This document shows, piece by piece, positions 1 through 64,000 of a stretch of DNA of 64,000 nt. The notes under the pieces are model-generated. The model had not been told where the DNA came from and did not search any database. It worked only from the letters and a program-made list of their open reading frames with translations. The stretch spans positions 72,858-136,857 of the forward strand of contig JBHJGN010000022.1 in NCBI GenBank assembly GCA_050331735.1. The letters are read 5' to 3'. A program made the translations under genes and the position numbers. How positions within the stretch are numbered: the stretch's first letter is position 1; each line of letters opens with the position of its first letter. The stretch is from Cyanophyceae cyanobacterium (GTDB taxonomy: Bacteria; Cyanobacteriota; Cyanobacteriia; Cyanobacteriales; JBHJGN01).

Positions 1-55
1 CGCTATGAGCTTGTACCGAAGAGCTGATTGCTAGAGCAATCTGCCTATCCATCTA

Positions 56-1465
56 TTACTCCTCCTCGACATCTTTGAGCTGAAGGAGAGTGGCCAGACC
101 TGTTGCTTGCAGCATTTCATCAAAGGTATCTGGCTGTGCTAACTTAAGCGCCAACAAGCCGGTACTCATTAACACCAGAATGGCAACTCCACTTCCAAGC
201 CACTGTCCTACGGCTGTGTTTTTTTTGGCCGTTTGATGATGGTTGAAGAGTTCATCGGTTAACCACTGGGTTGTGGCTTTGAAGTTGTGTACCGAGTTAG
301 GCAATAGCTCTAGATACGTCCCTTGACGAATCAGGTGACCGACCTGACCAGAGACGATCAGGCGGTCAAACAAATTGGCGGCTCCTTCTCCAAGTCCGAG
401 CTTCATTAAAGTTCCCCTCAGATGCACAGAGGCGGGCTTCAGGGGCTTTCCTTTGGCCAGGGCTGCCAGATTGTGAGCGATCGCCGCTCCCTGCTGATAG
501 GCCACCTGGGCAGTGGCTGGCAGGTGGGCATCGCAATAGGCACAGTCTCCTGCCGCGAAGACCTCGGGGAAGTCGGGAAGCTGCAAAGTTGGAGTAACCT
601 GCAACCGTCCAGTGCGATCGCGGCGGTCTTGAGAAACGGGTAGTTCCTCAATCAGTGGATTGACGGTATTCCCGGCAGTCCAGATGGTGGTTGCACAGGG
701 CAGTTGTTGGCGCTGGCCGTTTTGTTCGTAGGCTACCCACTCCGGTGAAACGGCTTTCACAGCGGCTTTGAACTCTAACTCTACAGCAACTGTGCGTCTT
801 TGCATTGCTCTAACGGCTGTTTCCCGCAGATGAGAATTGATATCTCCTTTGAGAATTTCTTGAGAGCGGTTAAGAATCACAATGCGAATTTCTTGGGCAT
901 TGCCGCCCAGTTTGGCGTACCACTGCGGGAGTAAATCGGCAAGCGTTAGGGCCATTTCTACTCCGGCTGGACCCGCCCCGACAACGGCTACCGTCAGCAA
1001 AGCACGTCGCTCGGATTCAGATTGAGTTTGACTAGCCCGCTGTAGGCAGTTTCGCAGGTGTTGCTTAAGCTGCTGAGCATCCTCACTGCTCCGAAAAGGC
1101 ATGGAGTGCTCTGCGGCTCCTTCGGTATGGAAGTAGTTAGCAGTGCTGCCCAGGGCAAGGACCAAGTTGCTGTAGGAATAGCATAAGCCAGAAGCCAGTT
1201 TGACTTCATGTTTGGGCAGATCGATTTCTGTTACCCGATCCTGCACGTAAGCTATCCCGCTACAGGTCAACAGTTCTTCAAATCGGGGAGACACCTGATC
1301 CGTCGTCATCTCGACGCTCAGTAACTCGTACAGCAGTGGCTTGAAGACAAACCGCTCCGCTCGATCGATTAAGATCACGGGTCGAGGATAGCGCCTATGA
1401 CACAGGTGCAAAGCGGTGAACAACCCAGCAAAGCCTGCTCCTAAAATCACTGTTGGTTTAGTCAT
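56..1465 (-). CDS. Type-2 NADH dehydrogenase (NDH-2)-like NAD(P)/FAD oxidoreductase
   Basis: GAGFAG and GAGPAGVE dinucleotide-binding motifs, FAAGDCA, ATAQVAYQQG, C-terminal hydrophobic anchor. Confidence 0.85.
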   Translation of the reverse strand: MTKPTVILGAGFAGLFTALHLCHRRYPRPVILIDRAERFVFKPLLYELLSVEMTTDQVSPRFEELLTCSGIAYVQDRVTEIDLPKHEVKLASGLCYSYSNLVLALGSTANYFHTEGAAEHSMPFRSSEDAQQLKQHLRNCLQRASQTQSESERRALLTVAVVGAGPAGVEMALTLADLLPQWYAKLGGNAQEIRIVILNRSQEILKGDINSHLRETAVRAMQRRTVAVELEFKAAVKAVSPEWVAYEQNGQRQQLPCATTIWTAGNTVNPLIEELPVSQDRRDRTGRLQVTPTLQLPDFPEVFAAGDCAYCDAHLPATAQVAYQQGAAIAHNLAALAKGKPLKPASVHLRGTLMKLGLGEGAANLFDRLIVSGQVGHLIRQGTYLELLPNSVHNFKATTQWLTDELFNHHQTAKKNTAVGQWLGSGVAILVLMSTGLLALKLAQPDTFDEMLQATGLATLLQLKDVEEE

Positions 1466-1558
1466 AAAAACTTAGGATTTCTCCAGTATTCTGTATCAGA
1501 ATCTATAACAAGGAAAATTATAGAAACAACTGATTCAGAGCAAAAAATAGTTTGACAG

Positions 1559-1582
1559 ATAGGCAAACTAATAGTTGCCTAT
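1559..1582. promoter_or_regulatory. Inverted repeat upstream of NDH-2, candidate operator
   Basis: ATAGGCAA-ACTAATAG-TTGCCTAT, perfect 8-bp arms about 95 bp upstream of the start. Confidence 0.35.
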
Positions 1583-2478
1583 TAGTATGAGAACTGAAGA
1601 CAGATTTGACTACCCTAAATTAGGAATTTAAGGATAAATTTATGACCTGCTGTTAGCTTAAGCTGGCAAGCTTCCTGTTTTTAGGTATAGGTTTGGCACT
1701 CAATTTTTCTGACAAATATTGTGATATTCCAGCGATAGAGCCAGGAAAATCAAACAAATTAGCAGCCCCTCGAACCTTAGCGCTATCTTGCCGCTCTTAG
1801 CCAGATAAAATTTGTTGTTCTTGCCGTTTTGTGTTTTTTTTGCTTTTGGAAAGTATGACTTTTATTAAGAGAGGTGTAGCAAATAATTCCCCTGTAAACT
1901 ACAATACCTTCAAGAAGCGTATTGATCGCATTGATACGTTTTCTCCCCTTGCTATTTTGTCAGCCGATGGATAACGATAGCCAAAAAGTTTAGAACAGTA
2001 AATCAGTCTGAAAGCTAGTTCGGCAAATCAATATACTTCCAAGTTCTAATGCTGCGGTCACAATTAAAGTCGCCCGAGCTTTTTGTGCTTGTCGAGTCTG
2101 AAGCTAGGTTGGCTTATCTCAGTTAAGAACGCTGAGAAGGAACCTCTATCTAGCTGCTCTAGCACCTGCTGCGCCCAATTAGCTTGTTACTTTTACTTTA
2201 TTTTACAAAATATTAAGCAGATTTCAAAAGTATTAGCTGTAGATTTTAGAACAGTTTCAAAAAATAATCTTATTAAATATTTTCCTAATCTTTTCTGTAC
2301 AAGTCAACCTGTTTTTAGATAGTCTCTCAAACAGTTACAAGTATAAAAGCTAGATAGCAAAAAATATTTCTCTGCTGGCATTTTGTCCAGTCAATCTGTT
2401 TTGTCTGTGTCTACCAGTAAGGCGTGTTTTCAGAGAGATATGCCTAGTGATGAGTCTATCGCAATCAGGAGAAAAAGC

Positions 2479-2826
2479 ATGAAACGAATCATAGCTGCAG
2501 GATGTGGAGCTCTCAGTCTCGGTTTTTCTACAGCCGTGTTTGCTTTAGAAGCTCAGCGTTCTGACAGTGTTCTTGTCGCCCGTCAGAATTCAGAAGTAAC
2601 TCCCTATAGTTTAGTAAGTAGCGGCTATCAAGGTTTTTTAAAATCCCAGGGAATTCCCTCTGCCTCTACCTTTATTACCGGTATTAAAGCAAATAAAGTA
2701 ACAGCTACTAGCTTAATTAATGCCGGAATTGCGATGGGAAGACTATCTGAAAATAAACTCGATGATCGCACTTACGTTATTGCCGTTAGCCGTTTACTCG
2801 ATAATTTAGCTAGTTCTTCCAACTAA
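2479..2826 (+). CDS. Secreted hypothetical protein
   Basis: AGGAGA RBS before ATG 2479 (the ORF-track start at 2383 is probably too long); signal-peptide-like N-terminus MKRIIAAG...AVFA; YQGFLKSQGIPS motif. Confidence 0.65.
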   Translation: MKRIIAAGCGALSLGFSTAVFALEAQRSDSVLVARQNSEVTPYSLVSSGYQGFLKSQGIPSASTFITGIKANKVTATSLINAGIAMGRLSENKLDDRTYVIAVSRLLDNLASSSN

Positions 2827-3032
2827 TGCTTTTCCCAAAAATTTAAGCTTTGTTTTCAATGAGGGCCATCCGCGCGAGACGAGATTGGGGATGGAGGACT
2901 GCCAAAGCACGTTCCTAGCAATCAGCTCAAGCCTTTGCCAAGGGGAAGAAAACTGAAGTGGTCAATTTGCGTTGACCGATAGATTTTAGGTCAATGTTGC
3001 TCAACAGCTTGTTTTTAATTTAGGAGAGACTA

Positions 3033-5879
3033 ATGAGTCGCCTGCAAACATTACAAAATTACGGCCAGTCCGTCTGGCTAGACTATATTCGACGGAGTTC
3101 TATTGTCAGTCATGAAATAGAGCGATTAATCAGCGAAGATGGCTTAAAGGGGGTGACCTCAAATCCCGCTATCTTTGAAAAGGCCATTGGGGGCAGTACA
3201 GACTACGATACGGCTCTTTCTACTCTAGAAAAAGACCGCGATCGCGAGGCGATGGCGCTCTATGAGCAGTTAGCCATCGAAGACATTCAGGCAACGGCGG
3301 ATATTCTTAAGCCCGTCTACGAAGAAACCAATCGTCGGGATGGGTACGTCAGCTTGGAAGTCTCGCCGTATTTGGCTAACGACACCGAACGCACTATTTT
3401 AGAGGCGCGTCGGCTGTGGGAAGCAGTCGGACGGGAAAACCTGATGGTGAAAATCCCGGCAACCGATGCGGGGATTCCGGCGATTCGGCAAGCGATCAGC
3501 GAGGGGATTAACGTCAATGTAACTCTGCTATTTGACCGGGCATATTACGAGCGGGTTGCCGAGGCCTACATCGGCGGACTCGAAGCCTACGCTCAATCCG
3601 GTGGCGATGTGTCGCGGGTAGCGAGCGTAGCGAGTTTCTTCATCAGCCGCATTGATAGCAGCGTAGATAGTTTAATCAACGACAAACTCAAGCAGACCAC
3701 TGACCCCCAGGAAAAGGAGATTTTAGAAAGCCTGTTGGGGAAAGTGGCGATCGCCAACGCCAAGCTGACCTATCAGTATTCGCAACACCTCTATCAAAGC
3801 GATCGCTGGCAAAAGCTCGCCGCTCAAGGCGCTCAGCCGCAGCGGTTGCTGTGGGCCAGTACGGGAACCAAAAATCCTCAGTACAGCGATGTACTGTATG
3901 TCGAAGAACTAATCGGTTCTGACACCGTTAATACCGTTCCCCCGGCGACATTTTCGGCCTTCCGCGATCATGGCGAATCCCGCTCTAGCTTAGCGGAAAA
4001 CGTGGCCGAGGCGGAGGAAGTGATTACTAACTTAGCCAAGGTCGGCATTTCTTTGAGCGAAGTGACCACAAGCCTGCTCAATAAAGCCGTACAGCTCTTT
4101 GCGGAAGCTTTTGATAAGCTCCTCAGCACCATCGAGAAGAAACGCGAGGCGGTGTTAGCCGATGACCTCGATTGCTTAACCTATCAACTGCCCGAAGACC
4201 TGACCCAGAAAGTTCAGGACTCCTTAGTAGAGTGGCGCAAAGCGGGCAAAATTCGCCGTCTGTGGGACCGCGATGCCTCTTTGTGGACCAATGAAGACGA
4301 AAACCGCTGGTTAGGCTGGCTCTGTACCACCGAAGACCAGTTAGGACACATTGAGCGACTCCAGCAGCTCGCGGAAGAAAGCAAGCAGTTTAAGTACGTT
4401 CTCTTGCTCGGCATGGGCGGCTCTTCCCTTTGTCCAGAAGTGATGAAGCTGACCTTTGGCCGAGTGTTAGGGGCTCCCGAACTGCTGATTCTTGACTCTA
4501 CCGATCCGGCGCAGGTTAAGACGGTTGAAGCGCAGATTGAGCTCACCAAAACGTTATTTATCGTTTCCAGTAAGTCGGGCAGTACCCTAGAGCCCAACAT
4601 CTTCAAGCAGTATTTCTTCGACCGCCTCAGTCAAATTGTCGGTGCCGAGGCGGCGGGTCAGCAGTTTATTGCCGTTACCGATCCGGGGTCCAAGCTTGAG
4701 AAAGTAGCAAAAGCAGATCACTTTCGCCATATCTTCTACGGCATTCCCAGCATTGGCGGTCGCTACTCGGCCCTGTCTAACTTTGGCATGGTTCCGGCGG
4801 CAGCAATGGGCGTGGATGTGGCTAAGCTATTAGATCTCGCGGAGGAGATGGTGCATTCCTGTGCGCCTTCGGTTCCCGCAGAAGACAACGCTGGCGTGGT
4901 GCTCGGAACGATTCTTGGTGTCTTGGCTAATGAGGGACGCGATAAAGTTACCCTAATTACGTCTCCCGGCATTGGCGATCTCGGAGCTTGGCTCGAGCAG
5001 CTCCTCGCTGAATCCACCGGTAAGCAAGGAAAAGGACTGATTCCGGTCGATCTCGAACCTCTGGGAGCACCGGAGCAATACGGCAGCGATCGCCTGTTTG
5101 TCTACGCGCGGCTAACGGCGGCTCCCGATCCTGAGCAGGATGCCGCTATCGAGAAACTCAAGCAAGCCGGACAGCCGGTGGTCAACATCTCCGTCAGAGA
5201 TCGCTATCACATCGCTCAGGAATTCTTCCGCTGGGAAGTGGCAACGGCAGTTGCCGGGTCGATTATTGGCATCAATGCCTTTAACCAACCCGATGTCGAA
5301 GCGAGTAAAATTGCCACGCGGGAACTCACCTCGGAGTACGAACAAACTGGAACCTTGCCTCCTGAGTCTCCGATTTTCAGCGAGTCTGGCATCCAGCTAT
5401 TTACAGATGATAACAACGCGGCCTTCTTAAACGAAACAGTCGGCAGCGAACCCAGTTTGTCTCAATACCTCCAGGCTCACCTCCAGCGACTCACCGCCGG
5501 AGACTACTTTGCGCTGCTGGCCTATATCGAAATGAACCAGCCGCATCAAGAGCAGCTACAGGCCATCCGTCAGTCAATCCGCGATCGCTTCAAGGTGGCC
5601 ACCTGCTTGGGCTTCGGTCCTCGCTTTCTCCACTCCACCGGACAGGCGTACAAAGGCGGACCCAACTCCGGAGTCTTCCTGCAAATCACCTGTGACGATG
5701 CCCTCGATCTCAGCGTACCCGGACAAAAATATAGCTTTGGAGTCGTCAAAGCCGCGCAAGCGCGAGGGGACTTCCAGGTATTAGGAGAGCGCCACCGCCG
5801 CGCTTTGCGAGTGCATCTTAGCAAGGATGTAGAAGCTGGACTGGCGACGTTGCAGCAGGCTATCGAGCAGGCGATCTAG
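3033..5879 (+). CDS. tal-pgi: Bifunctional transaldolase / glucose-6-phosphate isomerase
   Basis: GQSVWLD, GVTSNPAIF, MVKIP and NVTLLF (transaldolase) followed by GMGGSS, SKSGST, IGGRYS and QLLAESTGK (PGI); AGGAGA RBS. Confidence 0.95.
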   Translation: MSRLQTLQNYGQSVWLDYIRRSSIVSHEIERLISEDGLKGVTSNPAIFEKAIGGSTDYDTALSTLEKDRDREAMALYEQLAIEDIQATADILKPVYEETNRRDGYVSLEVSPYLANDTERTILEARRLWEAVGRENLMVKIPATDAGIPAIRQAISEGINVNVTLLFDRAYYERVAEAYIGGLEAYAQSGGDVSRVASVASFFISRIDSSVDSLINDKLKQTTDPQEKEILESLLGKVAIANAKLTYQYSQHLYQSDRWQKLAAQGAQPQRLLWASTGTKNPQYSDVLYVEELIGSDTVNTVPPATFSAFRDHGESRSSLAENVAEAEEVITNLAKVGISLSEVTTSLLNKAVQLFAEAFDKLLSTIEKKREAVLADDLDCLTYQLPEDLTQKVQDSLVEWRKAGKIRRLWDRDASLWTNEDENRWLGWLCTTEDQLGHIERLQQLAEESKQFKYVLLLGMGGSSLCPEVMKLTFGRVLGAPELLILDSTDPAQVKTVEAQIELTKTLFIVSSKSGSTLEPNIFKQYFFDRLSQIVGAEAAGQQFIAVTDPGSKLEKVAKADHFRHIFYGIPSIGGRYSALSNFGMVPAAAMGVDVAKLLDLAEEMVHSCAPSVPAEDNAGVVLGTILGVLANEGRDKVTLITSPGIGDLGAWLEQLLAESTGKQGKGLIPVDLEPLGAPEQYGSDRLFVYARLTAAPDPEQDAAIEKLKQAGQPVVNISVRDRYHIAQEFFRWEVATAVAGSIIGINAFNQPDVEASKIATRELTSEYEQTGTLPPESPIFSESGIQLFTDDNNAAFLNETVGSEPSLSQYLQAHLQRLTAGDYFALLAYIEMNQPHQEQLQAIRQSIRDRFKVATCLGFGPRFLHSTGQAYKGGPNSGVFLQITCDDALDLSVPGQKYSFGVVKAAQARGDFQVLGERHRRALRVHLSKDVEAGLATLQQAIEQAI

Positions 5880-6123
5880 CGACTGGCGAACGGCATGGAT
5901 GCAATGCTGGTTGCTCATTGTTGATGGTTCATCGACTACTGAGGGATGGACCATCACCAAGCAAAGCGATCGCCTTTCTTGGTGGGGTCGAGAGTTTTGA
6001 CTGTTTTCCTGCTTCAAAGCTCGTTCAAGCTAATTTTTCTTTGACCTCACCGCAGCCATTTTGTCCCCCGCATTGCCAGGTCTTTTTTGAAAATAACGCA
6101 TACATACTAATTAGGAGAAAAAC

Positions 6124-7107
6124 ATGGAAATTGGTGTTTTCGGCTTAGGTCGGATGGGAGCTAATATTGTGCGTCGCTTGATGCGACAAGAGCATCGCTG
6201 CGTTGTCTTTAACCGCACTCCCGATAAAGTCAAGCAATTAGAATCTGAAGGAGCATCTGGAGCTACGTCTCTAGAAGATTTGGTCAAACAACTCACGCCT
6301 CCTCGCGCTGTCTGGGTGATGGTTCCTGCCGGACAAGCCACCGAGCAAGCCGTTGTTCAGCTCGGCGAACTACTGGAAGCCGGAGATACCATTATTGACG
6401 GCGGGAATACCTACTTTAAAGATGACGTGCGCCGCGCTCAGTCTTTAAAAGAAAAAGGCATTCACTACGTCGATGTGGGAACAAGCGGCGGAGTCTGGGG
6501 CCTAGAGCGAGGCTACTGCATGATGATTGGTGGCGAAACCGAGGTCGTGCAGCATCTCGACCCGATTTTTAAAACTCTCGCTCCTGGAATCGGCGATATT
6601 CCCAGAACGCCGGGACGTGAGAGCCTCAACGGTGCTAGCGGCACGTCCGAAGATGGCTATCTGCACTGCGGCCCTGTGGGTGCCGGTCACTTTGTGAAGA
6701 TGGTGCACAATGGCGTCGAGTATGCATTGATGCAGGCTTACGCAGAAGGATTTGATATCTTCAAAAATGCCGCCTCGGAAGATCTGCCCGCAGAGTATCG
6801 CTATGACCTGAATATTGCTGACGTTGCTGAGGTGTGGCGACGCGGTAGCGTTGTCGGCTCCTGGCTGCTCGACCTCTCAGCGATGGCGCTGCTAGAAAAT
6901 CCCACCCTGTCTGACTACACCGGGTTTGTGCAGGATTCTGGCGAAGGACGCTGGACCATCATGGCCGCCATCGAAGAAGCGGTTCCCGTAGACGTTCTAT
7001 CGGCAGCTCTCTATACTCGCTTCCGTTCCCGCCAGGAGCATACCTTCGCCGAAAAAGCCCTGTCAGCCATGCGCTTTAAGTTCGGCGGACACACGGAGAA
7101 GAAGTAG
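6124..7107 (+). CDS. gnd: 6-phosphogluconate dehydrogenase, short type
   Basis: [42 protein letters not shown]; 327 aa. Confidence 0.95.
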
Positions 7108-7275
7108 TCGCGTTCGCGACGGGGAAGGGGGAAAGGGAAAAATTGTCCCTTTCGGGACGGGTAAAGGGAAATCTGTCGCTCCGCGACGGTCAAAGAACAC
7201 AGGACTAAGGAATAGGCTGAATCATTACTTCCTTTCCCCCGTCCCCTTTTCCCTTTCCCCTGCGCCTAGCGGCGC
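7107..7275. repeat. Composite purine/pyrimidine-tract repeat with mini-hairpins
   Basis: GGGGAAAGGGAAA tracts interrupted by GTCGCGTTCGCGAC, GTCCCTTTCGGGAC and GTCGCTCCGCGAC; core AAGAACACAGGACTAAGGAATAGGCT; complementary TTCCCC arm. Confidence 0.85.
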
Positions 7276-7301
7276 TCTTATTGATTTATGGAAAGAAAAT
7301 T

Positions 7302-8858
7302 ATGGTACTTATTGGAAATAGAGCAACGACCGAGCAGCAGTCGGTTCAGATTGCCGATCCGTGCATTATTGTAATCTTTGGGGCGACTGGAGATCTTACC
7401 AAGCGCAAGCTGATTCCGGCTCTCTATAATTTAGCAACGAATAATCTGCTGCCGGAAGAATTTGCGGTGGTGGGCGTGGCTCGCAATGAGCTGAATACTG
7501 ATGCGTTCCGGGATAGAATGAATCAGGATTTTCAGGAATTTGCTCCGGCTAATGCCGATCAAAAGCTATGGGATTGGTTGGAAGCTAAAATTCACTATCT
7601 GCAAGGGGATTTCAAGAGCCCGGAAACCTATACCCAGTTAGCGAGTCTTCTTGCTCAGCTCGACCAGCAATACGGCACTCAGGGTAACTATCTCTACTAC
7701 CTAGCAACCGCTCCGAGCTTCTTTTGCAACATCGTTTCGCACCTTGGTAACGTGGGCTTGGCTCGGGAAGAGAACGGTCACTGGCGACGGGTGGTGATCG
7801 AAAAGCCGTTCGGGCAAGATTTGGCCTCGGCGCAGGCACTCAATCAGCAAATTACCGGTGTCCTTAACGAGTGCCAGATTTACCGCATCGACCACTATCT
7901 CGGGAAAGAAACAGTTCAGAACATTCTAGTATTTCGGTTTGGCAACGGTTTGTTTGAGCCGATTTGGAACTATCGCTATATCGACCACGTACAAATTACC
8001 GTGGCGGAAACCGTTGGTGTCGGCAGTCGCGCCGATTACTATGAAGGATCGGGAGCCATGCGGGATATGGTGCAAAACCACCTGTTCCAACTGCTGGCGA
8101 TGGTGGCGATGGAGCCGCCGATTTCCTTCGATGCGGATGCGGTACGGGATGAAAAATCAAAAGTGCTGCGCTCCATTCTGCCTTTTAGCGAAGCCGACGT
8201 GCTCAACTACGCCGTTCGCGGTCAGTACGGTGAGGGCTTAGTCGGGGGCAAAAAGGTTCCCGGATATCGCTCTGAATCGCGGGTAGACCCCAACTCCAAC
8301 ACCGAAACCTTCGCCGCTATGAAGTTGTCTATCGACAACTGGCGCTGGGCGAATGTCCCCTTCTATCTGCGCACCGGCAAGAGAATGGCAGAGCGAGTCA
8401 GCGAAATTGCCATTCAGTTTAAGCAGGTGCCCTCTCTGCTGTTCCGACAAACTCCTATCGAGCAGCTTACTCCTAACTTCTTAGTGCTGCGGATTCAGCC
8501 CAATGAAGGAATTACCTTGCAGTTTGGGGCCAAGGTTCCCGGACCAACGGTGCAGATGGGAACGGTGGGTATGGATTTCTGCTATGCCAATTACTTCCAC
8601 AGCACCCCCACCACTGGTTACGAAACGCTGATCTACGACTGCATGATTGGTGATGCTACTCTGTTCCAGCGTTCGGACAACGTTGAACTAGGCTGGAGCG
8701 TGGTTAAATCTACTCTAGATGTGTGGAATACTCTCCCCTACGGCAATTTCCCGAACTATGCCGCTGGTTCTTGGGGACCGGCTGAGGCCGAACAGCTACT
8801 CGCCCGCGATGGTCGTCAGTGGCGCACTATCAATCCGGCCTTCTGTAGCCTGAGCTAG
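7302..8858 (+). CDS. zwf: Glucose-6-phosphate 1-dehydrogenase
   Basis: [42 protein letters not shown] 7302 preferred over TTG 7281. Confidence 0.97.
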
Positions 8859-9014
8859 GTGGGTAGGTGTCGTTGAAGAGACACAGGGGCCATCGAGGTG
8901 ACGGTCGGGAGTTGGGCTAAGGTTCAGCACAAGCAAAGTTAATTCCTTTCCCCCTGACCCTTTCCCCTCACATCAAAAATTCACTTCCCACTATTAATTA
9001 TTGGTTATCGAATC

Positions 9015-10025
9015 GTGAGCAAACAAGGAATAACGCTAAACCGCTATCTTTGGCAGCAGTACAAAGAAGCGAAGCTACCGCTCGATCTGTTGATGCTGCT
9101 AGAGCAGATGGCATTTGCGGGTAAAATTTTAGCCCGGGAAATCAGTCGCGCTGCGTTAGTTGGCAAACTGGGGCTGGTCGGCGAAAAGAACGCCACCGGC
9201 GATGCCCAGAAAAAACTAGATGTCTTCAGCAACCAGGTTGTTATCGACACTTTTACAGAGCTAGGATTGGTATCGGCGATCGCCTCTGAAGAACTCGATC
9301 AGGTAGAGTTCATCGACTGCGGCCAAGATACGCCCTATATCCTCTGCACCGATCCCCTCGACGGCTCTTCTAATACCGACACGGCGGGGTCTCTGGGGAC
9401 TATTTTTGGGATCTACCGTCGCCTCAGCCAAGGACCGTGCGGCACTGAGGCCGATGCGCTCCGGCCAGGGACTGAGTTAGTGACAGCGGGCTATATCCTC
9501 TATAGCACCAGCACGATCTTGGTATTTACCTGCGCTAACTCTGTTCAGGGCTTTACCCTCGATCCAGACTTGGGGGAGTTTCTGCTGTCTCACCCCGATA
9601 TGCGCTGTCCAGAAACCGGAAAAATCTACAGTGCCAACCTCAGCTACTCTCCGGAGTGGCATCCGCACCTCCAGCAGTACGTAGACTACTTAAGCGATCG
9701 CACCAACAAATCTCAGCCAACCTCGCTGCGCTACGCCGGGGCGTTAGTCGGCGATTTCCACCGCTGTTTGCTTCAGGGCGGGCTGTATTTCTATCCAGGA
9801 ACCGCTCAGCAGCCAGACGGAAAGCTACGCCTGCTCTACGAGTGCGCTCCTCTAGCGTTGGTCGCAGAACTCGCAGGCGGCAAAGCCAGCACTGGCCAGC
9901 AGCGCATTTTAGATCTCAAACCCGAGTCGATTCATCAGCGTGCGCCTCTGGCCATTGGCAGTACCGCTGCCGTCACTTTCTACGAACAATTTCTCAACTC
10001 TGGTCGCAGTGCTGCTGCCGCCTAA
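9015..10025 (+). CDS. fbp: Class 1 fructose-1,6-bisphosphatase
   Basis: QKKLDV, ASEE, DPLDGSSN, GKLRLLYE. Confidence 0.95.
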   Translation: MSKQGITLNRYLWQQYKEAKLPLDLLMLLEQMAFAGKILAREISRAALVGKLGLVGEKNATGDAQKKLDVFSNQVVIDTFTELGLVSAIASEELDQVEFIDCGQDTPYILCTDPLDGSSNTDTAGSLGTIFGIYRRLSQGPCGTEADALRPGTELVTAGYILYSTSTILVFTCANSVQGFTLDPDLGEFLLSHPDMRCPETGKIYSANLSYSPEWHPHLQQYVDYLSDRTNKSQPTSLRYAGALVGDFHRCLLQGGLYFYPGTAQQPDGKLRLLYECAPLALVAELAGGKASTGQQRILDLKPESIHQRAPLAIGSTAAVTFYEQFLNSGRSAAAA

Positions 10026-10071
10026 AGTCACAACCTACTTCATTGTCGTCAAGTTTCATTAGGAGTTATTC

Positions 10072-11022
10072 ATGAACACTCAAACCGTCAATAATATTCT
10101 GAGCTGGTACGGGAGCGACAATCCCGGTACGCTCACCAACTTAGCTCGTCTACTCAACCAGGGTCGTCTAGCCGGAACGGGTAAAATGGTCATTCTGCCC
10201 GTAGACCAGGGCTTTGAACACGGACCTGCTCGCAGCTTCGCCATGAACCCGGTCGCCTACGACCCCCGCTACCACTTTGAGCTGGCTATCGATGCTGGCT
10301 GTAGTGCTTACGCGGCTCCGCTTGGCTTCTTAGAAGCCGGTGCCAGAGAGTTTGCCGGAGAAATCCCGTTGATTCTCAAGGTCAACGACCACGACGTTCT
10401 CCTCAACGAGTCAGATCCCCATCAGGCGCTGACGGGCAGCATCAATGACGCGCTGCGCCTGGGCTGTGTGGGCATTGGCTTTACCATCTACCCCGGTTCT
10501 AGCCATCGCCTGGAGATGTACCAGCAAATCCGGGCCTACGCCGAAGAAGCGAAGCGCAACGGTTTAGTAGTGGTAATTTGGTCCTACCCGCGCGGTTCGG
10601 GCTTGAGTAAAGCGGGGGAAACAGCGATCGACATCACCTGCTACGCCGCTCATATCGCGGCTCAACTGGGAGCGCACATCATTAAAGTGAAGCTACCCAG
10701 CAAACATATCGAGCAGGAAGCCGCCCAGAAGATCTACGAATCCTCCCACATTCCCATCAACAGCCTGAGCGATCGCGTCCGCCATGTAGTGCAGTGTACC
10801 TTCAACGGTCGGCGCGTCGTCATCTTTTCTGGAGGAGCTGCCAGTCACGATGAGATGGTGCTTGAGCAGATTCGCGCCATCTACGATGGCGGCGGCTTTG
10901 GCTCTATTGTCGGTCGCAACTCCTTCCAAAGATCTAAGTCAGATGCCCTAGATCTGCTCAACAGAATGATGGATATCTACAGCGGACAGTTTGTTGCGTC
11001 TCCTTGTGCCTCTTTAGTGTAG
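10072..11022 (+). CDS. fbaB: Class I fructose-bisphosphate aldolase (FbaB/DhnA type)
   Basis: ILPVDQGFEHGP, WSYPRG, AQLGAHIIKVK, GRNSFQR. Confidence 0.92.
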   Translation: MNTQTVNNILSWYGSDNPGTLTNLARLLNQGRLAGTGKMVILPVDQGFEHGPARSFAMNPVAYDPRYHFELAIDAGCSAYAAPLGFLEAGAREFAGEIPLILKVNDHDVLLNESDPHQALTGSINDALRLGCVGIGFTIYPGSSHRLEMYQQIRAYAEEAKRNGLVVVIWSYPRGSGLSKAGETAIDITCYAAHIAAQLGAHIIKVKLPSKHIEQEAAQKIYESSHIPINSLSDRVRHVVQCTFNGRRVVIFSGGAASHDEMVLEQIRAIYDGGGFGSIVGRNSFQRSKSDALDLLNRMMDIYSGQFVASPCASLV

Positions 11023-11025
11023 GAA

Positions 11026-11262
11026 GCGCTCCTAGGCGCGGGGAAAGGGAAGCCGCGTTCGCGGCGGGGAAAGGGAAAATAGTTCCTACGGAACGGGGAA
11101 AGGGAAAATTGTCGCTCCGCGACGGGAAAAGAACACAGGAGCGAGGAACTGGCTGAGTCCCTCCTTTCCCCTGCGCCAGTGGCGCTTCCCCTTTTTCCGT
11201 TGCGGAGCAACTCCCCCCTTCCCCGTCGCGTGCTTCCTGCGGAAGAACTTCGTAAACGCGAC
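11026..11262. repeat. Composite purine/pyrimidine-tract repeat with mini-hairpins (longest copy)
   Basis: Four hairpins on the GGGGAAAGGGAA arm, core AAGAACACAGGAGCGAGGAACTGGCT, three hairpins on the TTCCCC arm. Confidence 0.85.
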
Positions 11263-11285
11263 AATTCACTCAACTATTTCAGACG

Positions 11286-12365
11286 ATGAACGGACTAAAG
11301 CAACTACAACTCGATCGCGGTCGGCTTGACATCTTGTCAGCAGACAGGGCCCTTGTCAACCGACCGAGGCTGCTGTTAGCTGGGGATATCGGTGGGACGA
11401 AAACGATTTTGCGTTTAGTGGAGTTGTCAGCAGACTCGACCTTCAAAACGATCCATCAGGTTAAATACTCAAGCAGTAACTTTCCCGATCTCGTCCCGAT
11501 GGTGCAGCAGTTTTTAGCAGCCATTGAGGGCTACTTCCCAGAGGTTGCCTGTTTTGCGATCGCCGGAGCAGTCATCGACAATACGTCTAAGCTCACAAAC
11601 CTCAACTGGTTTTTAGACAGCCAGCGCTTAGAGGTCGAGCTCGGCATTCCCAAAGTCAGTCTGCTCAATGACTTTGCCGCTAACTGCTATGGCGTGTTGG
11701 GATTGAATCCTGCCGACTTACACACGCTCCAAGACGGAAAACCCTCAAAGACAGCGCCCATCGCGGTAATTGGTGCAGGAACGGGCCTCGGAGAAGGTTT
11801 TTTAGTTCCCCAGGGAGACCAGTATCAGATCTTTGCTTCAGAGGGAGGACACGCTGACTTTGCACCGCGCTCCGAGTTAGAACTGAAGCTAGGCTCTTAC
11901 CTGCAAGAGAAGTACCAAACGAACCACATTTCCGTCGAGCGCTTAGTGTCTGGTCGAGGGATTGTTGATATTTATCAGGGTTTACGTCTGCACCGCGTCT
12001 TTCCTGAATCCCCGGAGATTGCTGAGGCGATGGCGAGCCAAAAAGTAGATGCGGCGGCGATCATTTCCCAAGCGGCGCTGGAGCGGAGCGATCGCCTGTG
12101 CGAAAAAACGATGGAAATCTTCATCGAAACCTACGCAGCGCAGGCAGGGAACCTCGCGCTCACTCTCCTTCCCTTTGGCGGTCTTTATATCAGTGGCGGC
12201 ATTGCTGCTAAGATTTTGCCGCTGATACAAGAGGAACGCTTTTTGGCGGCGTTTAGGCGCAAAGGCAGAATGAGCGAAATCCTGCAACAGATCCCGCTGC
12301 ACGTAGTTTTAAATCCGCAGGTAGGGCTGTTGGGGTCAATTTTGTATGGTTGTGCAACCTTTTAA
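11286..12365 (+). CDS. glk: Glucokinase
   Basis: LAGDIGGTKT, LLNDF, GAGTGLG, SEGGH, SVERLVSGRG, GGLYISGGIA. Confidence 0.95.
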   Translation: MNGLKQLQLDRGRLDILSADRALVNRPRLLLAGDIGGTKTILRLVELSADSTFKTIHQVKYSSSNFPDLVPMVQQFLAAIEGYFPEVACFAIAGAVIDNTSKLTNLNWFLDSQRLEVELGIPKVSLLNDFAANCYGVLGLNPADLHTLQDGKPSKTAPIAVIGAGTGLGEGFLVPQGDQYQIFASEGGHADFAPRSELELKLGSYLQEKYQTNHISVERLVSGRGIVDIYQGLRLHRVFPESPEIAEAMASQKVDAAAIISQAALERSDRLCEKTMEIFIETYAAQAGNLALTLLPFGGLYISGGIAAKILPLIQEERFLAAFRRKGRMSEILQQIPLHVVLNPQVGLLGSILYGCATF

Positions 12366-12377
12366 CCGAGAAGAACA

Positions 12378-13082
12378 ATGAATTCCAAAGCCTTAATTGC
12401 TGAATTTATCGGCACTTTTGCCCTCGTGTTTATTGGCATTAGTACGATCGCAGCCAACGAGATCAGCGACAATGCTACTGGACTAGTGGGAGTCGCCCTC
12501 GGTCATGGTTTGACCATCGCCGTTATGGTCAGTGCAACGGCGGCGATCAGCGGCGGACATATTAATCCTGCTGTGACGTTTGGTGCTTGGCTAGCTCGTC
12601 AAATCGATTCTAAAAACGCCATCGGCTACCTTATTTCCCAGTGCTTAGCGGCTCTCCTGGCGGCGAGCTTAGTTAAGTTGACCGTTCCCACTGCGGTCCT
12701 CCAGGCGATCGCGATGGGAACCCCCGCTCCCGGTGCTGGCGTTCCGGCCTCGATGGCGTTCATGATGGAGGTGGTGCTCACGTTCTTTTTGGTGTTTGTG
12801 GTGTTTGGAACAGCCATTGATGGACGCGCCCCCAACGTGGGAGGACTATTTGTCGGCCTAACCGTCACTCTCGATATTCTTGCCGGGGGTCCGATCAGCG
12901 GCGCTGCCATGAATCCCGCTCGCTACCTAGGTCCGGCCCTCGTCAGCGGTAACCTACAGTATTTTTGGCTGTACTGGAGCGCTCCCTTGCTCGGTGGAGC
13001 GATCGCTGCGGCGCTGTATTACTTTGTTCTACAAGAATGTGCGCGGCTGTATCTTTTCACCGGCAGAGGCAGTAAGCAGTGA
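12378..13082 (+). CDS. MIP-family aquaporin
   Basis: AEFIGTF, two NPA boxes (SGGHINPA and AMNPAR), six hydrophobic helices. Confidence 0.92.
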   Translation: MNSKALIAEFIGTFALVFIGISTIAANEISDNATGLVGVALGHGLTIAVMVSATAAISGGHINPAVTFGAWLARQIDSKNAIGYLISQCLAALLAASLVKLTVPTAVLQAIAMGTPAPGAGVPASMAFMMEVVLTFFLVFVVFGTAIDGRAPNVGGLFVGLTVTLDILAGGPISGAAMNPARYLGPALVSGNLQYFWLYWSAPLLGGAIAAALYYFVLQECARLYLFTGRGSKQ

Positions 13083-13124
13083 CCAGTGACCAAACTGCCT
13101 AGCTGATTCGATCACTGGTCACTG
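13078..13124. repeat. Short inverted heptamer (STRR-like) repeat
   Basis: CAGTGACCAGTGA ... TCACTGGTCACTG at the aquaporin stop. Confidence 0.5.
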
Positions 13125-13319
13125 ATAATATGAAATTGCTTAATATTTGCTACAGATGGTAGTCAAGAGGCAGAGGGCAGGAGGCAGGAGAGTGAGAAAC
13201 AATGCTACAGATGCATTTTTTCTTCTATTTCATACAACTCTGTCCTCACCACATCGTCTTTACTGTTCGCTATTGCCCCTTTCCCCTTTCCCTTTCCCCA
13301 TCGCGCAGCGACAGAGCCA

Positions 13320-14720
13320 ATGTTACCAATTAGCTATAGCTGGAAGGCAGCGCGTAAAGCGCTCGATAACTCGATCATCTACTATCGCGGGCAGCCAGTC
13401 GGAACGATCGCTGCTCTCGACTCCTCTTTGGGTGAGCTAAACTACAGTCACTGCTTTGTGCGAGACTTTGCGGTTTCTGCCTTGGCGTTTCTAACCGAGG
13501 GAGAAACGGAGATTGTGCGCCACTTTCTCACGGAAGTTTTACACTTGCAAAGCCGTCAAAAGCGCATGGATTGCTTTCAGGCTGGACGAGGAGTGATGCC
13601 AGCAAGCTTTAAGGTAGAGACGTTGCTTGGAACAGAAGAGTTAACGGCGGACTTCGGCGAACACGCGATCGCCCGCGTGACTCCGGTAGATTCGGTATTT
13701 TGGTGGCTGCTGATCCTACGGGCCTACGTTAGAGCGACGGGGCATCTCAGTTTTGCCCAGCAGCCCGAGGTTCAGCAGGGCATCCGGCTAATTTTAGATC
13801 TGTGCTTGACCACAAGGTTCGATCTGTTTCCGACGCTCTTTGTTCCTGATGGCTCATTCACCATCGATCGGCGGATGGGAGTTGACGGTCATCCGTTAGA
13901 TATTCAGGTTTTGTTTGCAGTGGCCCTGCAAACGTCCCAGGAATTCCTGTTGCCCACGCCAGAAAACGCCGTTTATCGGCAAGCGGTTCGTGATCGCCTG
14001 GGTCATCTAGTTTATCACCTGCGCCAGTATTATTGGCTCGATCGCCACCGACTGAACGAGATTTACCGCTATCGGGTGGAAGAGTTTGGCGAGACAGCCG
14101 TCAACAAGTTTAATATTTACCCTGAAACCATTCCCGACTGGCTCACCGACTGGCTGCGAGAGGGCAACGGTTATTTTGTGGGCAATCTTGGTTCAGGACG
14201 AATCGACTATCGCTTTTTTACTCAAGGCAACCTGCTGGCGGTGCTTACTGCTGTCGCCACCGAACAGCAGTCGGAAGCAATTATGAACACCATTGAGCAT
14301 CACTGGTCAGAGCTGATCGCAGATATGCCGATGAAGCTCTGTTTTCCGGCCTTAGAAGCGCAAGAGTGGCAAATCGTGACGGGTTCAGATCCTAAAAATA
14401 GTCCCTGGTCTTACCATAATGGGGGAAGCTGGCCCTTTTTGCTGTGGCTCCTAGCAGCCGCCGCTCAAAAGACGGGCCGAGTTTCTCTAGCACAGCAGGC
14501 CCTCGCCATTGCTGAAACCCGTCTGCTAGAAGACCAGTGGCCCGAGTATTACGACGGCAAACACGGTAGTTTAATCGGCAAACAGGCTCGGCTCTTCCAA
14601 ACCTGGACCATTGCCGGTGCGCTCGCTGCCCGCAACTTTCTAGATAACCCAAACCACCTAGCCTTAATTAATCACGACCGGGCGATCGCCGTTTCTTCCT
14701 GTTCGCTCCCTGTCAAGTAG
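13320..14720 (+). CDS. Alkaline/neutral invertase (GH100)
   Basis: CFVRDF, MPASFK, PVDSVFWW, DGSFTIDRRMG, WSYHNGGSWP, WPEYYDG. Confidence 0.95.
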   Translation: MLPISYSWKAARKALDNSIIYYRGQPVGTIAALDSSLGELNYSHCFVRDFAVSALAFLTEGETEIVRHFLTEVLHLQSRQKRMDCFQAGRGVMPASFKVETLLGTEELTADFGEHAIARVTPVDSVFWWLLILRAYVRATGHLSFAQQPEVQQGIRLILDLCLTTRFDLFPTLFVPDGSFTIDRRMGVDGHPLDIQVLFAVALQTSQEFLLPTPENAVYRQAVRDRLGHLVYHLRQYYWLDRHRLNEIYRYRVEEFGETAVNKFNIYPETIPDWLTDWLREGNGYFVGNLGSGRIDYRFFTQGNLLAVLTAVATEQQSEAIMNTIEHHWSELIADMPMKLCFPALEAQEWQIVTGSDPKNSPWSYHNGGSWPFLLWLLAAAAQKTGRVSLAQQALAIAETRLLEDQWPEYYDGKHGSLIGKQARLFQTWTIAGALAARNFLDNPNHLALINHDRAIAVSSCSLPVK

Positions 14721-14846
14721 GGGGAAGGGGAAAATTGTCCCTCCGGAACGGGGAAAGAACACAGAGTTTAGGAACAAGCTGTGGAATTCATTCCTTTTCC
14801 TTTTCCCTTTTCCCTCGCCTCCGGCGCTTCCCGTCGCGAAGCGACT
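14721..14846. repeat. Composite repeat between convergent genes
   Basis: GGGGAAGGGG, hairpin GTCCCTCCGGAAC, core AAGAACACAGAGTTTAGGAACAAGCT, TTCCCTTT arm, GTCGCGAAGCGAC. Confidence 0.8.
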
Positions 14847-14847
14847 T

Positions 14848-15894
14848 TTAGCTTCCTCTAAAACCATTCACCACTTCCATGTGCTTGGCCATAGAAAAGC
14901 GAGTTGAATTCATTTTGGTATCGGTATGATTCAGATTGCCAACTAGAGTCAGGAGGATTCCGACTAAAATAACGCTTCCCCCTAGGTACTGAGCCATCGT
15001 CGGGACTTCCCCTAGAATAACGTATGCCATAGCGATCGCGGCGATCGGATTAAACGAGGTGGCAATGGCCACTTCCATGCTGGTGGCATTTCTTAAACCA
15101 GCAAACCAGCAAACCTGACCAGCGACGACGATAATGCCACTATACACAATCATCCACAGCCACAGAAACGGCGAGAGCGCCCCTGCAAAATGCGCTAGAC
15201 CGTAGATATAGTAGGCAAGCACAAAAAAGACAATTGTTCCGAGAAAAGTCCGATAAAGACTAAAGAACCCGACAGAAATCCGCTGCAAATGAGTTTTGCT
15301 GAGAACTGTCGCTACCGCTAAAGCCAGAGCGCCCGCCGCCGCCTGCAATTCCCCACGACCAATAGCGGTTCCTCCCATCATTGAATGAGCTGGCTGGACC
15401 ATCTCTGCATTAGTTAGCAAGGCAGTTGTCGCCACGCCTGTAAACGCCAGTCCTGACCCTACAGCCGTCCAAATGTTAACCCGCGTCTTCAGCAGTAAAT
15501 AGCTGAGCACGAGAGTGAGCGGAGGCTCAACTCTGCCAATCAACACCACATTTGTAACGGTTGTGTTATCTAAAGCCGCAAAAATCAATGCCGGACCAAT
15601 CGCCCCAGATAGAATCCCAATCACCGTTAGGCCAAACCAGCGGCGCGCAGAAAGCTGTTTAAGAGACTGCCAATTCTCTTGACGGGAAAACAGCAGGCTC
15701 ATCACGGCAAAAGCACAGATATTTCCAATGAACAAAACATTACAAACAGAAATCGGATTTGTTCCATCTACAAAGTTCTGTTCGCCAATTTCCGTTAGCT
15801 TGCGGATAACGCTGGCAGAAGCGGCAAAAATAATATTTGCTATCCATAGATAAGCCAAACTGGGAATTTCTACTGAAAGCTTGCCTAACATCAC
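14848..15894 (-). CDS. EamA/DMT-family transporter
   Basis: About 10 TM helices in two repeats; VEPPLT and FNPIAA...LGE motifs. Confidence 0.85.
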   Translation of the reverse strand: MMLGKLSVEIPSLAYLWIANIIFAASASVIRKLTEIGEQNFVDGTNPISVCNVLFIGNICAFAVMSLLFSRQENWQSLKQLSARRWFGLTVIGILSGAIGPALIFAALDNTTVTNVVLIGRVEPPLTLVLSYLLLKTRVNIWTAVGSGLAFTGVATTALLTNAEMVQPAHSMMGGTAIGRGELQAAAGALALAVATVLSKTHLQRISVGFFSLYRTFLGTIVFFVLAYYIYGLAHFAGALSPFLWLWMIVYSGIIVVAGQVCWFAGLRNATSMEVAIATSFNPIAAIAMAYVILGEVPTMAQYLGGSVILVGILLTLVGNLNHTDTKMNSTRFSMAKHMEVVNGFRGS

Positions 15895-16357
15895 TCGTTA
15901 TTTGTATTAATAGTTGCCTGTGTTTTATTTTGCTATGTTCAGACTTTAGAGTGGCACTATTTTAGATTTTTGACCAGGGAAGTTTAAGGCTTTAAACAAG
16001 CACCCATTAGCTTACTCTCTGCATCAGCCCCTAAAAATGCAGCAATTTTGTGATAATAAACTATCGTTGGCAATTTTCCTCTCAAGCTAATGCTATTTCT
16101 CAATATAGATACTACACCAATAGAGAATTCTGTGACCTTTACCCCTTCCCCCTTCCCCTTTTCCCTGACTACACATCTGTAGCTTGACTTGCCAGAAATG
16201 GCATAAAACCCACCAATAATTAACAATTAATCATCAGCAATTCTCCTAACTTCTTAGTTAAATTCCCAAATATAGCTAGCAAAGATTTAATAAATCGACA
16301 TAATGAATCGCTAGGAACACCATCCTAATAGTAAGGGCAACTTAATCAGGAGAAGCC

Positions 16358-16870
16358 ATGAATCCCAGACAATTGTTTCGACCCGGTATTGCTTCCTCAG
16401 TCGTTGTTTTAGCGGCATTAGTCGGTGCTGCGGCTAGCTTTGAAAGCGTCTCTCAAGCTCAGCCTAACGAAACCGTTATCGAGCTTGCTCAGAGCGCTGC
16501 TGAAGAGATTATGGAGGGAACTTTTGTAGCAGCAGAAGCGCCAACCACTGGCAATGTTAGCATCGTCAACGAAAACGGCACTCGCTATTTGGTCATTGAT
16601 TCGGCTTTTAGCACGACCGATCAGGCCCCCGATCTGCATGTTTTGTTAGATACAGTAGAGCAACCACCACAACAGTATACAGAAGCTGAAGCGGGAAGAT
16701 ATATCAATCTCGGCGGACTTCAAAATACTATGGGCGAGCAGCGCTATCCCATTCCCAATGCGGTAGAGCTTTCTCAGATTAAATCTGTCGTTGTTTGGTG
16801 TCGCATGGCCAACGCCACTATGGGGTATGCCACTCTCAACGAGAGCGCGACAGCAAGCGTTCCTCAGTAA
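16358..16870 (+). CDS. Secreted DM13-domain protein
   Basis: Signal peptide; GTF...TTG, PDLHVLL, GEQRYPIP, SVVVWC; AGGAGA RBS. Confidence 0.8.
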   Translation: MNPRQLFRPGIASSVVVLAALVGAAASFESVSQAQPNETVIELAQSAAEEIMEGTFVAAEAPTTGNVSIVNENGTRYLVIDSAFSTTDQAPDLHVLLDTVEQPPQQYTEAEAGRYINLGGLQNTMGEQRYPIPNAVELSQIKSVVVWCRMANATMGYATLNESATASVPQ

Positions 16871-17171
16871 AGTTACTTCGTGACGGGGAAAGGGAAAACA
16901 TTCCTGATGGAGTGATGACAGTCTAGGTTGAACCAATTTGGAATTGACGCAGCCATCGAACAGCGCTCCGTCGTCTTACGGTGAGGTCTCTCTAACCGTT
17001 AACGACCCACGACTAACCTCTATTCACCCTATCCATAGTCAAGTCTCTACATAATCGGGGAGAGACAAAAATCAGTACTCAACCTTTCCCCTTTCCCCCT
17101 TACCCTTTTCCCGATTCTTTTCGCCTTCGGCTATTCCTTCACTGACAACATCATTAGCAGGTCTCAAAGAC

Positions 17172-17909
17172 ATGAAGAAATTTCTGGAAGTTTTACCAGA
17201 CAAAGAAACCCTGATTCAGCGATCGCTCGAGGTCGTTGTACAGAAAATCCGCTTAGCCATTGAGGAGCGTTCTGTTTGTACCCTTTCCCTAGCCGGAGGC
17301 AGTACCCCAAAACCGCTCTATGAAGCTCTAGCCGAGCAAACCCTGCCCTGGGAGAAACTTCAGGTATTTTGGGGAGACGAGCGCTATGTTCCGGTGAGTA
17401 GTCCCCAAAGCAATCAGAGAATGGTGCGTCAGGCGTGGCTCGATCGAGTATCCATCCCCGAAGCCAACGTTCATCCCATGCCGACAGGGGCAGGAGATCC
17501 GAGCGAGGATGCTGCTACCTACGAAGCGAAGCTGCGGCAAGTTTTTGGAACGACGGCCATTCCTACTTTCGACATTGTTCTCTTAGGAGTTGGGGACGAT
17601 GGCCATACGGCCTCTCTGTTTCCCCATACCGATGCTTTAAAGGTCCGCGATCGCCTCGTCACGGTGGGCAAGAAGGATGGTGAACCGCGCCTCTCGTTTA
17701 CGGTTCCCCTGATCAACAGCGCTCGCTGCGTCATTTTTCTAGCAGCAGGAGAGAATAAACAACAGGCCCTCGCTCAGATTCACGGAGCCGCCGCCGATGC
17801 CATGACCTACCCGGCTCGTTTGATTCAGCCTCAAGGAGAACTCTGGTGGCTACTCGATCGGGGGGCTGGAGCAGAATTTATTCAGAAGGCAGGAGCAGCC
17901 TACGTTTAA
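17172..17909 (+). CDS. pgl: 6-phosphogluconolactonase
   Basis: LAGGSTP, FWGDERYV, LLGVGDDGHTASLFP. Confidence 0.95.
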   Translation: MKKFLEVLPDKETLIQRSLEVVVQKIRLAIEERSVCTLSLAGGSTPKPLYEALAEQTLPWEKLQVFWGDERYVPVSSPQSNQRMVRQAWLDRVSIPEANVHPMPTGAGDPSEDAATYEAKLRQVFGTTAIPTFDIVLLGVGDDGHTASLFPHTDALKVRDRLVTVGKKDGEPRLSFTVPLINSARCVIFLAAGENKQQALAQIHGAAADAMTYPARLIQPQGELWWLLDRGAGAEFIQKAGAAYV

Positions 17910-18166
17910 CAACGTGGGATTGACAGCTAAGATTGATGGTTGCGAGGTGAGCCTCGGACCACAAACCAGGAATCGCGGCAGTCACAAGTTACAGGTCTGT
18001 GAGGAAGATGATGCTCTTAACCACCAAAGTGAGAGGCTTCCGCTAATTTCTAATTTAAGTTCCTAAACACCGCTGGCAAAAGTTTTCAAAGAGCACATAA
18101 TAGGTCATTAAATGAGTCATCAAATCAAATGGCTCGATACGGTAAGCACTGTGAGCTAATGGCAGT

Positions 18167-19222
18167 ATGCCACCTCTCTTGAAGACTTGTCGTCTAGACT
18201 GCCCTAAGCAAATTCAGAGGCGTTTTCTAGCCGCAGCTTCCAGCTATTCAACGACCCCCTGTCTGTCGGAGGAGGCTCTGCTCGTCTTGTTGAGCCAGCT
18301 CTATTTCAACCCCAAGTTAAGTAAGGTAGAAATCGTGGAATCAAGATCATTTACTGTCAAAGCTCCTTGTCGTCCTCAAAGTGGCGATCGCTTTGGGTCT
18401 TCTTACCCGAAGCAGCCGTTTATATCCTCTCCTACCCCAGAGTCGGCAATAGGTCAGGAGCTCAGTCAACTCGCCGAGATTGGAGCCAGAGCCGCCGCCC
18501 TCGTTCATGAAATGCGGAATCCGCTGACGACGATCTTGATGGGCCTTACGTCTCTTCAGAAAACCGAGCAGCCAGAACCAGTCGAGACGCGATTGAGTCT
18601 CGCCCTAGAAGAGGCAGAGCGACTTCAGCGCTTAATCGACGAAATTTCGCTGTATGCAAAGCCCTTGGTCGTTCAGCGTCACGAGCTAGAGCTGAACAGT
18701 TTGAGTCAAGAAATGCTCGCGAGCCTCACACTTCCTGAGTCGCTGGAGCGCAAAATTAATTTTATCGGGACGAGCTGTGCTGTTTGGATCAAAGGCGATC
18801 GCGACAAGCTGAAGCAAGTCTTTATCAACTTATTGACCAATGCCTGTGAGGCTATTTCCTCCCGCGAAGTTGTTACCTTAACCCTGAATCCACAGCCAGC
18901 CAATAATTTAGTGTGGGTTCGTCTCCACAATGGCGGACGACCGATTCGGCCAGAGGTGTTAGCTCAGCTCACGCAGCCGTTTTTTACCACCAAATCCAAC
19001 GGAAACGGCCTTGGATTAGCGATTGTAAAGCACATTGTCGAGGCTCATGGCGGTCAATTGGTCATCAAGTCCTCCGGCGCTGGCACAACCGTCAGCGTTG
19101 GTTTCCCCATCACTCGGCTCATTCCCGAAGAAGACAGAAGCAGACCGCTCCGCAGAAGACTCTATCGGCAAAATGTCACGGTACTTGATAAGTCCGCACA
19201 AAAGCTCCAGAAAAGTCTATAA
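18167..19222 (+). CDS. Histidine kinase (HisKA + HATPase); true start may be GTG near 18335
   Basis: HEMRNPL H-box, QVFINLLTNA N-box, PFFTTK, GNGLGL. Confidence 0.85.
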   Translation: MPPLLKTCRLDCPKQIQRRFLAAASSYSTTPCLSEEALLVLLSQLYFNPKLSKVEIVESRSFTVKAPCRPQSGDRFGSSYPKQPFISSPTPESAIGQELSQLAEIGARAAALVHEMRNPLTTILMGLTSLQKTEQPEPVETRLSLALEEAERLQRLIDEISLYAKPLVVQRHELELNSLSQEMLASLTLPESLERKINFIGTSCAVWIKGDRDKLKQVFINLLTNACEAISSREVVTLTLNPQPANNLVWVRLHNGGRPIRPEVLAQLTQPFFTTKSNGNGLGLAIVKHIVEAHGGQLVIKSSGAGTTVSVGFPITRLIPEEDRSRPLRRRLYRQNVTVLDKSAQKLQKSL

Positions 19223-20333
19223 ATCTAAAGAAAATCTAACAAAGAGCGGTTTTGGGAAGAAACTGGGCCACAATAAATGTATTAATAAATACAAAACGGG
19301 GTCAGCCAGAATAAAGACCCTGAATATAGCTAAAACGAATACATTTGCCAGAGCGCTAATTTCCTATTCAATAGGGGGTTAGCGCTTTTTGGCTAGCCAG
19401 TGAATTCCTGACTCTTGGCTAATTGTTACAAGAAATCAAAGTTTTGCTAACTTTCCGTAAAAACGGTGCTTTCTGGCTGAATAAAGGATAGAAATAGCCA
19501 AGTCAGACGAATTATGAAAAATTTAGCTGTGGCAGATATTTTCTATCTAGAGAAGCACCGCTGCCAACTTTCACAAGAAGCTTCACCAATATTTCCCAAA
19601 AAACTATTAGCAATCTCTAAAAGAATGTGTTCTTCCATACAAGTTGCTTCCCAATCGAGCCACTAATAGCGCAGTAGTAAAGCCTAAACAACACTCAATA
19701 AACCGCTGTCAAACAGGAGCGCAACCTGTTGTCAAGCGCTAGTGACCGCTAGCGAAACAACTAGCTAATTCAAGGAATAGACTGCGGTATTTATTCAAAA
19801 ATAACAGGTTCAAACTTGTAGATTTAGCGATCAGCTCTAAAACGAGCTTTCTGTCCTAAATTTATCAGTTGACAAAAAAAAACTACACATCTATCGTAAG
19901 GATGATAGCTAAAGTACTTAGTTCCCTTAGTCCTTGTTTAGGGCTTCTCCAATGATTCTGCCAAAGCCAGAATATCGCTGTCGGGCTACGTTAGCCTGGC
20001 AAAAGTTGCTCAAGCGTCAATCTGACTCTAGATGGGACGCTCAGAAAAATTTCAGACAAAAAAATATTCATCGAGAAACTAGCAATTTACTTCGTTGAAG
20101 CATTGCTATACGTCATCGGGGTGATGAACACCCCATGAGGAGGCTTGGCGTGTTTTCCACATCAAGGCTTCACCAACAGGCGATCGCAGTTCTCCCAAGG
20201 ACTGGGAAAATGCCAACAAGCAGGGGGAATTTTCCTCAAAGAGTTTTTTTGTGATGGGGATGGATGAGGAGTTTGAGAGAGCAAATCGGTCATCCAGAGT
20301 ACAAGCAAAACAAGATCAGGAGGCAATCGGATT

Positions 20334-23300
20334 GTGGCTAAAAGAAGGCGGCGAGGAGTAGTACTGACTCCTGAAGGACTAGACAAGTTTCAGTCTGCCA
20401 GACTGAAATCTGAATCAGAACACAACTACGGCGAACGCTACACTTACGAGAAGTTGAGCGAAATTACCTATTTAGATATCCACACTATTAAAAGAGTCCT
20501 GGATTGTCAAGAAGGAGTAGACAAGCGGACCCTCGAACGACTGTATATTAGCTTTGAGCTAGAACTCACCGAAGACTGCTACACCCAACCCAACCCCCAT
20601 CGGCGGAGAAGCTGGGGCGAAGCGATGTGCGTCGCTACTTTTTACGGGCGGACTGGGGAGCTATCTATTTTAGAAGGGTGGCTCCTCAAAGACCGCTGCC
20701 GAATCGTCACGCTATTAGGCATGGGGGGAGTCGGCAAAACCTGTTTGTCGGTGAAGCTGGCGAGACAGGTTCAGGAACGGTACGATTTGGTGTACTGGTG
20801 TAGTTTGAGAGATGCTCCGCCGGTAGAAGAAGTGCTCATAAATGCTGTCGAGTTTCTCTCCGATGAGAAAGAAACAGCCGCAGATTTACCAGATAGCCTC
20901 AAGGGCAAGATTTCGCGGCTGATCGAGTATCTGCGGGAATCGCGCTGTTTGCTGGTGCTAGACAATATGGAGTCGATGCTCTGTAGCGGCAAACGAGCCG
21001 GACAGTTTCGCGAGGGGTATGAAGGGTATGGAGAGCTACTGCGGCGTCTTGGTGAAACCGAGCACCAGAGTAACATTCTGCTGACCTCAAGAGAAAAACC
21101 GAAGCAGGTGGCCTTTCTAGAGGGAGAGGAACTGCCTGTGCGGACTTTCCGGGTTGGCGGCTTAGCCGAGGAAGCCGGAGAGGAACTGCTCAAGCTCAAG
21201 GGATTGTCGGGAACTGAGCCAGAGTATAGAGCTTTGATCGAGCACTACGGCGGCAATCCTCTCGCCTTGAAGGTGGTGGCGACGACGATTCGCGATCTGT
21301 TTGCCGGAGATATTGGTGACTTTTTAGCCCACGAAACGGCGGTTTTTGGAGATATCCGTGACCTGTTGGATCAGCAGTTCGAGCGGCTTTCGGATGTTGA
21401 GAAGGAGATTGTCTACTGGCTGGCCATTAATCGGGAGTCGTCGACCATTGCCGATGTACAGGAAGATATGGTTTCGGCTGTTCCTAAACAGTCTTTGCTA
21501 GAGGGGTTGGAGTCGCTATCGCGGCGGTCTTTGGTAGAGCGGGATGCCTCGCGGTTTACGCTGCAAAACGTGGTCATGGAGTACGTGATTAACTGTTTTG
21601 TGGAGCGGGTTTGCCAGGAGATTGTTTCTTTGCAGCTCAAGTTATTTCGCTATCATGCGGTGATTAAAGCGACAGCGAAGGACTACGTGAGGGAAACCCA
21701 AACGCGGCTGGTGCTTCAGCCAATTCTGGATGGGTTAACGGTTTTTTTTAAGTGTAAGCAGAACGTAGAGGGGGGGCTGAATAAGGTTTTATCTCTGTTG
21801 CGAGAGGGTCCGCCCTTGGAGATGGGGTATGCCGGGGGGAATGTGTTGAATTTGCTATGCCATTTAGGGACAGATCTGACAGGCTATGATTTTTCTAATT
21901 TGGCCGTGTGGCAGGCGGATTTGCGGTGTGTTTGTTTGCATGACGTGAATTTCCAGAATGCGGATTTATCTAAGTCAGCGTTTGCCGAGGCATTTGGTGG
22001 GATTTGGTCAGTGGCTTTTAGCCCTGATGGGACGATTTTGGCTGTGGGAGATACTAAAGGCGAGATTCTTTTACGACAAGTAGAAAACGGTCGGCCAATT
22101 TGTAGCTTCAAAGGACACAATGGTTGGGTAGTCTCCCTGGCTTTTAGTCCTAATAGTAATACTTTGGCAAGTAGTAGCTGTGACTGTACAGCCAAGCTAT
22201 GGGATATTAACACTGGTCAATGCCTTCATACTTTAAAAGAACATACACAAGAAGTCTGGTCTGTGCTCTTTAGTCCCGATAGTAAAACTTTAGTAAGTGG
22301 GTGTGATGATAACAAAGTAAGACTATGGGATGTATCTACAGGCAAATGTTTCAAGGTTTTCCAGGGACATACAGATTGTGTGCTTTCGGTAGTCTTTAAT
22401 TTAGATGGACGAGAAATACTAAGCGGAAGCCACGATAATACAATTAGGCTCTGGGATATTGAGAGTGGGAAGTGCAAAAAAACTTTTCATGGGCACGATG
22501 ATGGAGTACGATCTCTTGCTGTTAGTTCAGACGGTCAAACTTTTGCCAGTAGTAGTAACGATTGCACGATTAGACTTTGGAATATACAAACGGGTGAATG
22601 CCTCAAAGTTTTTCAGGGGCACACTAATGTAGTATTATCTGTCGATCTTTGCTTGCAGAGCAGTCTTCTAGCTAGTAGCAGTATCGACCAAACAGTAAGA
22701 CTGTGGGATGTTGGCACAGGGGAATGTCTAAAAGTTTTTCACGGGCACTCTAATTACGTTAACTCAGTCGATTTTAGCCCGCAGAACAATTTTTTAGCTA
22801 GTGGTAGTCACGATCAGACAGTGCGACTGTGGAATACTAAGACTTATCAATGCTTTAAAACTTTTCAGGGACACAACAGTCAAGCTCTTTCAGTTGTTTT
22901 CAGTCCAGATGGTCAGATGCTAGCCAGTGGCGGACACGACCAAAAGGTAAGGCTGTGGGATATTGGTATTGATCGAGCTATTAAAACACTTCACGAACAT
23001 ACCAATTGGGTTTGGTCAGTAGCTTTTAGCCCTCAAGGTAATCTTTTAGTTAGTGGTAGTGGTGACAGAACTGTAAGATTGTGGAATGTCAGTACGGGAA
23101 AGGCCATCAAAATATTTCAGGGTCATCAGGCTGTAGTTCGCTCAGTTGCTTTTAGTTCTGACAATTGTACCCTAGCCAGTGGTAGCGAAGATAAAACAAT
23201 TAGACTCTGGGATATTAATACTAGTCAGACTTTAGGAGTTTTGCAGGGACATCAAGCTGAAATCTGGTCAATAGCCTTCAGTCCCGATGGCCAAATGTTG

Positions 23301-23870
23301 GCAAGTAGTTCCTTAGACGGAACGGCAAAGCTATGGGATGTCCATACTGGTAGCTGTCTTAAAACTTTGGAAGGACACACAGCTTGGGTTTGGTCAGTAG
23401 CTTTTTGTCCAGATAACAAAACTTTAGCAACTACTAGCCCAGATCAAACTTTAAGACTTTGGGATGTTGGTACTGGTGAGTGCAAAACAATTTTGCATGA
23501 GGATATAGGGTATTCACAGTTAGTTGCTTTTAGTAAAGATGGCCGGATAATAGCTAGCTGCAACCACAATCACAACATTAGATTGTGGAAGGTTAATACT
23601 AAAGAATGCTTCAAGGTATTGCCGGGTCATAAAGCTTTGATCAATTCGATTGCATTTTGTCCTGACAATTACACTCTGGTTAGTAGCAGTGAAGATGAAA
23701 CAATCAAATTCTGGAATATCAGAAGTGGAGACTGTATTAAAACTTTGAAGATTGAGAAACCTTACGAAGATATGAATCTTATGGGAGTTACTGGTTTAAC
23801 TGAAGCAGCCATAGATTCGCTCAAAGAACTCGGAGCAATTAGCAGCTTGCCAGATATAAGTTCGAAATAG
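20334..23870 (+). CDS. HTH / NB-ARC (STAND NTPase) / WD40-repeat protein
   Basis: N-terminal XRE-like HTH, GMGGVGKT Walker A, LLVLDN Walker B, LTSRE, GNPLAL, short pentapeptide-like stretch, 14 WD40 repeats. Confidence 0.92.
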   Translation: MAKRRRRGVVLTPEGLDKFQSARLKSESEHNYGERYTYEKLSEITYLDIHTIKRVLDCQEGVDKRTLERLYISFELELTEDCYTQPNPHRRRSWGEAMCVATFYGRTGELSILEGWLLKDRCRIVTLLGMGGVGKTCLSVKLARQVQERYDLVYWCSLRDAPPVEEVLINAVEFLSDEKETAADLPDSLKGKISRLIEYLRESRCLLVLDNMESMLCSGKRAGQFREGYEGYGELLRRLGETEHQSNILLTSREKPKQVAFLEGEELPVRTFRVGGLAEEAGEELLKLKGLSGTEPEYRALIEHYGGNPLALKVVATTIRDLFAGDIGDFLAHETAVFGDIRDLLDQQFERLSDVEKEIVYWLAINRESSTIADVQEDMVSAVPKQSLLEGLESLSRRSLVERDASRFTLQNVVMEYVINCFVERVCQEIVSLQLKLFRYHAVIKATAKDYVRETQTRLVLQPILDGLTVFFKCKQNVEGGLNKVLSLLREGPPLEMGYAGGNVLNLLCHLGTDLTGYDFSNLAVWQADLRCVCLHDVNFQNADLSKSAFAEAFGGIWSVAFSPDGTILAVGDTKGEILLRQVENGRPICSFKGHNGWVVSLAFSPNSNTLASSSCDCTAKLWDINTGQCLHTLKEHTQEVWSVLFSPDSKTLVSGCDDNKVRLWDVSTGKCFKVFQGHTDCVLSVVFNLDGREILSGSHDNTIRLWDIESGKCKKTFHGHDDGVRSLAVSSDGQTFASSSNDCTIRLWNIQTGECLKVFQGHTNVVLSVDLCLQSSLLASSSIDQTVRLWDVGTGECLKVFHGHSNYVNSVDFSPQNNFLASGSHDQTVRLWNTKTYQCFKTFQGHNSQALSVVFSPDGQMLASGGHDQKVRLWDIGIDRAIKTLHEHTNWVWSVAFSPQGNLLVSGSGDRTVRLWNVSTGKAIKIFQGHQAVVRSVAFSSDNCTLASGSEDKTIRLWDINTSQTLGVLQGHQAEIWSIAFSPDGQMLASSSLDGTAKLWDVHTGSCLKTLEGHTAWVWSVAFCPDNKTLATTSPDQTLRLWDVGTGECKTILHEDIGYSQLVAFSKDGRIIASCNHNHNIRLWKVNTKECFKVLPGHKALINSIAFCPDNYTLVSSSEDETIKFWNIRSGDCIKTLKIEKPYEDMNLMGVTGLTEAAIDSLKELGAISSLPDISSK

Positions 23871-23912
23871 AGGTTGCAAATTAACAAGATAAGCAAATTA
23901 CAATAGGATTAA

Positions 23913-23936
23913 GAGCAGATTCTGTAATACCTGCTC
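23913..23936. terminator. Possible bidirectional hairpin between convergent units
   Basis: GAGCAG-N12-CTGCTC in an AT-rich context. Confidence 0.35.
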
Positions 23937-23990
23937 TCAATTGTTTGGTTTTTATTACTACGTTACCTGGTTAAGTGTAGTCAAATCTAC

Positions 23991-24134
23991 TCAAAAATAG
24001 CAGACAATGTCACTGGTTAGGTCTTGTTTAAACTCCTCAATTAAGATATCTGCGAGTTCAATTTTAAGTTCTAACTCGTTTAAGACTTCAAAGCTGTTTT
24101 CAACGTGCTTGATTTCTGTAGCTGTAGTAATCAT
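23991..24134 (-). CDS. 47-aa acidic small protein, candidate precursor peptide
   Basis: AAAGGAG RBS upstream of ATG; hand translation MITTATEIKHVENSFEVLNELELKIELADILIEEFKQDLTSDIVCYF*; co-oriented directly downstream of the heme-oxygenase-like gene. Confidence 0.7.
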   Translation of the reverse strand: MITTATEIKHVENSFEVLNELELKIELADILIEEFKQDLTSDIVCYF

Positions 24135-24251
24135 TGCAAAATTCTCCTTTGGGTTAATTCAGAAAGTAAATTTAAGATTGCTTGAGACCGAATATCTGTT
24201 TTATTCGGATGAGGGTGTAATCGCGTAATGCGCACAACGAGCGTACTTCGC

Positions 24252-25220
24252 CTACAGGCTTTTCTCTAAATTCAGCGGATTCAATCTCTGCTGAATTTCT
24301 TCATCTGAGATGTAGCTTTCAGTTGGCGGACTAAAACACAACAGTGCCGTTTCATAACAGGCTCGCGCTACACGATCGCGCTCTTTGGCAGAAAGCTCTG
24401 CTACCATTGCAACTGTCTCTTCTACGTGTTCTGCATCAGCACCAACACTACTGTGTACGCGCAGGCAGCGGGTAGTATGTACGTTAGCAGGTAGCAAATC
24501 CTCTACCTTTTGGATGTACTCCTCGCTAATGCCCATCGCTAGGCGTTCCATCGTATAGGAATAACCCACACTATCAATTGGGTCATCATCCTGTACGCTA
24601 CGAGTAAAGTAGTCCATCAAAGCTACCGCAGCAGGAGGGACGAGTGCTTTCACTACTGCTTCGGCATCGTATCCCAGGGCTTGAATATCGCGGAGAGCAA
24701 GCAGATCGTGTCCGGCTTCCTCTTGAGCCTTTTCTCTGGCCCACTGTGCCAGTGTAGAGCGACCAGTTAGCGCAAACCGTCGAGCCGCTTTTTGCAACGA
24801 TGCTGGAACAGAGTGAGTTAAATGATAAGAACCAGCTAAGCGCCATACCCAGCGCGTTGCTGTCAACGCAGGGGGTCTCACATCTGAATTTACTGCATAC
24901 TTAGCCGCCGCGATCGCCCCATCTAACAGTTGACGAGTAGTTGCTACACTTCCGGCCTTTTCCATTGGCTGAGACAGATACAGCAGAGAAGGACTTAGCG
25001 GCGGGGTGTTTGCATCTATCTGAAGCAGCCATGCTCGCTCAGCAGAGGCAACAACAACTTTGTTGGGTGCAATCTTCGCCCATTCTACATCAGGAGAATT
25101 AGCGTAATGGGTCGAGAAACCCTCTCTATCGAGTTGAGATGCATTGGTTTTATCCAGAGTGAAGGAGACACTCGGATCTCTTTCCCGCTTGTGAGCAGGA
25201 TGGTTCTGATTAAAGTTCAT
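24252..25220 (-). CDS. Heme-oxygenase-like (HDO/PqqC-like) diiron-type protein, ligand set intact
   Basis: Predominantly helical; EEAGHD, YTME and RVHSSVGADAEH match the E..H / E / H..D..H pattern. Confidence 0.7.
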   Translation of the reverse strand: MNFNQNHPAHKRERDPSVSFTLDKTNASQLDREGFSTHYANSPDVEWAKIAPNKVVVASAERAWLLQIDANTPPLSPSLLYLSQPMEKAGSVATTRQLLDGAIAAAKYAVNSDVRPPALTATRWVWRLAGSYHLTHSVPASLQKAARRFALTGRSTLAQWAREKAQEEAGHDLLALRDIQALGYDAEAVVKALVPPAAVALMDYFTRSVQDDDPIDSVGYSYTMERLAMGISEEYIQKVEDLLPANVHTTRCLRVHSSVGADAEHVEETVAMVAELSAKERDRVARACYETALLCFSPPTESYISDEEIQQRLNPLNLEKSL

Positions 25221-25292
25221 AATTCACTTAGAAATTAAATACGCAGTGGAATTGAAATCGGCATGGCTAACCTTACTAGTGAGAACCTTCGC

Positions 25293-25312
25293 GTTTTGTT
25301 GGCAGACAAAAC
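25293..25312. promoter_or_regulatory. 20-bp pseudo-palindromic site, copy 1
   Basis: GTTTTGT-TGGCAG-ACAAAAC, 73 bp from the start codon at 25220. Confidence 0.75.
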
Positions 25313-25499
25313 GATTCCCCATCAGGAATAACCATTACCATTGACTCTTTTGCAACCAGGCTTAATTATTTAAGACTGTCAAAAGAGTTTGGTAAACACT
25401 CTGCCCAAACGGGCATAGCTTTACCTAACGACCAACTAGCAGGCTAGCTGGCTTTGGCGATCGCGTTACACTGGCAGGCATAACGTTTTTCAACCAAAT

Positions 25500-26408
25500 C
25501 TACGAATTCAGCGTTTTGAGGATGAGCTGAATTTCAAAATCTGAGACAATATGCTGTCGAGAACGGTTAAAACACAACAGCGCCGTTTCATAGCAGGCTT
25601 TCGCCACACAGGTCCGTTCAGCAGCCGTCAGTCCTGCAACCATCTCAACGGTTTCTTGAACATCTTCACAATCAATGCCCACGCTTCCGTGCAGCCACGG
25701 GCGACTAGCCGCAGCAGGATTGGGCGGCAGCAGTCCTTCGACAAGCTGGATATACTCTACACCAATTCCGGTGGCAATCCGCTCAATGGTATAAGAATAG
25801 CCCACACAGTCAATCGGATTACGGCTTTGGACCCCGAGAGCCAAATAATTGAGCAAATTATCGGCTTGAGCGGGATGCAATGCTGAGATAACGGCTTCGG
25901 CATCGTAGCCTAAGCACTGAATATCTCGTAAAGCCGCTCCATTGTAATCCTTTTCCCGACTCGCTTTCTGTCTGGCCCAGGTGGCTAAAGACGAGCGATG
26001 AGTACTTGCAAAGCGGTGCGCCGCTTCTGCCATTAATGTCGGTGTTAGGCACGTCAGATGGTAGTGTCCGGCTAGTCGCCAAATCCAGCGCGCCAGCGTT
26101 AAATCCGGCAGGATCACGTAAGAATATCGCTGGTAGGCAGCGGCGATCGCACCATCTAAAAGACTCTGCGTTGAAGCCACACTCCCACTCATGTCCGCCA
26201 TCGGTTGAGCAAAACGGTCTGAATCGCTCGAACCGTGGGGATAGAGCCAAACACTACTGGCCGTTGCAACTACTAGAGTTTCTGGTGAAAGTCGTGCCCA
26301 TTGAGTGTCAAGGGAATTAGCAAGACGCGCCCGAGGAGTCGCTGCTACCGGTGCAAAGAAGATCCGACTCGGGTCTTCTGGTCCGGCTCGATAGTCGTCA
26401 TTGTTCAT
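25500..26408 (-). CDS. Paralogous heme-oxygenase-like protein with degenerate metal ligands
   Basis: Shares LLDGAIAAA, RWxWRLAG, ALRDIQxLGYDAEAV, GYSYTxER and ACYETALLCF with 24252..25220; EEAGH becomes REKDY and DAEH becomes DCED. Confidence 0.7.
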   Translation of the reverse strand: MNNDDYRAGPEDPSRIFFAPVAATPRARLANSLDTQWARLSPETLVVATASSVWLYPHGSSDSDRFAQPMADMSGSVASTQSLLDGAIAAAYQRYSYVILPDLTLARWIWRLAGHYHLTCLTPTLMAEAAHRFASTHRSSLATWARQKASREKDYNGAALRDIQCLGYDAEAVISALHPAQADNLLNYLALGVQSRNPIDCVGYSYTIERIATGIGVEYIQLVEGLLPPNPAAASRPWLHGSVGIDCEDVQETVEMVAGLTAAERTCVAKACYETALLCFNRSRQHIVSDFEIQLILKTLNS

Positions 26409-26480
26409 CGTTATTGACCCAAGAATTCAATACGCTCTATGAGGAGATGCCAGGAACCGAAGCTAACTTAAAGTGGACTC

Positions 26481-26500
26481 GTTTTGTTGGCAGACAAAAC
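26481..26500. promoter_or_regulatory. 20-bp pseudo-palindromic site, copy 2
   Basis: Identical to copy 1, again 73 bp from the start codon (26408). Confidence 0.75.
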
Positions 26501-26503
26501 CGC

Positions 26504-26854
26504 TTAAGTTAACGACGTTTCTAGCTTGGCTTCTACCCATTCTTCGATGAGTTGAGAAAGCACCAACCGCATTGGCACTTGCTCTTGCGTACAGAGGACT
26601 TTAAGCTGGACCTTGAGAGACGGAGGCACGTAGGCACTAATCGTTTCTACGTTGGTCTCCAGGGAGGACTCAGCCTTCTTCAGGGCTGGTTTCTCAGCTT
26701 GAAGCCAGTTCCTCAGCAGTTGCTCTAGAATCACGCTCATATTTAATTCGTGTTGAGCGCAGAGAATCTTAAACTGAAGTTTAAGACGACTAGGAACAGT
26801 GGCTTTGACGACAACGCTTTTTTCTCTGTTGTGATACTTCACTGTTGGTGACAA
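26504..26854 (-). CDS. Tandem ribbon-helix-helix (ParG/CopG-like) DNA-binding protein
   Basis: Two internal repeats: VKATVPSRLKLQFKILC...LLRNWL and ISAYVPPSLKVQLKVLC...LIEEWV. Confidence 0.75.
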   Translation of the reverse strand: MSPTVKYHNREKSVVVKATVPSRLKLQFKILCAQHELNMSVILEQLLRNWLQAEKPALKKAESSLETNVETISAYVPPSLKVQLKVLCTQEQVPMRLVLSQLIEEWVEAKLETSLT

Positions 26855-27110
26855 AAGAATAGAGTGTGAACGTTACTAATTACTATTCAGCACCTTCATC
26901 ATTTTCACCAGGGAAGTTTTGGGAGATAACTAAAAAAGTTGACGCGGGGTGCGGCTGGTGTGTTTGCTAATTTCAACAAGCCAACTGATATCGTTGACGC
27001 CACCCTGTTTTTCAGCTACACTAGAAAAAATTAAGTTCGTAAAAAACTTAAGAATTAAATACGCTTTGTGTCGGGGGCAAACGTCACCTTAGCAATCTCG
27101 GTTGAATCAA

Positions 27111-27130
27111 GTTTTGTTGGCAGACAAAAC
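27111..27130. promoter_or_regulatory. 20-bp pseudo-palindromic site, copy 3
   Basis: Identical GTTTTGTTGGCAGACAAAAC upstream of the RHH gene. Confidence 0.7.
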
Positions 27131-27669
27131 TTTTCTGAGTCTGTGCTGGCGGTTGTCTCCTTTTTTATGGGCGGGTACTGCCCAGAGGGGTAAATAACTG
27201 GCAGTAGCTGGTCGGTAACGGCAACTTTCAATCCCGGCAGAAGACCGACGGGGATCGTGCAATTTGTTAGGTAGCAAAGTGATAAAGGGATAATCTACAC
27301 TTACTACTTTTATTTGTTTTAGCCGTTTTAGGCCAGTGAAGTTAAGGAAGTTAAAAAACAGTGCTGCCGGATGAAGGGAAAAAGCAACTTGTTCAATCGC
27401 TCTCAAGGATTTATGAAAAGCCTTAGCAGAGCAGCAACGGTTTGACAAATAATCTTTAGCAAAGAAAGGTCTGTTCACCCTGATGGCAATCTTGGCTATA
27501 GATGGGCAATCGTACAGCCTTTCGTTTAAGCTATCTAGCTATGCTAGCACAAGCAAGAGCGGTTTGGCGTCTCTGTTTGGGTTTGTTACAGGATGAGGAA
27601 ATTCTCGACCGCGATTAAGACGACGCACAGATAGGGTTAAGCATGAAAGGTTTCAGTCCCGTTAGCCAT

Positions 27670-28086
27670 CTAGCTTTCCCCTGCCATTCTCCGAATAAAT
27701 TCCAGCGGTAACCCATCGGTATCGGCGATAAAAGTCACTTCATAAACGCGATCGCCAATGAGCTGCTGCGTTGGCTCTAGCAACACCTTCAGCGGCGCTT
27801 CGACTCGCGCCTGTAGCTGCTCTAACCACGTTAGCAAATCGTCTATCTGCTCCGTGACATCAAAAGAAAGATGATAGTATCCCACGTAATGCTCATCACC
27901 AAAGGCATCAGGAGCCGGGTGAGGTTCGGGAATTTGGATCAGCTCAAGGCGTCCCCCGAGCCCCTCTAGCCAGCAGGCCAGAGTATAACCGGCGGTGAAG
28001 CGTTCGCAGACCGTGAAACCCAACTGCTCGTAAAAGGCGATCGCTCGATGAATATCGGCGGTTCGGATCGAGACGTGGTGTAGCAT
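27670..28086 (-). CDS. VOC/glyoxalase-family protein
   Basis: MLHHVSIRT...FYEQLGF, YYHLSF, DTDGLPLE; start moved to ATG 28086 to avoid overlap with the upstream gene. Confidence 0.85.
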   Translation of the reverse strand: MLHHVSIRTADIHRAIAFYEQLGFTVCERFTAGYTLACWLEGLGGRLELIQIPEPHPAPDAFGDEHYVGYYHLSFDVTEQIDDLLTWLEQLQARVEAPLKVLLEPTQQLIGDRVYEVTFIADTDGLPLEFIRRMAGES

Positions 28087-28090
28087 TGCT

Positions 28091-28594
28091 CTACTCAAAC
28101 ATCCGGAAGTAGGGATAGCGAACCGGCACTCCTGGCTCTTTTTCAAGGTCAAAGTTAATCACTTCCCAGCAGGGTTCGTCGGCTGGCTCCGCGCTAAATT
28201 CCACCGGAAGACCGTAGAGACGCGGACCCTGCTCGGTCCCTCGCCAGGGTTTATTTCGGTCTAGATAATCGCCGACCAACTCGCGGTAGCGACTCGCAAT
28301 AATCACTTTTGTGGCTTTATATCCTTGGGTATAGAGCCGGTCTAAGGCTTCGTGAATTTCAAAGCGAATTCCGTCTGGGTGCGTATGCTGTCGATACCAG
28401 CTCTCTTGCCAGCGTCGCCAGTGCCGCCCAGACTGCAAATGAACGAGTTCTTCGGTTCTCGGATCGGCCTCAAAAGCACCGTGACGAGGACACAAATACG
28501 TATCGGTGAGTGTTAAAGCGGAAATAAGCTGGCGACAGTGGGGACAGCGAATCTCGGGACCAAAGATCGGATAGTGTAAGCTGGGATTCATCAT
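28091..28594 (-). CDS. Conserved cyanobacterial protein (TIGR02652-like)
   Basis: YPIFGPEIRCPHCRQ...YLCPRHGAFEA, HTHPDGIRFEIHEALDRL. Confidence 0.8.
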   Translation of the reverse strand: MMNPSLHYPIFGPEIRCPHCRQLISALTLTDTYLCPRHGAFEADPRTEELVHLQSGRHWRRWQESWYRQHTHPDGIRFEIHEALDRLYTQGYKATKVIIASRYRELVGDYLDRNKPWRGTEQGPRLYGLPVEFSAEPADEPCWEVINFDLEKEPGVPVRYPYFRMFE

Positions 28595-28714
28595 GGAGAA
28601 CCTGTCTCGACAAGAAAGGGCGTTCGCCAGTACCTGTGGCTCTATTATAGAGGAGGAACCTCAGCTTCTAACGACCTGTAGGGTTATTTACGCTCTTTCA
28701 AACCTCGATTAGCC

Positions 28715-29257
28715 GTGAACGATATCCGCGCGTCTGCTGCCTATTGGCCGTCTCCCGATCTCTCTCAAGCCGCCTTCGTTGCTCCTAATGCTACGGTCAT
28801 GGGCGATGTCGCTCTGGCTAGTGGCTCGAGCGTTTGGTACAGTGCTGTCGTTCGGGGAGATGTCGAGCGCATTGAAATTGGTTGCTGTACCAATGTTCAG
28901 GATGGAGCCGTCCTCCACGGAGATCCGGGTCAACTCACCCTCCTCGAAGATCATGTCACGGTCGGTCATCGCGCCGTGATTCACGCAGCCACGATTGAGA
29001 GTGGCTGCTTAATTGGCATTGGCGCGGTGGTTCTCGATGGCGTCCGGGTGGGGACGGGCAGTATTATTGGCGCAGGCTGCATCGTCACGAAAGACGTCCC
29101 GCCCCGCTCTTTAATGGTTGGCGTTCCGGCAAGGCGAGTCCGCGAGATTTCTGAGTCTGAAGCTCAAGACTTGCTCGAACACGCTCGGCGCTACGAAAAA
29201 CTCGCGCTAGTTCACGCCGGCAGAGGAACCGATCTTGGCTTTACGGCTGTCCACTAG
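28715..29257 (+). CDS. Gamma carbonic anhydrase-like hexapeptide-repeat protein
   Basis: VRGD, TNVQDGAVLH, TVGHRAVIH, hexapeptide repeats. Confidence 0.9.
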   Translation: MNDIRASAAYWPSPDLSQAAFVAPNATVMGDVALASGSSVWYSAVVRGDVERIEIGCCTNVQDGAVLHGDPGQLTLLEDHVTVGHRAVIHAATIESGCLIGIGAVVLDGVRVGTGSIIGAGCIVTKDVPPRSLMVGVPARRVREISESEAQDLLEHARRYEKLALVHAGRGTDLGFTAVH

Positions 29258-29371
29258 CATTGTTTTCTCCAAAACCAGGGGAGCAACTATGAAAAGTTTG
29301 TGAAATAGGATAAAATAGTGTTAGACATGAGAAAACTTCAAAAAACTTTAAGTGAAGGAGGAAACACAGGA

Positions 29372-29491
29372 ATGGACTGGCGGGTTATAGTAGTTCTTGC
29401 TCCTGTTATTGTGGCGGCAAGCTGGGCATTATTCAACATTGGCGCTGCTGCTCTCTCTCAAGCTCAGCAATTTTTTAACAAACAAAATTAA
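29372..29491 (+). CDS. psbY: Photosystem II protein Y
   Basis: Hand translation [47 protein letters not shown]; below the ORF-track length cutoff. Confidence 0.92.
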
Positions 29492-29517
29492 GAAAAAAGA
29501 ATAAAATTAGCAACCCG

Positions 29518-29550
29518 GCTGCTTTCCTCATCCTGGAAGCAGCTCTTTTT
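29518..29550 (+). terminator. Intrinsic terminator after psbY
   Basis: GCTGCTTTCC-N7-GGAAGCAGC followed by TCTTTTT. Confidence 0.6.
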
Positions 29551-29632
29551 GGTTGGGAAGTTCTACCAACGAAAACCTCTAGCCGTTAGCTAAAAGCTAA
29601 TGGCTTTATAAGCATATAATTTTCTATTTCCA

Positions 29633-30796
29633 ATGGGCAATCCTGACTCAGTACTGGTAAAGGCGACGCTACTTGCAATTAGCACCCTCACCGTCATGGC
29701 AGGGGCGACAATTGCCCCCTCGCTGCCCGCTATGCAGGAGCATTTTGAAGCGGTAGATAATGTAGAGTACTGGGTGAGGCTCGTACTCACGGTTCCTGCC
29801 CTCTGCATTGCCGTTGGCGCCCCGGTAGTCGGCGTTTTGATAGATCGGTTTGGGCGTAAACCGCTCCTCACTGCTGCCCTGGTTGTGTATGGCTTAGCAG
29901 GGAGTTCAGGGTTATGGCTACCGACAATCGGCTCCATTCTGGTAGGGCGGGCGTTGTTGGGCTTGAGCGTTGCTGGCGTCATGATTGGGGCGACTGCACT
30001 GATTGCAGACTACTATCAAGGCTCGGCACGGGGTCAGTTTTTGGGGCTACAGGCAGCCTTTATGGCGCTAGGGGGCGTGTTATTTTTGACCGCTGGTGGC
30101 TTTTTAGCCGATTTAAATTGGCGCCTGCCCTTTGCAATTTATTTGGCGGCTTTACTGCTTTTGCCCGGGGTGCGGAGAATTTTACCGGAACCGGAACAGA
30201 CTAGAGTCAAGCATCCGGTGCACTCGGAAGAAGAACCGACAACGGTTGCTTTTGGGCTAATTATCCTCACCTACGGCATCGCCCTCGTGACTCAGATCGT
30301 GTTTTACCTGATTCCAGTGCAGTTGCCTTTCTATCTCAAGAGCTTGGTTAACGCTAGTGCCTCAAGGAGTGGACTCGCGATCGCCCTGACCACGCTCTTT
30401 TCAGCCCTAAGCTCTTGGCTGTACCAGCGCCTGAAATCTCGTCTCAGCTTCATCAGCATCTACGGTATTGCCTTTCTCAATATGGCGCTGGGCTACGGCT
30501 TAATCAGCCTAGCCACCGATTTTACCTTGGTACTGCCGGGGTTAGCGATCGCCGGAATCGGGCTTGGCCTGGTCATGCCCAATATGAATAACTGCCTCAC
30601 TTATGTCACGCCGAGTGCTTCTAGAGGTCGCGTTTTAAGCGGCTTGACCACCTGCTTCTTTCTTGGACAGTTTCTCTCGCCGCTGGTGACTCAGCCTGTT
30701 AGTCAAATAGTCGGCTTTGGCGTTACCTACGCTTTCGCCGGGTTGCTGATGGCTATCCTGGCCGCGTTTGCTCTGATATTTTTACTCAGAAGCTAG
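29633..30796 (+). CDS. MFS transporter
   Basis: GVLIDRFGRKP motif A, GRALLG, about 12 TM helices. Confidence 0.9.
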   Translation: MGNPDSVLVKATLLAISTLTVMAGATIAPSLPAMQEHFEAVDNVEYWVRLVLTVPALCIAVGAPVVGVLIDRFGRKPLLTAALVVYGLAGSSGLWLPTIGSILVGRALLGLSVAGVMIGATALIADYYQGSARGQFLGLQAAFMALGGVLFLTAGGFLADLNWRLPFAIYLAALLLLPGVRRILPEPEQTRVKHPVHSEEEPTTVAFGLIILTYGIALVTQIVFYLIPVQLPFYLKSLVNASASRSGLAIALTTLFSALSSWLYQRLKSRLSFISIYGIAFLNMALGYGLISLATDFTLVLPGLAIAGIGLGLVMPNMNNCLTYVTPSASRGRVLSGLTTCFFLGQFLSPLVTQPVSQIVGFGVTYAFAGLLMAILAAFALIFLLRS

Positions 30797-30936
30797 TCGC
30801 TCCGCAACGGGGGAAGAGGAAAACGGTGAACAGTAAGCCGTAACCAGACTCATTAGTTCATTGAACCATCCCTGTTAAGTCCCTTGGCCCTTTTCCCTGC
30901 TATGGACCTAAAGGCCAACGACACAGTGAAATAGAT

Positions 30937-31722
30937 TTAAATCCAGCCGCGCAGCCGATAAACCACTATGCCGATGTATTCCTTAAGCGCTTTAGTCGTG
31001 TTGGCAAGTCGCTCTGCATCAGGAAGAAAGTTTAAAATGGCTTCTTGAGTGCTGCTGTCGTTGTTCGTAGCTGCTGTTACTAAAAAGTCGGTGGGGGCAG
31101 GAATGGCCTCGATTTGCTGCCGCTTAAAGATGAGAAGAGAGCGCGGCATGTGGAGAGCCGATGTTACCAGCAAAACGCGGTTAATGTCTCTCTCTTCAAG
31201 AATGTTTCTGACGTTGACGGCATTTTCGTAAGTATTTAAAGAATCTGGCTCTTCAATAATGGCCTCAGCAGGCACTCCCATGAGCTTCAGTAACGCGGCC
31301 ATATCTTCCGATTCTGGATCTCCACCTCCCAACCAGGGAATTCGTCCGCCGGAGACGACGACTAAAGGAGCTTTTTGCTCTCGATACAGTTGAGCTGCAT
31401 AAAGAACGCGATCGCCCTGTTCACTGACATCAACCATCGGTCGCGGCTCCGTATCTGGCTTAATCCCACCGCCAAGGACGATGATCGCCTCGGCGGATGG
31501 AATCTCGGCAGGAAGATGCCGCCATTCCAAAGAACGCACCAAAGCAGTACTCGCCCAATCATTGCTGCCGAGTAACAGCACAGCCAAAGCTAAGGCGATC
31601 GCTCCTGGAGTCCAGGACGAACGATTCCAGGCCAGCACCAAGGCAACAACGAGCAGGACGCCAGCGAGTCCAAGAGGATAGAGAAACAGCGGGAGTAACT
31701 TGGAGAAGAACAGGAAATCCAT
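30937..31722 (-). CDS. YdcF/ElyC-like (DUF218) protein
   Basis: AIIVLGGG, VSGG, SLNTYENA, LVTSALHMPRS; start could extend to 31758. Confidence 0.85.
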   Translation of the reverse strand: MDFLFFSKLLPLFLYPLGLAGVLLVVALVLAWNRSSWTPGAIALALAVLLLGSNDWASTALVRSLEWRHLPAEIPSAEAIIVLGGGIKPDTEPRPMVDVSEQGDRVLYAAQLYREQKAPLVVVSGGRIPWLGGGDPESEDMAALLKLMGVPAEAIIEEPDSLNTYENAVNVRNILEERDINRVLLVTSALHMPRSLLIFKRQQIEAIPAPTDFLVTAATNNDSSTQEAILNFLPDAERLANTTKALKEYIGIVVYRLRGWI

Positions 31723-31741
31723 ATCGTTAGCAGAGAAATAG

Positions 31742-33013
31742 TTAACGTCGGGACTCACGAGCGGTAACGTGCCGCAAGAAATATCCTACTAGATAAAGAG
31801 ACCCGCACAAGACCACTAAGTGCTCAGAGCTACTTTGATAGGCAAAATCTAAAGCCTCAAACAGTTCTGGGAACGGGCGGCAGAAGTCTAAATTAGGACA
31901 AATCTGGGGTGCTAAAGCGGCCAGCTCTTTTGGTTCAGCGGTGCTGTGGTCGGGAACCGGAACGAGATACAGGCGATCGCCTCCTCGCAGCAGGGCCGCA
32001 AAAATATCGGCATGATCTTTGGTGGATAACATCCCCATAACCCAGGAAACCGGACGGTCGAGAGTGTCTACATACTGTCGTAAAGCTTGAGCCGCCGCCG
32101 GATTATGAGCCCCATCTATTAATAAAGACTGTTTCTGCCAGGTAGTCCACTGCAAGCGCCCTGGCCAGCGGGCTTTAGCCATGCCCTGAGCAATTGCAGA
32201 GTCCGGAATCTTCCAGCCTTGCTGCTGGAGGAGGTTGAGCGTGGCGACGGCCAACGCTGAATTCATCAACTGCACCTCTCCCCAGAGCGGTAGCGGATAC
32301 TCAAGGCCCTGGTAACTCGCCCACCGCGGCCCCTCGTTGGGGCGCGGCAGATTGCGGTTCTCCTGGGCTGGCGTCACCCACACTGCGGGACAGCCAAGCT
32401 GTTCAACGCGGGCGGCCACGACTGCTTTGGCTTCGGGAGGCAGGCTACCGATGATTGCTGGACAGCCGGGTTTCACAATCCCGGCTTTTTCCCGGGCAAT
32501 ATCTGCCAGCGTTGGCCCCAAGGTTTGCCAGTGTTCCCGGCTAATCGAAGTAATCACGCTCGCCAGCGGCTGTGGGCAAACGTTCGTTGCATCCAAACGC
32601 CCTCCTAAGCCTACTTCCATAACGGCCAGATCGACCTCCTCTTGAGCAAAGTAGAGCCAAGCCGCCGCAGTTACGACTTCAAACAGGGTCGGACTCTCGT
32701 CAGCATCGACAACGGCCTGAATCTGCCTGAGTACCTTTTCTAAAGCTTGGGTGGAGATTGGAGCTTCGTTAAGACAGATGCGCTCCGTCCAATCGACTAG
32801 ATGAGGCGAAGTATAGCGACCAACTCGGCAGCCTGCTTCAGTTAAAACAGCAGAGAGATAAGCACACACCGACCCTTTGCCGTTCGTTCCCGCGACATGA
32901 ATCAGCGGCATTCGCAGGTGAGGATTGCCTAATGCTGCCAACAGTCGCTCGATTCGTGCTAATCCGAGATGAACCCCAAAGCGCTGAAAGGGTTTGAGCA
33001 AGTCGTCAATCAT
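31742..33013 (-). CDS. folC: Folylpolyglutamate/dihydrofolate synthase
   Basis: HVAGTNGKGS, YTSPHL, EVGLGGRLDATN, DGAHNP, GSLYLVG. Confidence 0.95.
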   Translation of the reverse strand: MIDDLLKPFQRFGVHLGLARIERLLAALGNPHLRMPLIHVAGTNGKGSVCAYLSAVLTEAGCRVGRYTSPHLVDWTERICLNEAPISTQALEKVLRQIQAVVDADESPTLFEVVTAAAWLYFAQEEVDLAVMEVGLGGRLDATNVCPQPLASVITSISREHWQTLGPTLADIAREKAGIVKPGCPAIIGSLPPEAKAVVAARVEQLGCPAVWVTPAQENRNLPRPNEGPRWASYQGLEYPLPLWGEVQLMNSALAVATLNLLQQQGWKIPDSAIAQGMAKARWPGRLQWTTWQKQSLLIDGAHNPAAAQALRQYVDTLDRPVSWVMGMLSTKDHADIFAALLRGGDRLYLVPVPDHSTAEPKELAALAPQICPNLDFCRPFPELFEALDFAYQSSSEHLVVLCGSLYLVGYFLRHVTARESRR

Positions 33014-33832
33014 TCGTTCAGTCAGTGCCGGGAAGCCACCCTACCTCTAGATTGTTTACAGATAGCAGTATCTGATCCTACGATACAATCTCCACCGAAC
33101 CCGGTGCCTTGAACGGTGACTTTTTCTGTCCACAGGTCTACTCAAACTCCCCCAACCTCAGCGTTTGCGCACGATGGCTTGTAGATACGGCAGCAGCGAG
33201 GCGAACAGAATCAGAATGGCAATAATCTCTAGTTGCCCCCCACCTTAAGTCAATTAAAATTGGCTTCCCTTGCCAAGGATTGGGACTAGTAATTTCGGTA
33301 GATCATCCTGACTTTCCTAATTTCCTGTACTGGAATCTGAACCACAAGATCGAGCAAGAATAAGGGAGTTAATTGGTTCATCTTTTATCCAATTGAAATT
33401 TCCGGCCTTCAATACAGAATGAAGAATATCTTTACCAAGTAACAAACATCTGCTCTTGGGGAGAGTTGCTTTTGTTAAATACGTAAAAACCCACGCTAGT
33501 GCTGTCCGTTCAGTAAAAAAACAGGCCAAAAAAATTTGTCTTCTCAGATTTGCGTCTAGAAAAGCGATAGAAAAATATTTTAATAACTACAATTTTTAGA
33601 AAAAGTAGGTTTCGCTTTAAAACTCAGTTATTGAATTAGTCAGCTTCTCCTGCGTTCTTTGCAAAATTACTCATCCAGCGTTCGCCCTCAAAATCTCTCG
33701 ATCGCCAACCGTAACTTACAGCGATCGCTCTAGCTAACTACAAGCTTGATTGGGAAGATTGTTAGTCTCCCCTTACAATAAAAACGGAGAAGCACAAAGT
33801 ACTGAAGTGGGCAGCTATAGTTGGTAATTAAT

Positions 33833-34867
33833 ATGTCTTTGCAGCTCGGTCAGCTAGTTTACACTAGCTTCCCCGATATTGGATTCAAGCTGATTGCGAG
33901 TCAACAGGTTCCTCAGCAGCTTCAGCAGGTCTTTATGCAGTTGGTGTATCAGCATTGGGATGCCTACAATCCCCCTAGCTTTGACTATCGAGCCGCCTAT
34001 CTTTATCAGTTTTCTTCGGAACAGTGCCTGTTTGGCTGGCTTTACAACAACGGGATGGACGACTTTGGACGCTCTCATATCCCTTATTTTCTTTGTTACT
34101 ATTTAGCAGACCCCCTGCATGCAGACCACCTTAACAGTATCTTTACGTGTTTACAAAAGGGACCAGTCGCCATCATAGACAGGCAGCCCTCATCTTCCCC
34201 TTTAATGCTGTCAGTTTCCCCAGCTAATTATCAGCCTGCGCGTCCGGGAGTTGCCATTATTCCCCAGATTCAGCGGCAATGCCATCAATCTCTTGAGCAG
34301 AATGAATTGCTTAACCTATTTGTTCCGCTCGATACTGCTGCTAAAAGTGGAGAGACGCAAGAGCAGAGCGACGCTCGCAGGTCGCTGACACCGCCAAGCA
34401 CTATCAAAAAGACTATGACTACAGGCAAAATAGACGAGATCATCAAAGAACTTTCCGCTAAACCAATCGGCATTCAGGGAGCAGTTTTAGTGTCTGCTGA
34501 AGGACAGCCAGTAACGGTTCCGATCGGCATGGACGAAAACAGTGCGCTGGTGATGGCGGGGATGATGCTCTATCTAGCTAGCAGTACCTGTGAGGAGTTT
34601 AACTGGCAAAAAATCGACAATATTTCGATTCGAGGTCAGGAAGGGTATGTTATTTTGACCTGCTGTACTGAAGATGTTTTTCTGCTGGTCAAGACCGGTA
34701 AAGGATTAGTGGGACTATTAGAAGGAGAGATTAACCGAACGGTGAAAAAGCTTCAGGTGTACTTCAGCGATGACGGGGATGCTAGCCAAGAAGCGTTGAG
34801 ACTCAATGCTGAGGTCATTGCTGACGAAACAGATTTCGGGCATAGAGGACGGAGAAATAGCTTTTGA
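33833..34867 (+). CDS. Protein with uncharacterised N-terminal domain and C-terminal Roadblock/LC7 (MglB-like) domain
   Basis: IQGAVLVSAEGQP...ISIRGQEGYVIL...GLLEGEI. Confidence 0.7.
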   Translation: MSLQLGQLVYTSFPDIGFKLIASQQVPQQLQQVFMQLVYQHWDAYNPPSFDYRAAYLYQFSSEQCLFGWLYNNGMDDFGRSHIPYFLCYYLADPLHADHLNSIFTCLQKGPVAIIDRQPSSSPLMLSVSPANYQPARPGVAIIPQIQRQCHQSLEQNELLNLFVPLDTAAKSGETQEQSDARRSLTPPSTIKKTMTTGKIDEIIKELSAKPIGIQGAVLVSAEGQPVTVPIGMDENSALVMAGMMLYLASSTCEEFNWQKIDNISIRGQEGYVILTCCTEDVFLLVKTGKGLVGLLEGEINRTVKKLQVYFSDDGDASQEALRLNAEVIADETDFGHRGRRNSF

Positions 34868-34946
34868 GCGCCGCAGGCGCAGGGGCAAGGGGGAAAGGAA
34901 ATCACTACATAGCAATTCTCACACTGATGAGGTAAGACCCTAAATC

Positions 34947-35714
34947 CTAGTTTTTGTTGACGGCTGATTGGTGATTGTTCCCGCCATAGTTTCTAGCCCA
35001 GGAACCGAAGAGATTAATCGAGTAACAAAAGCGATCGCCCCGAGAAATGGTTTCCCCGTGAACAACGGGTTGATTGTTGACTGTGTAGGCCGTATGGCGA
35101 TAAACGAGAAGCGAATGACCCAGCGGTACTTCGAGATATTCGCTCATTTCCCGGTCGGCATTGCGGCATTCAATCATTGCTTCAACTCGTTCAATGACAA
35201 TGTTGTTTTGCTCCAGAGTAGGAAACGTCATTTGCTGCTTTAACTCTTCTGCTAAGGCGGCGCCAATTTCTGGCAGGATATAGGTAATGTCAACGCCGCT
35301 GGGAATTTGCTCCATGAGCAAAAGTTTCTTCTGTAGATAAGCCGTTGGTTGGTGAGCAGGAAGCTGGAGAAGCTTGCACGTGGATTGGGGAGGAGTTACT
35401 AGCTCAAATGAGACGGTAGAGAGCGCAAACTGAATTCCCTGGTTCGCCAAATCGTCGGCCAAAAATAATCCCGGATTGGAGAGATTGTAAACAGCTTTGT
35501 GGCGATCGGTTACGTATACGCCTTTGCCCTGATAAGCAATGGCTAGCCCCTGATCGATCAGATTCGCGATCGCTCTTCTAATAGTGATCCGACTCACCCG
35601 AAATTCTGAGATGAGCTGTTTTTCACTCGGCAATTTGTCTCCCGGTAAGTAATCGCCGCTGGTAATGCGATCGCGGAGTTGTTCAGAAATGCCTAGGTGA
35701 AGCGGTAACTGCAC
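34947..35714 (-). CDS. GntR-family (HutC/UTRA) regulator
   Basis: PGDKLPSEKQL...VSRITIRRAI...GKGVYV; C-terminal UTRA-like RGDRF. Confidence 0.9.
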   Translation of the reverse strand: MQLPLHLGISEQLRDRITSGDYLPGDKLPSEKQLISEFRVSRITIRRAIANLIDQGLAIAYQGKGVYVTDRHKAVYNLSNPGLFLADDLANQGIQFALSTVSFELVTPPQSTCKLLQLPAHQPTAYLQKKLLLMEQIPSGVDITYILPEIGAALAEELKQQMTFPTLEQNNIVIERVEAMIECRNADREMSEYLEVPLGHSLLVYRHTAYTVNNQPVVHGETISRGDRFCYSINLFGSWARNYGGNNHQSAVNKN

Positions 35715-35744
35715 TAGCTTGAGCTTTTTGTTAAATTAGTTACC

Positions 35745-35800
35745 AACTTATTATAACGAGCTGCTAAAATCTGGTTAAAGCTAACTTGTTATAACAAGTT
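35745..35800. promoter_or_regulatory. Two candidate GntR operators
   Basis: Perfect 18-bp palindrome AACTTGTTATAACAAGTT (35783-35800) and degenerate AACTTATTATAACGAG (35745-35760) in the divergent promoter. Confidence 0.75.
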
Positions 35801-35818
35801 TTCAGGAATCATTCAATT

Positions 35819-36742
35819 ATGGTTAGCTCAGTCACAACGGCATCAACAGCACCGCAATCGAAGCAACCCTTAACAGGACAGCAGCTCAGCTCTTTGAATG
35901 CTCAATCTAACAGGTTGGGCTTGCTCCAGCTAGCGAGTCACCTCAGCGTTATGGGAGTGAGTGGCTATCTGTGGTTCACGGCAGACGGATGGCTGAAAAT
36001 CGCTGCTTTAATCGTTTATGGTTTTAGTCTAGCGATCCTGTTTGCTCCTCTGCACGAATGCTCTCATCGAACTGCTTTTGCTAATAACCGTCTCAACAAC
36101 GCAGTAGCCTGGCTAGCGGGAGTGCTATCGTTTTATAACAGCGCTTTCTACCGTCGCTTTCATAAGTGGCATCATCGCTATACCCAAGTTCCTGGCAAAG
36201 ATCCTGAACTTGGAGAACTCAGACCCAGCAACATTTGGGAATACCTGTTAGTCATCAGCGGCGTACTCTGGTGGAGAGACAAGTTCAAAGGACATTATCG
36301 CATTGCCGTCGGCAATCTCGAAAATTGTCCCTACATCCCAGAAGCGGCACGAGATGAAGTCGTCAAATCCACCCGTCTACAGCTTGCGCTCTACCTTGGC
36401 GTTATCATTGTTTCGACAGCCCTCGGTCATCCTGGGTTCATCGTTTACGCCTGGTTACTTCCTCTGGCTGTTGGCCAGCCGTTTCTACGCTATATTCTCA
36501 TGGCTGAACACACGGGCTGCACGACAGACAACAACTATTTCACCAACACCCGTACCACCCTGTCTCTGTTGCCGCTGCGGTTGATGGTGTGGAATATCCC
36601 TTTTCATGCTGAGCATCATCTCTATCCGTCAATTCCCTTTCACAAGCTGCCGCAGGCGCATCAGCAGTTAAGCACACATTTTAGGCACGTCGACTCCGGA
36701 TACCTCAAAGTGCATCGGGATATTGCCGCTGGGTGGAAATAA
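35819..36742 (+). CDS. Membrane fatty-acid-desaturase-superfamily protein
   Basis: Three His boxes HECSH, HKWHH and HAEHH; TM segments. Confidence 0.88.
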   Translation: MVSSVTTASTAPQSKQPLTGQQLSSLNAQSNRLGLLQLASHLSVMGVSGYLWFTADGWLKIAALIVYGFSLAILFAPLHECSHRTAFANNRLNNAVAWLAGVLSFYNSAFYRRFHKWHHRYTQVPGKDPELGELRPSNIWEYLLVISGVLWWRDKFKGHYRIAVGNLENCPYIPEAARDEVVKSTRLQLALYLGVIIVSTALGHPGFIVYAWLLPLAVGQPFLRYILMAEHTGCTTDNNYFTNTRTTLSLLPLRLMVWNIPFHAEHHLYPSIPFHKLPQAHQQLSTHFRHVDSGYLKVHRDIAAGWK

Positions 36743-36747
36743 ACTCG

Positions 36748-37764
36748 ATGACGCGATCGCCCCATCGTTTGACGCTCAAAAACTTTCCCCTTCAGTGCGG
36801 TGTCGCTTTAGCAGAGGTTCAGCTAGTTTATCAAACCTATGGGGAACTGAACGCCGACAAAAGCAACGTCATTCTCTATCCCACGTCCTACGGAGCCCAG
36901 CACCCAGACATAGACTGGCTGATCCGCCCCGATAGTATCCTCGATCCGAGCCGTTGGTTTATTGTTATTCCTAATATGTTCGGCAATGGCCTATCGAGTT
37001 CTCCGAGCAACAGCCCAGCCTGTGAGTTGCGACCAGGATTTTGGTTTAGCCATGTAGACAATATCCGCGCTCAGGAACAGCTCTTACAAGAGCTGAGAAT
37101 TGACACACTTGCCCTCGTTTACGGCTGGTCGATGGGAGCGCAGCAGGCGTATCATTGGGGGGTTTTGGCGGGCGATCGCGTTAAACGGATTGCTGCTCTC
37201 TGCGGCACGGCTCGAACGACCGACCACAATAAAGTATTTCTGGAAAGTCTGCGAACTGCTCTCACAGCCGACCCCGCCTGGAACGGAACTCGTTTTGAAG
37301 GAGTTCCCGAGCGTGGCTTTCGCGCTTTTGCCCGTATCTATGCAAGCTGGGCTGCTTCCCAAGCGTACTACCGCCAAGGCATCTATTATCAGTTAGGCTA
37401 CGAGTCTTTAGAGCAATATTTGATCCAGGGTTGGGAAGCCAACTATCGCCAGCGCGATCCCCATAATTTGCTGGCGATGATCGATACCTGGCTGCGTTGC
37501 GATGTCAGCAATAACCCGACGTATCAGGGAGACTATCACCGCGCCCTCCAGTCTATTAAGGCACAGACGTTAGTGATGCCAGCAACAACGGATCTGTACT
37601 TCACTCCCGAAGACTGTCAGGCAGAAGCCGATTTAATTCCCCATGCTAAATATCGCCCGATTCCTTCGATTTGGGGTCATCGAGCCGGTAATCCTACCCA
37701 GAATCCCGAAGATGAAGCGTTTATCAAAGCAGCAGTCAGGGAATTGCTGCATCGTGACGTTTGA
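36748..37764 (+). CDS. Alpha/beta hydrolase, homoserine-acetyltransferase-like
   Basis: YQTYGELN, GWSMG nucleophile elbow, DLYF, WGH. Confidence 0.85.
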   Translation: MTRSPHRLTLKNFPLQCGVALAEVQLVYQTYGELNADKSNVILYPTSYGAQHPDIDWLIRPDSILDPSRWFIVIPNMFGNGLSSSPSNSPACELRPGFWFSHVDNIRAQEQLLQELRIDTLALVYGWSMGAQQAYHWGVLAGDRVKRIAALCGTARTTDHNKVFLESLRTALTADPAWNGTRFEGVPERGFRAFARIYASWAASQAYYRQGIYYQLGYESLEQYLIQGWEANYRQRDPHNLLAMIDTWLRCDVSNNPTYQGDYHRALQSIKAQTLVMPATTDLYFTPEDCQAEADLIPHAKYRPIPSIWGHRAGNPTQNPEDEAFIKAAVRELLHRDV

Positions 37765-38082
37765 CCCGATCTGGGCTATTTTTTTATCCTTAGTACTGTA
37801 TAGATTAGCTTATGCGGCGAACATCGATTGAAAAGTTCTGAGTGCTGGGTTTAGCAAGCTAAAAGTCAATAAAGTGGGGTTGGTCGAAACAAAACGCCGC
37901 TGTGCAACTTCCCCCATTTTTCGAGTGACTAATGCAAACATTTGTTACTGCTTCATCAATACCAGAAGCAAGTTGAATTTTTGCTTGACAAGTCATTTGT
38001 CACTCCATTGACTGCAAGATTTAAGGGAGAGAAAAAAGCGATAGGCTTGGAATATAGCTCATTCACTGAGAGGAAAGTGCCA

Positions 38083-38262
38083 GTGGACAAAGACAAACAA
38101 GCCAAAATTGCGGAACACGCTTACACCATCGCGGCGATACTTTACATTTCCCAAATTAAGCAAGAGAAACTTTTACAACAGCAAAAAGAAGGAGCTATTC
38201 AAAGAGCCAAGCGCGATCGCTCCTTAGCCGATGATTGGCTTGCTCTTGAGGAAGAAGCATAG
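38083..38262 (+). pseudogene. Chimeric relic: transposase-like N-terminus joined to an antitoxin-like C-terminus
   Basis: From recall, DKQAKIAEHAYTIAAILY resembles cyanobacterial ISKra4-type ORF starts and KEGAIQRAKRDRSLADDWLALEEEA resembles CopG-type antitoxin ends; not verified. Confidence 0.35.
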
Positions 38263-38384
38263 CAGCAAAGCGTAAGTCTATAAACCTTGTTTGTAGAAAA
38301 TAGCTACATCAATGCTGGCAAACTCCGATATTCAAACTAGCCGGGGTTTAGAATTAAATGGACTTTCCTAAGGAACTCTAGTTC

Positions 38385-38954
38385 ATGAGATTACCTGTTC
38401 AGCCAACTTCAGTGCCTACCCTAGAAGAATTTTTACAGCTACCAGAAATAAAGCCAGCCAGCGAATACTTTGATGGGTCTATTTTTCAAAAACCGATGCC
38501 CCACGGAAAACATAGCCGATTACAAACTTGTTTATCCACCGCCATTAATCAAGCAGGAGAATCTCAAAAATTAGCACTAGCGTTGACTGAATTGCGCTGT
38601 ACGTTTGCAGGTCAGTCTATAGTTCCAGATATAGCTGTATTTGAATGGCAAAGAATTCCTCTAGATGAAAGTGGTCAAATTGCTAATCGGTTCTTAATAG
38701 CGCCTGATTGGATAATTGAAATTCTCTCACCAGAACAATCTGCAAACAAGGTGATTCGCAAAATTACATTTTGTCTTAGAAATGGTGCAAAATTGGGCTA
38801 TTTAATCGACTCTGATGATGAATCGATTACAGTTTTTCAACCCGACCGATTACCAGAGGTAAAAGACCAGCAGGATGCAGTACCCGTATTAGATGTGTTA
38901 CCCAACTGGCAACCAACCGTTGATGATGTTTTCAAGTGGTTGAGCTTTGTTTAG
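38385..38954 (+). CDS. Uma2-family (DUF820) endonuclease-like protein
   Basis: TLEEFL, KPMP..HS, VPDIAV, PDWIIEILSP. Confidence 0.9.
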   Translation: MRLPVQPTSVPTLEEFLQLPEIKPASEYFDGSIFQKPMPHGKHSRLQTCLSTAINQAGESQKLALALTELRCTFAGQSIVPDIAVFEWQRIPLDESGQIANRFLIAPDWIIEILSPEQSANKVIRKITFCLRNGAKLGYLIDSDDESITVFQPDRLPEVKDQQDAVPVLDVLPNWQPTVDDVFKWLSFV

Positions 38955-39118
38955 TTTTCTAGAGTGCTAGCTGATCTATATTGGAGGCAAATTGCTTTAA
39001 TTGTGATTACTGCCATCGCCAGTAGATTTCTCTGCTAGTTTCTGCGCGGCGGCAGATCCTAGCCATTTTTTGTTCCTTGGTGATCGCACTATTATAGAAA
39101 CTGTAAAATTGAATGGCT

Positions 39119-40027
39119 CTAAAGTCGATTGAGCCTCGTCATTTCTTCAGAGTTTAGCGTCATAGAAGCAGCAGCGATGTTTTCTTCGAGGTGAGAAATT
39201 GTTGTCGTTCCCGGAATTAACAGAATATTCGGCGCGGTGTGAAGCAACCAGGCGAGAGCAACCTGATTGGGTTTTACTCCTTGATTTCGAGCAATATCCG
39301 CCAGGATTCCTTCGGCATTGGCTAACGGTGCGCCACGCTTTAGAGGATGTGCGCCTAAAGAACCATAGGGAATGAAAGCAATGTGATTTTGGGCGCAGTA
39401 ATCTAGGCTATCTTGATTGGTGCGATCGCTGAAGCTAAAGCGATTTTGCACCGAAGCGATGTCTATAATCCCTCTCGCTTCTTCGATTTGTGCGACGGTG
39501 ACGTTTGAAATTCCTACATAACGAATTTTTCCCTCTTGCTTGAGCTGTGCTAAGGTGTGAACCGATTCAGCGAAGGGGACTTTAGGATCGGGACGATGAA
39601 GCTGGTAGAGGTCGAGGCGATCGCGTTTTAACCGTTTTAGACTCGCTTCAACGCTACGTCTGAGACTTTCAGGACGACCATCGGCTTGAATGTTATCGGG
39701 GGTAGGTTTGTTGATGCCTCCTTTAGTGGCAATCACTAAATCTTCTGGGTACGGATGCAAAGCAGAGGCAATGATTTCTTCATTGAAACCCGGACCATAG
39801 GCTTCGGCAGTATCAATCAAATTAACGCCCAGTTCAACGGCGCGGCGCAACAGTCTTTCTCCTGCTTCCCAGTCGGAATAAGGACCAAAGTTACCCGGTT
39901 GTCCGGTGAGTCTCATTGCACCGTAACCCAGACGGTTGACAACTAAATCTCCACCGATAGCAAAGGTTTGAGAAACTGATGGTGTACTATTCATGGCTGC
40001 TGTGGTAAATGCTGTCGTAAAGTTCAT
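39119..40027 (-). CDS. Aldo/keto reductase
   Basis: LGYGAM, IDTAEAYG, IATKGG, LYQLHRPD, GISN, LIPGT. Confidence 0.92.
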   Translation of the reverse strand: MNFTTAFTTAAMNSTPSVSQTFAIGGDLVVNRLGYGAMRLTGQPGNFGPYSDWEAGERLLRRAVELGVNLIDTAEAYGPGFNEEIIASALHPYPEDLVIATKGGINKPTPDNIQADGRPESLRRSVEASLKRLKRDRLDLYQLHRPDPKVPFAESVHTLAQLKQEGKIRYVGISNVTVAQIEEARGIIDIASVQNRFSFSDRTNQDSLDYCAQNHIAFIPYGSLGAHPLKRGAPLANAEGILADIARNQGVKPNQVALAWLLHTAPNILLIPGTTTISHLEENIAAASMTLNSEEMTRLNRL

Positions 40028-40139
40028 GTCCGAAATTCCTCACTAGTTTTTTCTAATTTCCTCTTTGCCTGTTACGAGTAGACAACTTGACATCTCCTGA
40101 TGAATGTTTCAAAATCTGGATTGTTCTATTTGCTTAACG

Positions 40140-40152
40140 TTACGCCACGTAA
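40140..40152. promoter_or_regulatory. Candidate TetR operator
   Basis: TTACG-CCA-CGTAA palindrome between the divergent AKR and TetR genes. Confidence 0.4.
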
Positions 40153-40178
40153 ACTAATTTAGCAATAACTCAACAAAT

Positions 40179-40796
40179 ATGTCAACTGCCAAAGCCAAAA
40201 CAGCTAAAACCTCTGTTACATCGGGGCGGGGAAGACCGCGATCGCCCGAGACTCGGGAAAAAATCCTCAAAGCCGCCTATGAGCTTCTTAATGAAGTCGG
40301 ATTTATGGACTTGACCATTGAAGGGGTAGCCGCACGAGCCTCTGTTGGCAAACCGACTATCTATCGTCGCTGGAAGAGTAAGGCTGCACTGGCGATGGAC
40401 GCTTTTCTAGAAGCCGTCAATCCAGAACTAGCTTTTCCTGATACAGGTGCGGTTAGGGAAGATTTTCGCTTACAGATGCAAAAGCTCGTTGAAGTCATGA
40501 ACAGCCCCAGAGGAGAAGTTCTAGCCACCGTCATTGGAAGCGGACAAGTGGATGATGAGTTGATGGCATCTTTTAGAGATAATTGGCTCACTCCGAGAAG
40601 AGAAGATGCGAAACAAACTTTGCAAAGAGGAATGAAGCGAGGGGAGTTAAAACCAGACGTAGATGTAGAAGTAGCAATCGATGCTTTGTATAGCCCACTG
40701 TTTTATCGTCTGTTGCTCAAACACGCCCCCTTAACCGAGCCGTTTATTGATGAGTTAGTTAATTTAGTGATGGAGGGGTTGACAGCAGCGAGCTAA
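40179..40796 (+). CDS. TetR/AcrR-family regulator
   Basis: GRPR, TIEGVAARASVGKPTIYRRW. Confidence 0.93.
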   Translation: MSTAKAKTAKTSVTSGRGRPRSPETREKILKAAYELLNEVGFMDLTIEGVAARASVGKPTIYRRWKSKAALAMDAFLEAVNPELAFPDTGAVREDFRLQMQKLVEVMNSPRGEVLATVIGSGQVDDELMASFRDNWLTPRREDAKQTLQRGMKRGELKPDVDVEVAIDALYSPLFYRLLLKHAPLTEPFIDELVNLVMEGLTAAS

Positions 40797-40858
40797 GTTG
40801 TGCCCGAGTCAATGCACCCGAGAATCTCGTCGTCTTAATGCAGAAATATTAAAGGGGG

Positions 40859-41428
40859 TTAAATCTTGTCCCGGTCTAAGCCGATAATCACCCTGGCAGC
40901 CTCAGCTAAATTAGCCACAACGTGGTGAGGTAAGCGCTGGCGCGACAGCACCCACTCTGTCTCATTACCATTGTCGAGCAAAACAGTTCGACAGCCAGCC
41001 AGACGACCCGCCTCAACGTCATTGAGAATATCGCCAATGAACCAGGACTGAGATAGCTCAAGCTGATGCTCGTCAGCCGCTTGCTGAATCAGTCCGGGCT
41101 GTGGCTTACGACAGTGACAGTTAACTGCATAGTTAGCAACGCTGCCGTCGGGATGGTGGGGGCAGTAATAAAAGCCGGATAGAGAGGCTCCAGCATCTAC
41201 GAGCAGCTCGTGCAGACGCTGGCGAACAGCGGTGAGGGCGGCTTCTGGAAAATAGCCGCGAGCTACCCCTGATTGGTTGGTAATAACGATCAGTTGGTAT
41301 CCAGCGCTAGAGAGCGATCGCACTGCCTCCATCGCCCCTGCACCCAAACAAATTTTGCTAGGATCGACGTTGTAAGGAACATCCTTAACCAGCGTACCAT
41401 CCTTATCTAGAAACACGGCCCGATTCAT
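40859..41428 (-). CDS. gmhB: HAD-IIIA phosphatase, D-glycero-D-manno-heptose bisphosphate phosphatase-like
   Basis: FLDKDGTL, TNQSGVARG, CPHHP...CHCRKP, IGD. Confidence 0.8.
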   Translation of the reverse strand: MNRAVFLDKDGTLVKDVPYNVDPSKICLGAGAMEAVRSLSSAGYQLIVITNQSGVARGYFPEAALTAVRQRLHELLVDAGASLSGFYYCPHHPDGSVANYAVNCHCRKPQPGLIQQAADEHQLELSQSWFIGDILNDVEAGRLAGCRTVLLDNGNETEWVLSRQRLPHHVVANLAEAARVIIGLDRDKI

Positions 41429-41521
41429 CTTAACCCTCGGCGTATTGTCAGCTTACTCAGTTTCCGGCGAAACTTTGAGGGACAACTAGCAAACAGACTA
41501 AAGTGTGTAGAAGACCTAAGC

Positions 41522-42079
41522 TCAGGGGGAGCGACGTCTGCCAGCGAATCTCCCTAGAGCAAGCGCGACGGCTAAACCTAAACCTGTCGTCGGTTCGGGA
41601 ACGGAAGTGGCAATGGTACCGATGCTAACGCGACCAAGAGGATCTGTAAAGGCTGCGTCAGTTGACAAAATTTGTAGACTCGCTCCGTTAGCATTTGTTC
41701 CGACAAAATCGAGCGCCGTTAGGGTAAAATCTGCGAAAGTCACTCTCGGAAAGACTGGAAACACAATATCGTCCTCGGCGGTAAAGTGTTCTTCATCAAC
41801 AGTCAAAGAAAAATCATTAAGGCCCGCGAGAGCCCCCGGTACTGGAAAGTTAATGTCCTCAACGAAAAAGCTGATTCCTGGAGACACGACTCCACTGCCG
41901 GTGCTGTCAAGAAACAATTCATCGGTAGCAACAGCACCCGTGAAAGCTTGACCAGCTAAAGGACCATCGAAAAACGCTGCTGTAAATAAAGTCGTCAGAG
42001 TTGCTGCTTGAGAAGAGCCAGTTGCCACGAATCCAGCTCCTGTTGAAGCTACTAGCGTTAAAGTCAATAATCTATTCAT
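41522..42079 (-). CDS. PEP-CTERM sorting-domain protein
   Basis: Signal peptide; C-terminal VPEP, hydrophobic stretch, RRR. Confidence 0.85.
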   Translation of the reverse strand: MNRLLTLTLVASTGAGFVATGSSQAATLTTLFTAAFFDGPLAGQAFTGAVATDELFLDSTGSGVVSPGISFFVEDINFPVPGALAGLNDFSLTVDEEHFTAEDDIVFPVFPRVTFADFTLTALDFVGTNANGASLQILSTDAAFTDPLGRVSIGTIATSVPEPTTGLGLAVALALGRFAGRRRSP

Positions 42080-42133
42080 AATAAGCCCGAACTGACCTTG
42101 GGGATGCTGAAGGAGTAAGATAATATATCCGAG

Positions 42134-42165
42134 GAAGCCTACGGCTGTCGAGCAGCCGTGGCTTC
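42134..42165. terminator. Stem-loop downstream of the RTX-like gene
   Basis: GAAGCC(T)ACGGCTG-TCGAG-CAGCCGTGGCTTC. Confidence 0.5.
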
Positions 42166-42211
42166 TAAACGTGAAAATGTAGCTCAGTTAGCTCTGAGCT
42201 TTTTCTTTGTC

Positions 42212-42826
42212 CTAAAAGAGGACTGTCGAATTCGTTCTGGTAACAACGTTGAGGCTGTCAGTCGCATCTAGTCTGAAGGCGATCGCGTTCTCAAATTCAT
42301 CAATAGATAGCAGAGTAGTCCCGCCAACGTTGCTAACGCTGACATCGGTACTGCCGACAATCACGATGGAGTCGCTGCCCAAGTCGAAATCAAGAAGAGT
42401 ATCTGTCTCTCCCTCAACAAATTGACTAGCAAAGAACTCGTAAACATCAGCCCCTTCGCCGCTGATTGCTAAATCCGAACCTTCATTGCCAACGACAACA
42501 TCATCGCCTGTACCGCCACGAACGATATCATCTCCGAAGCCGCCGAACACGAAGTCAGTTCCTCCAGCGCCATTGAAATTGTCGTTGCCCGCTCCCGCCA
42601 TGAGAATATCTATCTCATTGCCGCCAACAGCAACGTCGTTCCCGTCAGAAATCTCGTCGCTGAAAATCAAGATGTTCGTTCCCTCTTCTTGTCCGGCTGC
42701 ATAGACGCCACCGCCTTCTTGAGGTTCGTCAAAGAATCTTGCTCCCGCAAAGAAACTTTCAAAAAGCGGAGTCGTGCTGTCTTCAGCAAGAAGTTCAGCA
42801 GAAGGGCTGCCTATAGTTAATGACAT
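42212..42826 (-). CDS. Acidic calcium-binding protein with RTX (GGxGxD) repeats
   Basis: AGAGNDNF, GAGGTDFV, GGFGDDIV, GGTGDDVV, GNEGSD; AAGGAG RBS. Confidence 0.8.
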   Translation of the reverse strand: MSLTIGSPSAELLAEDSTTPLFESFFAGARFFDEPQEGGGVYAAGQEEGTNILIFSDEISDGNDVAVGGNEIDILMAGAGNDNFNGAGGTDFVFGGFGDDIVRGGTGDDVVVGNEGSDLAISGEGADVYEFFASQFVEGETDTLLDFDLGSDSIVIVGSTDVSVSNVGGTTLLSIDEFENAIAFRLDATDSLNVVTRTNSTVLF

Positions 42827-43437
42827 TTTTAGGTCTCCTTAACTTAATTAGCTCGGCCTGTTTAAGCCACTGTTAATTTAAATCTTTATTGGCGAATAAA
42901 GATGAAAATAAAATTAGAAAAAGGAGACAAATAACGTAATATTGCTAATTCTAAAAATAGCCAATGGTAGACAGTTTGATTTCGTCCCAAAAGACAAACT
43001 ATAGCTCTCAGGAAAATTTAATTATTGTTGTCTTTACTCAATTGTGTTCCAGTTAACAAATGAAATAGCCCCAGATTTCCAGCTTAGAATGTGTTATGGC
43101 GGACCTTGCTGAATAAAACTATAGAGATGGCCGTGCTGAGTATCGAGAAAAACACAGAACAGAACATGCACTCTTAGAATAGCTAATTAAAAAAACAATA
43201 GTTTTTCTCCAAAATCTTCCCGGAGAAGCTTATCTTTGGACAGCAGTCGTCATTTTTGGTTCTTCAAGCGCAGTTACAAAACGTTTGATATAGCAATTTT
43301 TACTTTGATGAGGTACGGTCATAAATCCTCGTTTTTGCTGATGGTTGTTTGCTGATGGGGAACTAGCATCCTTCCTGGTATACCTCACAGATTTGAGCAA
43401 CGCTATACAACGCCTAAGATACCGAAACCGTTGTTAA

Positions 43438-43832
43438 TCAAACCGTTGAGGAGTTACTTAAGGTAATAGAGCGCCCGGAGCGAGTAATACGGCCCTTTTG
43501 CTCCAGGTGTTTTAAAGCGCGAGAGAGGGTTTCTGGCGTCAGTCCCAGTTCGGCAGCGATATCCTTAGGAGGAGTGCGAGAGTGACAACATTCTCGTTAG
43601 CTCCAGCGAGATACCGTAGGTACTGGTAAACTCGTTGGTGGGCCTTGCGAATATTTTGTAACTCTAGCCGCATCTTGAGAGCCTGGATTTTCAGAACGAG
43701 CCTGATCGTTAGATTTTCTGTTAGGTCTGGGTGTTTGCGGAGGGCAGAGAGGAAAGCTCGCCTCGGATAAACAATAATTTGCGAATCGCTCTCGGCGATC
43801 GCTGTACAGGGATGGACATCAGCAACCAGCGC
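43438..43832 (-). pseudogene. 5'-truncated, frameshifted Crp/Fnr-family regulator
   Basis: Hand translation ALVADVHPCTAIAESDSQIIVYPR...QRVYQYLR, frameshift near 43578, then KDIAAELGLTPETLSRALKHLEQKGRI (HTH); no start codon. Confidence 0.8.
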
Positions 43833-43842
43833 TCAGGACTTA

Positions 43843-44061
43843 GCCGACCATGAAGAGTGGGCCGTTTCTACTATTCATGCGGGCTTAGGCATGAGCGTGA
43901 TGCCGGTGTGGAACAACGTCGGCGGAATCGCCTACGTGCCGATCGCTGGTCTTGATCTCCAGCGCACGGTAGGACTAAAATGGCGAGGGCAGGCCAAGAT
44001 AGAGCTGATCGAGCAGTTGCGAGCCTTTGCTGCCAAGCTCGCGTTGTCCTATCAAGAATAA
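43843..44061 (+). pseudogene. C-terminal fragment of a LysR-family regulator
   Basis: Hand translation ADHEEWAVSTIHAGLGMSVMP...IAYVPI...LQRTVGLKWR*, the end of a LysR substrate-binding domain with no HTH. Confidence 0.7.
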
Positions 44062-44067
44062 GGCGCC

Positions 44068-44790
44068 CTAGGGCCACGACGACTCCTTCAGCGGCAACAC
44101 CATCATTTCTGCAATCACGGTTTCCTCTGGCTGCGTCAGCAGATACACCACTGTTTTCGCCACATTTTGGGGGTCTTGCAGGGTACTGAGGTCAATATCG
44201 GGGAACCGCTCTAGGAGAAAGGGAGTGCGCATACCGCCCGCAACGAGGGCCGTCACCTTAACATTGTGCGGTCGTCCTTCCACGTGCAGCGCGTGGGAAA
44301 ACCCGAGCAGCCCCCACTTGCTGGCATGATAGGCCGACGCATTAGGCCACGCCCGTTTAGCGGCGGTAGAGGCAATATTGATGATGTGCCCGCCGCCCTG
44401 CTGCTTCATCTGCGTAAACACCGCCTTAGACATCAGGAAGGGACCGTTCAGATTCACCGCAATGATGCGCTCCCACTCTTCTACAGGCATCTCTTCGATC
44501 GATATCGTCAGGTCGGTCCCCGCGTTATTAATCAGACCATTGACCCGTCCGTACTTCTTGAGAACCTCCTCAACTACCGTACGGACCTGTTCCGGGTTAC
44601 TGACATCAAGCTGCATCGCGATCGCTTCTCCGCCTGTAGCGGTGCATTTTTGAGCCACTTGCTCGGCCAACTCTAAACGCAGATCGGCAATAATCGGAAT
44701 GGCTCCGGCCTCCGCTAAACTGTAGCAGATGGCTTCTCCTAGACCTTGGGCGCCACCCGTGACGATCACAACTTTATCTCTTAATTCCAT
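44068..44790 (-). CDS. SDR-family oxidoreductase
   Basis: TGGAQGLG, NNAG, YHASK. Confidence 0.92.
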   Translation of the reverse strand: MELRDKVVIVTGGAQGLGEAICYSLAEAGAIPIIADLRLELAEQVAQKCTATGGEAIAMQLDVSNPEQVRTVVEEVLKKYGRVNGLINNAGTDLTISIEEMPVEEWERIIAVNLNGPFLMSKAVFTQMKQQGGGHIINIASTAAKRAWPNASAYHASKWGLLGFSHALHVEGRPHNVKVTALVAGGMRTPFLLERFPDIDLSTLQDPQNVAKTVVYLLTQPEETVIAEMMVLPLKESSWP

Positions 44791-44810
44791 CGTTATTCTC
44801 CTTGTGTTTT

Positions 44811-46700
44811 CTAGCGATAAGGAAGGGGGAAAGCTTGGGGAAGCAGCGCAGACGGAGGAACCCGGGCGGCACGGTCGTCATTGATACCAATGAGCTGCTC
44901 CTCCACCAGTTCGCACAGCAAATGCAGCACCAGTAGCTGGACTTCCTGAACGCGCTGCGGATCGGGAACCGGAATGCATACGGCGGTATCGGCTAATCCG
45001 CGCAGCTCGCCGCCCTGACCGCCTAGAAGAGCAATGGTAGCCAGGTTTTGCCCCCGCGCCACCTGAAAAGCGTTGATTAAGTTACGCGATCGCCCGCTGG
45101 TGCTAATGCCTACCAGCACGTCTCCCGACTGAGCGAAGGTTCTCACCTGACGAGCAAAAATATCTTCATAGCTAACATCGTTCGACCAGGCGGTGAGCAA
45201 AGCCGTATCGGCGGTGAGGGCGATCGCCGGGAGGCCAGAACGGTTCGGAAACCGAAACCGCCCGACCAGTTCAGCCGCAAAGTGCTGCGACTCTGCCGCG
45301 CTGCCGCCGTTCCCGCAGACGAGCACTTTGCCTCCTTGAGCAAAGCAGGCACTCAAACAGCGAGCGGCAGAGAGGATGGTGGGAGTCAGAGACGCTTTGG
45401 CAGCCTGAAACGCGGCGATGGCCGCCTCAAAACTGCTCTCGATCAGCAGCAGTTCGCTCTCTTTAGCGCTGAGCTGTCCTCCGGCTAACACCTCCTCGTA
45501 GAGCGCGGCGATGGCGCTGACTACCTTGGACCAGGGAAAATTTTGCGTGGCGTGACGCAGGGCCTGCTGTCCGAGCAGATGCAGAACAGTGGGATGACGG
45601 TAGAGGTAGGCGAGGCGATCGCCCAGCATCTCTGGCTGATGGGGCGGAATTAAATATCCCGTTTCGCCATCTTTAACGGTAAACTTAATCCCGCCTACGT
45701 TGGAGCCAATCACGGGCGTACCGCAGGCCATTGCCTCCACCGGAGTAATGCCAAACGGTTCGTACCAGGGAGTGGTCACAAACACGTCAGCAGCACTGTA
45801 GAAGTACTTAAGAATTTCCCGCCCGCGACGACCGATAAACGTCACGTGCTCCGCTACTCCAGCCGCAGCCGCCAGCTCCTGGAGGCGACCGATTTCATCG
45901 GCCTGATTGAGCGCAAGCTGAGATTCTCCCCCCACGATGAGCAGTTTGGCCTCGATGCGGTGCTGATAGAGCAGATGAGCAAACCCCAAAATCGCGTTAT
46001 CCACGCCTTTGCGCGGAACCATCCGTCCGAGCTGGAGGATCAGGGGCTCGTCGGTCAATCCAAGCGTGGCTCTGGCCTGGGCTTTGTTGATTTTCCAAAA
46101 CTCCGTCGGATCGAAGCCGCAGGGAATCACGCTAATTTTCTGCGGCTCAGCCCCGTAAAGCTCAATTAAATCTTCTCGATCTTGGGGACACTCGGCAATG
46201 AGGCGCTCGGCCTCGCGCACAATGCGATCTTCGATGGCAAAGCGCTCGTCGGGAAAGCGGTCAGCTTTGCCCTGGTGGAGACGACGAACTCGGCCCAAGG
46301 CGTGGAACGTCACTACGAAGGGGAGCTGCCGCTGTTGCTTGACCTCCATTGCCACCAGCGCCGACATCCAAAAGTTCGCATGAATCAGGTCGTACGGACG
46401 CTTGTCAAGGCAGTCGAGGAGGTAAGCTGTAAACGCGCCCATGTAAGGCAGCAATTCCTCTTTGCACAGGTAAACAGCCGGACCTGCTGGCACGTGAATA
46501 ATTCGGACACCGTTATGCCATTCCACCACTTCCGGCAGTGACGGGCGATCGCGCCGGGTGAATACGTCTACGCTGTAGCCAATGGCGGCTAAATGTTTGG
46601 CAACCTGCCCGACATAAACATTTTGACCGCCGCTATCAACTCCTCCAAAGATCCCAAGAGGACTGGCATGTTCGCTAATGAGGGCAATCTGTTTGGTCAT
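44811..46700 (-). CDS. GT4 (MshA-like) glycosyltransferase fused to a GmhA-like SIS phosphoheptose isomerase
   Basis: SEHASPL..DSGGQNVY, HANFWMS, YEPFGITPVEAMACG; then CGNGGSAAESQH, STSGRS, RVQEVQ. Confidence 0.85.
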   Translation of the reverse strand: MTKQIALISEHASPLGIFGGVDSGGQNVYVGQVAKHLAAIGYSVDVFTRRDRPSLPEVVEWHNGVRIIHVPAGPAVYLCKEELLPYMGAFTAYLLDCLDKRPYDLIHANFWMSALVAMEVKQQRQLPFVVTFHALGRVRRLHQGKADRFPDERFAIEDRIVREAERLIAECPQDREDLIELYGAEPQKISVIPCGFDPTEFWKINKAQARATLGLTDEPLILQLGRMVPRKGVDNAILGFAHLLYQHRIEAKLLIVGGESQLALNQADEIGRLQELAAAAGVAEHVTFIGRRGREILKYFYSAADVFVTTPWYEPFGITPVEAMACGTPVIGSNVGGIKFTVKDGETGYLIPPHQPEMLGDRLAYLYRHPTVLHLLGQQALRHATQNFPWSKVVSAIAALYEEVLAGGQLSAKESELLLIESSFEAAIAAFQAAKASLTPTILSAARCLSACFAQGGKVLVCGNGGSAAESQHFAAELVGRFRFPNRSGLPAIALTADTALLTAWSNDVSYEDIFARQVRTFAQSGDVLVGISTSGRSRNLINAFQVARGQNLATIALLGGQGGELRGLADTAVCIPVPDPQRVQEVQLLVLHLLCELVEEQLIGINDDRAARVPPSALLPQAFPLPYR

Positions 46701-46710
46701 TGTTGAGCCT

Positions 46711-47688
46711 TCAATCTTTGGGAGTCTGGAGTTTTACACTGGGGGAGCGAGCCACTGCCGCTGCGAATACTCGGTTCCAGTCGTCAATAAATCGTTGGAT
46801 ATTAAATCGCTGCTGCGCCTGCCGTTTCGCCCCGGCACTTAAAGACAAAGCCAGGGAGCGATCGCCAATCAGCTTATGCATATACTCGATTAAAGCATTC
46901 ACGTCGGTACTCACGTAGCCAGATACGCCATTGTCCACCACCGTGACTAACTCAGTGGTTGCCAGCCCGACCAGCGGCAGGCCGACCAACATCGCTTCGC
47001 ACACCGCTAGCCCCAGGCTAGTGTAGCGGACCGGATGAAAGAAGAAGCGGTAGCGAGACATCAAAGCTGGCAGATCTTGATGGGGCACTTCCCCCAGTCC
47101 GCCGAGAGATTCCGCATCCATCCCCACTAAATCCAAGGGAACTGCCGCGCGGACCTGCTCAAACACGTCTGCTCCGAGCCGTCGTCCGCGCGTCCGCAAG
47201 CCATTGACAACCACCAGTCCCCGCGCCAATTCACCGGTATAGTTGACTGGGGGAACGAGTACGCCGTGGTCGATAACGCAGGTGGGCGTGGCCCCATTAT
47301 CCCACATCAACTCGTTGAAGTGAGTGACGTGGACCAGCAGCACGTTCGGGTCGTTCACCGGATGCTTAGTGTTGGTTGGCTGTTCCTGGGGCGGATCGTG
47401 TTCGAGATAGAGACGCGGTAGCTGTCGCTGAGACTCCGCTAAAATTTCGTACTGATCCTGGAGATAGTTGCGGCGGGACTGAAACAGAATACAGTCAAAT
47501 TCTTGGTGCCGCACCTGCTCAGCCGGAATATCGCGCACGTTGTCTCCCCAGGGAAAGTTGGGCAACCGTCCGCCGTAGCCCTCTGGTGTGCCCGCCTTCA
47601 CGGGCAAGTAGAACTCATGGGGAGTCTGAGTCAAGTAGTAGAGATAGCTGCCGTGGACGTGCCAGGTCAAAATTTTCAATGGTCGCAT
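46711..47688 (-). CDS. GT-B fold (GT4-like) glycosyltransferase
   Basis: RYTSLGLAVCEAM..GLP. Confidence 0.8.
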   Translation of the reverse strand: MRPLKILTWHVHGSYLYYLTQTPHEFYLPVKAGTPEGYGGRLPNFPWGDNVRDIPAEQVRHQEFDCILFQSRRNYLQDQYEILAESQRQLPRLYLEHDPPQEQPTNTKHPVNDPNVLLVHVTHFNELMWDNGATPTCVIDHGVLVPPVNYTGELARGLVVVNGLRTRGRRLGADVFEQVRAAVPLDLVGMDAESLGGLGEVPHQDLPALMSRYRFFFHPVRYTSLGLAVCEAMLVGLPLVGLATTELVTVVDNGVSGYVSTDVNALIEYMHKLIGDRSLALSLSAGAKRQAQQRFNIQRFIDDWNRVFAAAVARSPSVKLQTPKD

Positions 47689-48176
47689 AACGAAGGAAGA
47701 ACCGCTAATACTAAGTCAAGATAGGGGTGATGGGGACTATCTTCCGGAGGAGAAATCGGGGTGGTGAGGACACCACCACCAAATTCCTGAGCAAGTCCGA
47801 TGCGAATGGGCACTCCCGCCAGGTAGCAGAGGTAGGCCAAAGGATAGGGAGACTGGTGACGGCAGGTCAAGATGATGGCTGCCTCTAGCTGCGCTGAGCG
47901 GAGCGTTTTAATTAGATGTCGCGTGGGTTGAGCATCATTCCAGACTGGGTAGGTCCACACCCGCTCGACTAGCGGCAGCGGTACGGCCTCCGCCGCTAAT
48001 ACCACGATCACCGTTGCGGGCAAAGCGTTGCGCAGCCGCTCTAGAGCCAATTTGATGGCTGGCTCTGGCCGACCAACGCAGGCCACTAACAGGTGACGGA
48101 CCTTAGTTAAGGGAGCCTGCGACGCGGCTAAACCCATACCCCCGTCTGCCTGCTGCCGGTCTTCTCGCTCACGCAT
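47676..48176 (-). CDS. Short GT9-like single-domain protein
   Basis: AAIILT..QSPYPLAYLCYLAGVPIRIG; overlaps both neighbours; 166 aa. Confidence 0.55.
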   Translation of the reverse strand: MREREDRQQADGGMGLAASQAPLTKVRHLLVACVGRPEPAIKLALERLRNALPATVIVVLAAEAVPLPLVERVWTYPVWNDAQPTRHLIKTLRSAQLEAAIILTCRHQSPYPLAYLCYLAGVPIRIGLAQEFGGGVLTTPISPPEDSPHHPYLDLVLAVLPSLCDH

Positions 48177-49146
48177 AGACCTCCTCCAGCAGATGAGCAG
48201 CAGCCGTCAGCACCGCCTGGAGACTTGCCGCCTCTTTAAGAATGACGCGATGGCGCTGACGGTTTAGCGGAGACCAGCGGCGCGGATCTGAATCAGAAAA
48301 GATGACCACGCTGTTGACCTCAAGAGCAGCCGCTAAATGAGAGACTCCAGTATCGTTGCAAACTAAGAGGGCCGCTTGCTGGAGCAGCGCTGCTAACGCT
48401 CCTAAAGATGTACGACCGGCCAAATCGAGCGCGGAACACTGCATCGCCTGCGCCACCGTCTGCGTCAACTCTCGCTCGGCAGCGGTTCCGGTCAACACAA
48501 TCTGATAGCCCCTCCGAGCTAGCGCATCCGCTACGCTAGCAAAGCCCAAAGGCGACCAGCGACGCGCTGCAACGCTGGCTCCCGGATGAACGCAGACGTA
48601 GGGCTGTTGCGGTCGCTCCAAGGAGGCTAGCTCTTCCCAGTCCGCCTTCTTTAAGGGAAATTCCAGCTCTTCCCCCTGAAGAGGAACTCCTAAGAACTCC
48701 AGGAGTCTGAGATGCCGCCGCACTTCTGGCTCGGCTTCTGGGTACGGTAAGAACCGTTGGCTGTCTGGGCAATACTGTCCGGGCAGAAAAAAACCAGCGT
48801 TTGCTTTAGCCCCGAGAAGAACCGTGAAGAGATTGCTAATGGCACCGCTACCGTGCATTTGCATCGCCCAATCGAAGGGGACTTCCTGAACTTGGGCCAG
48901 AAACTGACTAACTCGATCCGGGGAAGACCATCCTTCAGGAATACCAGGAAAGCCAGGAAACTCCAACCAGTCATCGATGTAGTGGCGAAAGCGCTCGACA
49001 AAACCGGCTGCCCAAGGCAGTCCAATCAGCGTAATACGTGCGGTTGGCTGAGCGTTTCGCAGCGCTCGTAAGGCGGGAACGACACAGAGGAGGTCTCCCA
49101 GCCCCGGCAAAGCTCGCACAATCGCAATTCGCGGTTCTGATTTCAA
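48169..49146 (-). CDS. GT9 (heptosyltransferase-like) glycosyltransferase
   Basis: GLGDLL, HPGAS..RRW, DLAGRTSL, CNDTGVSHLAAAL. Confidence 0.88.
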   Translation of the reverse strand: MKSEPRIAIVRALPGLGDLLCVVPALRALRNAQPTARITLIGLPWAAGFVERFRHYIDDWLEFPGFPGIPEGWSSPDRVSQFLAQVQEVPFDWAMQMHGSGAISNLFTVLLGAKANAGFFLPGQYCPDSQRFLPYPEAEPEVRRHLRLLEFLGVPLQGEELEFPLKKADWEELASLERPQQPYVCVHPGASVAARRWSPLGFASVADALARRGYQIVLTGTAAERELTQTVAQAMQCSALDLAGRTSLGALAALLQQAALLVCNDTGVSHLAAALEVNSVVIFSDSDPRRWSPLNRQRHRVILKEAASLQAVLTAAAHLLEEVYA

Positions 49147-49651
49147 GGGTTCTCACTTTGATTCGCTTGCGTCTCGCTATATTAGTATGTCTGTACCATT
49201 AATACATCAGGCAAGTGCCCAAAGAGACGGGGCGTGATGTCGTTTTTAGTTGGGCAATTGCCCAATCTTGACCCAGAAAAGGAAAGATTGGTGAGAGAAA
49301 CTCCGCCGTTTCCCGATGGGTCTTTCTCTCACTGCATGAATCAAAGGCTGTTGGGAGCGCGATCGCGCTCCCGGAAGCTAGCAAGCTCTCGGTATCTTCA
49401 CTTTTCTAAAGTAGTATCTCTTCAGATTGGCTTTAAAGCTGAAAAATCCTCTAAAATCTGGTCCAACAGACAGACTCCCAAGCGTCTACCGTTGGGAGTC
49501 TTTTCTTAAACGCTCAAGAATAAACCCCCAGATAGAGTATCTGAGGGGGAAAGTTGCTCTTTAGAGGCTGCGTTAATCAGGTTATCAGTTAGCCTGCGGT
49601 TAACGCTGCTATTTATAAGTTACAGGAACGATGTAAAAAATGAGGTAAGAT

Positions 49652-50779
49652 TTAGTCGCGGGGGCGCGGAACGAACAGTCGCGGTCTCTGCGGTTGAGAG
49701 ACTACTGTTTGCCAAATCTGCTCGATCTGAGCGGCCATCTGTTGAGCCGTCAAAGACGCTGCCGCGATCACCCGACCGCGTTGCCCAAAGCGCTGGCGCA
49801 GTTCCGGGCTGTGCAGCCGACGCAGCGCCGCCACCAAGCCATCGACATCGTTTTTGTCGATTAAGATACCCGTTTCCCCATCTACCACCGCTTCCGCCAT
49901 GCTGCCAACGCGGGTGGCAATCACCGGACGAGCCGCTAGCATCGCTTCGACAACGGTGAGGGGAAAGCCTTCAGAACGAGAAGGCTGCACAACCACATCA
50001 AACTGAGGCAAAACCTCCCGCGGAGTCTCCACCCAGCCCCGGAGCTCGACGCGATCGCTTACTCCCAGTTCGCAGGCTAGCTGCTCTAGCTTCTGGCGGT
50101 AGGCTCCCTCTCCCAAAATCACGGCCCGCACTTCCTGCATCTGAGCGATCGCCCGCAGCAAAACGTCATGGGCCTTCATCGGATCGAGTCTGCCAATGCT
50201 GCCGATCACAAGCTGGTCCCGATGACACGGCAGCGGCGCAGCGCCCAGATCCGGAACTCCGTTCGGCACCGACAGCACCGCACCGCGACCCAGAGCATAA
50301 AAATCCTCCATCAGCTTCGCGCTCGTCTGGCCCACCGAAACATGAGCATCGACGCGGAGACAGAGCCAGCGAGTTGGCAGCCACGTCCGCAGCTCGGTGG
50401 TGCGCAGCGGTAGCTGATCGACCCGCACCACCCGAGAGTGAGGCAGCATCAGAGCCGCGGTTAACCCCGTCATCCCAGCCCAGGGCGCACAGAGATTGAC
50501 ATGCACCACGTCCGGTTTTAACGGGGATAGGGCCTGCCAGTGGGCGACTAAGCCCCCAAGACCCCGCTCTGGCAGCACGATCCTGTTCGCCTGGGGTCTG
50601 CGGGCGGCGATCGCCTCGACGACCTTCTCAGACGTACCGAGAACCGTCAGTTCGATTTCCGGCGAGACGAATGCAACGAGGTGACCAAGGCTAATTTCGG
50701 CTCCCCCAATGCCGGCAGAGTCTGTGTAAACAACGACTTTTGTTAGGGGTGGATGGCTGATGGTCGATGGTCCCCTCAC
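49652..50779 (-). CDS. GT4 glycosyltransferase
   Basis: GGAE, IGRL..KAH, PSRSEGFP..VEAM; GTG 50779 overlaps the upstream stop (GTGA). Confidence 0.88.
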   Translation of the reverse strand: MRGPSTISHPPLTKVVVYTDSAGIGGAEISLGHLVAFVSPEIELTVLGTSEKVVEAIAARRPQANRIVLPERGLGGLVAHWQALSPLKPDVVHVNLCAPWAGMTGLTAALMLPHSRVVRVDQLPLRTTELRTWLPTRWLCLRVDAHVSVGQTSAKLMEDFYALGRGAVLSVPNGVPDLGAAPLPCHRDQLVIGSIGRLDPMKAHDVLLRAIAQMQEVRAVILGEGAYRQKLEQLACELGVSDRVELRGWVETPREVLPQFDVVVQPSRSEGFPLTVVEAMLAARPVIATRVGSMAEAVVDGETGILIDKNDVDGLVAALRRLHSPELRQRFGQRGRVIAAASLTAQQMAAQIEQIWQTVVSQPQRPRLFVPRPRD

Positions 50780-52005
50780 GATTGCTGCCCATTCGTCTCG
50801 ATTGGCGGAGAGGCGCTCTCCTCGACTGCTTCCGTCAGAACGAGCGGCTCGGCAGTTTGAGCCCCGCACCGCAGCAGCAGAGCTAACCGCATTTGCACAG
50901 CATCATCGAAACAGCGCGGATTCAGTCCGGTAAGGGAAGCCACTTTTTCAAGACGATAGGAGAGGGTATTACGATGCACAGACAGTCGTTTGGCAGTCGC
51001 TGACGGGCAGCAGTCTTGCTCAAAAAATACTGTCAAAGTCTCCAACAGCTCTGGCTCGCAGTCTAGAGGACTGAGAAGGTGAGTCGCCAGCTCAATTTTA
51101 GTCTGCTCGTCGCTTAAACAAACAAAGACGGCAATGCCAAGCTGATCTAAGCAGTAGACCTGATTGCGTCCGCTGAAGCGATGTCCTAAAGCAAGAGCGG
51201 CCCGAGCATCTTGGTAGGAGCGGGCTAAGCCCCGAATTCCAGGATGATAGCGACCAATGCCAATGCTAATCGGGGTGGCAGTATCAGAGCGTAACCGCCG
51301 CAGCAGAGCATCAGCCGCTCTTTTTAACGCCGTTAAATTCGCCCAAGCAGACGGCGGTTCGGAAAAATCCTGCGCCCACTCGCCCAGGTTTTGGGTATTG
51401 CTGGCTTTTAAAACCGCCACTTGGCCGTTCTTTAAATCGGCACAAATCGTATCGTCGGGGAGGTGAAAGAAGTTGACAATGGTGCCAATAATGAGCTGAG
51501 CTCGTCGGTGTCGGCGATCGCCTGCCTCTTCTTTGAGCAGATAGTCCGCCGCATCCACCAGAATCACCGCCCGAGGAGGCATCAGATTTAGATTGAGCAG
51601 TTTTGCTTGCCGAAAAACCTGCTCTTCGTCGGGGGAGTTGCCGTGAAGCAGATCGTAAATAAACTGCTCTTTAAGCGACTGACGATTGGGCAACCGTTCA
51701 AGCATGGTCGTTTGACTAATGACTAACTCGATCAAAACTCGCGCTAGCCGGGGAGAGATCACCTCCCCATTGGTCGGTTGACCCACAACGACTGTTCCCC
51801 ACTGATTGCCAATTTGGAGCGGCACTTGCAGATACTGAGTCTGTCTGTTTCCGACTCGAAATGTCCCCCCAAGCTGTTTATCACTGCTGGCCACCACCAT
51901 CCCCTGGTGATCGAGCGCAAACGCCCGAGCATGCAATAGCTCGGAAACTCGACCGACAATGGCATGAGCGGTTTTAGCCTCTTGAATACTAACAAGCGAT
52001 CGCAT
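50776..52005 (-). CDS. CdaR/PucR-family transcriptional regulator
   Basis: N-terminal GMVVASSD, GGDEF-like middle region (SIGIG...SYQDA), C-terminal HTH TAKRLSVHRNTLSYRL. Confidence 0.88.
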   Translation of the reverse strand: MRSLVSIQEAKTAHAIVGRVSELLHARAFALDHQGMVVASSDKQLGGTFRVGNRQTQYLQVPLQIGNQWGTVVVGQPTNGEVISPRLARVLIELVISQTTMLERLPNRQSLKEQFIYDLLHGNSPDEEQVFRQAKLLNLNLMPPRAVILVDAADYLLKEEAGDRRHRRAQLIIGTIVNFFHLPDDTICADLKNGQVAVLKASNTQNLGEWAQDFSEPPSAWANLTALKRAADALLRRLRSDTATPISIGIGRYHPGIRGLARSYQDARAALALGHRFSGRNQVYCLDQLGIAVFVCLSDEQTKIELATHLLSPLDCEPELLETLTVFFEQDCCPSATAKRLSVHRNTLSYRLEKVASLTGLNPRCFDDAVQMRLALLLRCGAQTAEPLVLTEAVEESASPPIETNGQQS

Positions 52006-52223
52006 TCATCCAATTCCCGTTACTGCCGATATCTGCTCTACCACTAGCAAAGAGCCTATCATAGCAAGCTTTAAGCCGTGTCTCGTCATCAGTTGCTCAT
52101 CTTCTCTCTCTTTTAGAGTAAAAATACCCAGCACAGATTCGACCTAAAGATAGAGAACAAGGCTAGCCACTTTCTGTAATGTAGTAAATGAAAGATGTCA
52201 AGCGATCGAAAAAAAAATTAACC

Positions 52224-52421
52224 ATGCAACAGACACCAGAAACTCACTACGAACAGCAATCCGAGCGCAAGTACGGCGAATTCGCCACCAAATTCCAGTT
52301 TGGTTCCAACCCCAGCGCTGAAGTCTGGAACGGCAGACTAGCCATGATCGGTTTTCTCGGTGCCCTCATCGTCGAGCTAACCACCGGACAGGGCTTCTTC
52401 CACTGGCTTGGCTTAATCTAA
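52224..52421 (+). CDS. High-light-inducible protein (Hli/SCP)
   Basis: [13 protein letters not shown] chlorophyll-binding motif, ELTTGQG. Confidence 0.9.
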
Positions 52422-52639
52422 GCTGTACTGGCTCTAGTAGATCCAGCCACGCCTTCAGAATCAGACTGGCAGCAAGCCTAAGACAACAACGAATCAGCAA
52501 TCATTCTTTTGATACAGACGATCTTTAGCTTTAAGGCTAAAGGTCGTCTATTTTCATGTTTTTTCTATCCGACTCCAGAACGAGACGGGTTTCACGGTGA
52601 AAAGCTATCCTAGACAAAATGTGGAACTCAGTAATCGCC

Positions 52640-52870
52640 ATGTCTAACAACGCGGTCGAAGTGTGCCCCGTCTGCGGTGTCAAAATCGTCAAAATGCTTG
52701 GGGGAGATAAAGTTCTCTTTTCCGCTGGTCCTCCTGGCGATAGAGCCAAACTATGGACAAGAGTGTGCAGCTATGCTCAAAAACCGGGCTGCATCAACAA
52801 AGATTACGGCAACAACAGTTCTGCCACCGCACCTCCGCTAAGGTCATCCTTGTTTGGGAAAGCGCCGTAG
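52640..52870 (+). CDS. Small Cys-containing hypothetical protein
   Basis: CPVCGV...FSAGPPG..L..RVC...GCIN. Confidence 0.6.
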   Translation: MSNNAVEVCPVCGVKIVKMLGGDKVLFSAGPPGDRAKLWTRVCSYAQKPGCINKDYGNNSSATAPPLRSSLFGKAP

Positions 52871-53082
52871 GCGCGGGGGAACGGGGAAATAGTTCCTATC
52901 GGAACGGGGAAAGGGGAAGGGGGAAAGGGGAAAGGGAATAATTTATCTTCTTATCCTCACTACCAGAAAAAGACGGGCATTTTGCCCGCCTCGGCTGCTG
53001 ATTCTAGCGAAAGCAGTCCCCCTTTCCCATTTTCCCGTTGCGGAGCAACTTTACCCTTTACCCTTTCCCCGTCGCACAGCGA
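52862..53082. repeat. Composite repeat overlapping both convergent stop codons
   Basis: GCGCCGTAGGCGC, GTTCCTATCGGAAC, GGGGAAA tandem units, then a TTCCC arm with GTTGCGGAGCAAC and GTCGCACAGCGAC. Confidence 0.8.
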
Positions 53083-54143
53083 CTCAGCAGTACGCCGAAC
53101 GGATACTGGTCATCCACCCAGCCATCAACCGTTTTTAGTCCCTTCGTCATTAGGTAATCCTGCATCTGCTGCCAGTTGAACTTGCGGGAAATTTCGGTGA
53201 GAATTGTTTCTCCGGCTTGAAATTCTACTATCAGGTTAAGCCCGTTCAGCCGAACCTGCTGGGCAGATTGACTGACGAGGTGCATTTCGATTCTGGAGCG
53301 AGACTCGTTATAAAAAGCGCCGTGTTCAAACAGATCGAGGTTGAAATTTCCGCTAAACCGCCAGTTAAGGTGACGCAGCATATTGAGGTTGAATGCTGCC
53401 GTTACGCCCTGGCTGTCGTTATAGGCCGCTTCTAAAACCTCTTTGGGCTTTTGTAGATCGATGCCGAGCAAGAAATAGTCTCCCCGATTGAGGGCGGCCT
53501 GAAGCTGGGAGAAAAAGCGATCGCACTCGGACTGGCTAAAGTTGCCGAGGGTACTGCCTAAAAACAGCACAGTTCGTTTACCCAGCGGAGACGGACCAAG
53601 CTGCTGAAGGGCCGTCTCGTAGGTACTTACTAAGCCATGAACCTGAAGCGTCGGGTAGTCTGCCAGCAATTGCTGAGCGCTCTCTTGCAAAATACTCGCG
53701 CTGACATCAATCGGCTTGTATCGCAAAGCCTGTCCCAACTGCCGATGAGCATCGAGCAGTAAGCGAGTTTTCGTTGAGCTACCGCTGCCGAGTTCGACTA
53801 GCTCACAGGCTCCTGTTTGTCGAGCAATCGTGGTGGCCTGCTGAGTTAAAATAGCAGCCTCGGTGCGAGTGGGATAGTATTCCGGTAGCTCGCAGATTTG
53901 CTCGAATAGCAAAGACCCTCGCTCGTCATAGAAGTAATGAGGCGGTAAAGATTTTTGGGGCTGAGTTAATCCCTCAATTACGTCTGCTCCTTCCCGCTTG
54001 TGGTTTTGGCCGCTCGAATATTGCCGAGTCAGTCGCTCGATGGACAAGCGCTGTTGCTGCTGAGAACGATCGCCAGTCAAAGAAGTTGACACGCTAAACC
54101 TTGAAATCACCGCTGCAATTGTAGCGGATTTGACATAACCCAA
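53058..54143 (-). CDS. egtD: L-histidine N-alpha-methyltransferase (ergothioneine pathway)
   Basis: YFYDERGS, LPEYYPTRTE, ELGSGS, FLGSTLGNF, AYNDSQGVTAAFN, TEISRKF. Confidence 0.93.
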   Translation of the reverse strand: MGYVKSATIAAVISRFSVSTSLTGDRSQQQQRLSIERLTRQYSSGQNHKREGADVIEGLTQPQKSLPPHYFYDERGSLLFEQICELPEYYPTRTEAAILTQQATTIARQTGACELVELGSGSSTKTRLLLDAHRQLGQALRYKPIDVSASILQESAQQLLADYPTLQVHGLVSTYETALQQLGPSPLGKRTVLFLGSTLGNFSQSECDRFFSQLQAALNRGDYFLLGIDLQKPKEVLEAAYNDSQGVTAAFNLNMLRHLNWRFSGNFNLDLFEHGAFYNESRSRIEMHLVSQSAQQVRLNGLNLIVEFQAGETILTEISRKFNWQQMQDYLMTKGLKTVDGWVDDQYPFGVLLSRCATGKG

Positions 54144-54296
54144 CGAGCAAGATTTGCGATCGGTAATCGACTGTCAGAAATTAGAATGAATGATGAGAGC
54201 AAGCCCTCATCGTGGGGAGAGGAGCAGTCTTCGAGACTGAAACATTCAAGCTCACGGCGGCAAATCTTAATATTGCTTCTGCAAAAGGATTCAACT

Positions 54297-55088
54297 ATGG
54301 TGCAAGTGGACCAACCCCAGACGGCTGACTCCTGGTATTGGTATCGCCAGGGCAAGCATCTTCAAGAACAAGAACAGTACCCCGAAGCGATCGCCTGTTA
54401 CGATCGTTCTCTAGCAATCCAGAGCGACGACTATTGGACATGGTATAGCCGCGCTCAATGTTACCAAGCGTTAACAAAGTATGCAGAGGCGATCGCTTCC
54501 TTAGACCAGGCGCTAGCGGCCAGACCGAACGACTATTGGGCCTGGTACAGTCGGGGCGTGATCGCTCTTGAAAACCTAGATAGATTTGAGGACGCGCTCT
54601 TGAGCTTTCAACAAGCATTAGCGGCCAGAGCGAACGATTACTGGGCCTGGTATCGTCACGGAGATACCCTGCGTCATTTAGGTCAGCACCAAGAAGCCGT
54701 CGCCAGTTACGACCGCGCTTTAGCCCTGCGCTCCGACGATTACTGGACCTGGCATCGGCGCGGAGATGCTCTGCGCCACTTAGGTCAGCACCAAGAAGCC
54801 GTCGCCAGCTACCAGCAGGCGCTAGCCCTCGATTCCGGTGCCTACTGGAGCTGGTATCGCCAAGGAGATGCCCTCCGCTATCTAGCCAGGTATCCAGAAG
54901 CGATCGCCAGCTATGATCGCGCGATCGCCATCGATCCTCAAGACGACTATGCCTGGTATAATCGAGCCTGCTGTGCTGCTAAAATTGGTCAAACAGAACT
55001 GGCCCTTGACTCTTTAAACCAGGCAATTATCCTCAACGAGCGTAATCGACAGCTCGCTCAACGAGACCCAGATCTCGCCCGGCTCTAA
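54297..55088 (+). CDS. TPR-repeat protein
   Basis: About seven 34-aa repeats of the type YWAWYRHGDTLRHLGQHQEAVASYDRAL. Confidence 0.9.
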   Translation: MVQVDQPQTADSWYWYRQGKHLQEQEQYPEAIACYDRSLAIQSDDYWTWYSRAQCYQALTKYAEAIASLDQALAARPNDYWAWYSRGVIALENLDRFEDALLSFQQALAARANDYWAWYRHGDTLRHLGQHQEAVASYDRALALRSDDYWTWHRRGDALRHLGQHQEAVASYQQALALDSGAYWSWYRQGDALRYLARYPEAIASYDRAIAIDPQDDYAWYNRACCAAKIGQTELALDSLNQAIILNERNRQLAQRDPDLARL

Positions 55089-55260
55089 GCGCCGCAGGCG
55101 TAGGGAAAGAAGTTGCTCCGCAACGGGTAAAGGGAAAAGAAATTAGCTTGTTCCTCAGTTCTGTATTCCTTCCCCGTTCCGGAGGAACAGTTTTCCCCTT
55201 CCCCTTTCCCCGTCCCGCCAGGGACAAATTTCCCTTTCCCCGTCCCGCCAGGGACAATTT
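55089..55260. repeat. Composite repeat with inverted core and a ~30-bp tandem duplication
   Basis: Core reads GGAATACAGAACTGAGGAACAAGCT on the minus strand; CCCTTTCCCCGTCCCGCCAGGGACAA occurs twice. Confidence 0.8.
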
Positions 55261-55291
55261 ATAAACCTAACGAGGCTACTAAGAATCCCGC

Positions 55292-57712
55292 ATGTCTTAC
55301 CTGATCGAGCACGTCCTCAACTCCAGCGAAAAAAGCGATCTTCGGCAGTTTATTAATCACCTGCAAGTGTCAGAGCATCGCTACCTGTTGCGGAACGAAA
55401 TTCTGACGGCTTTTAGTGAGTTTTGTCGCCACCAGGAAAAAGCGGACGATTACGCTCAGTCTTCTCGCTTGGGTAAGCTCATCTACTATACTCAAGAAAT
55501 TATCTTAGAAGAAGATAGTTTGTGTCTAATTATTCGACCGAAGATCGCTAGACACGAAACCTATCGCATTTTAGAAGATTTGTCGATTGAGCCCCTCAGC
55601 TATCAAGAACTTCTCGATGTGCGCGATCGCTTTGTGAATCGCTTTAACCCCGAGGAAGGGGATGTCTTTGAAATCGATTTCCAGTCTTTCTACGACTATT
55701 CCCCGATTATCCGCGACCCGAAAAATATTGGTAAAGGCGTTCAATTCCTCAACCGCTTTCTCTCCAGCAAGCTCTTTCAAGATCCTCAGCAGTGGCTCAA
55801 AGCGCTATTTGGTTTCTTAAGCGTCCATCGCTACGACGGGACGCAGCTACTCATTAACGGCAGAATCAAAAACCAGGAGCAGCTCTCCGAACAGGTGAAG
55901 CAGGCGGTGGCGTTTGTAGACGATTTTTCGTCAGAAACTCCCTACGAAGACTTTCGCTTTGAGCTTCAGGGGATGGGATTTGAACCCGGATGGGGAAACA
56001 CAGCCGGAAGAGTCAAAGAAACCCTCGAAATCCTCGACGAACTCATTGACTCCCCCGACGACCAGGTTCTTGAAGCCTTCATCTCGCGCATTCCAATGAT
56101 CTTTCGGATCGTGCTGGTTTCAGTGCATGGCTGGTTTGGGCAAGAAGGAGTCCTCGGTCGTCCCGACACAGGGGGTCAGGTGGTGTATGTCCTCGACCAG
56201 GCGCGGAGCCTAGAAAAACAGCTCCAAGAAGAAATTACCCTCGCTGGACTCGATGGGTTCAACGTTCAGCCCAAAGTTGTTATCCTCTCTCGTCTGATTC
56301 CTAACAGCGACGGCACTCGCTGTAACGAACGCCTAGAAAAAGTTCACGGCACCGATAACGCCTGGATTCTGCGCGTTCCGTTCCGAGAATTCAACCCGAA
56401 CGTAACCCAAAACTGGATTTCTCGCTTTGAAATTTGGCCTTACCTAGAAACCTACGCCATTGATGCTGAAAAAGAACTCACCGCTGAGTTTCGGGGTCGG
56501 CCAGATTTAATTATTGGCAACTATTCCGACGGCAATTTGGTCGCGTTTCTGCTGGCGCGACGGCTCAAGGTCACTCAGTTTAATGTTGCCCACGCCCTCG
56601 AAAAATCTAAATATCTCTTCAGTAACCTCTATTGGCAAGACTTAGAGCCTAACTATCATTTCTCGCTACAGTTTACGGCAGATCTAGTGACGATGAACGC
56701 CGCCAACTGTATTATCAGCAGCACCTATCAAGAAATCGTCGGCAGACCCGATAGCGTGGGTCAGTACGAGTCCTACGAAAACTTTACTATGCCGGATCTC
56801 TACCACGTTGTCAAAGGAATCGAGCTGTTTTCGCCCAAATTTAACGTGGTGCCGCCGGGAGTCAACGAAAGAGTTTACTTTCCCTATACCCATGCTGAGG
56901 AGCGCACCCCGGCAAAAGTCGAGCGCCTCGAAGAACTGCTGTTTACGCTCGAAGATCCCGAGCAAGCCTACGGCACCTTGGACGATCTGAGCCTGCGACC
57001 GCTGTTTTCGATGGCGCGACTCGATCGCATCAAAAACCTCACCGGACTCGCGGAATGCTACGGTCGCTCTCCTGAACTGCAAGAACGGTGCAACTTAATT
57101 CTGGTGGCGGGTAAGCTTCACGTTTCCGAGTCAACAGATAATGAAGAACGAGAGCAGATTGAAACGCTTTACCGTTTGATCGACCAGTACAATCTTCACG
57201 GCAAAATTCGCTGGCTCGGAGTCCGGTTGCCGAAAAGCGATTCTGGGGAAGTCTATCGCATTATCGCCGATCGCCAGGGTCTTTTTATCCAGCCAGCGCT
57301 CTTTGAAGCGTTTGGCTTAACCATTCTTGAAGCGATGATTTCTGGGCTACCCACCTTTGCCACTCAATTCGGCGGACCTTTAGAAATCATTCAAGATAAG
57401 GTGAACGGTTTTTATATCAACCCCACTCAGCTCGAAGAAACTGCGGCCAAAGTTCTAGAATTCTTGTCTAAATGCGAGCAAAACCCCAACTACTGGCAGG
57501 AGATGTCTCAGCGCTCCATCGAGAGAGTCTATAGCACCTATACCTGGAAAATCCATACAACCAGGCTTCTGACCCTCGCGCGAATCTACGGCTTCTGGAA
57601 CTTCATCTCCCAAGAAAACCGCGAAGACATGCTGCGCTATAACGAGGCGCTGTTCTACTTACTTTATAAGCCCCGGGCCAAGGCGCTGCTAGAGGAACAC
57701 TGGCATCGGTAA
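55292..57712 (+). CDS. susA: Sucrose synthase
   Basis: IGKGVQFLNR, LGRPDTGGQVVY, GNYSDGNL, AHALEK, MARLDRIKN, EAFGLT; 806 aa. Confidence 0.95.
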   Translation: MSYLIEHVLNSSEKSDLRQFINHLQVSEHRYLLRNEILTAFSEFCRHQEKADDYAQSSRLGKLIYYTQEIILEEDSLCLIIRPKIARHETYRILEDLSIEPLSYQELLDVRDRFVNRFNPEEGDVFEIDFQSFYDYSPIIRDPKNIGKGVQFLNRFLSSKLFQDPQQWLKALFGFLSVHRYDGTQLLINGRIKNQEQLSEQVKQAVAFVDDFSSETPYEDFRFELQGMGFEPGWGNTAGRVKETLEILDELIDSPDDQVLEAFISRIPMIFRIVLVSVHGWFGQEGVLGRPDTGGQVVYVLDQARSLEKQLQEEITLAGLDGFNVQPKVVILSRLIPNSDGTRCNERLEKVHGTDNAWILRVPFREFNPNVTQNWISRFEIWPYLETYAIDAEKELTAEFRGRPDLIIGNYSDGNLVAFLLARRLKVTQFNVAHALEKSKYLFSNLYWQDLEPNYHFSLQFTADLVTMNAANCIISSTYQEIVGRPDSVGQYESYENFTMPDLYHVVKGIELFSPKFNVVPPGVNERVYFPYTHAEERTPAKVERLEELLFTLEDPEQAYGTLDDLSLRPLFSMARLDRIKNLTGLAECYGRSPELQERCNLILVAGKLHVSESTDNEEREQIETLYRLIDQYNLHGKIRWLGVRLPKSDSGEVYRIIADRQGLFIQPALFEAFGLTILEAMISGLPTFATQFGGPLEIIQDKVNGFYINPTQLEETAAKVLEFLSKCEQNPNYWQEMSQRSIERVYSTYTWKIHTTRLLTLARIYGFWNFISQENREDMLRYNEALFYLLYKPRAKALLEEHWHR

Positions 57713-57725
57713 CAGGCATCACTAG

Positions 57726-58706
57726 TTACTGGTAGCTGCTCACCGGTAGCTGACAAAACACCCGGTTTCGTCCTTTATGCTTAGCCTGATACAGGGCTTG
57801 GTCTGCGGCGGCGATCAGGATTTCTGGGGACTGGTCAGGGAGGGGGACGAATCCGGCGACTCCGGCACTAAGGGTGACAAACTCACCGACTGGCGAACCG
57901 GCGTGGGGAAGGGCTGTGGTTCTCAATCGCTCCTGCACCAGTTCGGCAACGTGCCTAGCTCCCTCTACAGGAGTGTTTGGTAAAATGGCCGCAAATTCTT
58001 CTCCGCCGAAGCGGGCGGCTTCATCAGCGGGGCGGCGCATGGTTGTATCAATGACGCTAGCGACTACTTTCAGGCATTCGTCTCCTGCGGGATGGCCGTA
58101 GGTATCGTTATAAACTTTGAAATAGTCTACGTCCCACAGAATCAAAGACAGGGGAGACTGCTCCCGGGCGAGGCGCTTCCATTCTCTGAGCAAGCAGTCA
58201 TCAAAGTAGCGGCGGTTGCCTACTTGGGTCAGCCCATCAATAAAGGCAAACTGCTTGAGCTGCTGATTCGCTGCCTCTAGCTGAACCGTCAGAGATTTGA
58301 GCTTTGCCATTGCCCAGTTAGTCTGGAGCAAGCGCCGCACTCGCTGGACCAGCACCGCCCAGTGAATCGGTTTGGTGACAAAATCGGCGGCTCCAATCTT
58401 GAAGGCGCGATCGACCGATTCGCGATCGTTGAGGGCGGTAATCATCAATACCGGGGGACAGCGATCGCCAAACCGAGTTTGAAGCTGGTGGCAGCAGGTA
58501 AACCCGTCCATCACGGGCATCAGAGCATCGAGCAGAATGATATCCGGCAATTCTTCCTGCACCAGAGTCAGACAGGCTTCCCCGTTATCGGCTTCTGCGA
58601 CTCGATAGCCCTCTTTCTCCATCGACCGCCGCAGGAGTCGTCTCAGCGTTTTCTGATCGTCAACGATTAGCACTAAGGGCGTTTTATTGGTCGTTAATTC
58701 ACTCAT
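57726..58706 (-). CDS. REC-GGDEF (PleD-like) diguanylate cyclase
   Basis: IVDD...LLDALMP..DG receiver; DVDYFK.YND.YGH, RPAD I-site, GGEEF. Confidence 0.93.
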
Positions 58707-61700
58707 AGTGAGTTCCTCCCATTCTCTAATTGCAGTGCGGTTTCTGTCCGGCGGTATTCCGGCTCAAGCTGCTTCAGCAGCTCTTGAGCTTCCTTGACGT
58801 TCTCCCCACGTCCCAATTCCTCTAACCTGGCCGCCAGGTCAGCCAAGCAACTAGCTCCTACCGTCGCGCTCAACGACTTCAGCGCGTGCGCCGACCGATA
58901 CAGAGCCGTGCAATCTTCCCCGTCAATAGCGGCGGTGATCGCCTCGATCCGCTGGGGCGCATCTTCTAGGTAGCCCTCCACCAACTCGGCGAGCAGCTCC
59001 TCAGCGTCATCTCCCGCCATCTCGCGCAGCTCCTTCAGCACCTGAATATCCAGAACAGAATCCGGCGGGCTCGGGAGCGGCAGTGCCTCCTCTCGGGGAG
59101 CGGCGCTCGCCGCCTGGGGAAGCTTCGGAAGCGGAGAAGCGCTCGCTTCTTGCTGAGTGTCCTCTCTCTTGTGGCGAAGCAATCCCTTAACTAAAGATTC
59201 GACTCGAATGGGTTTAGAAACGTAGTCGTCCATGCCTGCTTCTAAGCAGGCTTCGCGATCGCCGGGCATAGCGTGGGCGGTCATGGCAATAATCCACGGG
59301 CGCTCGGTAGCGAGGCTCCGAATACGGCGAGTGGCTTCTAACCCGTCCATCTCTGGCATTTGGACATCCATAAACACCACGTCATAGGCTTGTCGGTGGA
59401 GAGCGTCGAGCGCTTCCTGACCGTTGTTGGCGACATCGGCCCGGTAGCCGAGGCGCTGAAGCATCTGAAGCGCCACTTTTTGATTCACGGCCACATCCTC
59501 CACCAGCAGAATCCGCAGCGGGTAGCGCTGAGCAAGCTGCTCGCTGAAATTAGGGGTGTGGGCCTTGACCGTCACCGGAGCGCGAGAAAGCACCTGAACG
59601 AGCGTATTGTAGAGCTGAGACTGCTTCACGGGCTTGGTTAAACTAGCGGCAAACTCAGCTCGGCTACAGTGCTGTACGTGCTCGCTAATCGAACTGAGCA
59701 TCACCAGAGGCAATTCCCGATACTCAGCGAGGGCGTGAATCTCTCTGGCCAAAGTCAGACCGTCCATATAGGGCATCTGCATATCCAACACGGCCAGATC
59801 GAACGGCTCCCCCGCTGCTAGCCAGCCCAGAGCCTGCTGACCCGATTCTGCCGCTCGAACCTTCATGCCCCATCCCTGGGCTTCTAGGGTCAAGATCTTG
59901 CGGTTGGTGGCGTTATCGTCTACTACCAGCAGCCGTTTCCCAATCAGATCCGGCTGCGGCTGATTGAGATCGACATCCGCTAGGGGCGGAGCGGAGTCAG
60001 CAAAAAGGGTAAAGTAGAACACCGACCCTAAACCGACAATGCTTTCCGCCCAGACAGAACCTTCCATCATTTTGCAGAGGCGATCGCTAATCGCTAAGCC
60101 TAATCCTGTTCCCCCATAGCGGCGGGCGATCGAGTTATCTACCTGGCTGAAGGAGTCGAACAGCCGCTCCATCTTGTCGGGAGGAATGCCGATCCCGGTA
60201 TCCTTAACGGCAAACTGAAGCTGATAGCGACCGTCGGCGGCCTCTCCCACTCTGTGCGCCGTCACGGTGACTAAAATTTCGCCCGACTCGGTGAACTTCA
60301 CCGCATTGCTGAGCAAGTTGAGCAAAATCTGCCGCAGACGAGTAACATCCCCAACAATGGTGGGAGGCGTTTCGGGGGCAATCAGGTAGGCCAGCTCTAA
60401 CCCTTTCGTGGCGGCAGGAGAAGCGACCAGGTCCAGGGCTTCCTCAAGGCAGTTGCGGAGGTTGAAGGGCTGGTGTTCGAGCTCCATTTTGCCCGCCTCA
60501 ATTTTGGAGAAGTCGAGGATATCGTTAATAATGGTCAGCAGCGAGTCGCTACTGCTGCGAACGGTATCTACAAAGTCCCACTGTTGGGCATCGAGGGGCG
60601 TATCGAGGAGCAGACCCGTCATGCCGATAATGGCGTTCATGGGAGTGCGGATTTCGTGGCTCATCATTGCTAAAAAGGCACTTTTAGCCTGATTAGCGGC
60701 TTCTGCCTGCTGTTTGGCCTGGGCCAGCGCCCGGTTCTTCTGCGCCAGTTCGGCCTGCTGGTGCTTTTCCTGCTCCAAAAGCGCCGCCTGTTCTAGAGCA
60801 ATCCCCACCTGCGCCGCCACCGCTTCAATGAGTTCTATTTCATCGGTAGTCCACTCTCGGTGAGTACACTGGTGCAGACAAATGACTCCATTGGGTTCGC
60901 CTTGGTAGGAGGTCCGCACCGCCAACATCGACTGAAGCTCGATTTGGCGGCAAATTGACTCGGTAGGCTGAAGCAGCGGGTCGGTGTAGACATCGTTTGA
61001 AGCGATCGCGTGCTCCTGGGCTAGTACCTGTTCGGCATGAGGATTACCCAGCACCGGAATTTCCAGCTCCAGCAGCGACGAATAGCCCGGTTCGAGGTAT
61101 TCGCCTACGCAGGGAATCTGCGGCACCGGCAAAGTTGTGTAAGTATGGATCAGGCAGCGATCAACTTTAAACGCTTGTCCAATTTGAACAGCGGCAGTTT
61201 GGAAAATATGATGGGGGTCGAGGCTTTGCCGAATCTCATGGGTAATTCGCCGCAGCAGCAGCATTTGCTGGAATTGTTGCTCTAATTTTTTGAGGGCGTG
61301 TTTGCGTTCGGTGATGTTTTCGATCAGCGCGACTGCGTAGAGAGGGTGACCTTGAGAATCGCGCACGAGGGAAGCACTGAGGAGAATCCAAACGACATAT
61401 CCTTGTTTATGAATATAGCGCTTCTCCATCTGGTAGGAGCGGATTTCTCCCGCTTTGAGCTGACGATAGTAGTCCAGGTCGATGTCGAGATCTTCAGGAT
61501 GGGTAATCTCCTGAAAGGTGCTTTTCAGTAGCTCCTGCTCCCCATAGCCCACCATCTCGCACAAAGAGCGATTGACCTGGAGCCAGCGACCGTCTAGTGA
61601 AACGATCGCCATGCCCGTTGCTGCCGATTTAAAAGCTCCTTGAAAGCGCTGTTCGCTCTCCCGGAGTGCCGCTTCTGCTTGATGAGCCGAAATCAGGCGA

Positions 61701-63829
61701 CCCAGGCTTTGAGCCATCAGCTCCACAATTTCTTGTTCCCAGTCTTTGAATGTGGTTTCTCTAGCGGCTGTGGCAGAAAAGCTGAGAGTTCCATACACTT
61801 CGCCCTGAACCAGAATCGGCGTACCAATGTAGGTTTCTAGCTTCAGATTTTGGTAAACCGGGTAGCCCTGCATCTCTGGCAGCTTACCCACGTGGGTACA
61901 GGCGACAGTTTGCTGCCGCTGCACCACGCGATCGCAGTAGGTATCTTTGAGGGCATACTGTTGGCCGGAAGCAAGCTCCAGATTTGACTTGACAGCCAGG
62001 ATGGTATACAAACCGTCTTTTACTTCACTAATAATTCCGGTCGGCAGTCCGAAAATGCTGCATCCAGCTTCCAAATAGTCTGCAAAGGCATTCTGCAATC
62101 GATTGTGATTAACCGTACTCAGGCGATGGAGGTATTTCAGTCCGGTACTGTAGCTGTAAAGTGCCTGTTCTGCTAACTTTCGTTCCGTAATATCGCGCAG
62201 CGCTTTAACAATCACCCGGCGACCGCGATAAAACAGAGATTTACCGCGTATTTCCAAATGCACGGTGCTGCCGTCCTTTCTTAAGCCGCGCAGCTCGTAG
62301 GGCTGATCGTCCCCAGTCGCTAAGTTGTACCGCACTCGCTCTCGTTCTTCGGTTACGGCGAATTCTTCAATGTTTTTGCCCAGGGCTTCACTCAGGTTAT
62401 AGCCAAATAGTTCAGCGGCGCGGTCATTGGCATCGACGAGCTTCCCCTGCTCAACAAAGATAATGGCCTCAAAGGTGGCGTTAGATAGTTGCCGGAATCT
62501 TTCCTCGCTCTCTAACAGGAAAGCCTCCGATCGTTTGCGCTCGAAAAACTGGCCGAGCTGAGAGCCAACTGAGGTAAACAGCTCCAGCAGTTCCCAATCA
62601 GACTGAAGCTTGAAGCGACTAAAAAAGGTAAATACCCCTAAAACGCGATCGCCGAGCATCACGGGAAAGGCAAAGGCTCCGTGTAACCCCTCTTTGTCGG
62701 CAGCCTCTCGGCGCAAGAAATTGTCGTCTTGGACAACATCTTCAATCGAAACCGGCTTACCGCTAGCCCACGCTCGACCTGGTAACCCGACACCTAGCTC
62801 AAAAGACGTTTGCCAAGTAGCCCGCTCAAATTCTGCAAAATTGTCGCAGTCCCGATGCCAAACCTCAATGCAGCGCAGGGAATCGCTCACCGAATGAGCC
62901 ATCATCGGGTTTTGACTCCACAATTCTCCCCATTCCCAATGAAGAGTATCGCAAACCGTGCGGATTACTTTCAGAATCACCTCTGAGATGGAGCTTGCTT
63001 CTGCCAAAATCTCAGAAATGGCATACTGTAAAGCGAGCTGCTGTTCTTCCTGTCTGCGCTTGGTAATATCTCGAATAATTCCCAAAAAACCCAAAAACCG
63101 CTCGTCAGTATCCTTAACCGCAATACCAACCGTTTCGCTCATAAAGACGGTGCCATTTTTCCGGCGATACTGAACTTCGTAGGGCGATCGCCGTTCTTGA
63201 GCGCTGAGATTAAATCGCTGTTTGCCCTGCTTCTCGTAATCCGCCGGATTGGCATACAGCATCTGGGTTAGTTGTCCCAGAGCTTCTTGGTGACTGTAGC
63301 CGAACATTTTTGTAAATGCCGGATTGAACAGCTTCATCCGACGCTCGGCATCGGCAAACAGCACCGTATCGGGAAGAGCCTGAAAAATCGCCTCGAACTT
63401 AGCTTTTTCCTGATGCAGTTTCGCTTCTATCTCTGAGCGTTGGGCAATTTGCTTGGTTAGCTCCTGATTCATGGCCTCGATCTCTTTGGGATTGGGCAGA
63501 GCCAGAGCTTGGGGCAGGATCGGGAACAGCGCCCAAGCCGTATAGCAGGAGATCAGCGCCGTCGCCGCTTTGACCACCCCCGAAAGCCAGTAGTGCGGAT
63601 ACCACAGCGTCCAGACCGCCATGAGGTGAACAGTACCGCAGGCAATAATAAACGCGCTAAACAGAATAAAGACGTCTTTAAACGGTACGTCCCGCCGCTG
63701 GCGCACAAAATACAGCAGCATCGCGGGAATTGAATAATAAGCTAGAGCCGTCAACAAATCTGAAAGCAGGTGCAGCCCCACTAGGGGAGTTTGCCAAAGA
63801 TAACAGTGACCGTGAGGGATATAAGCCAT
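58703..63829 (-). CDS. Hybrid sensor kinase: ethylene-receptor-like TM domain, 3 PAS, 3 GAF, HisKA/HATPase, 2 REC, HPt
   Basis: [13 protein letters not shown] and [26 protein letters not shown]; two receivers; AHALKS HPt; start ATG 63829. Confidence 0.9.
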
Positions 63830-63834
63830 GTCTT

Positions 63835-63937
63835 GGGGGAAGCAGCCAGCGCTGCGGGGAAGGGGGAAACTGTCCCTAACGGGACGGGGAAGGGGGAAAG
63901 GGGATAGGGGAAGGGGGAAAGGGGAAGGGGGAAAGGG
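63835..63937. repeat. GGGGAAA/GGGGAAG tandem tract with mini-hairpin
   Basis: GTCCCTAACGGGAC inside GGGGAAGGGGGAAAGGGG repeats. Confidence 0.75.
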
Positions 63938-64000
63938 TGTGATAGAACACACTCTGTTGGGTACCTCGGCGCTTAACTCCAGAGAGCCAACTACGGGCGC

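Follow-up and report, generated by a model that had tools for sequence, protein, structure and literature searches.

Four co-oriented genes lie on the minus strand in one part of a 64,000-nucleotide stretch of cyanobacterial DNA (hereafter the window), and they raise the question of which genes form a unit here and what such a unit would make. They encode a tandem ribbon-helix-helix (RHH) protein, two proteins resembling heme-oxygenase-like di-metal oxidases (HDOs), of which HDO1 is degenerate and HDO2 is intact, and a peptide of 47 amino acids. All four open reading frames (ORFs) were found where a preliminary description had placed them (Table 1). That description had treated the four genes as one module, and this was not borne out by the related loci, in which the conserved core is an HDO gene with a peptide gene, usually accompanied by a gene for an NLR-like protein. 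Judging from the sequences of these loci, the RHH gene, the degenerate HDO and a 20-bp site are accessories of one sublineage. On balance, we favour the reading that the core is a RiPP-like cassette in which an HDO is the maturase and to which a STAND regulator or sensor is coupled. The reading is drawn from the linkage of HDO and peptide, the precursor-like layout and coding character of the short ORF, the fold of the HDO, the RiPP context of its relatives, the kept HDO1-type paralogues, the linkage to the NLR-like gene, and the co-occurrence of the site with the RHH gene.

Conserved core and accessories of the locus

Table 1. Positions in the window of the genes and upstream elements discussed in the text.
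Feature	Position	Strand	Remarks
NLR-like STAND protein, 1178 aa	20334..23870	+	XRE-like HTH / NB-ARC / 14x WD40; convergent with the cassette
47-aa precursor-like peptide	23991..24134	-	acidic helix, near-invariant Asp42, variable tail IVCYF
HDO2, intact HDO	24252..25220	-	PF14518; beta-rich domain ahead of helical core
Second shared box, GCGTATTTAATTTCTAAGTG	25225..25244	-	ends 4 nt ahead of HDO2 ATG
20-bp site, copy 1	25293..25312	-	7-6-7 inverted repeat; exactly 72 nt ahead of HDO2 start
HDO1, degenerate HDO paralogue	25500..26408	-	H171Y, H265D; beta-rich domain kept
Second shared box before HDO1	26416..26435	-	from alignment of the three upstream regions
20-bp site, copy 2	26481..26500	-	exactly 72 nt ahead of HDO1 start; 3 nt past RHH stop
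Tandem RHH protein, 116 aa	26504..26854	-	TTG start; PF21432
Second shared box, RHH-upstream copy	27045..27064	-	followed by ACGAAC, not ATGAAC
20-bp site, copy 3	27111..27130	-	about 255 nt upstream of RHH start

A synteny comparison of HDO homologues retained two of the three neighbours that had been proposed. An HMM of the peptide family matched in 74 of 78 loci with the window counted, that is in 73 of the 77 others, directly after the HDO gene. Of the four loci lacking a match, two are on contigs that stop at the HDO gene, one has 497 nt left, and the fourth (L007) carries a diverged ORF ending DGLDLDSILDREF... in place of the matched peptide. The NLR-like gene was likewise a conserved neighbour; among the 64 loci whose downstream flank is 4.5 kb or longer, it is convergent with the cassette in 49, and in two more it lies upstream. 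The RHH gene did not hold up as a general partner; its orthologues adjoin the HDO gene on the upstream side in 8 of 76 loci, and six further loci have one at another position. The degenerate HDO was found in four other loci and the 20-bp site in six. As had been claimed, the module contains no protease or exporter, and in the nine related loci scanned (52 proteins, including one from the window) proteases, exporters and other RiPP enzymes did not recur. Literature searches found no description of the cassette, which is rare, patchily distributed, cyanobacterial and apparently undescribed. The GC content of the module (0.39-0.49) differs from that of its flanks (about 0.50-0.56) too weakly to call horizontal transfer.

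The HDO and the peptide beside it

HDO2 matched PF14518 with 36.8 bits (Pfam gathering score 28.9). In a Foldseek search its AF2 model (pLDDT 73.6) matched 3dde (E 1.5e-4), UndA, CADD and HrmI at probability 1.00, with TenA and PqqC also among the fold matches of known chemistry, and HDO2 is predicted from this model to adopt the heme-oxygenase-like helical fold. Six residues aligned to 3dde are conserved family-wide (E168, H171, E225, H256, D262 and H265) and form the pattern ExxH, E, H, DxxH that is common to 3dde; we take them to be the carboxylate and histidine metal ligands. The full ligand-type set is present in HDO2 but not in HDO1, in which two of the six positions are substituted. HDO1 had no Pfam match and is 51% identical to HDO2. 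Upstream paralogues of the HDO1 type are kept in the window and in four other loci (L009, L010, L011 and L014), with H171Y, H265D/N and mostly H256Y too, the paralogue of L011 retaining His at 265.

In fold, Pfam match and ligand pattern, HDO2 resembles the known HDOs (UndA, CADD, HrmI, BesC and SznF; PF14518); it differs from them in its tie to a ribosomal peptide, in an extra N-terminal beta-rich domain and in having a ligand-deficient paralogue in one lineage. In the AF2 model, this domain comprises three strands, at residues 46-67, and helices before the core. It matched no Pfam family, RRE (leader-binding) ones included, when five domain pieces were searched at E values up to 10, and its Atlas match was only an unnamed cluster of 457 members (TM 0.71). 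Fused or longer forms of the HDO were not found, which is weak evidence. To our knowledge, all characterised HDOs act on free small molecules, and none acting on a ribosomal peptide was found in the literature searched.

The strong ribosome-binding site reported for the 47-aa ORF is present as AAAGGAG, 8-9 nt ahead of its ATG. The ORF looks coding because substitutions are biased to third codon positions, the differences at positions 1/2/3 being 39/23/62 and 39/38/76 in two Pleurocapsales groups. With this bias and the occurrence in 73 of 77 loci, the proposal of a short ORF tied to the HDO gene can be upheld as a real conserved family. It matched 67 database proteins, all hypothetical wherever named and none in a Pfam family, and the window peptide is the sole copy in its genome. 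In the alignment of the family (A3), one conserved amphipathic acidic helix dominates the peptide; E24, L27, E34 and D42 are near-invariant and the last four to six residues are variable. Nine loci (L015, L020, L023, L024, L025, L033, L034, L037 and L041) have from two to three or four tandem peptide copies per HDO gene, and in five of them (L015, L020, L034, L037 and L041) the tails of the copies are unlike.

Two features expected of RiPP systems were found, namely a short precursor gene adjoining a modifying enzyme and a conserved leader with variable core and multiple precursors. A leader protease and/or exporter in the locus occurred only in a distant cluster (L089), and neither a signal nor a double-glycine (GG) cleavage motif can be recognised in the peptide. 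Also counting against the RiPP-like reading, the peptide differences in one Nostoc group of four loci were mostly non-synonymous (45 vs 6).

Distant relatives of the HDO were sought in metagenomes with a single protein (P0354) as the query. The homologue in L089 shares 39% identity with HDO2 over 229 aa (E 6e-51); on one side it has an anti-sigma/Nif11-like gene and on the other an NHLP precursor (TIGR03793, 95.2 bits vs cut-off 50.9). The cluster also contains a fused TOMM cyclodehydratase (TIGR03604, 286 bits), a ThcOx-type dehydrogenase and a C39-ABC exporter, and amounts to a full TOMM cluster. In two further loci (L088 and L087), NHLP-type ORFs immediately follow the homologue, so that NHLP adjacency holds in 3 of 3 loci, which represent one distant subfamily with two of them on short contigs. 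The members of this distant family are all hypothetical or without a name. The locus in the window is related to such NHLP/TOMM clusters through the HDO; it differs from them in that its peptide matches no NHLP/Nif11 model and lacks the GG motif, and in that it has no YcaO, dehydrogenase or exporter.

We suggest that the product of the cassette is probably a modified peptide, formed by a route unreported for the HDO family. The 47-aa ORF would be the precursor and its conserved acidic helix the leader, and the modified part may extend from the near-invariant Asp through the variable C-terminal tail. We infer that HDO2 would oxidise this adjacent peptide using O2. HDO1, ligand-deficient and with the beta-rich domain kept, is probably a non-catalytic partner that may, for example, hold the substrate. 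The MNIO enzymes (DUF692; MbnBC, TglHI) have a TIM-barrel fold that is unrelated to HDOs, and the comparison is an analogy that implies no membership. The possible likeness is that of a non-heme iron, O2-dependent enzyme acting with a non-catalytic partner on a short precursor, a role described for MbnBC (PMC9060507).

The peptide may instead be a small protein partner (inhibitor, adaptor or chaperone) of the HDO or the NLR-like protein, the HDO oxidising a small metabolite and the product or the peptide feeding the STAND switch. We think this unlikely. It would agree with the fold matches of known chemistry (UndA, CADD, HrmI, TenA and PqqC), which all act on small molecules, with the absence of protease and exporter from the loci scanned, with the single helix that dominates the peptide and with the lack of a detected RRE-like family. 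However, near-identical tandem copies with variable tails typify precursors rather than stoichiometric subunits, and the relatives at 39% identity adjoin NHLP precursors in RiPP clusters.

HDOs are a fast-growing O2-activating family with small-molecule chemistry so far, and RiPP biosynthesis would gain a new family of maturases in a clade linked to ribosomal peptides. Two settings show the link, a minimal two-gene form and the TOMM/NHLP clusters, and the minimal form, with one enzyme and one 47-aa peptide, could easily be tested.

The NLR-like protein

The NLR-like protein has the combination of NB-ARC P-loop and C-terminal repeat sensor that is typical of STAND proteins: an NB-ARC match of 58.9 bits (cut-off 23.5), the motifs GMGGVGKT (Walker A) and LLVLD (Walker B) in its translation, and WD40 stretches found by Pfam. 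Its residues 1-100 were modelled with an AF2 pLDDT of 79, and the top fold matches were all XRE/Cro-type HTH domains, weak ones at E 0.1-0.5 and probability 0.85-0.97. A profile search against the PDB gave the LacI headpiece as the best match to the N-terminus, also weak (E 0.3), and Pfam gave none. Orthologues in related loci, across orders, share 51-73% identity over the first 522 aa.

The linkage between this protein and the cassette is not exclusive. An adjacent NLR-like gene was absent in 13 of the 64 loci at a criterion of 50% identity, one of which (L048) has a weaker match of 44%, and the HDO with its peptide is also found away from the NLR. In all five tested cassette genomes without an adjacent NLR, an orthologue of 54-76% identity lies elsewhere. 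Conversely, homologues with HTH, NB-ARC and WD40 parts occur without an HDO and with no peptide near in three genomes (G013, 53% identity; G010; G004). No motif common to the upstream regions of the NLR and HDO genes was seen by eye in 15 loci.

The protein shares the P-loop NB-ARC switch and repeat sensor with the STAND regulators (MalT, AfsR/SARP, LAL) and with NLR-like defence proteins (Avs, bNACHT); with the regulators it may also share a DNA-binding type of N-terminal domain, as weak fold matches suggest. It differs in combining a putative XRE-type HTH with a WD40 sensor and in having no enzymatic effector, and the AfsR model gave only 12.2 bits (cut-off 1430).

An NLR-centred conflict or defence system, as in multicellular bacteria, would have the STAND protein sense an invader and the HDO and peptide serve as effector or trigger, for example as a toxic peptide produced upon activation. 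The NB-ARC and WD40 architecture fits this, and so does the patchy distribution, the cassette being present in 3 of 400 sampled cyanobacterial genomes and 1 of 40 relatives and plasmid-borne in Scytonema HK-05 and Chlorogloeopsis PCC 6912. HTH domains are also listed among the effector-module domains of such systems (PMC7159879). We nevertheless regard a defence role as quite unlikely, because the NLR-like protein is unusually conserved without hints that its sensor has diversified, its N-terminal domain resembles DNA-binding domains and not enzymes, and the HDO and peptide also occur without it nearby. The PADLOC defence models gave no match except for the WD40 part, which hit the candidate model HEAT-ARM_XIII, and the protein did not classify with the Avs/bNACHT type.

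Under the RiPP-like reading, the convergent protein would be a switch driven by nucleotides that accompanies the cassette; its role would probably be to regulate the cassette or, with the WD40 propellers, to detect the cassette's product. The steady pairing offers a concrete candidate for the ligand sensed by an NLR-like protein that is not obviously a phage sensor. An extension of this, which we consider improbable though far from negligible, is that the HDO-modified peptide is a self-made ligand of the WD40 sensor. If so, the signal read by a bacterial NLR-like switch would be an endogenous peptide matured by an enzyme, the response would be transcriptional, and the peptide could move between cells of filamentous or baeocyte-forming cyanobacteria without a dedicated exporter. 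The HDO would then be the first of its family to act on a ribosomal peptide, perhaps on its C-terminal residue in an UndA-like oxidative reaction.

The RHH protein, the 20-bp site and the second box

The preliminary description had proposed a self-regulated system, either RiPP-like or signal-generating. Its RiPP-like part gained from the leader/core-like layout, the tandem copies and the relatives in canonical RiPP clusters; the self-regulating part would be confined to the sublineage that has the RHH gene and the site. In that sublineage, the tandem RHH and the 7-6-7 element at a fixed distance before each gene may form an added local control. The RHH protein matched PF21432 with 35.7 bits (cut-off 27.2), and its orthologues are 45-62% identical. 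The second repeat was recognised by eye in the sequence, and ParG-type matches were found in the second half of orthologues.

The 20-bp site, GTTTTGTCTGCCAACAAAAC, occurs in three exact copies, all on the minus strand, in agreement with the earlier claim of a triplicate. No further copy was found at up to three mismatches in the window (shuffles expect 0.00) or at up to two in the 5.57-Mb genome. Altogether there are 28 instances, spread over the window and six other loci; in all seven the RHH gene is directly upstream of the HDO gene. The site is a candidate RHH operator, a link that comes from co-occurrence among related loci. Where the RHH gene is more distant, one locus (L016) bears another 7-6-7 repeat, ATCAGAA-ATAGGT-TTCTGAT, and another (L048) a close partial copy of that repeat; near the RHH genes beyond the NLR (L037, L041, L059, L074, L075 and L078), the 7-6-7 repeats were generic palindromes only. 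The upstream alignment of Nostocales HDO genes held no copy of the site and a conserved promoter-like block.

Like the operators of known RHH repressors (CopG, Arc, ParG, omega; Pfam 56B_RHH), the site is a short inverted repeat before the regulator's own and neighbouring genes. The difference lies in a protein with two repeats per chain and a candidate site with an invariant asymmetric centre, fixed orientation and compensatory changes. All 28 instances share the centre CTGCCA. In the stem, both-side changes occurred in 4 of 7 pairs (6 cells, a count reached by 0 of 500 shuffles), and 93.8% of cells were paired, vs 38-58% with the partner slid. Since the pairing survives through compensatory changes around an invariant centre, a hairpin in RNA or DNA suits the site at least as well as an RHH operator.

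Such a nucleic-acid hairpin (an RNA stem-loop or DNA) with the loop CUGCCA, rather than a double-stranded operator, is a substantial possibility for the site, somewhat short of an even chance. Besides the centre and stem, the unlike compensated variants inside one locus (L014, L009), the G-U-compatible changes on the sense strand (10 cells) and an orientation always matching the genes would suit it. However, the stem is short and AU-rich, RNA folds of four leader or intergenic regions were no stabler than shuffles (z -0.7 to +0.15), and some instances are non-independent through tandem duplication. Furthermore, RHH proteins bind DNA, the RHH gene co-occurs with the site, and the other repeat of L016 looks like protein-operator co-evolution. 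With its invariant centre and covarying stem, unique to the locus, the element makes a compact system whose reader may be the RHH, the XRE-type HTH or an RNA-level factor.

Past each 20-bp site, at a distance of 45-48 nt, the alignment of the three upstream regions has another box in common, GCGTATT(T/G)AATT...; GTATTTAA is kept before the Nostocales HDO genes too. The box is a possible -10 element, and a site about 45 nt upstream of a putative -10 box would be in an unusual spot for a repressor operator. Between 23700 and 27400, scans for sigma-70 promoters and terminators gave 6 and 5 matches, vs 4.1 and 3.6 in shuffles, and were of no help in placing promoters or terminators at the 20-bp sites.

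The dead start codon in the RHH-upstream copy (ACGAAC, against ATGAAC in the HDO genes), which lies about 190 nt before the RHH start, might suggest that the genes adjoin by chance and that the site, in its three copies, is a functionless relic of local tandem duplication, as might a tandem duplication of the site with 5' gene fragments in L009. This is hardly credible, because the exact 20-mer is kept where the proteins share just 50-63% identity and the synteny of HDO, peptide and NLR across several orders already disfavours it. A dead start ahead of the RHH gene is also kept in L024, in the same arrangement with ATCAAC.

Conserved unit of oxidase and peptide

Within 23991-27130 we found four minus-strand ORFs, in agreement with the four co-oriented genes of the preliminary description, and the strong ribosome-binding site proposed for the 47-aa peptide and the facing NLR-like receptor gene were also recovered (see the table). 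The intact heme-oxygenase-like di-metal oxidase (HDO), HDO2, had 677 database homologues at E values up to 0.001, and all of the named proteins among the 120 listed were cyanobacterial, mostly from Pleurocapsales and Nostocales. The family is rare: it was present in one of 40 genomes from the window's order and, when the phylum was sampled evenly, in 3 of 400. It comprises 126 cluster representatives at E values up to 1e-30, and 469 family representatives in all.

Features of the window locus and of L089, a metagenome locus with a distant HDO homologue
Feature	Position	Strand	Description
RHH protein, tandem	26504-26854	minus	116 aa; PF21432 35.7 bits vs cut-off 27.2 (Pfam)
HDO1, HDO-like protein	25500-26408	minus	302 aa; no Pfam match; 51% identity to HDO2
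HDO2, HDO	24252-25220	minus	322 aa; PF14518 36.8 bits vs cut-off 28.9 (Pfam)
Peptide ORF	23991-24134	minus	47 aa; AAAGGAG ahead of start; no Pfam match
NLR gene	20334-23870	plus	NB-ARC 58.9 bits; Walker A and B motifs; 14 WD40 repeats
L089 cluster, extent	L089:244-12024		TOMM/NHLP RiPP cluster containing HDO homologue
L089 cluster, 1st			C39-peptidase ABC exporter, second ABC protein, ECF sigma factor
L089 cluster, 2nd			anti-sigma/Nif11-like protein
L089 cluster, 3rd			HDO homologue
L089 cluster, 4th			NHLP precursor, TIGR03793 95.2 bits vs cut-off 50.9; second, degenerate precursor
L089 cluster, 5th			fused TOMM cyclodehydratase, TIGR03604 286 bits
L089 cluster, 6th			ThcOx-type dehydrogenase

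Among 77 related loci (76 from a scan of species genomes and L007 from a relative), the profile of the downstream small ORF matched in 73, every time immediately 3' of the HDO gene, as expected if the short ORF belongs to the conserved synteny. In the other four, two contigs stop at the HDO gene, one has 497 nt left, and L007 carries a diverged ORF with a similar motif at its end. The alignment of the peptide family gave the consensus M.TT.T.IK..E..LE.LN...IE.DLE.IL.EEF.QGL.SDI.N.., with near-invariant E24, L27, E34 and D42 and a variable final stretch of 4-6 residues. Tandem copies, from 2 to 3-4 per HDO gene, occurred in nine loci, and in five of these (L015, L020, L034, L037 and L041) the tails differed from copy to copy. 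Differences at codon positions 1/2/3 favoured the third position in two Pleurocapsales groups (39/23/62 and 39/38/76), and the changes in one Nostoc group were mainly non-synonymous (45 vs 6). The database contained 67 matching proteins, all unnamed or hypothetical, and no Pfam family was found for them.

Several variants of this layout were observed. Eight loci of one Nostocales/Hapalosiphonaceae group (L073-L076, L078, L079, L081 and L083, e.g. L083:8956-9222) have peptide ORFs with a SDTEFxxM-like tail and a conserved hydrophobic N-terminal extension, M.FRILD.G.SILV.LG.G, which resembles a signal sequence or a membrane segment. Two facing HDO genes with 3+3 peptide genes in between were found at L037:8001-12021 and L041:8001-11774, with the NLR gene upstream and the RHH gene about 3.5 kb off. 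A plasmid location was noted for L041 (Scytonema sp. HK-05) and for L074 (Chlorogloeopsis fritschii PCC 6912); among named strains, Stanieria PCC 7437 and Fischerella PCC 9431 also carry the cassette. At L024:9862-12648, the peptide array is followed by inserted transposase genes (DDE_3, ISAZ013-type) and then by two further peptide copies; the NLR orthologue of that genome (76% identity) is found on a different contig. In the window, the stretch from the HDO2 stop to the start of the peptide ORF contains a 7-bp hairpin (CCGAAUA-AAACAGA-UAUUCGG, 24170-24200, minus strand), which could set the enzyme-to-peptide expression ratio.

A downstream flank of 4.5 kb or more after HDO was available in 64 loci; in 49 of these an NLR orthologue (>50% identity over >400 aa) was convergent with the cassette of HDO and peptide genes, and in 2 more it lay upstream, so that the NB-ARC/WD40 neighbour was borne out. 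The RHH gene proved an accessory: its orthologue lay immediately 5' of HDO in only 8 of 76 loci, with 6 others having it past the NLR gene or elsewhere. Five genomes whose cassette has no adjacent NLR gene each encode an orthologue elsewhere (54-76% identity), and such distantly placed orthologues align from residue 2-3, in one case from 39. The link between cassette and NLR is not exclusive: HTH/NB-ARC/WD40 homologues also occur in three genomes (G013, G010 and G004) where HDO was not found, with no peptide nearby. In a quick tree the unlinked proteins stood near the base on branches of 0.51-1.05, vs a median of 0.12. At L064:13208-16786, L070:13183-16689 and L083:13350-16838, a second HTH/NB-ARC/WD40 paralogue (46-49% identity) immediately precedes the NLR gene that is linked to the cassette.

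The model of NLR residues 1-100 is a small helical domain (pLDDT 79). Its best structural matches are all of the XRE/Cro-type HTH (C.Esp1396I, HipB, phage repressor; E 0.1-0.5, probability 0.85-0.97), and the best PDB sequence-profile match is the LacI headpiece (E 0.3). Because both kinds of match are weak, we regard the modelled domain as likely, not proven, to be an HTH. PADLOC defence models gave no match to the NLR protein outside its WD40 part. One passage of PMC7159879 names HTH domains among the effector-module domains of NTP-dependent conflict systems; heme oxygenase, PqqC and TenA did not turn up in a term search of that paper and of PMC8195603.

RiPP context and the degenerate paralogue

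When metagenomes were scanned with P0354, a distant member of the family, three loci were recovered, L087, L088 and L089. The L089 homologue (39% identity to HDO2 over 229 aa, E 6e-51; PF14518 33.9 bits) is, from its gene context, an apparent tailoring enzyme of the TOMM/NHLP cluster. Directly after the HDO homologue, L088 (448-1546) has an NHLP leader truncated where the contig stops (39.6 bits) and L087 (1-1126) has two NHLP-like ORFs, as judged by eye; thus the homologue stands beside RiPP precursors in all three loci of this subfamily. The precursor cores there are also short, with hydrophobic C-terminal residues. Full-text literature searches, judged from result lists and the openings of abstracts, turned up no published HDO in TOMM/NHLP clusters, no HDO with a ribosomal peptide as substrate and no description of this cassette.

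The synteny, the precursor-like layout of the peptide and the RiPP context of the relatives support the core interpretation, and to this extent they strengthen the earlier proposal of a RiPP-like peptide-modifying system. On balance we lean towards a minimal RiPP-like system with HDO as its maturase and with a STAND regulator or sensor coupled to it. To this core the window lineage would have added a pseudo-enzyme partner and a layer of RHH plus hairpin or operator. A scan of 52 proteins (51 from nine loci and one from the window) showed no recurrent protease, exporter or other enzyme, consistent with the claimed lack of a protease or dedicated exporter.

In the AF2 model of HDO2 (pLDDT 73.6), three strands at 46-67 and two helices precede a helical core, whose structural matches are 3dde, UndA, CADD, TenA and HrmI. 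The PDB profile match to 3dde (E 5.7e-14) aligned the EExGH, ER and H..D..H motifs. An upstream paralogue with H171Y and H265D/N, mostly together with H256Y, was found in the window, L009, L010, L011 and L014, except that L011 retains His at 265. E168, H171, E225, H256 and likewise H265 are kept in the downstream and all single copies, and position 262 is D in every row except L043 (E). Because the substitutions recur in upstream paralogues while the ligands are kept in the others, the degenerate HDO is being maintained as a paralogue rather than decaying. HDO1 also retains the N-terminal beta-rich domain.

The 20-bp site and second box

The triplicated site was confirmed: GTTTTGTCTGCCAACAAAAC occurs in three exact copies (25293-25312, 26481-26500 and 27111-27130), all in gene orientation, against 0.00 expected in shuffles, and no further copy at up to 2 mismatches was found in the 5.57-Mb genome. 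The distance from site to start is exactly 72 nt for both HDO genes; the copy upstream of RHH, about 190 nt ahead of its start, has ACGAAC in place of the ATGAAC of the HDO genes. Copies at up to 4 mismatches were found in L008, L009, L010, L014, L024 and L030, in all of which RHH is directly upstream of HDO, and no copy at up to 3 mismatches was found in other loci.

The pattern of the site fits a hairpin, in RNA or single-stranded DNA, no less well than a protein operator. Among 28 instances the centre CTGCCA was unchanged in all, and two-sided changes affected four of the seven arm pairs (6 cells, a count reached by 0 of 500 shuffles). Arm pairing held in 93.8% of cells, vs 38-58% with the partner slid; a single locus can hold different compensated variants, and on the sense strand the majority of single changes are compatible with G-U pairing. 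However, the RNA around the site is not unusually stable, and L016, whose RHH is more distant, has another repeat that shares the 7-6-7 geometry. L048 carries a close but partial copy of the L016 repeat, which looks as if protein and site had changed in concert.

An alignment of the three upstream regions revealed a second common box, GCGTATT(T/G)AATT..., 45-48 nt downstream of each site copy. GTATTTAA within this box also belongs to a block conserved upstream of Nostocales HDO genes, so that the box is a possible -10 element, in which case the site would stand upstream of the promoter. A 123-aa ORF (27107-27478, minus strand) without a family match overlaps the third site copy with its 3' end and is unlikely to be a gene, which would make 26855-27130 a long leader of RHH.

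At L009:4218-5163 and L008:2181-3018, units of about 430 bp are duplicated in tandem, each comprising a site, a 5' piece of HDO and another site; in L008, which has one HDO gene, 5 sites separate it from RHH. Two Nostoc loci (L059:~14905 and L078:~13510) have long perfect palindromes, (T)GTAGAGACGCG-N6-CGCGTCTCTAC(A), in the interval from RHH to NLR, and these look like a generic cyanobacterial repeat.
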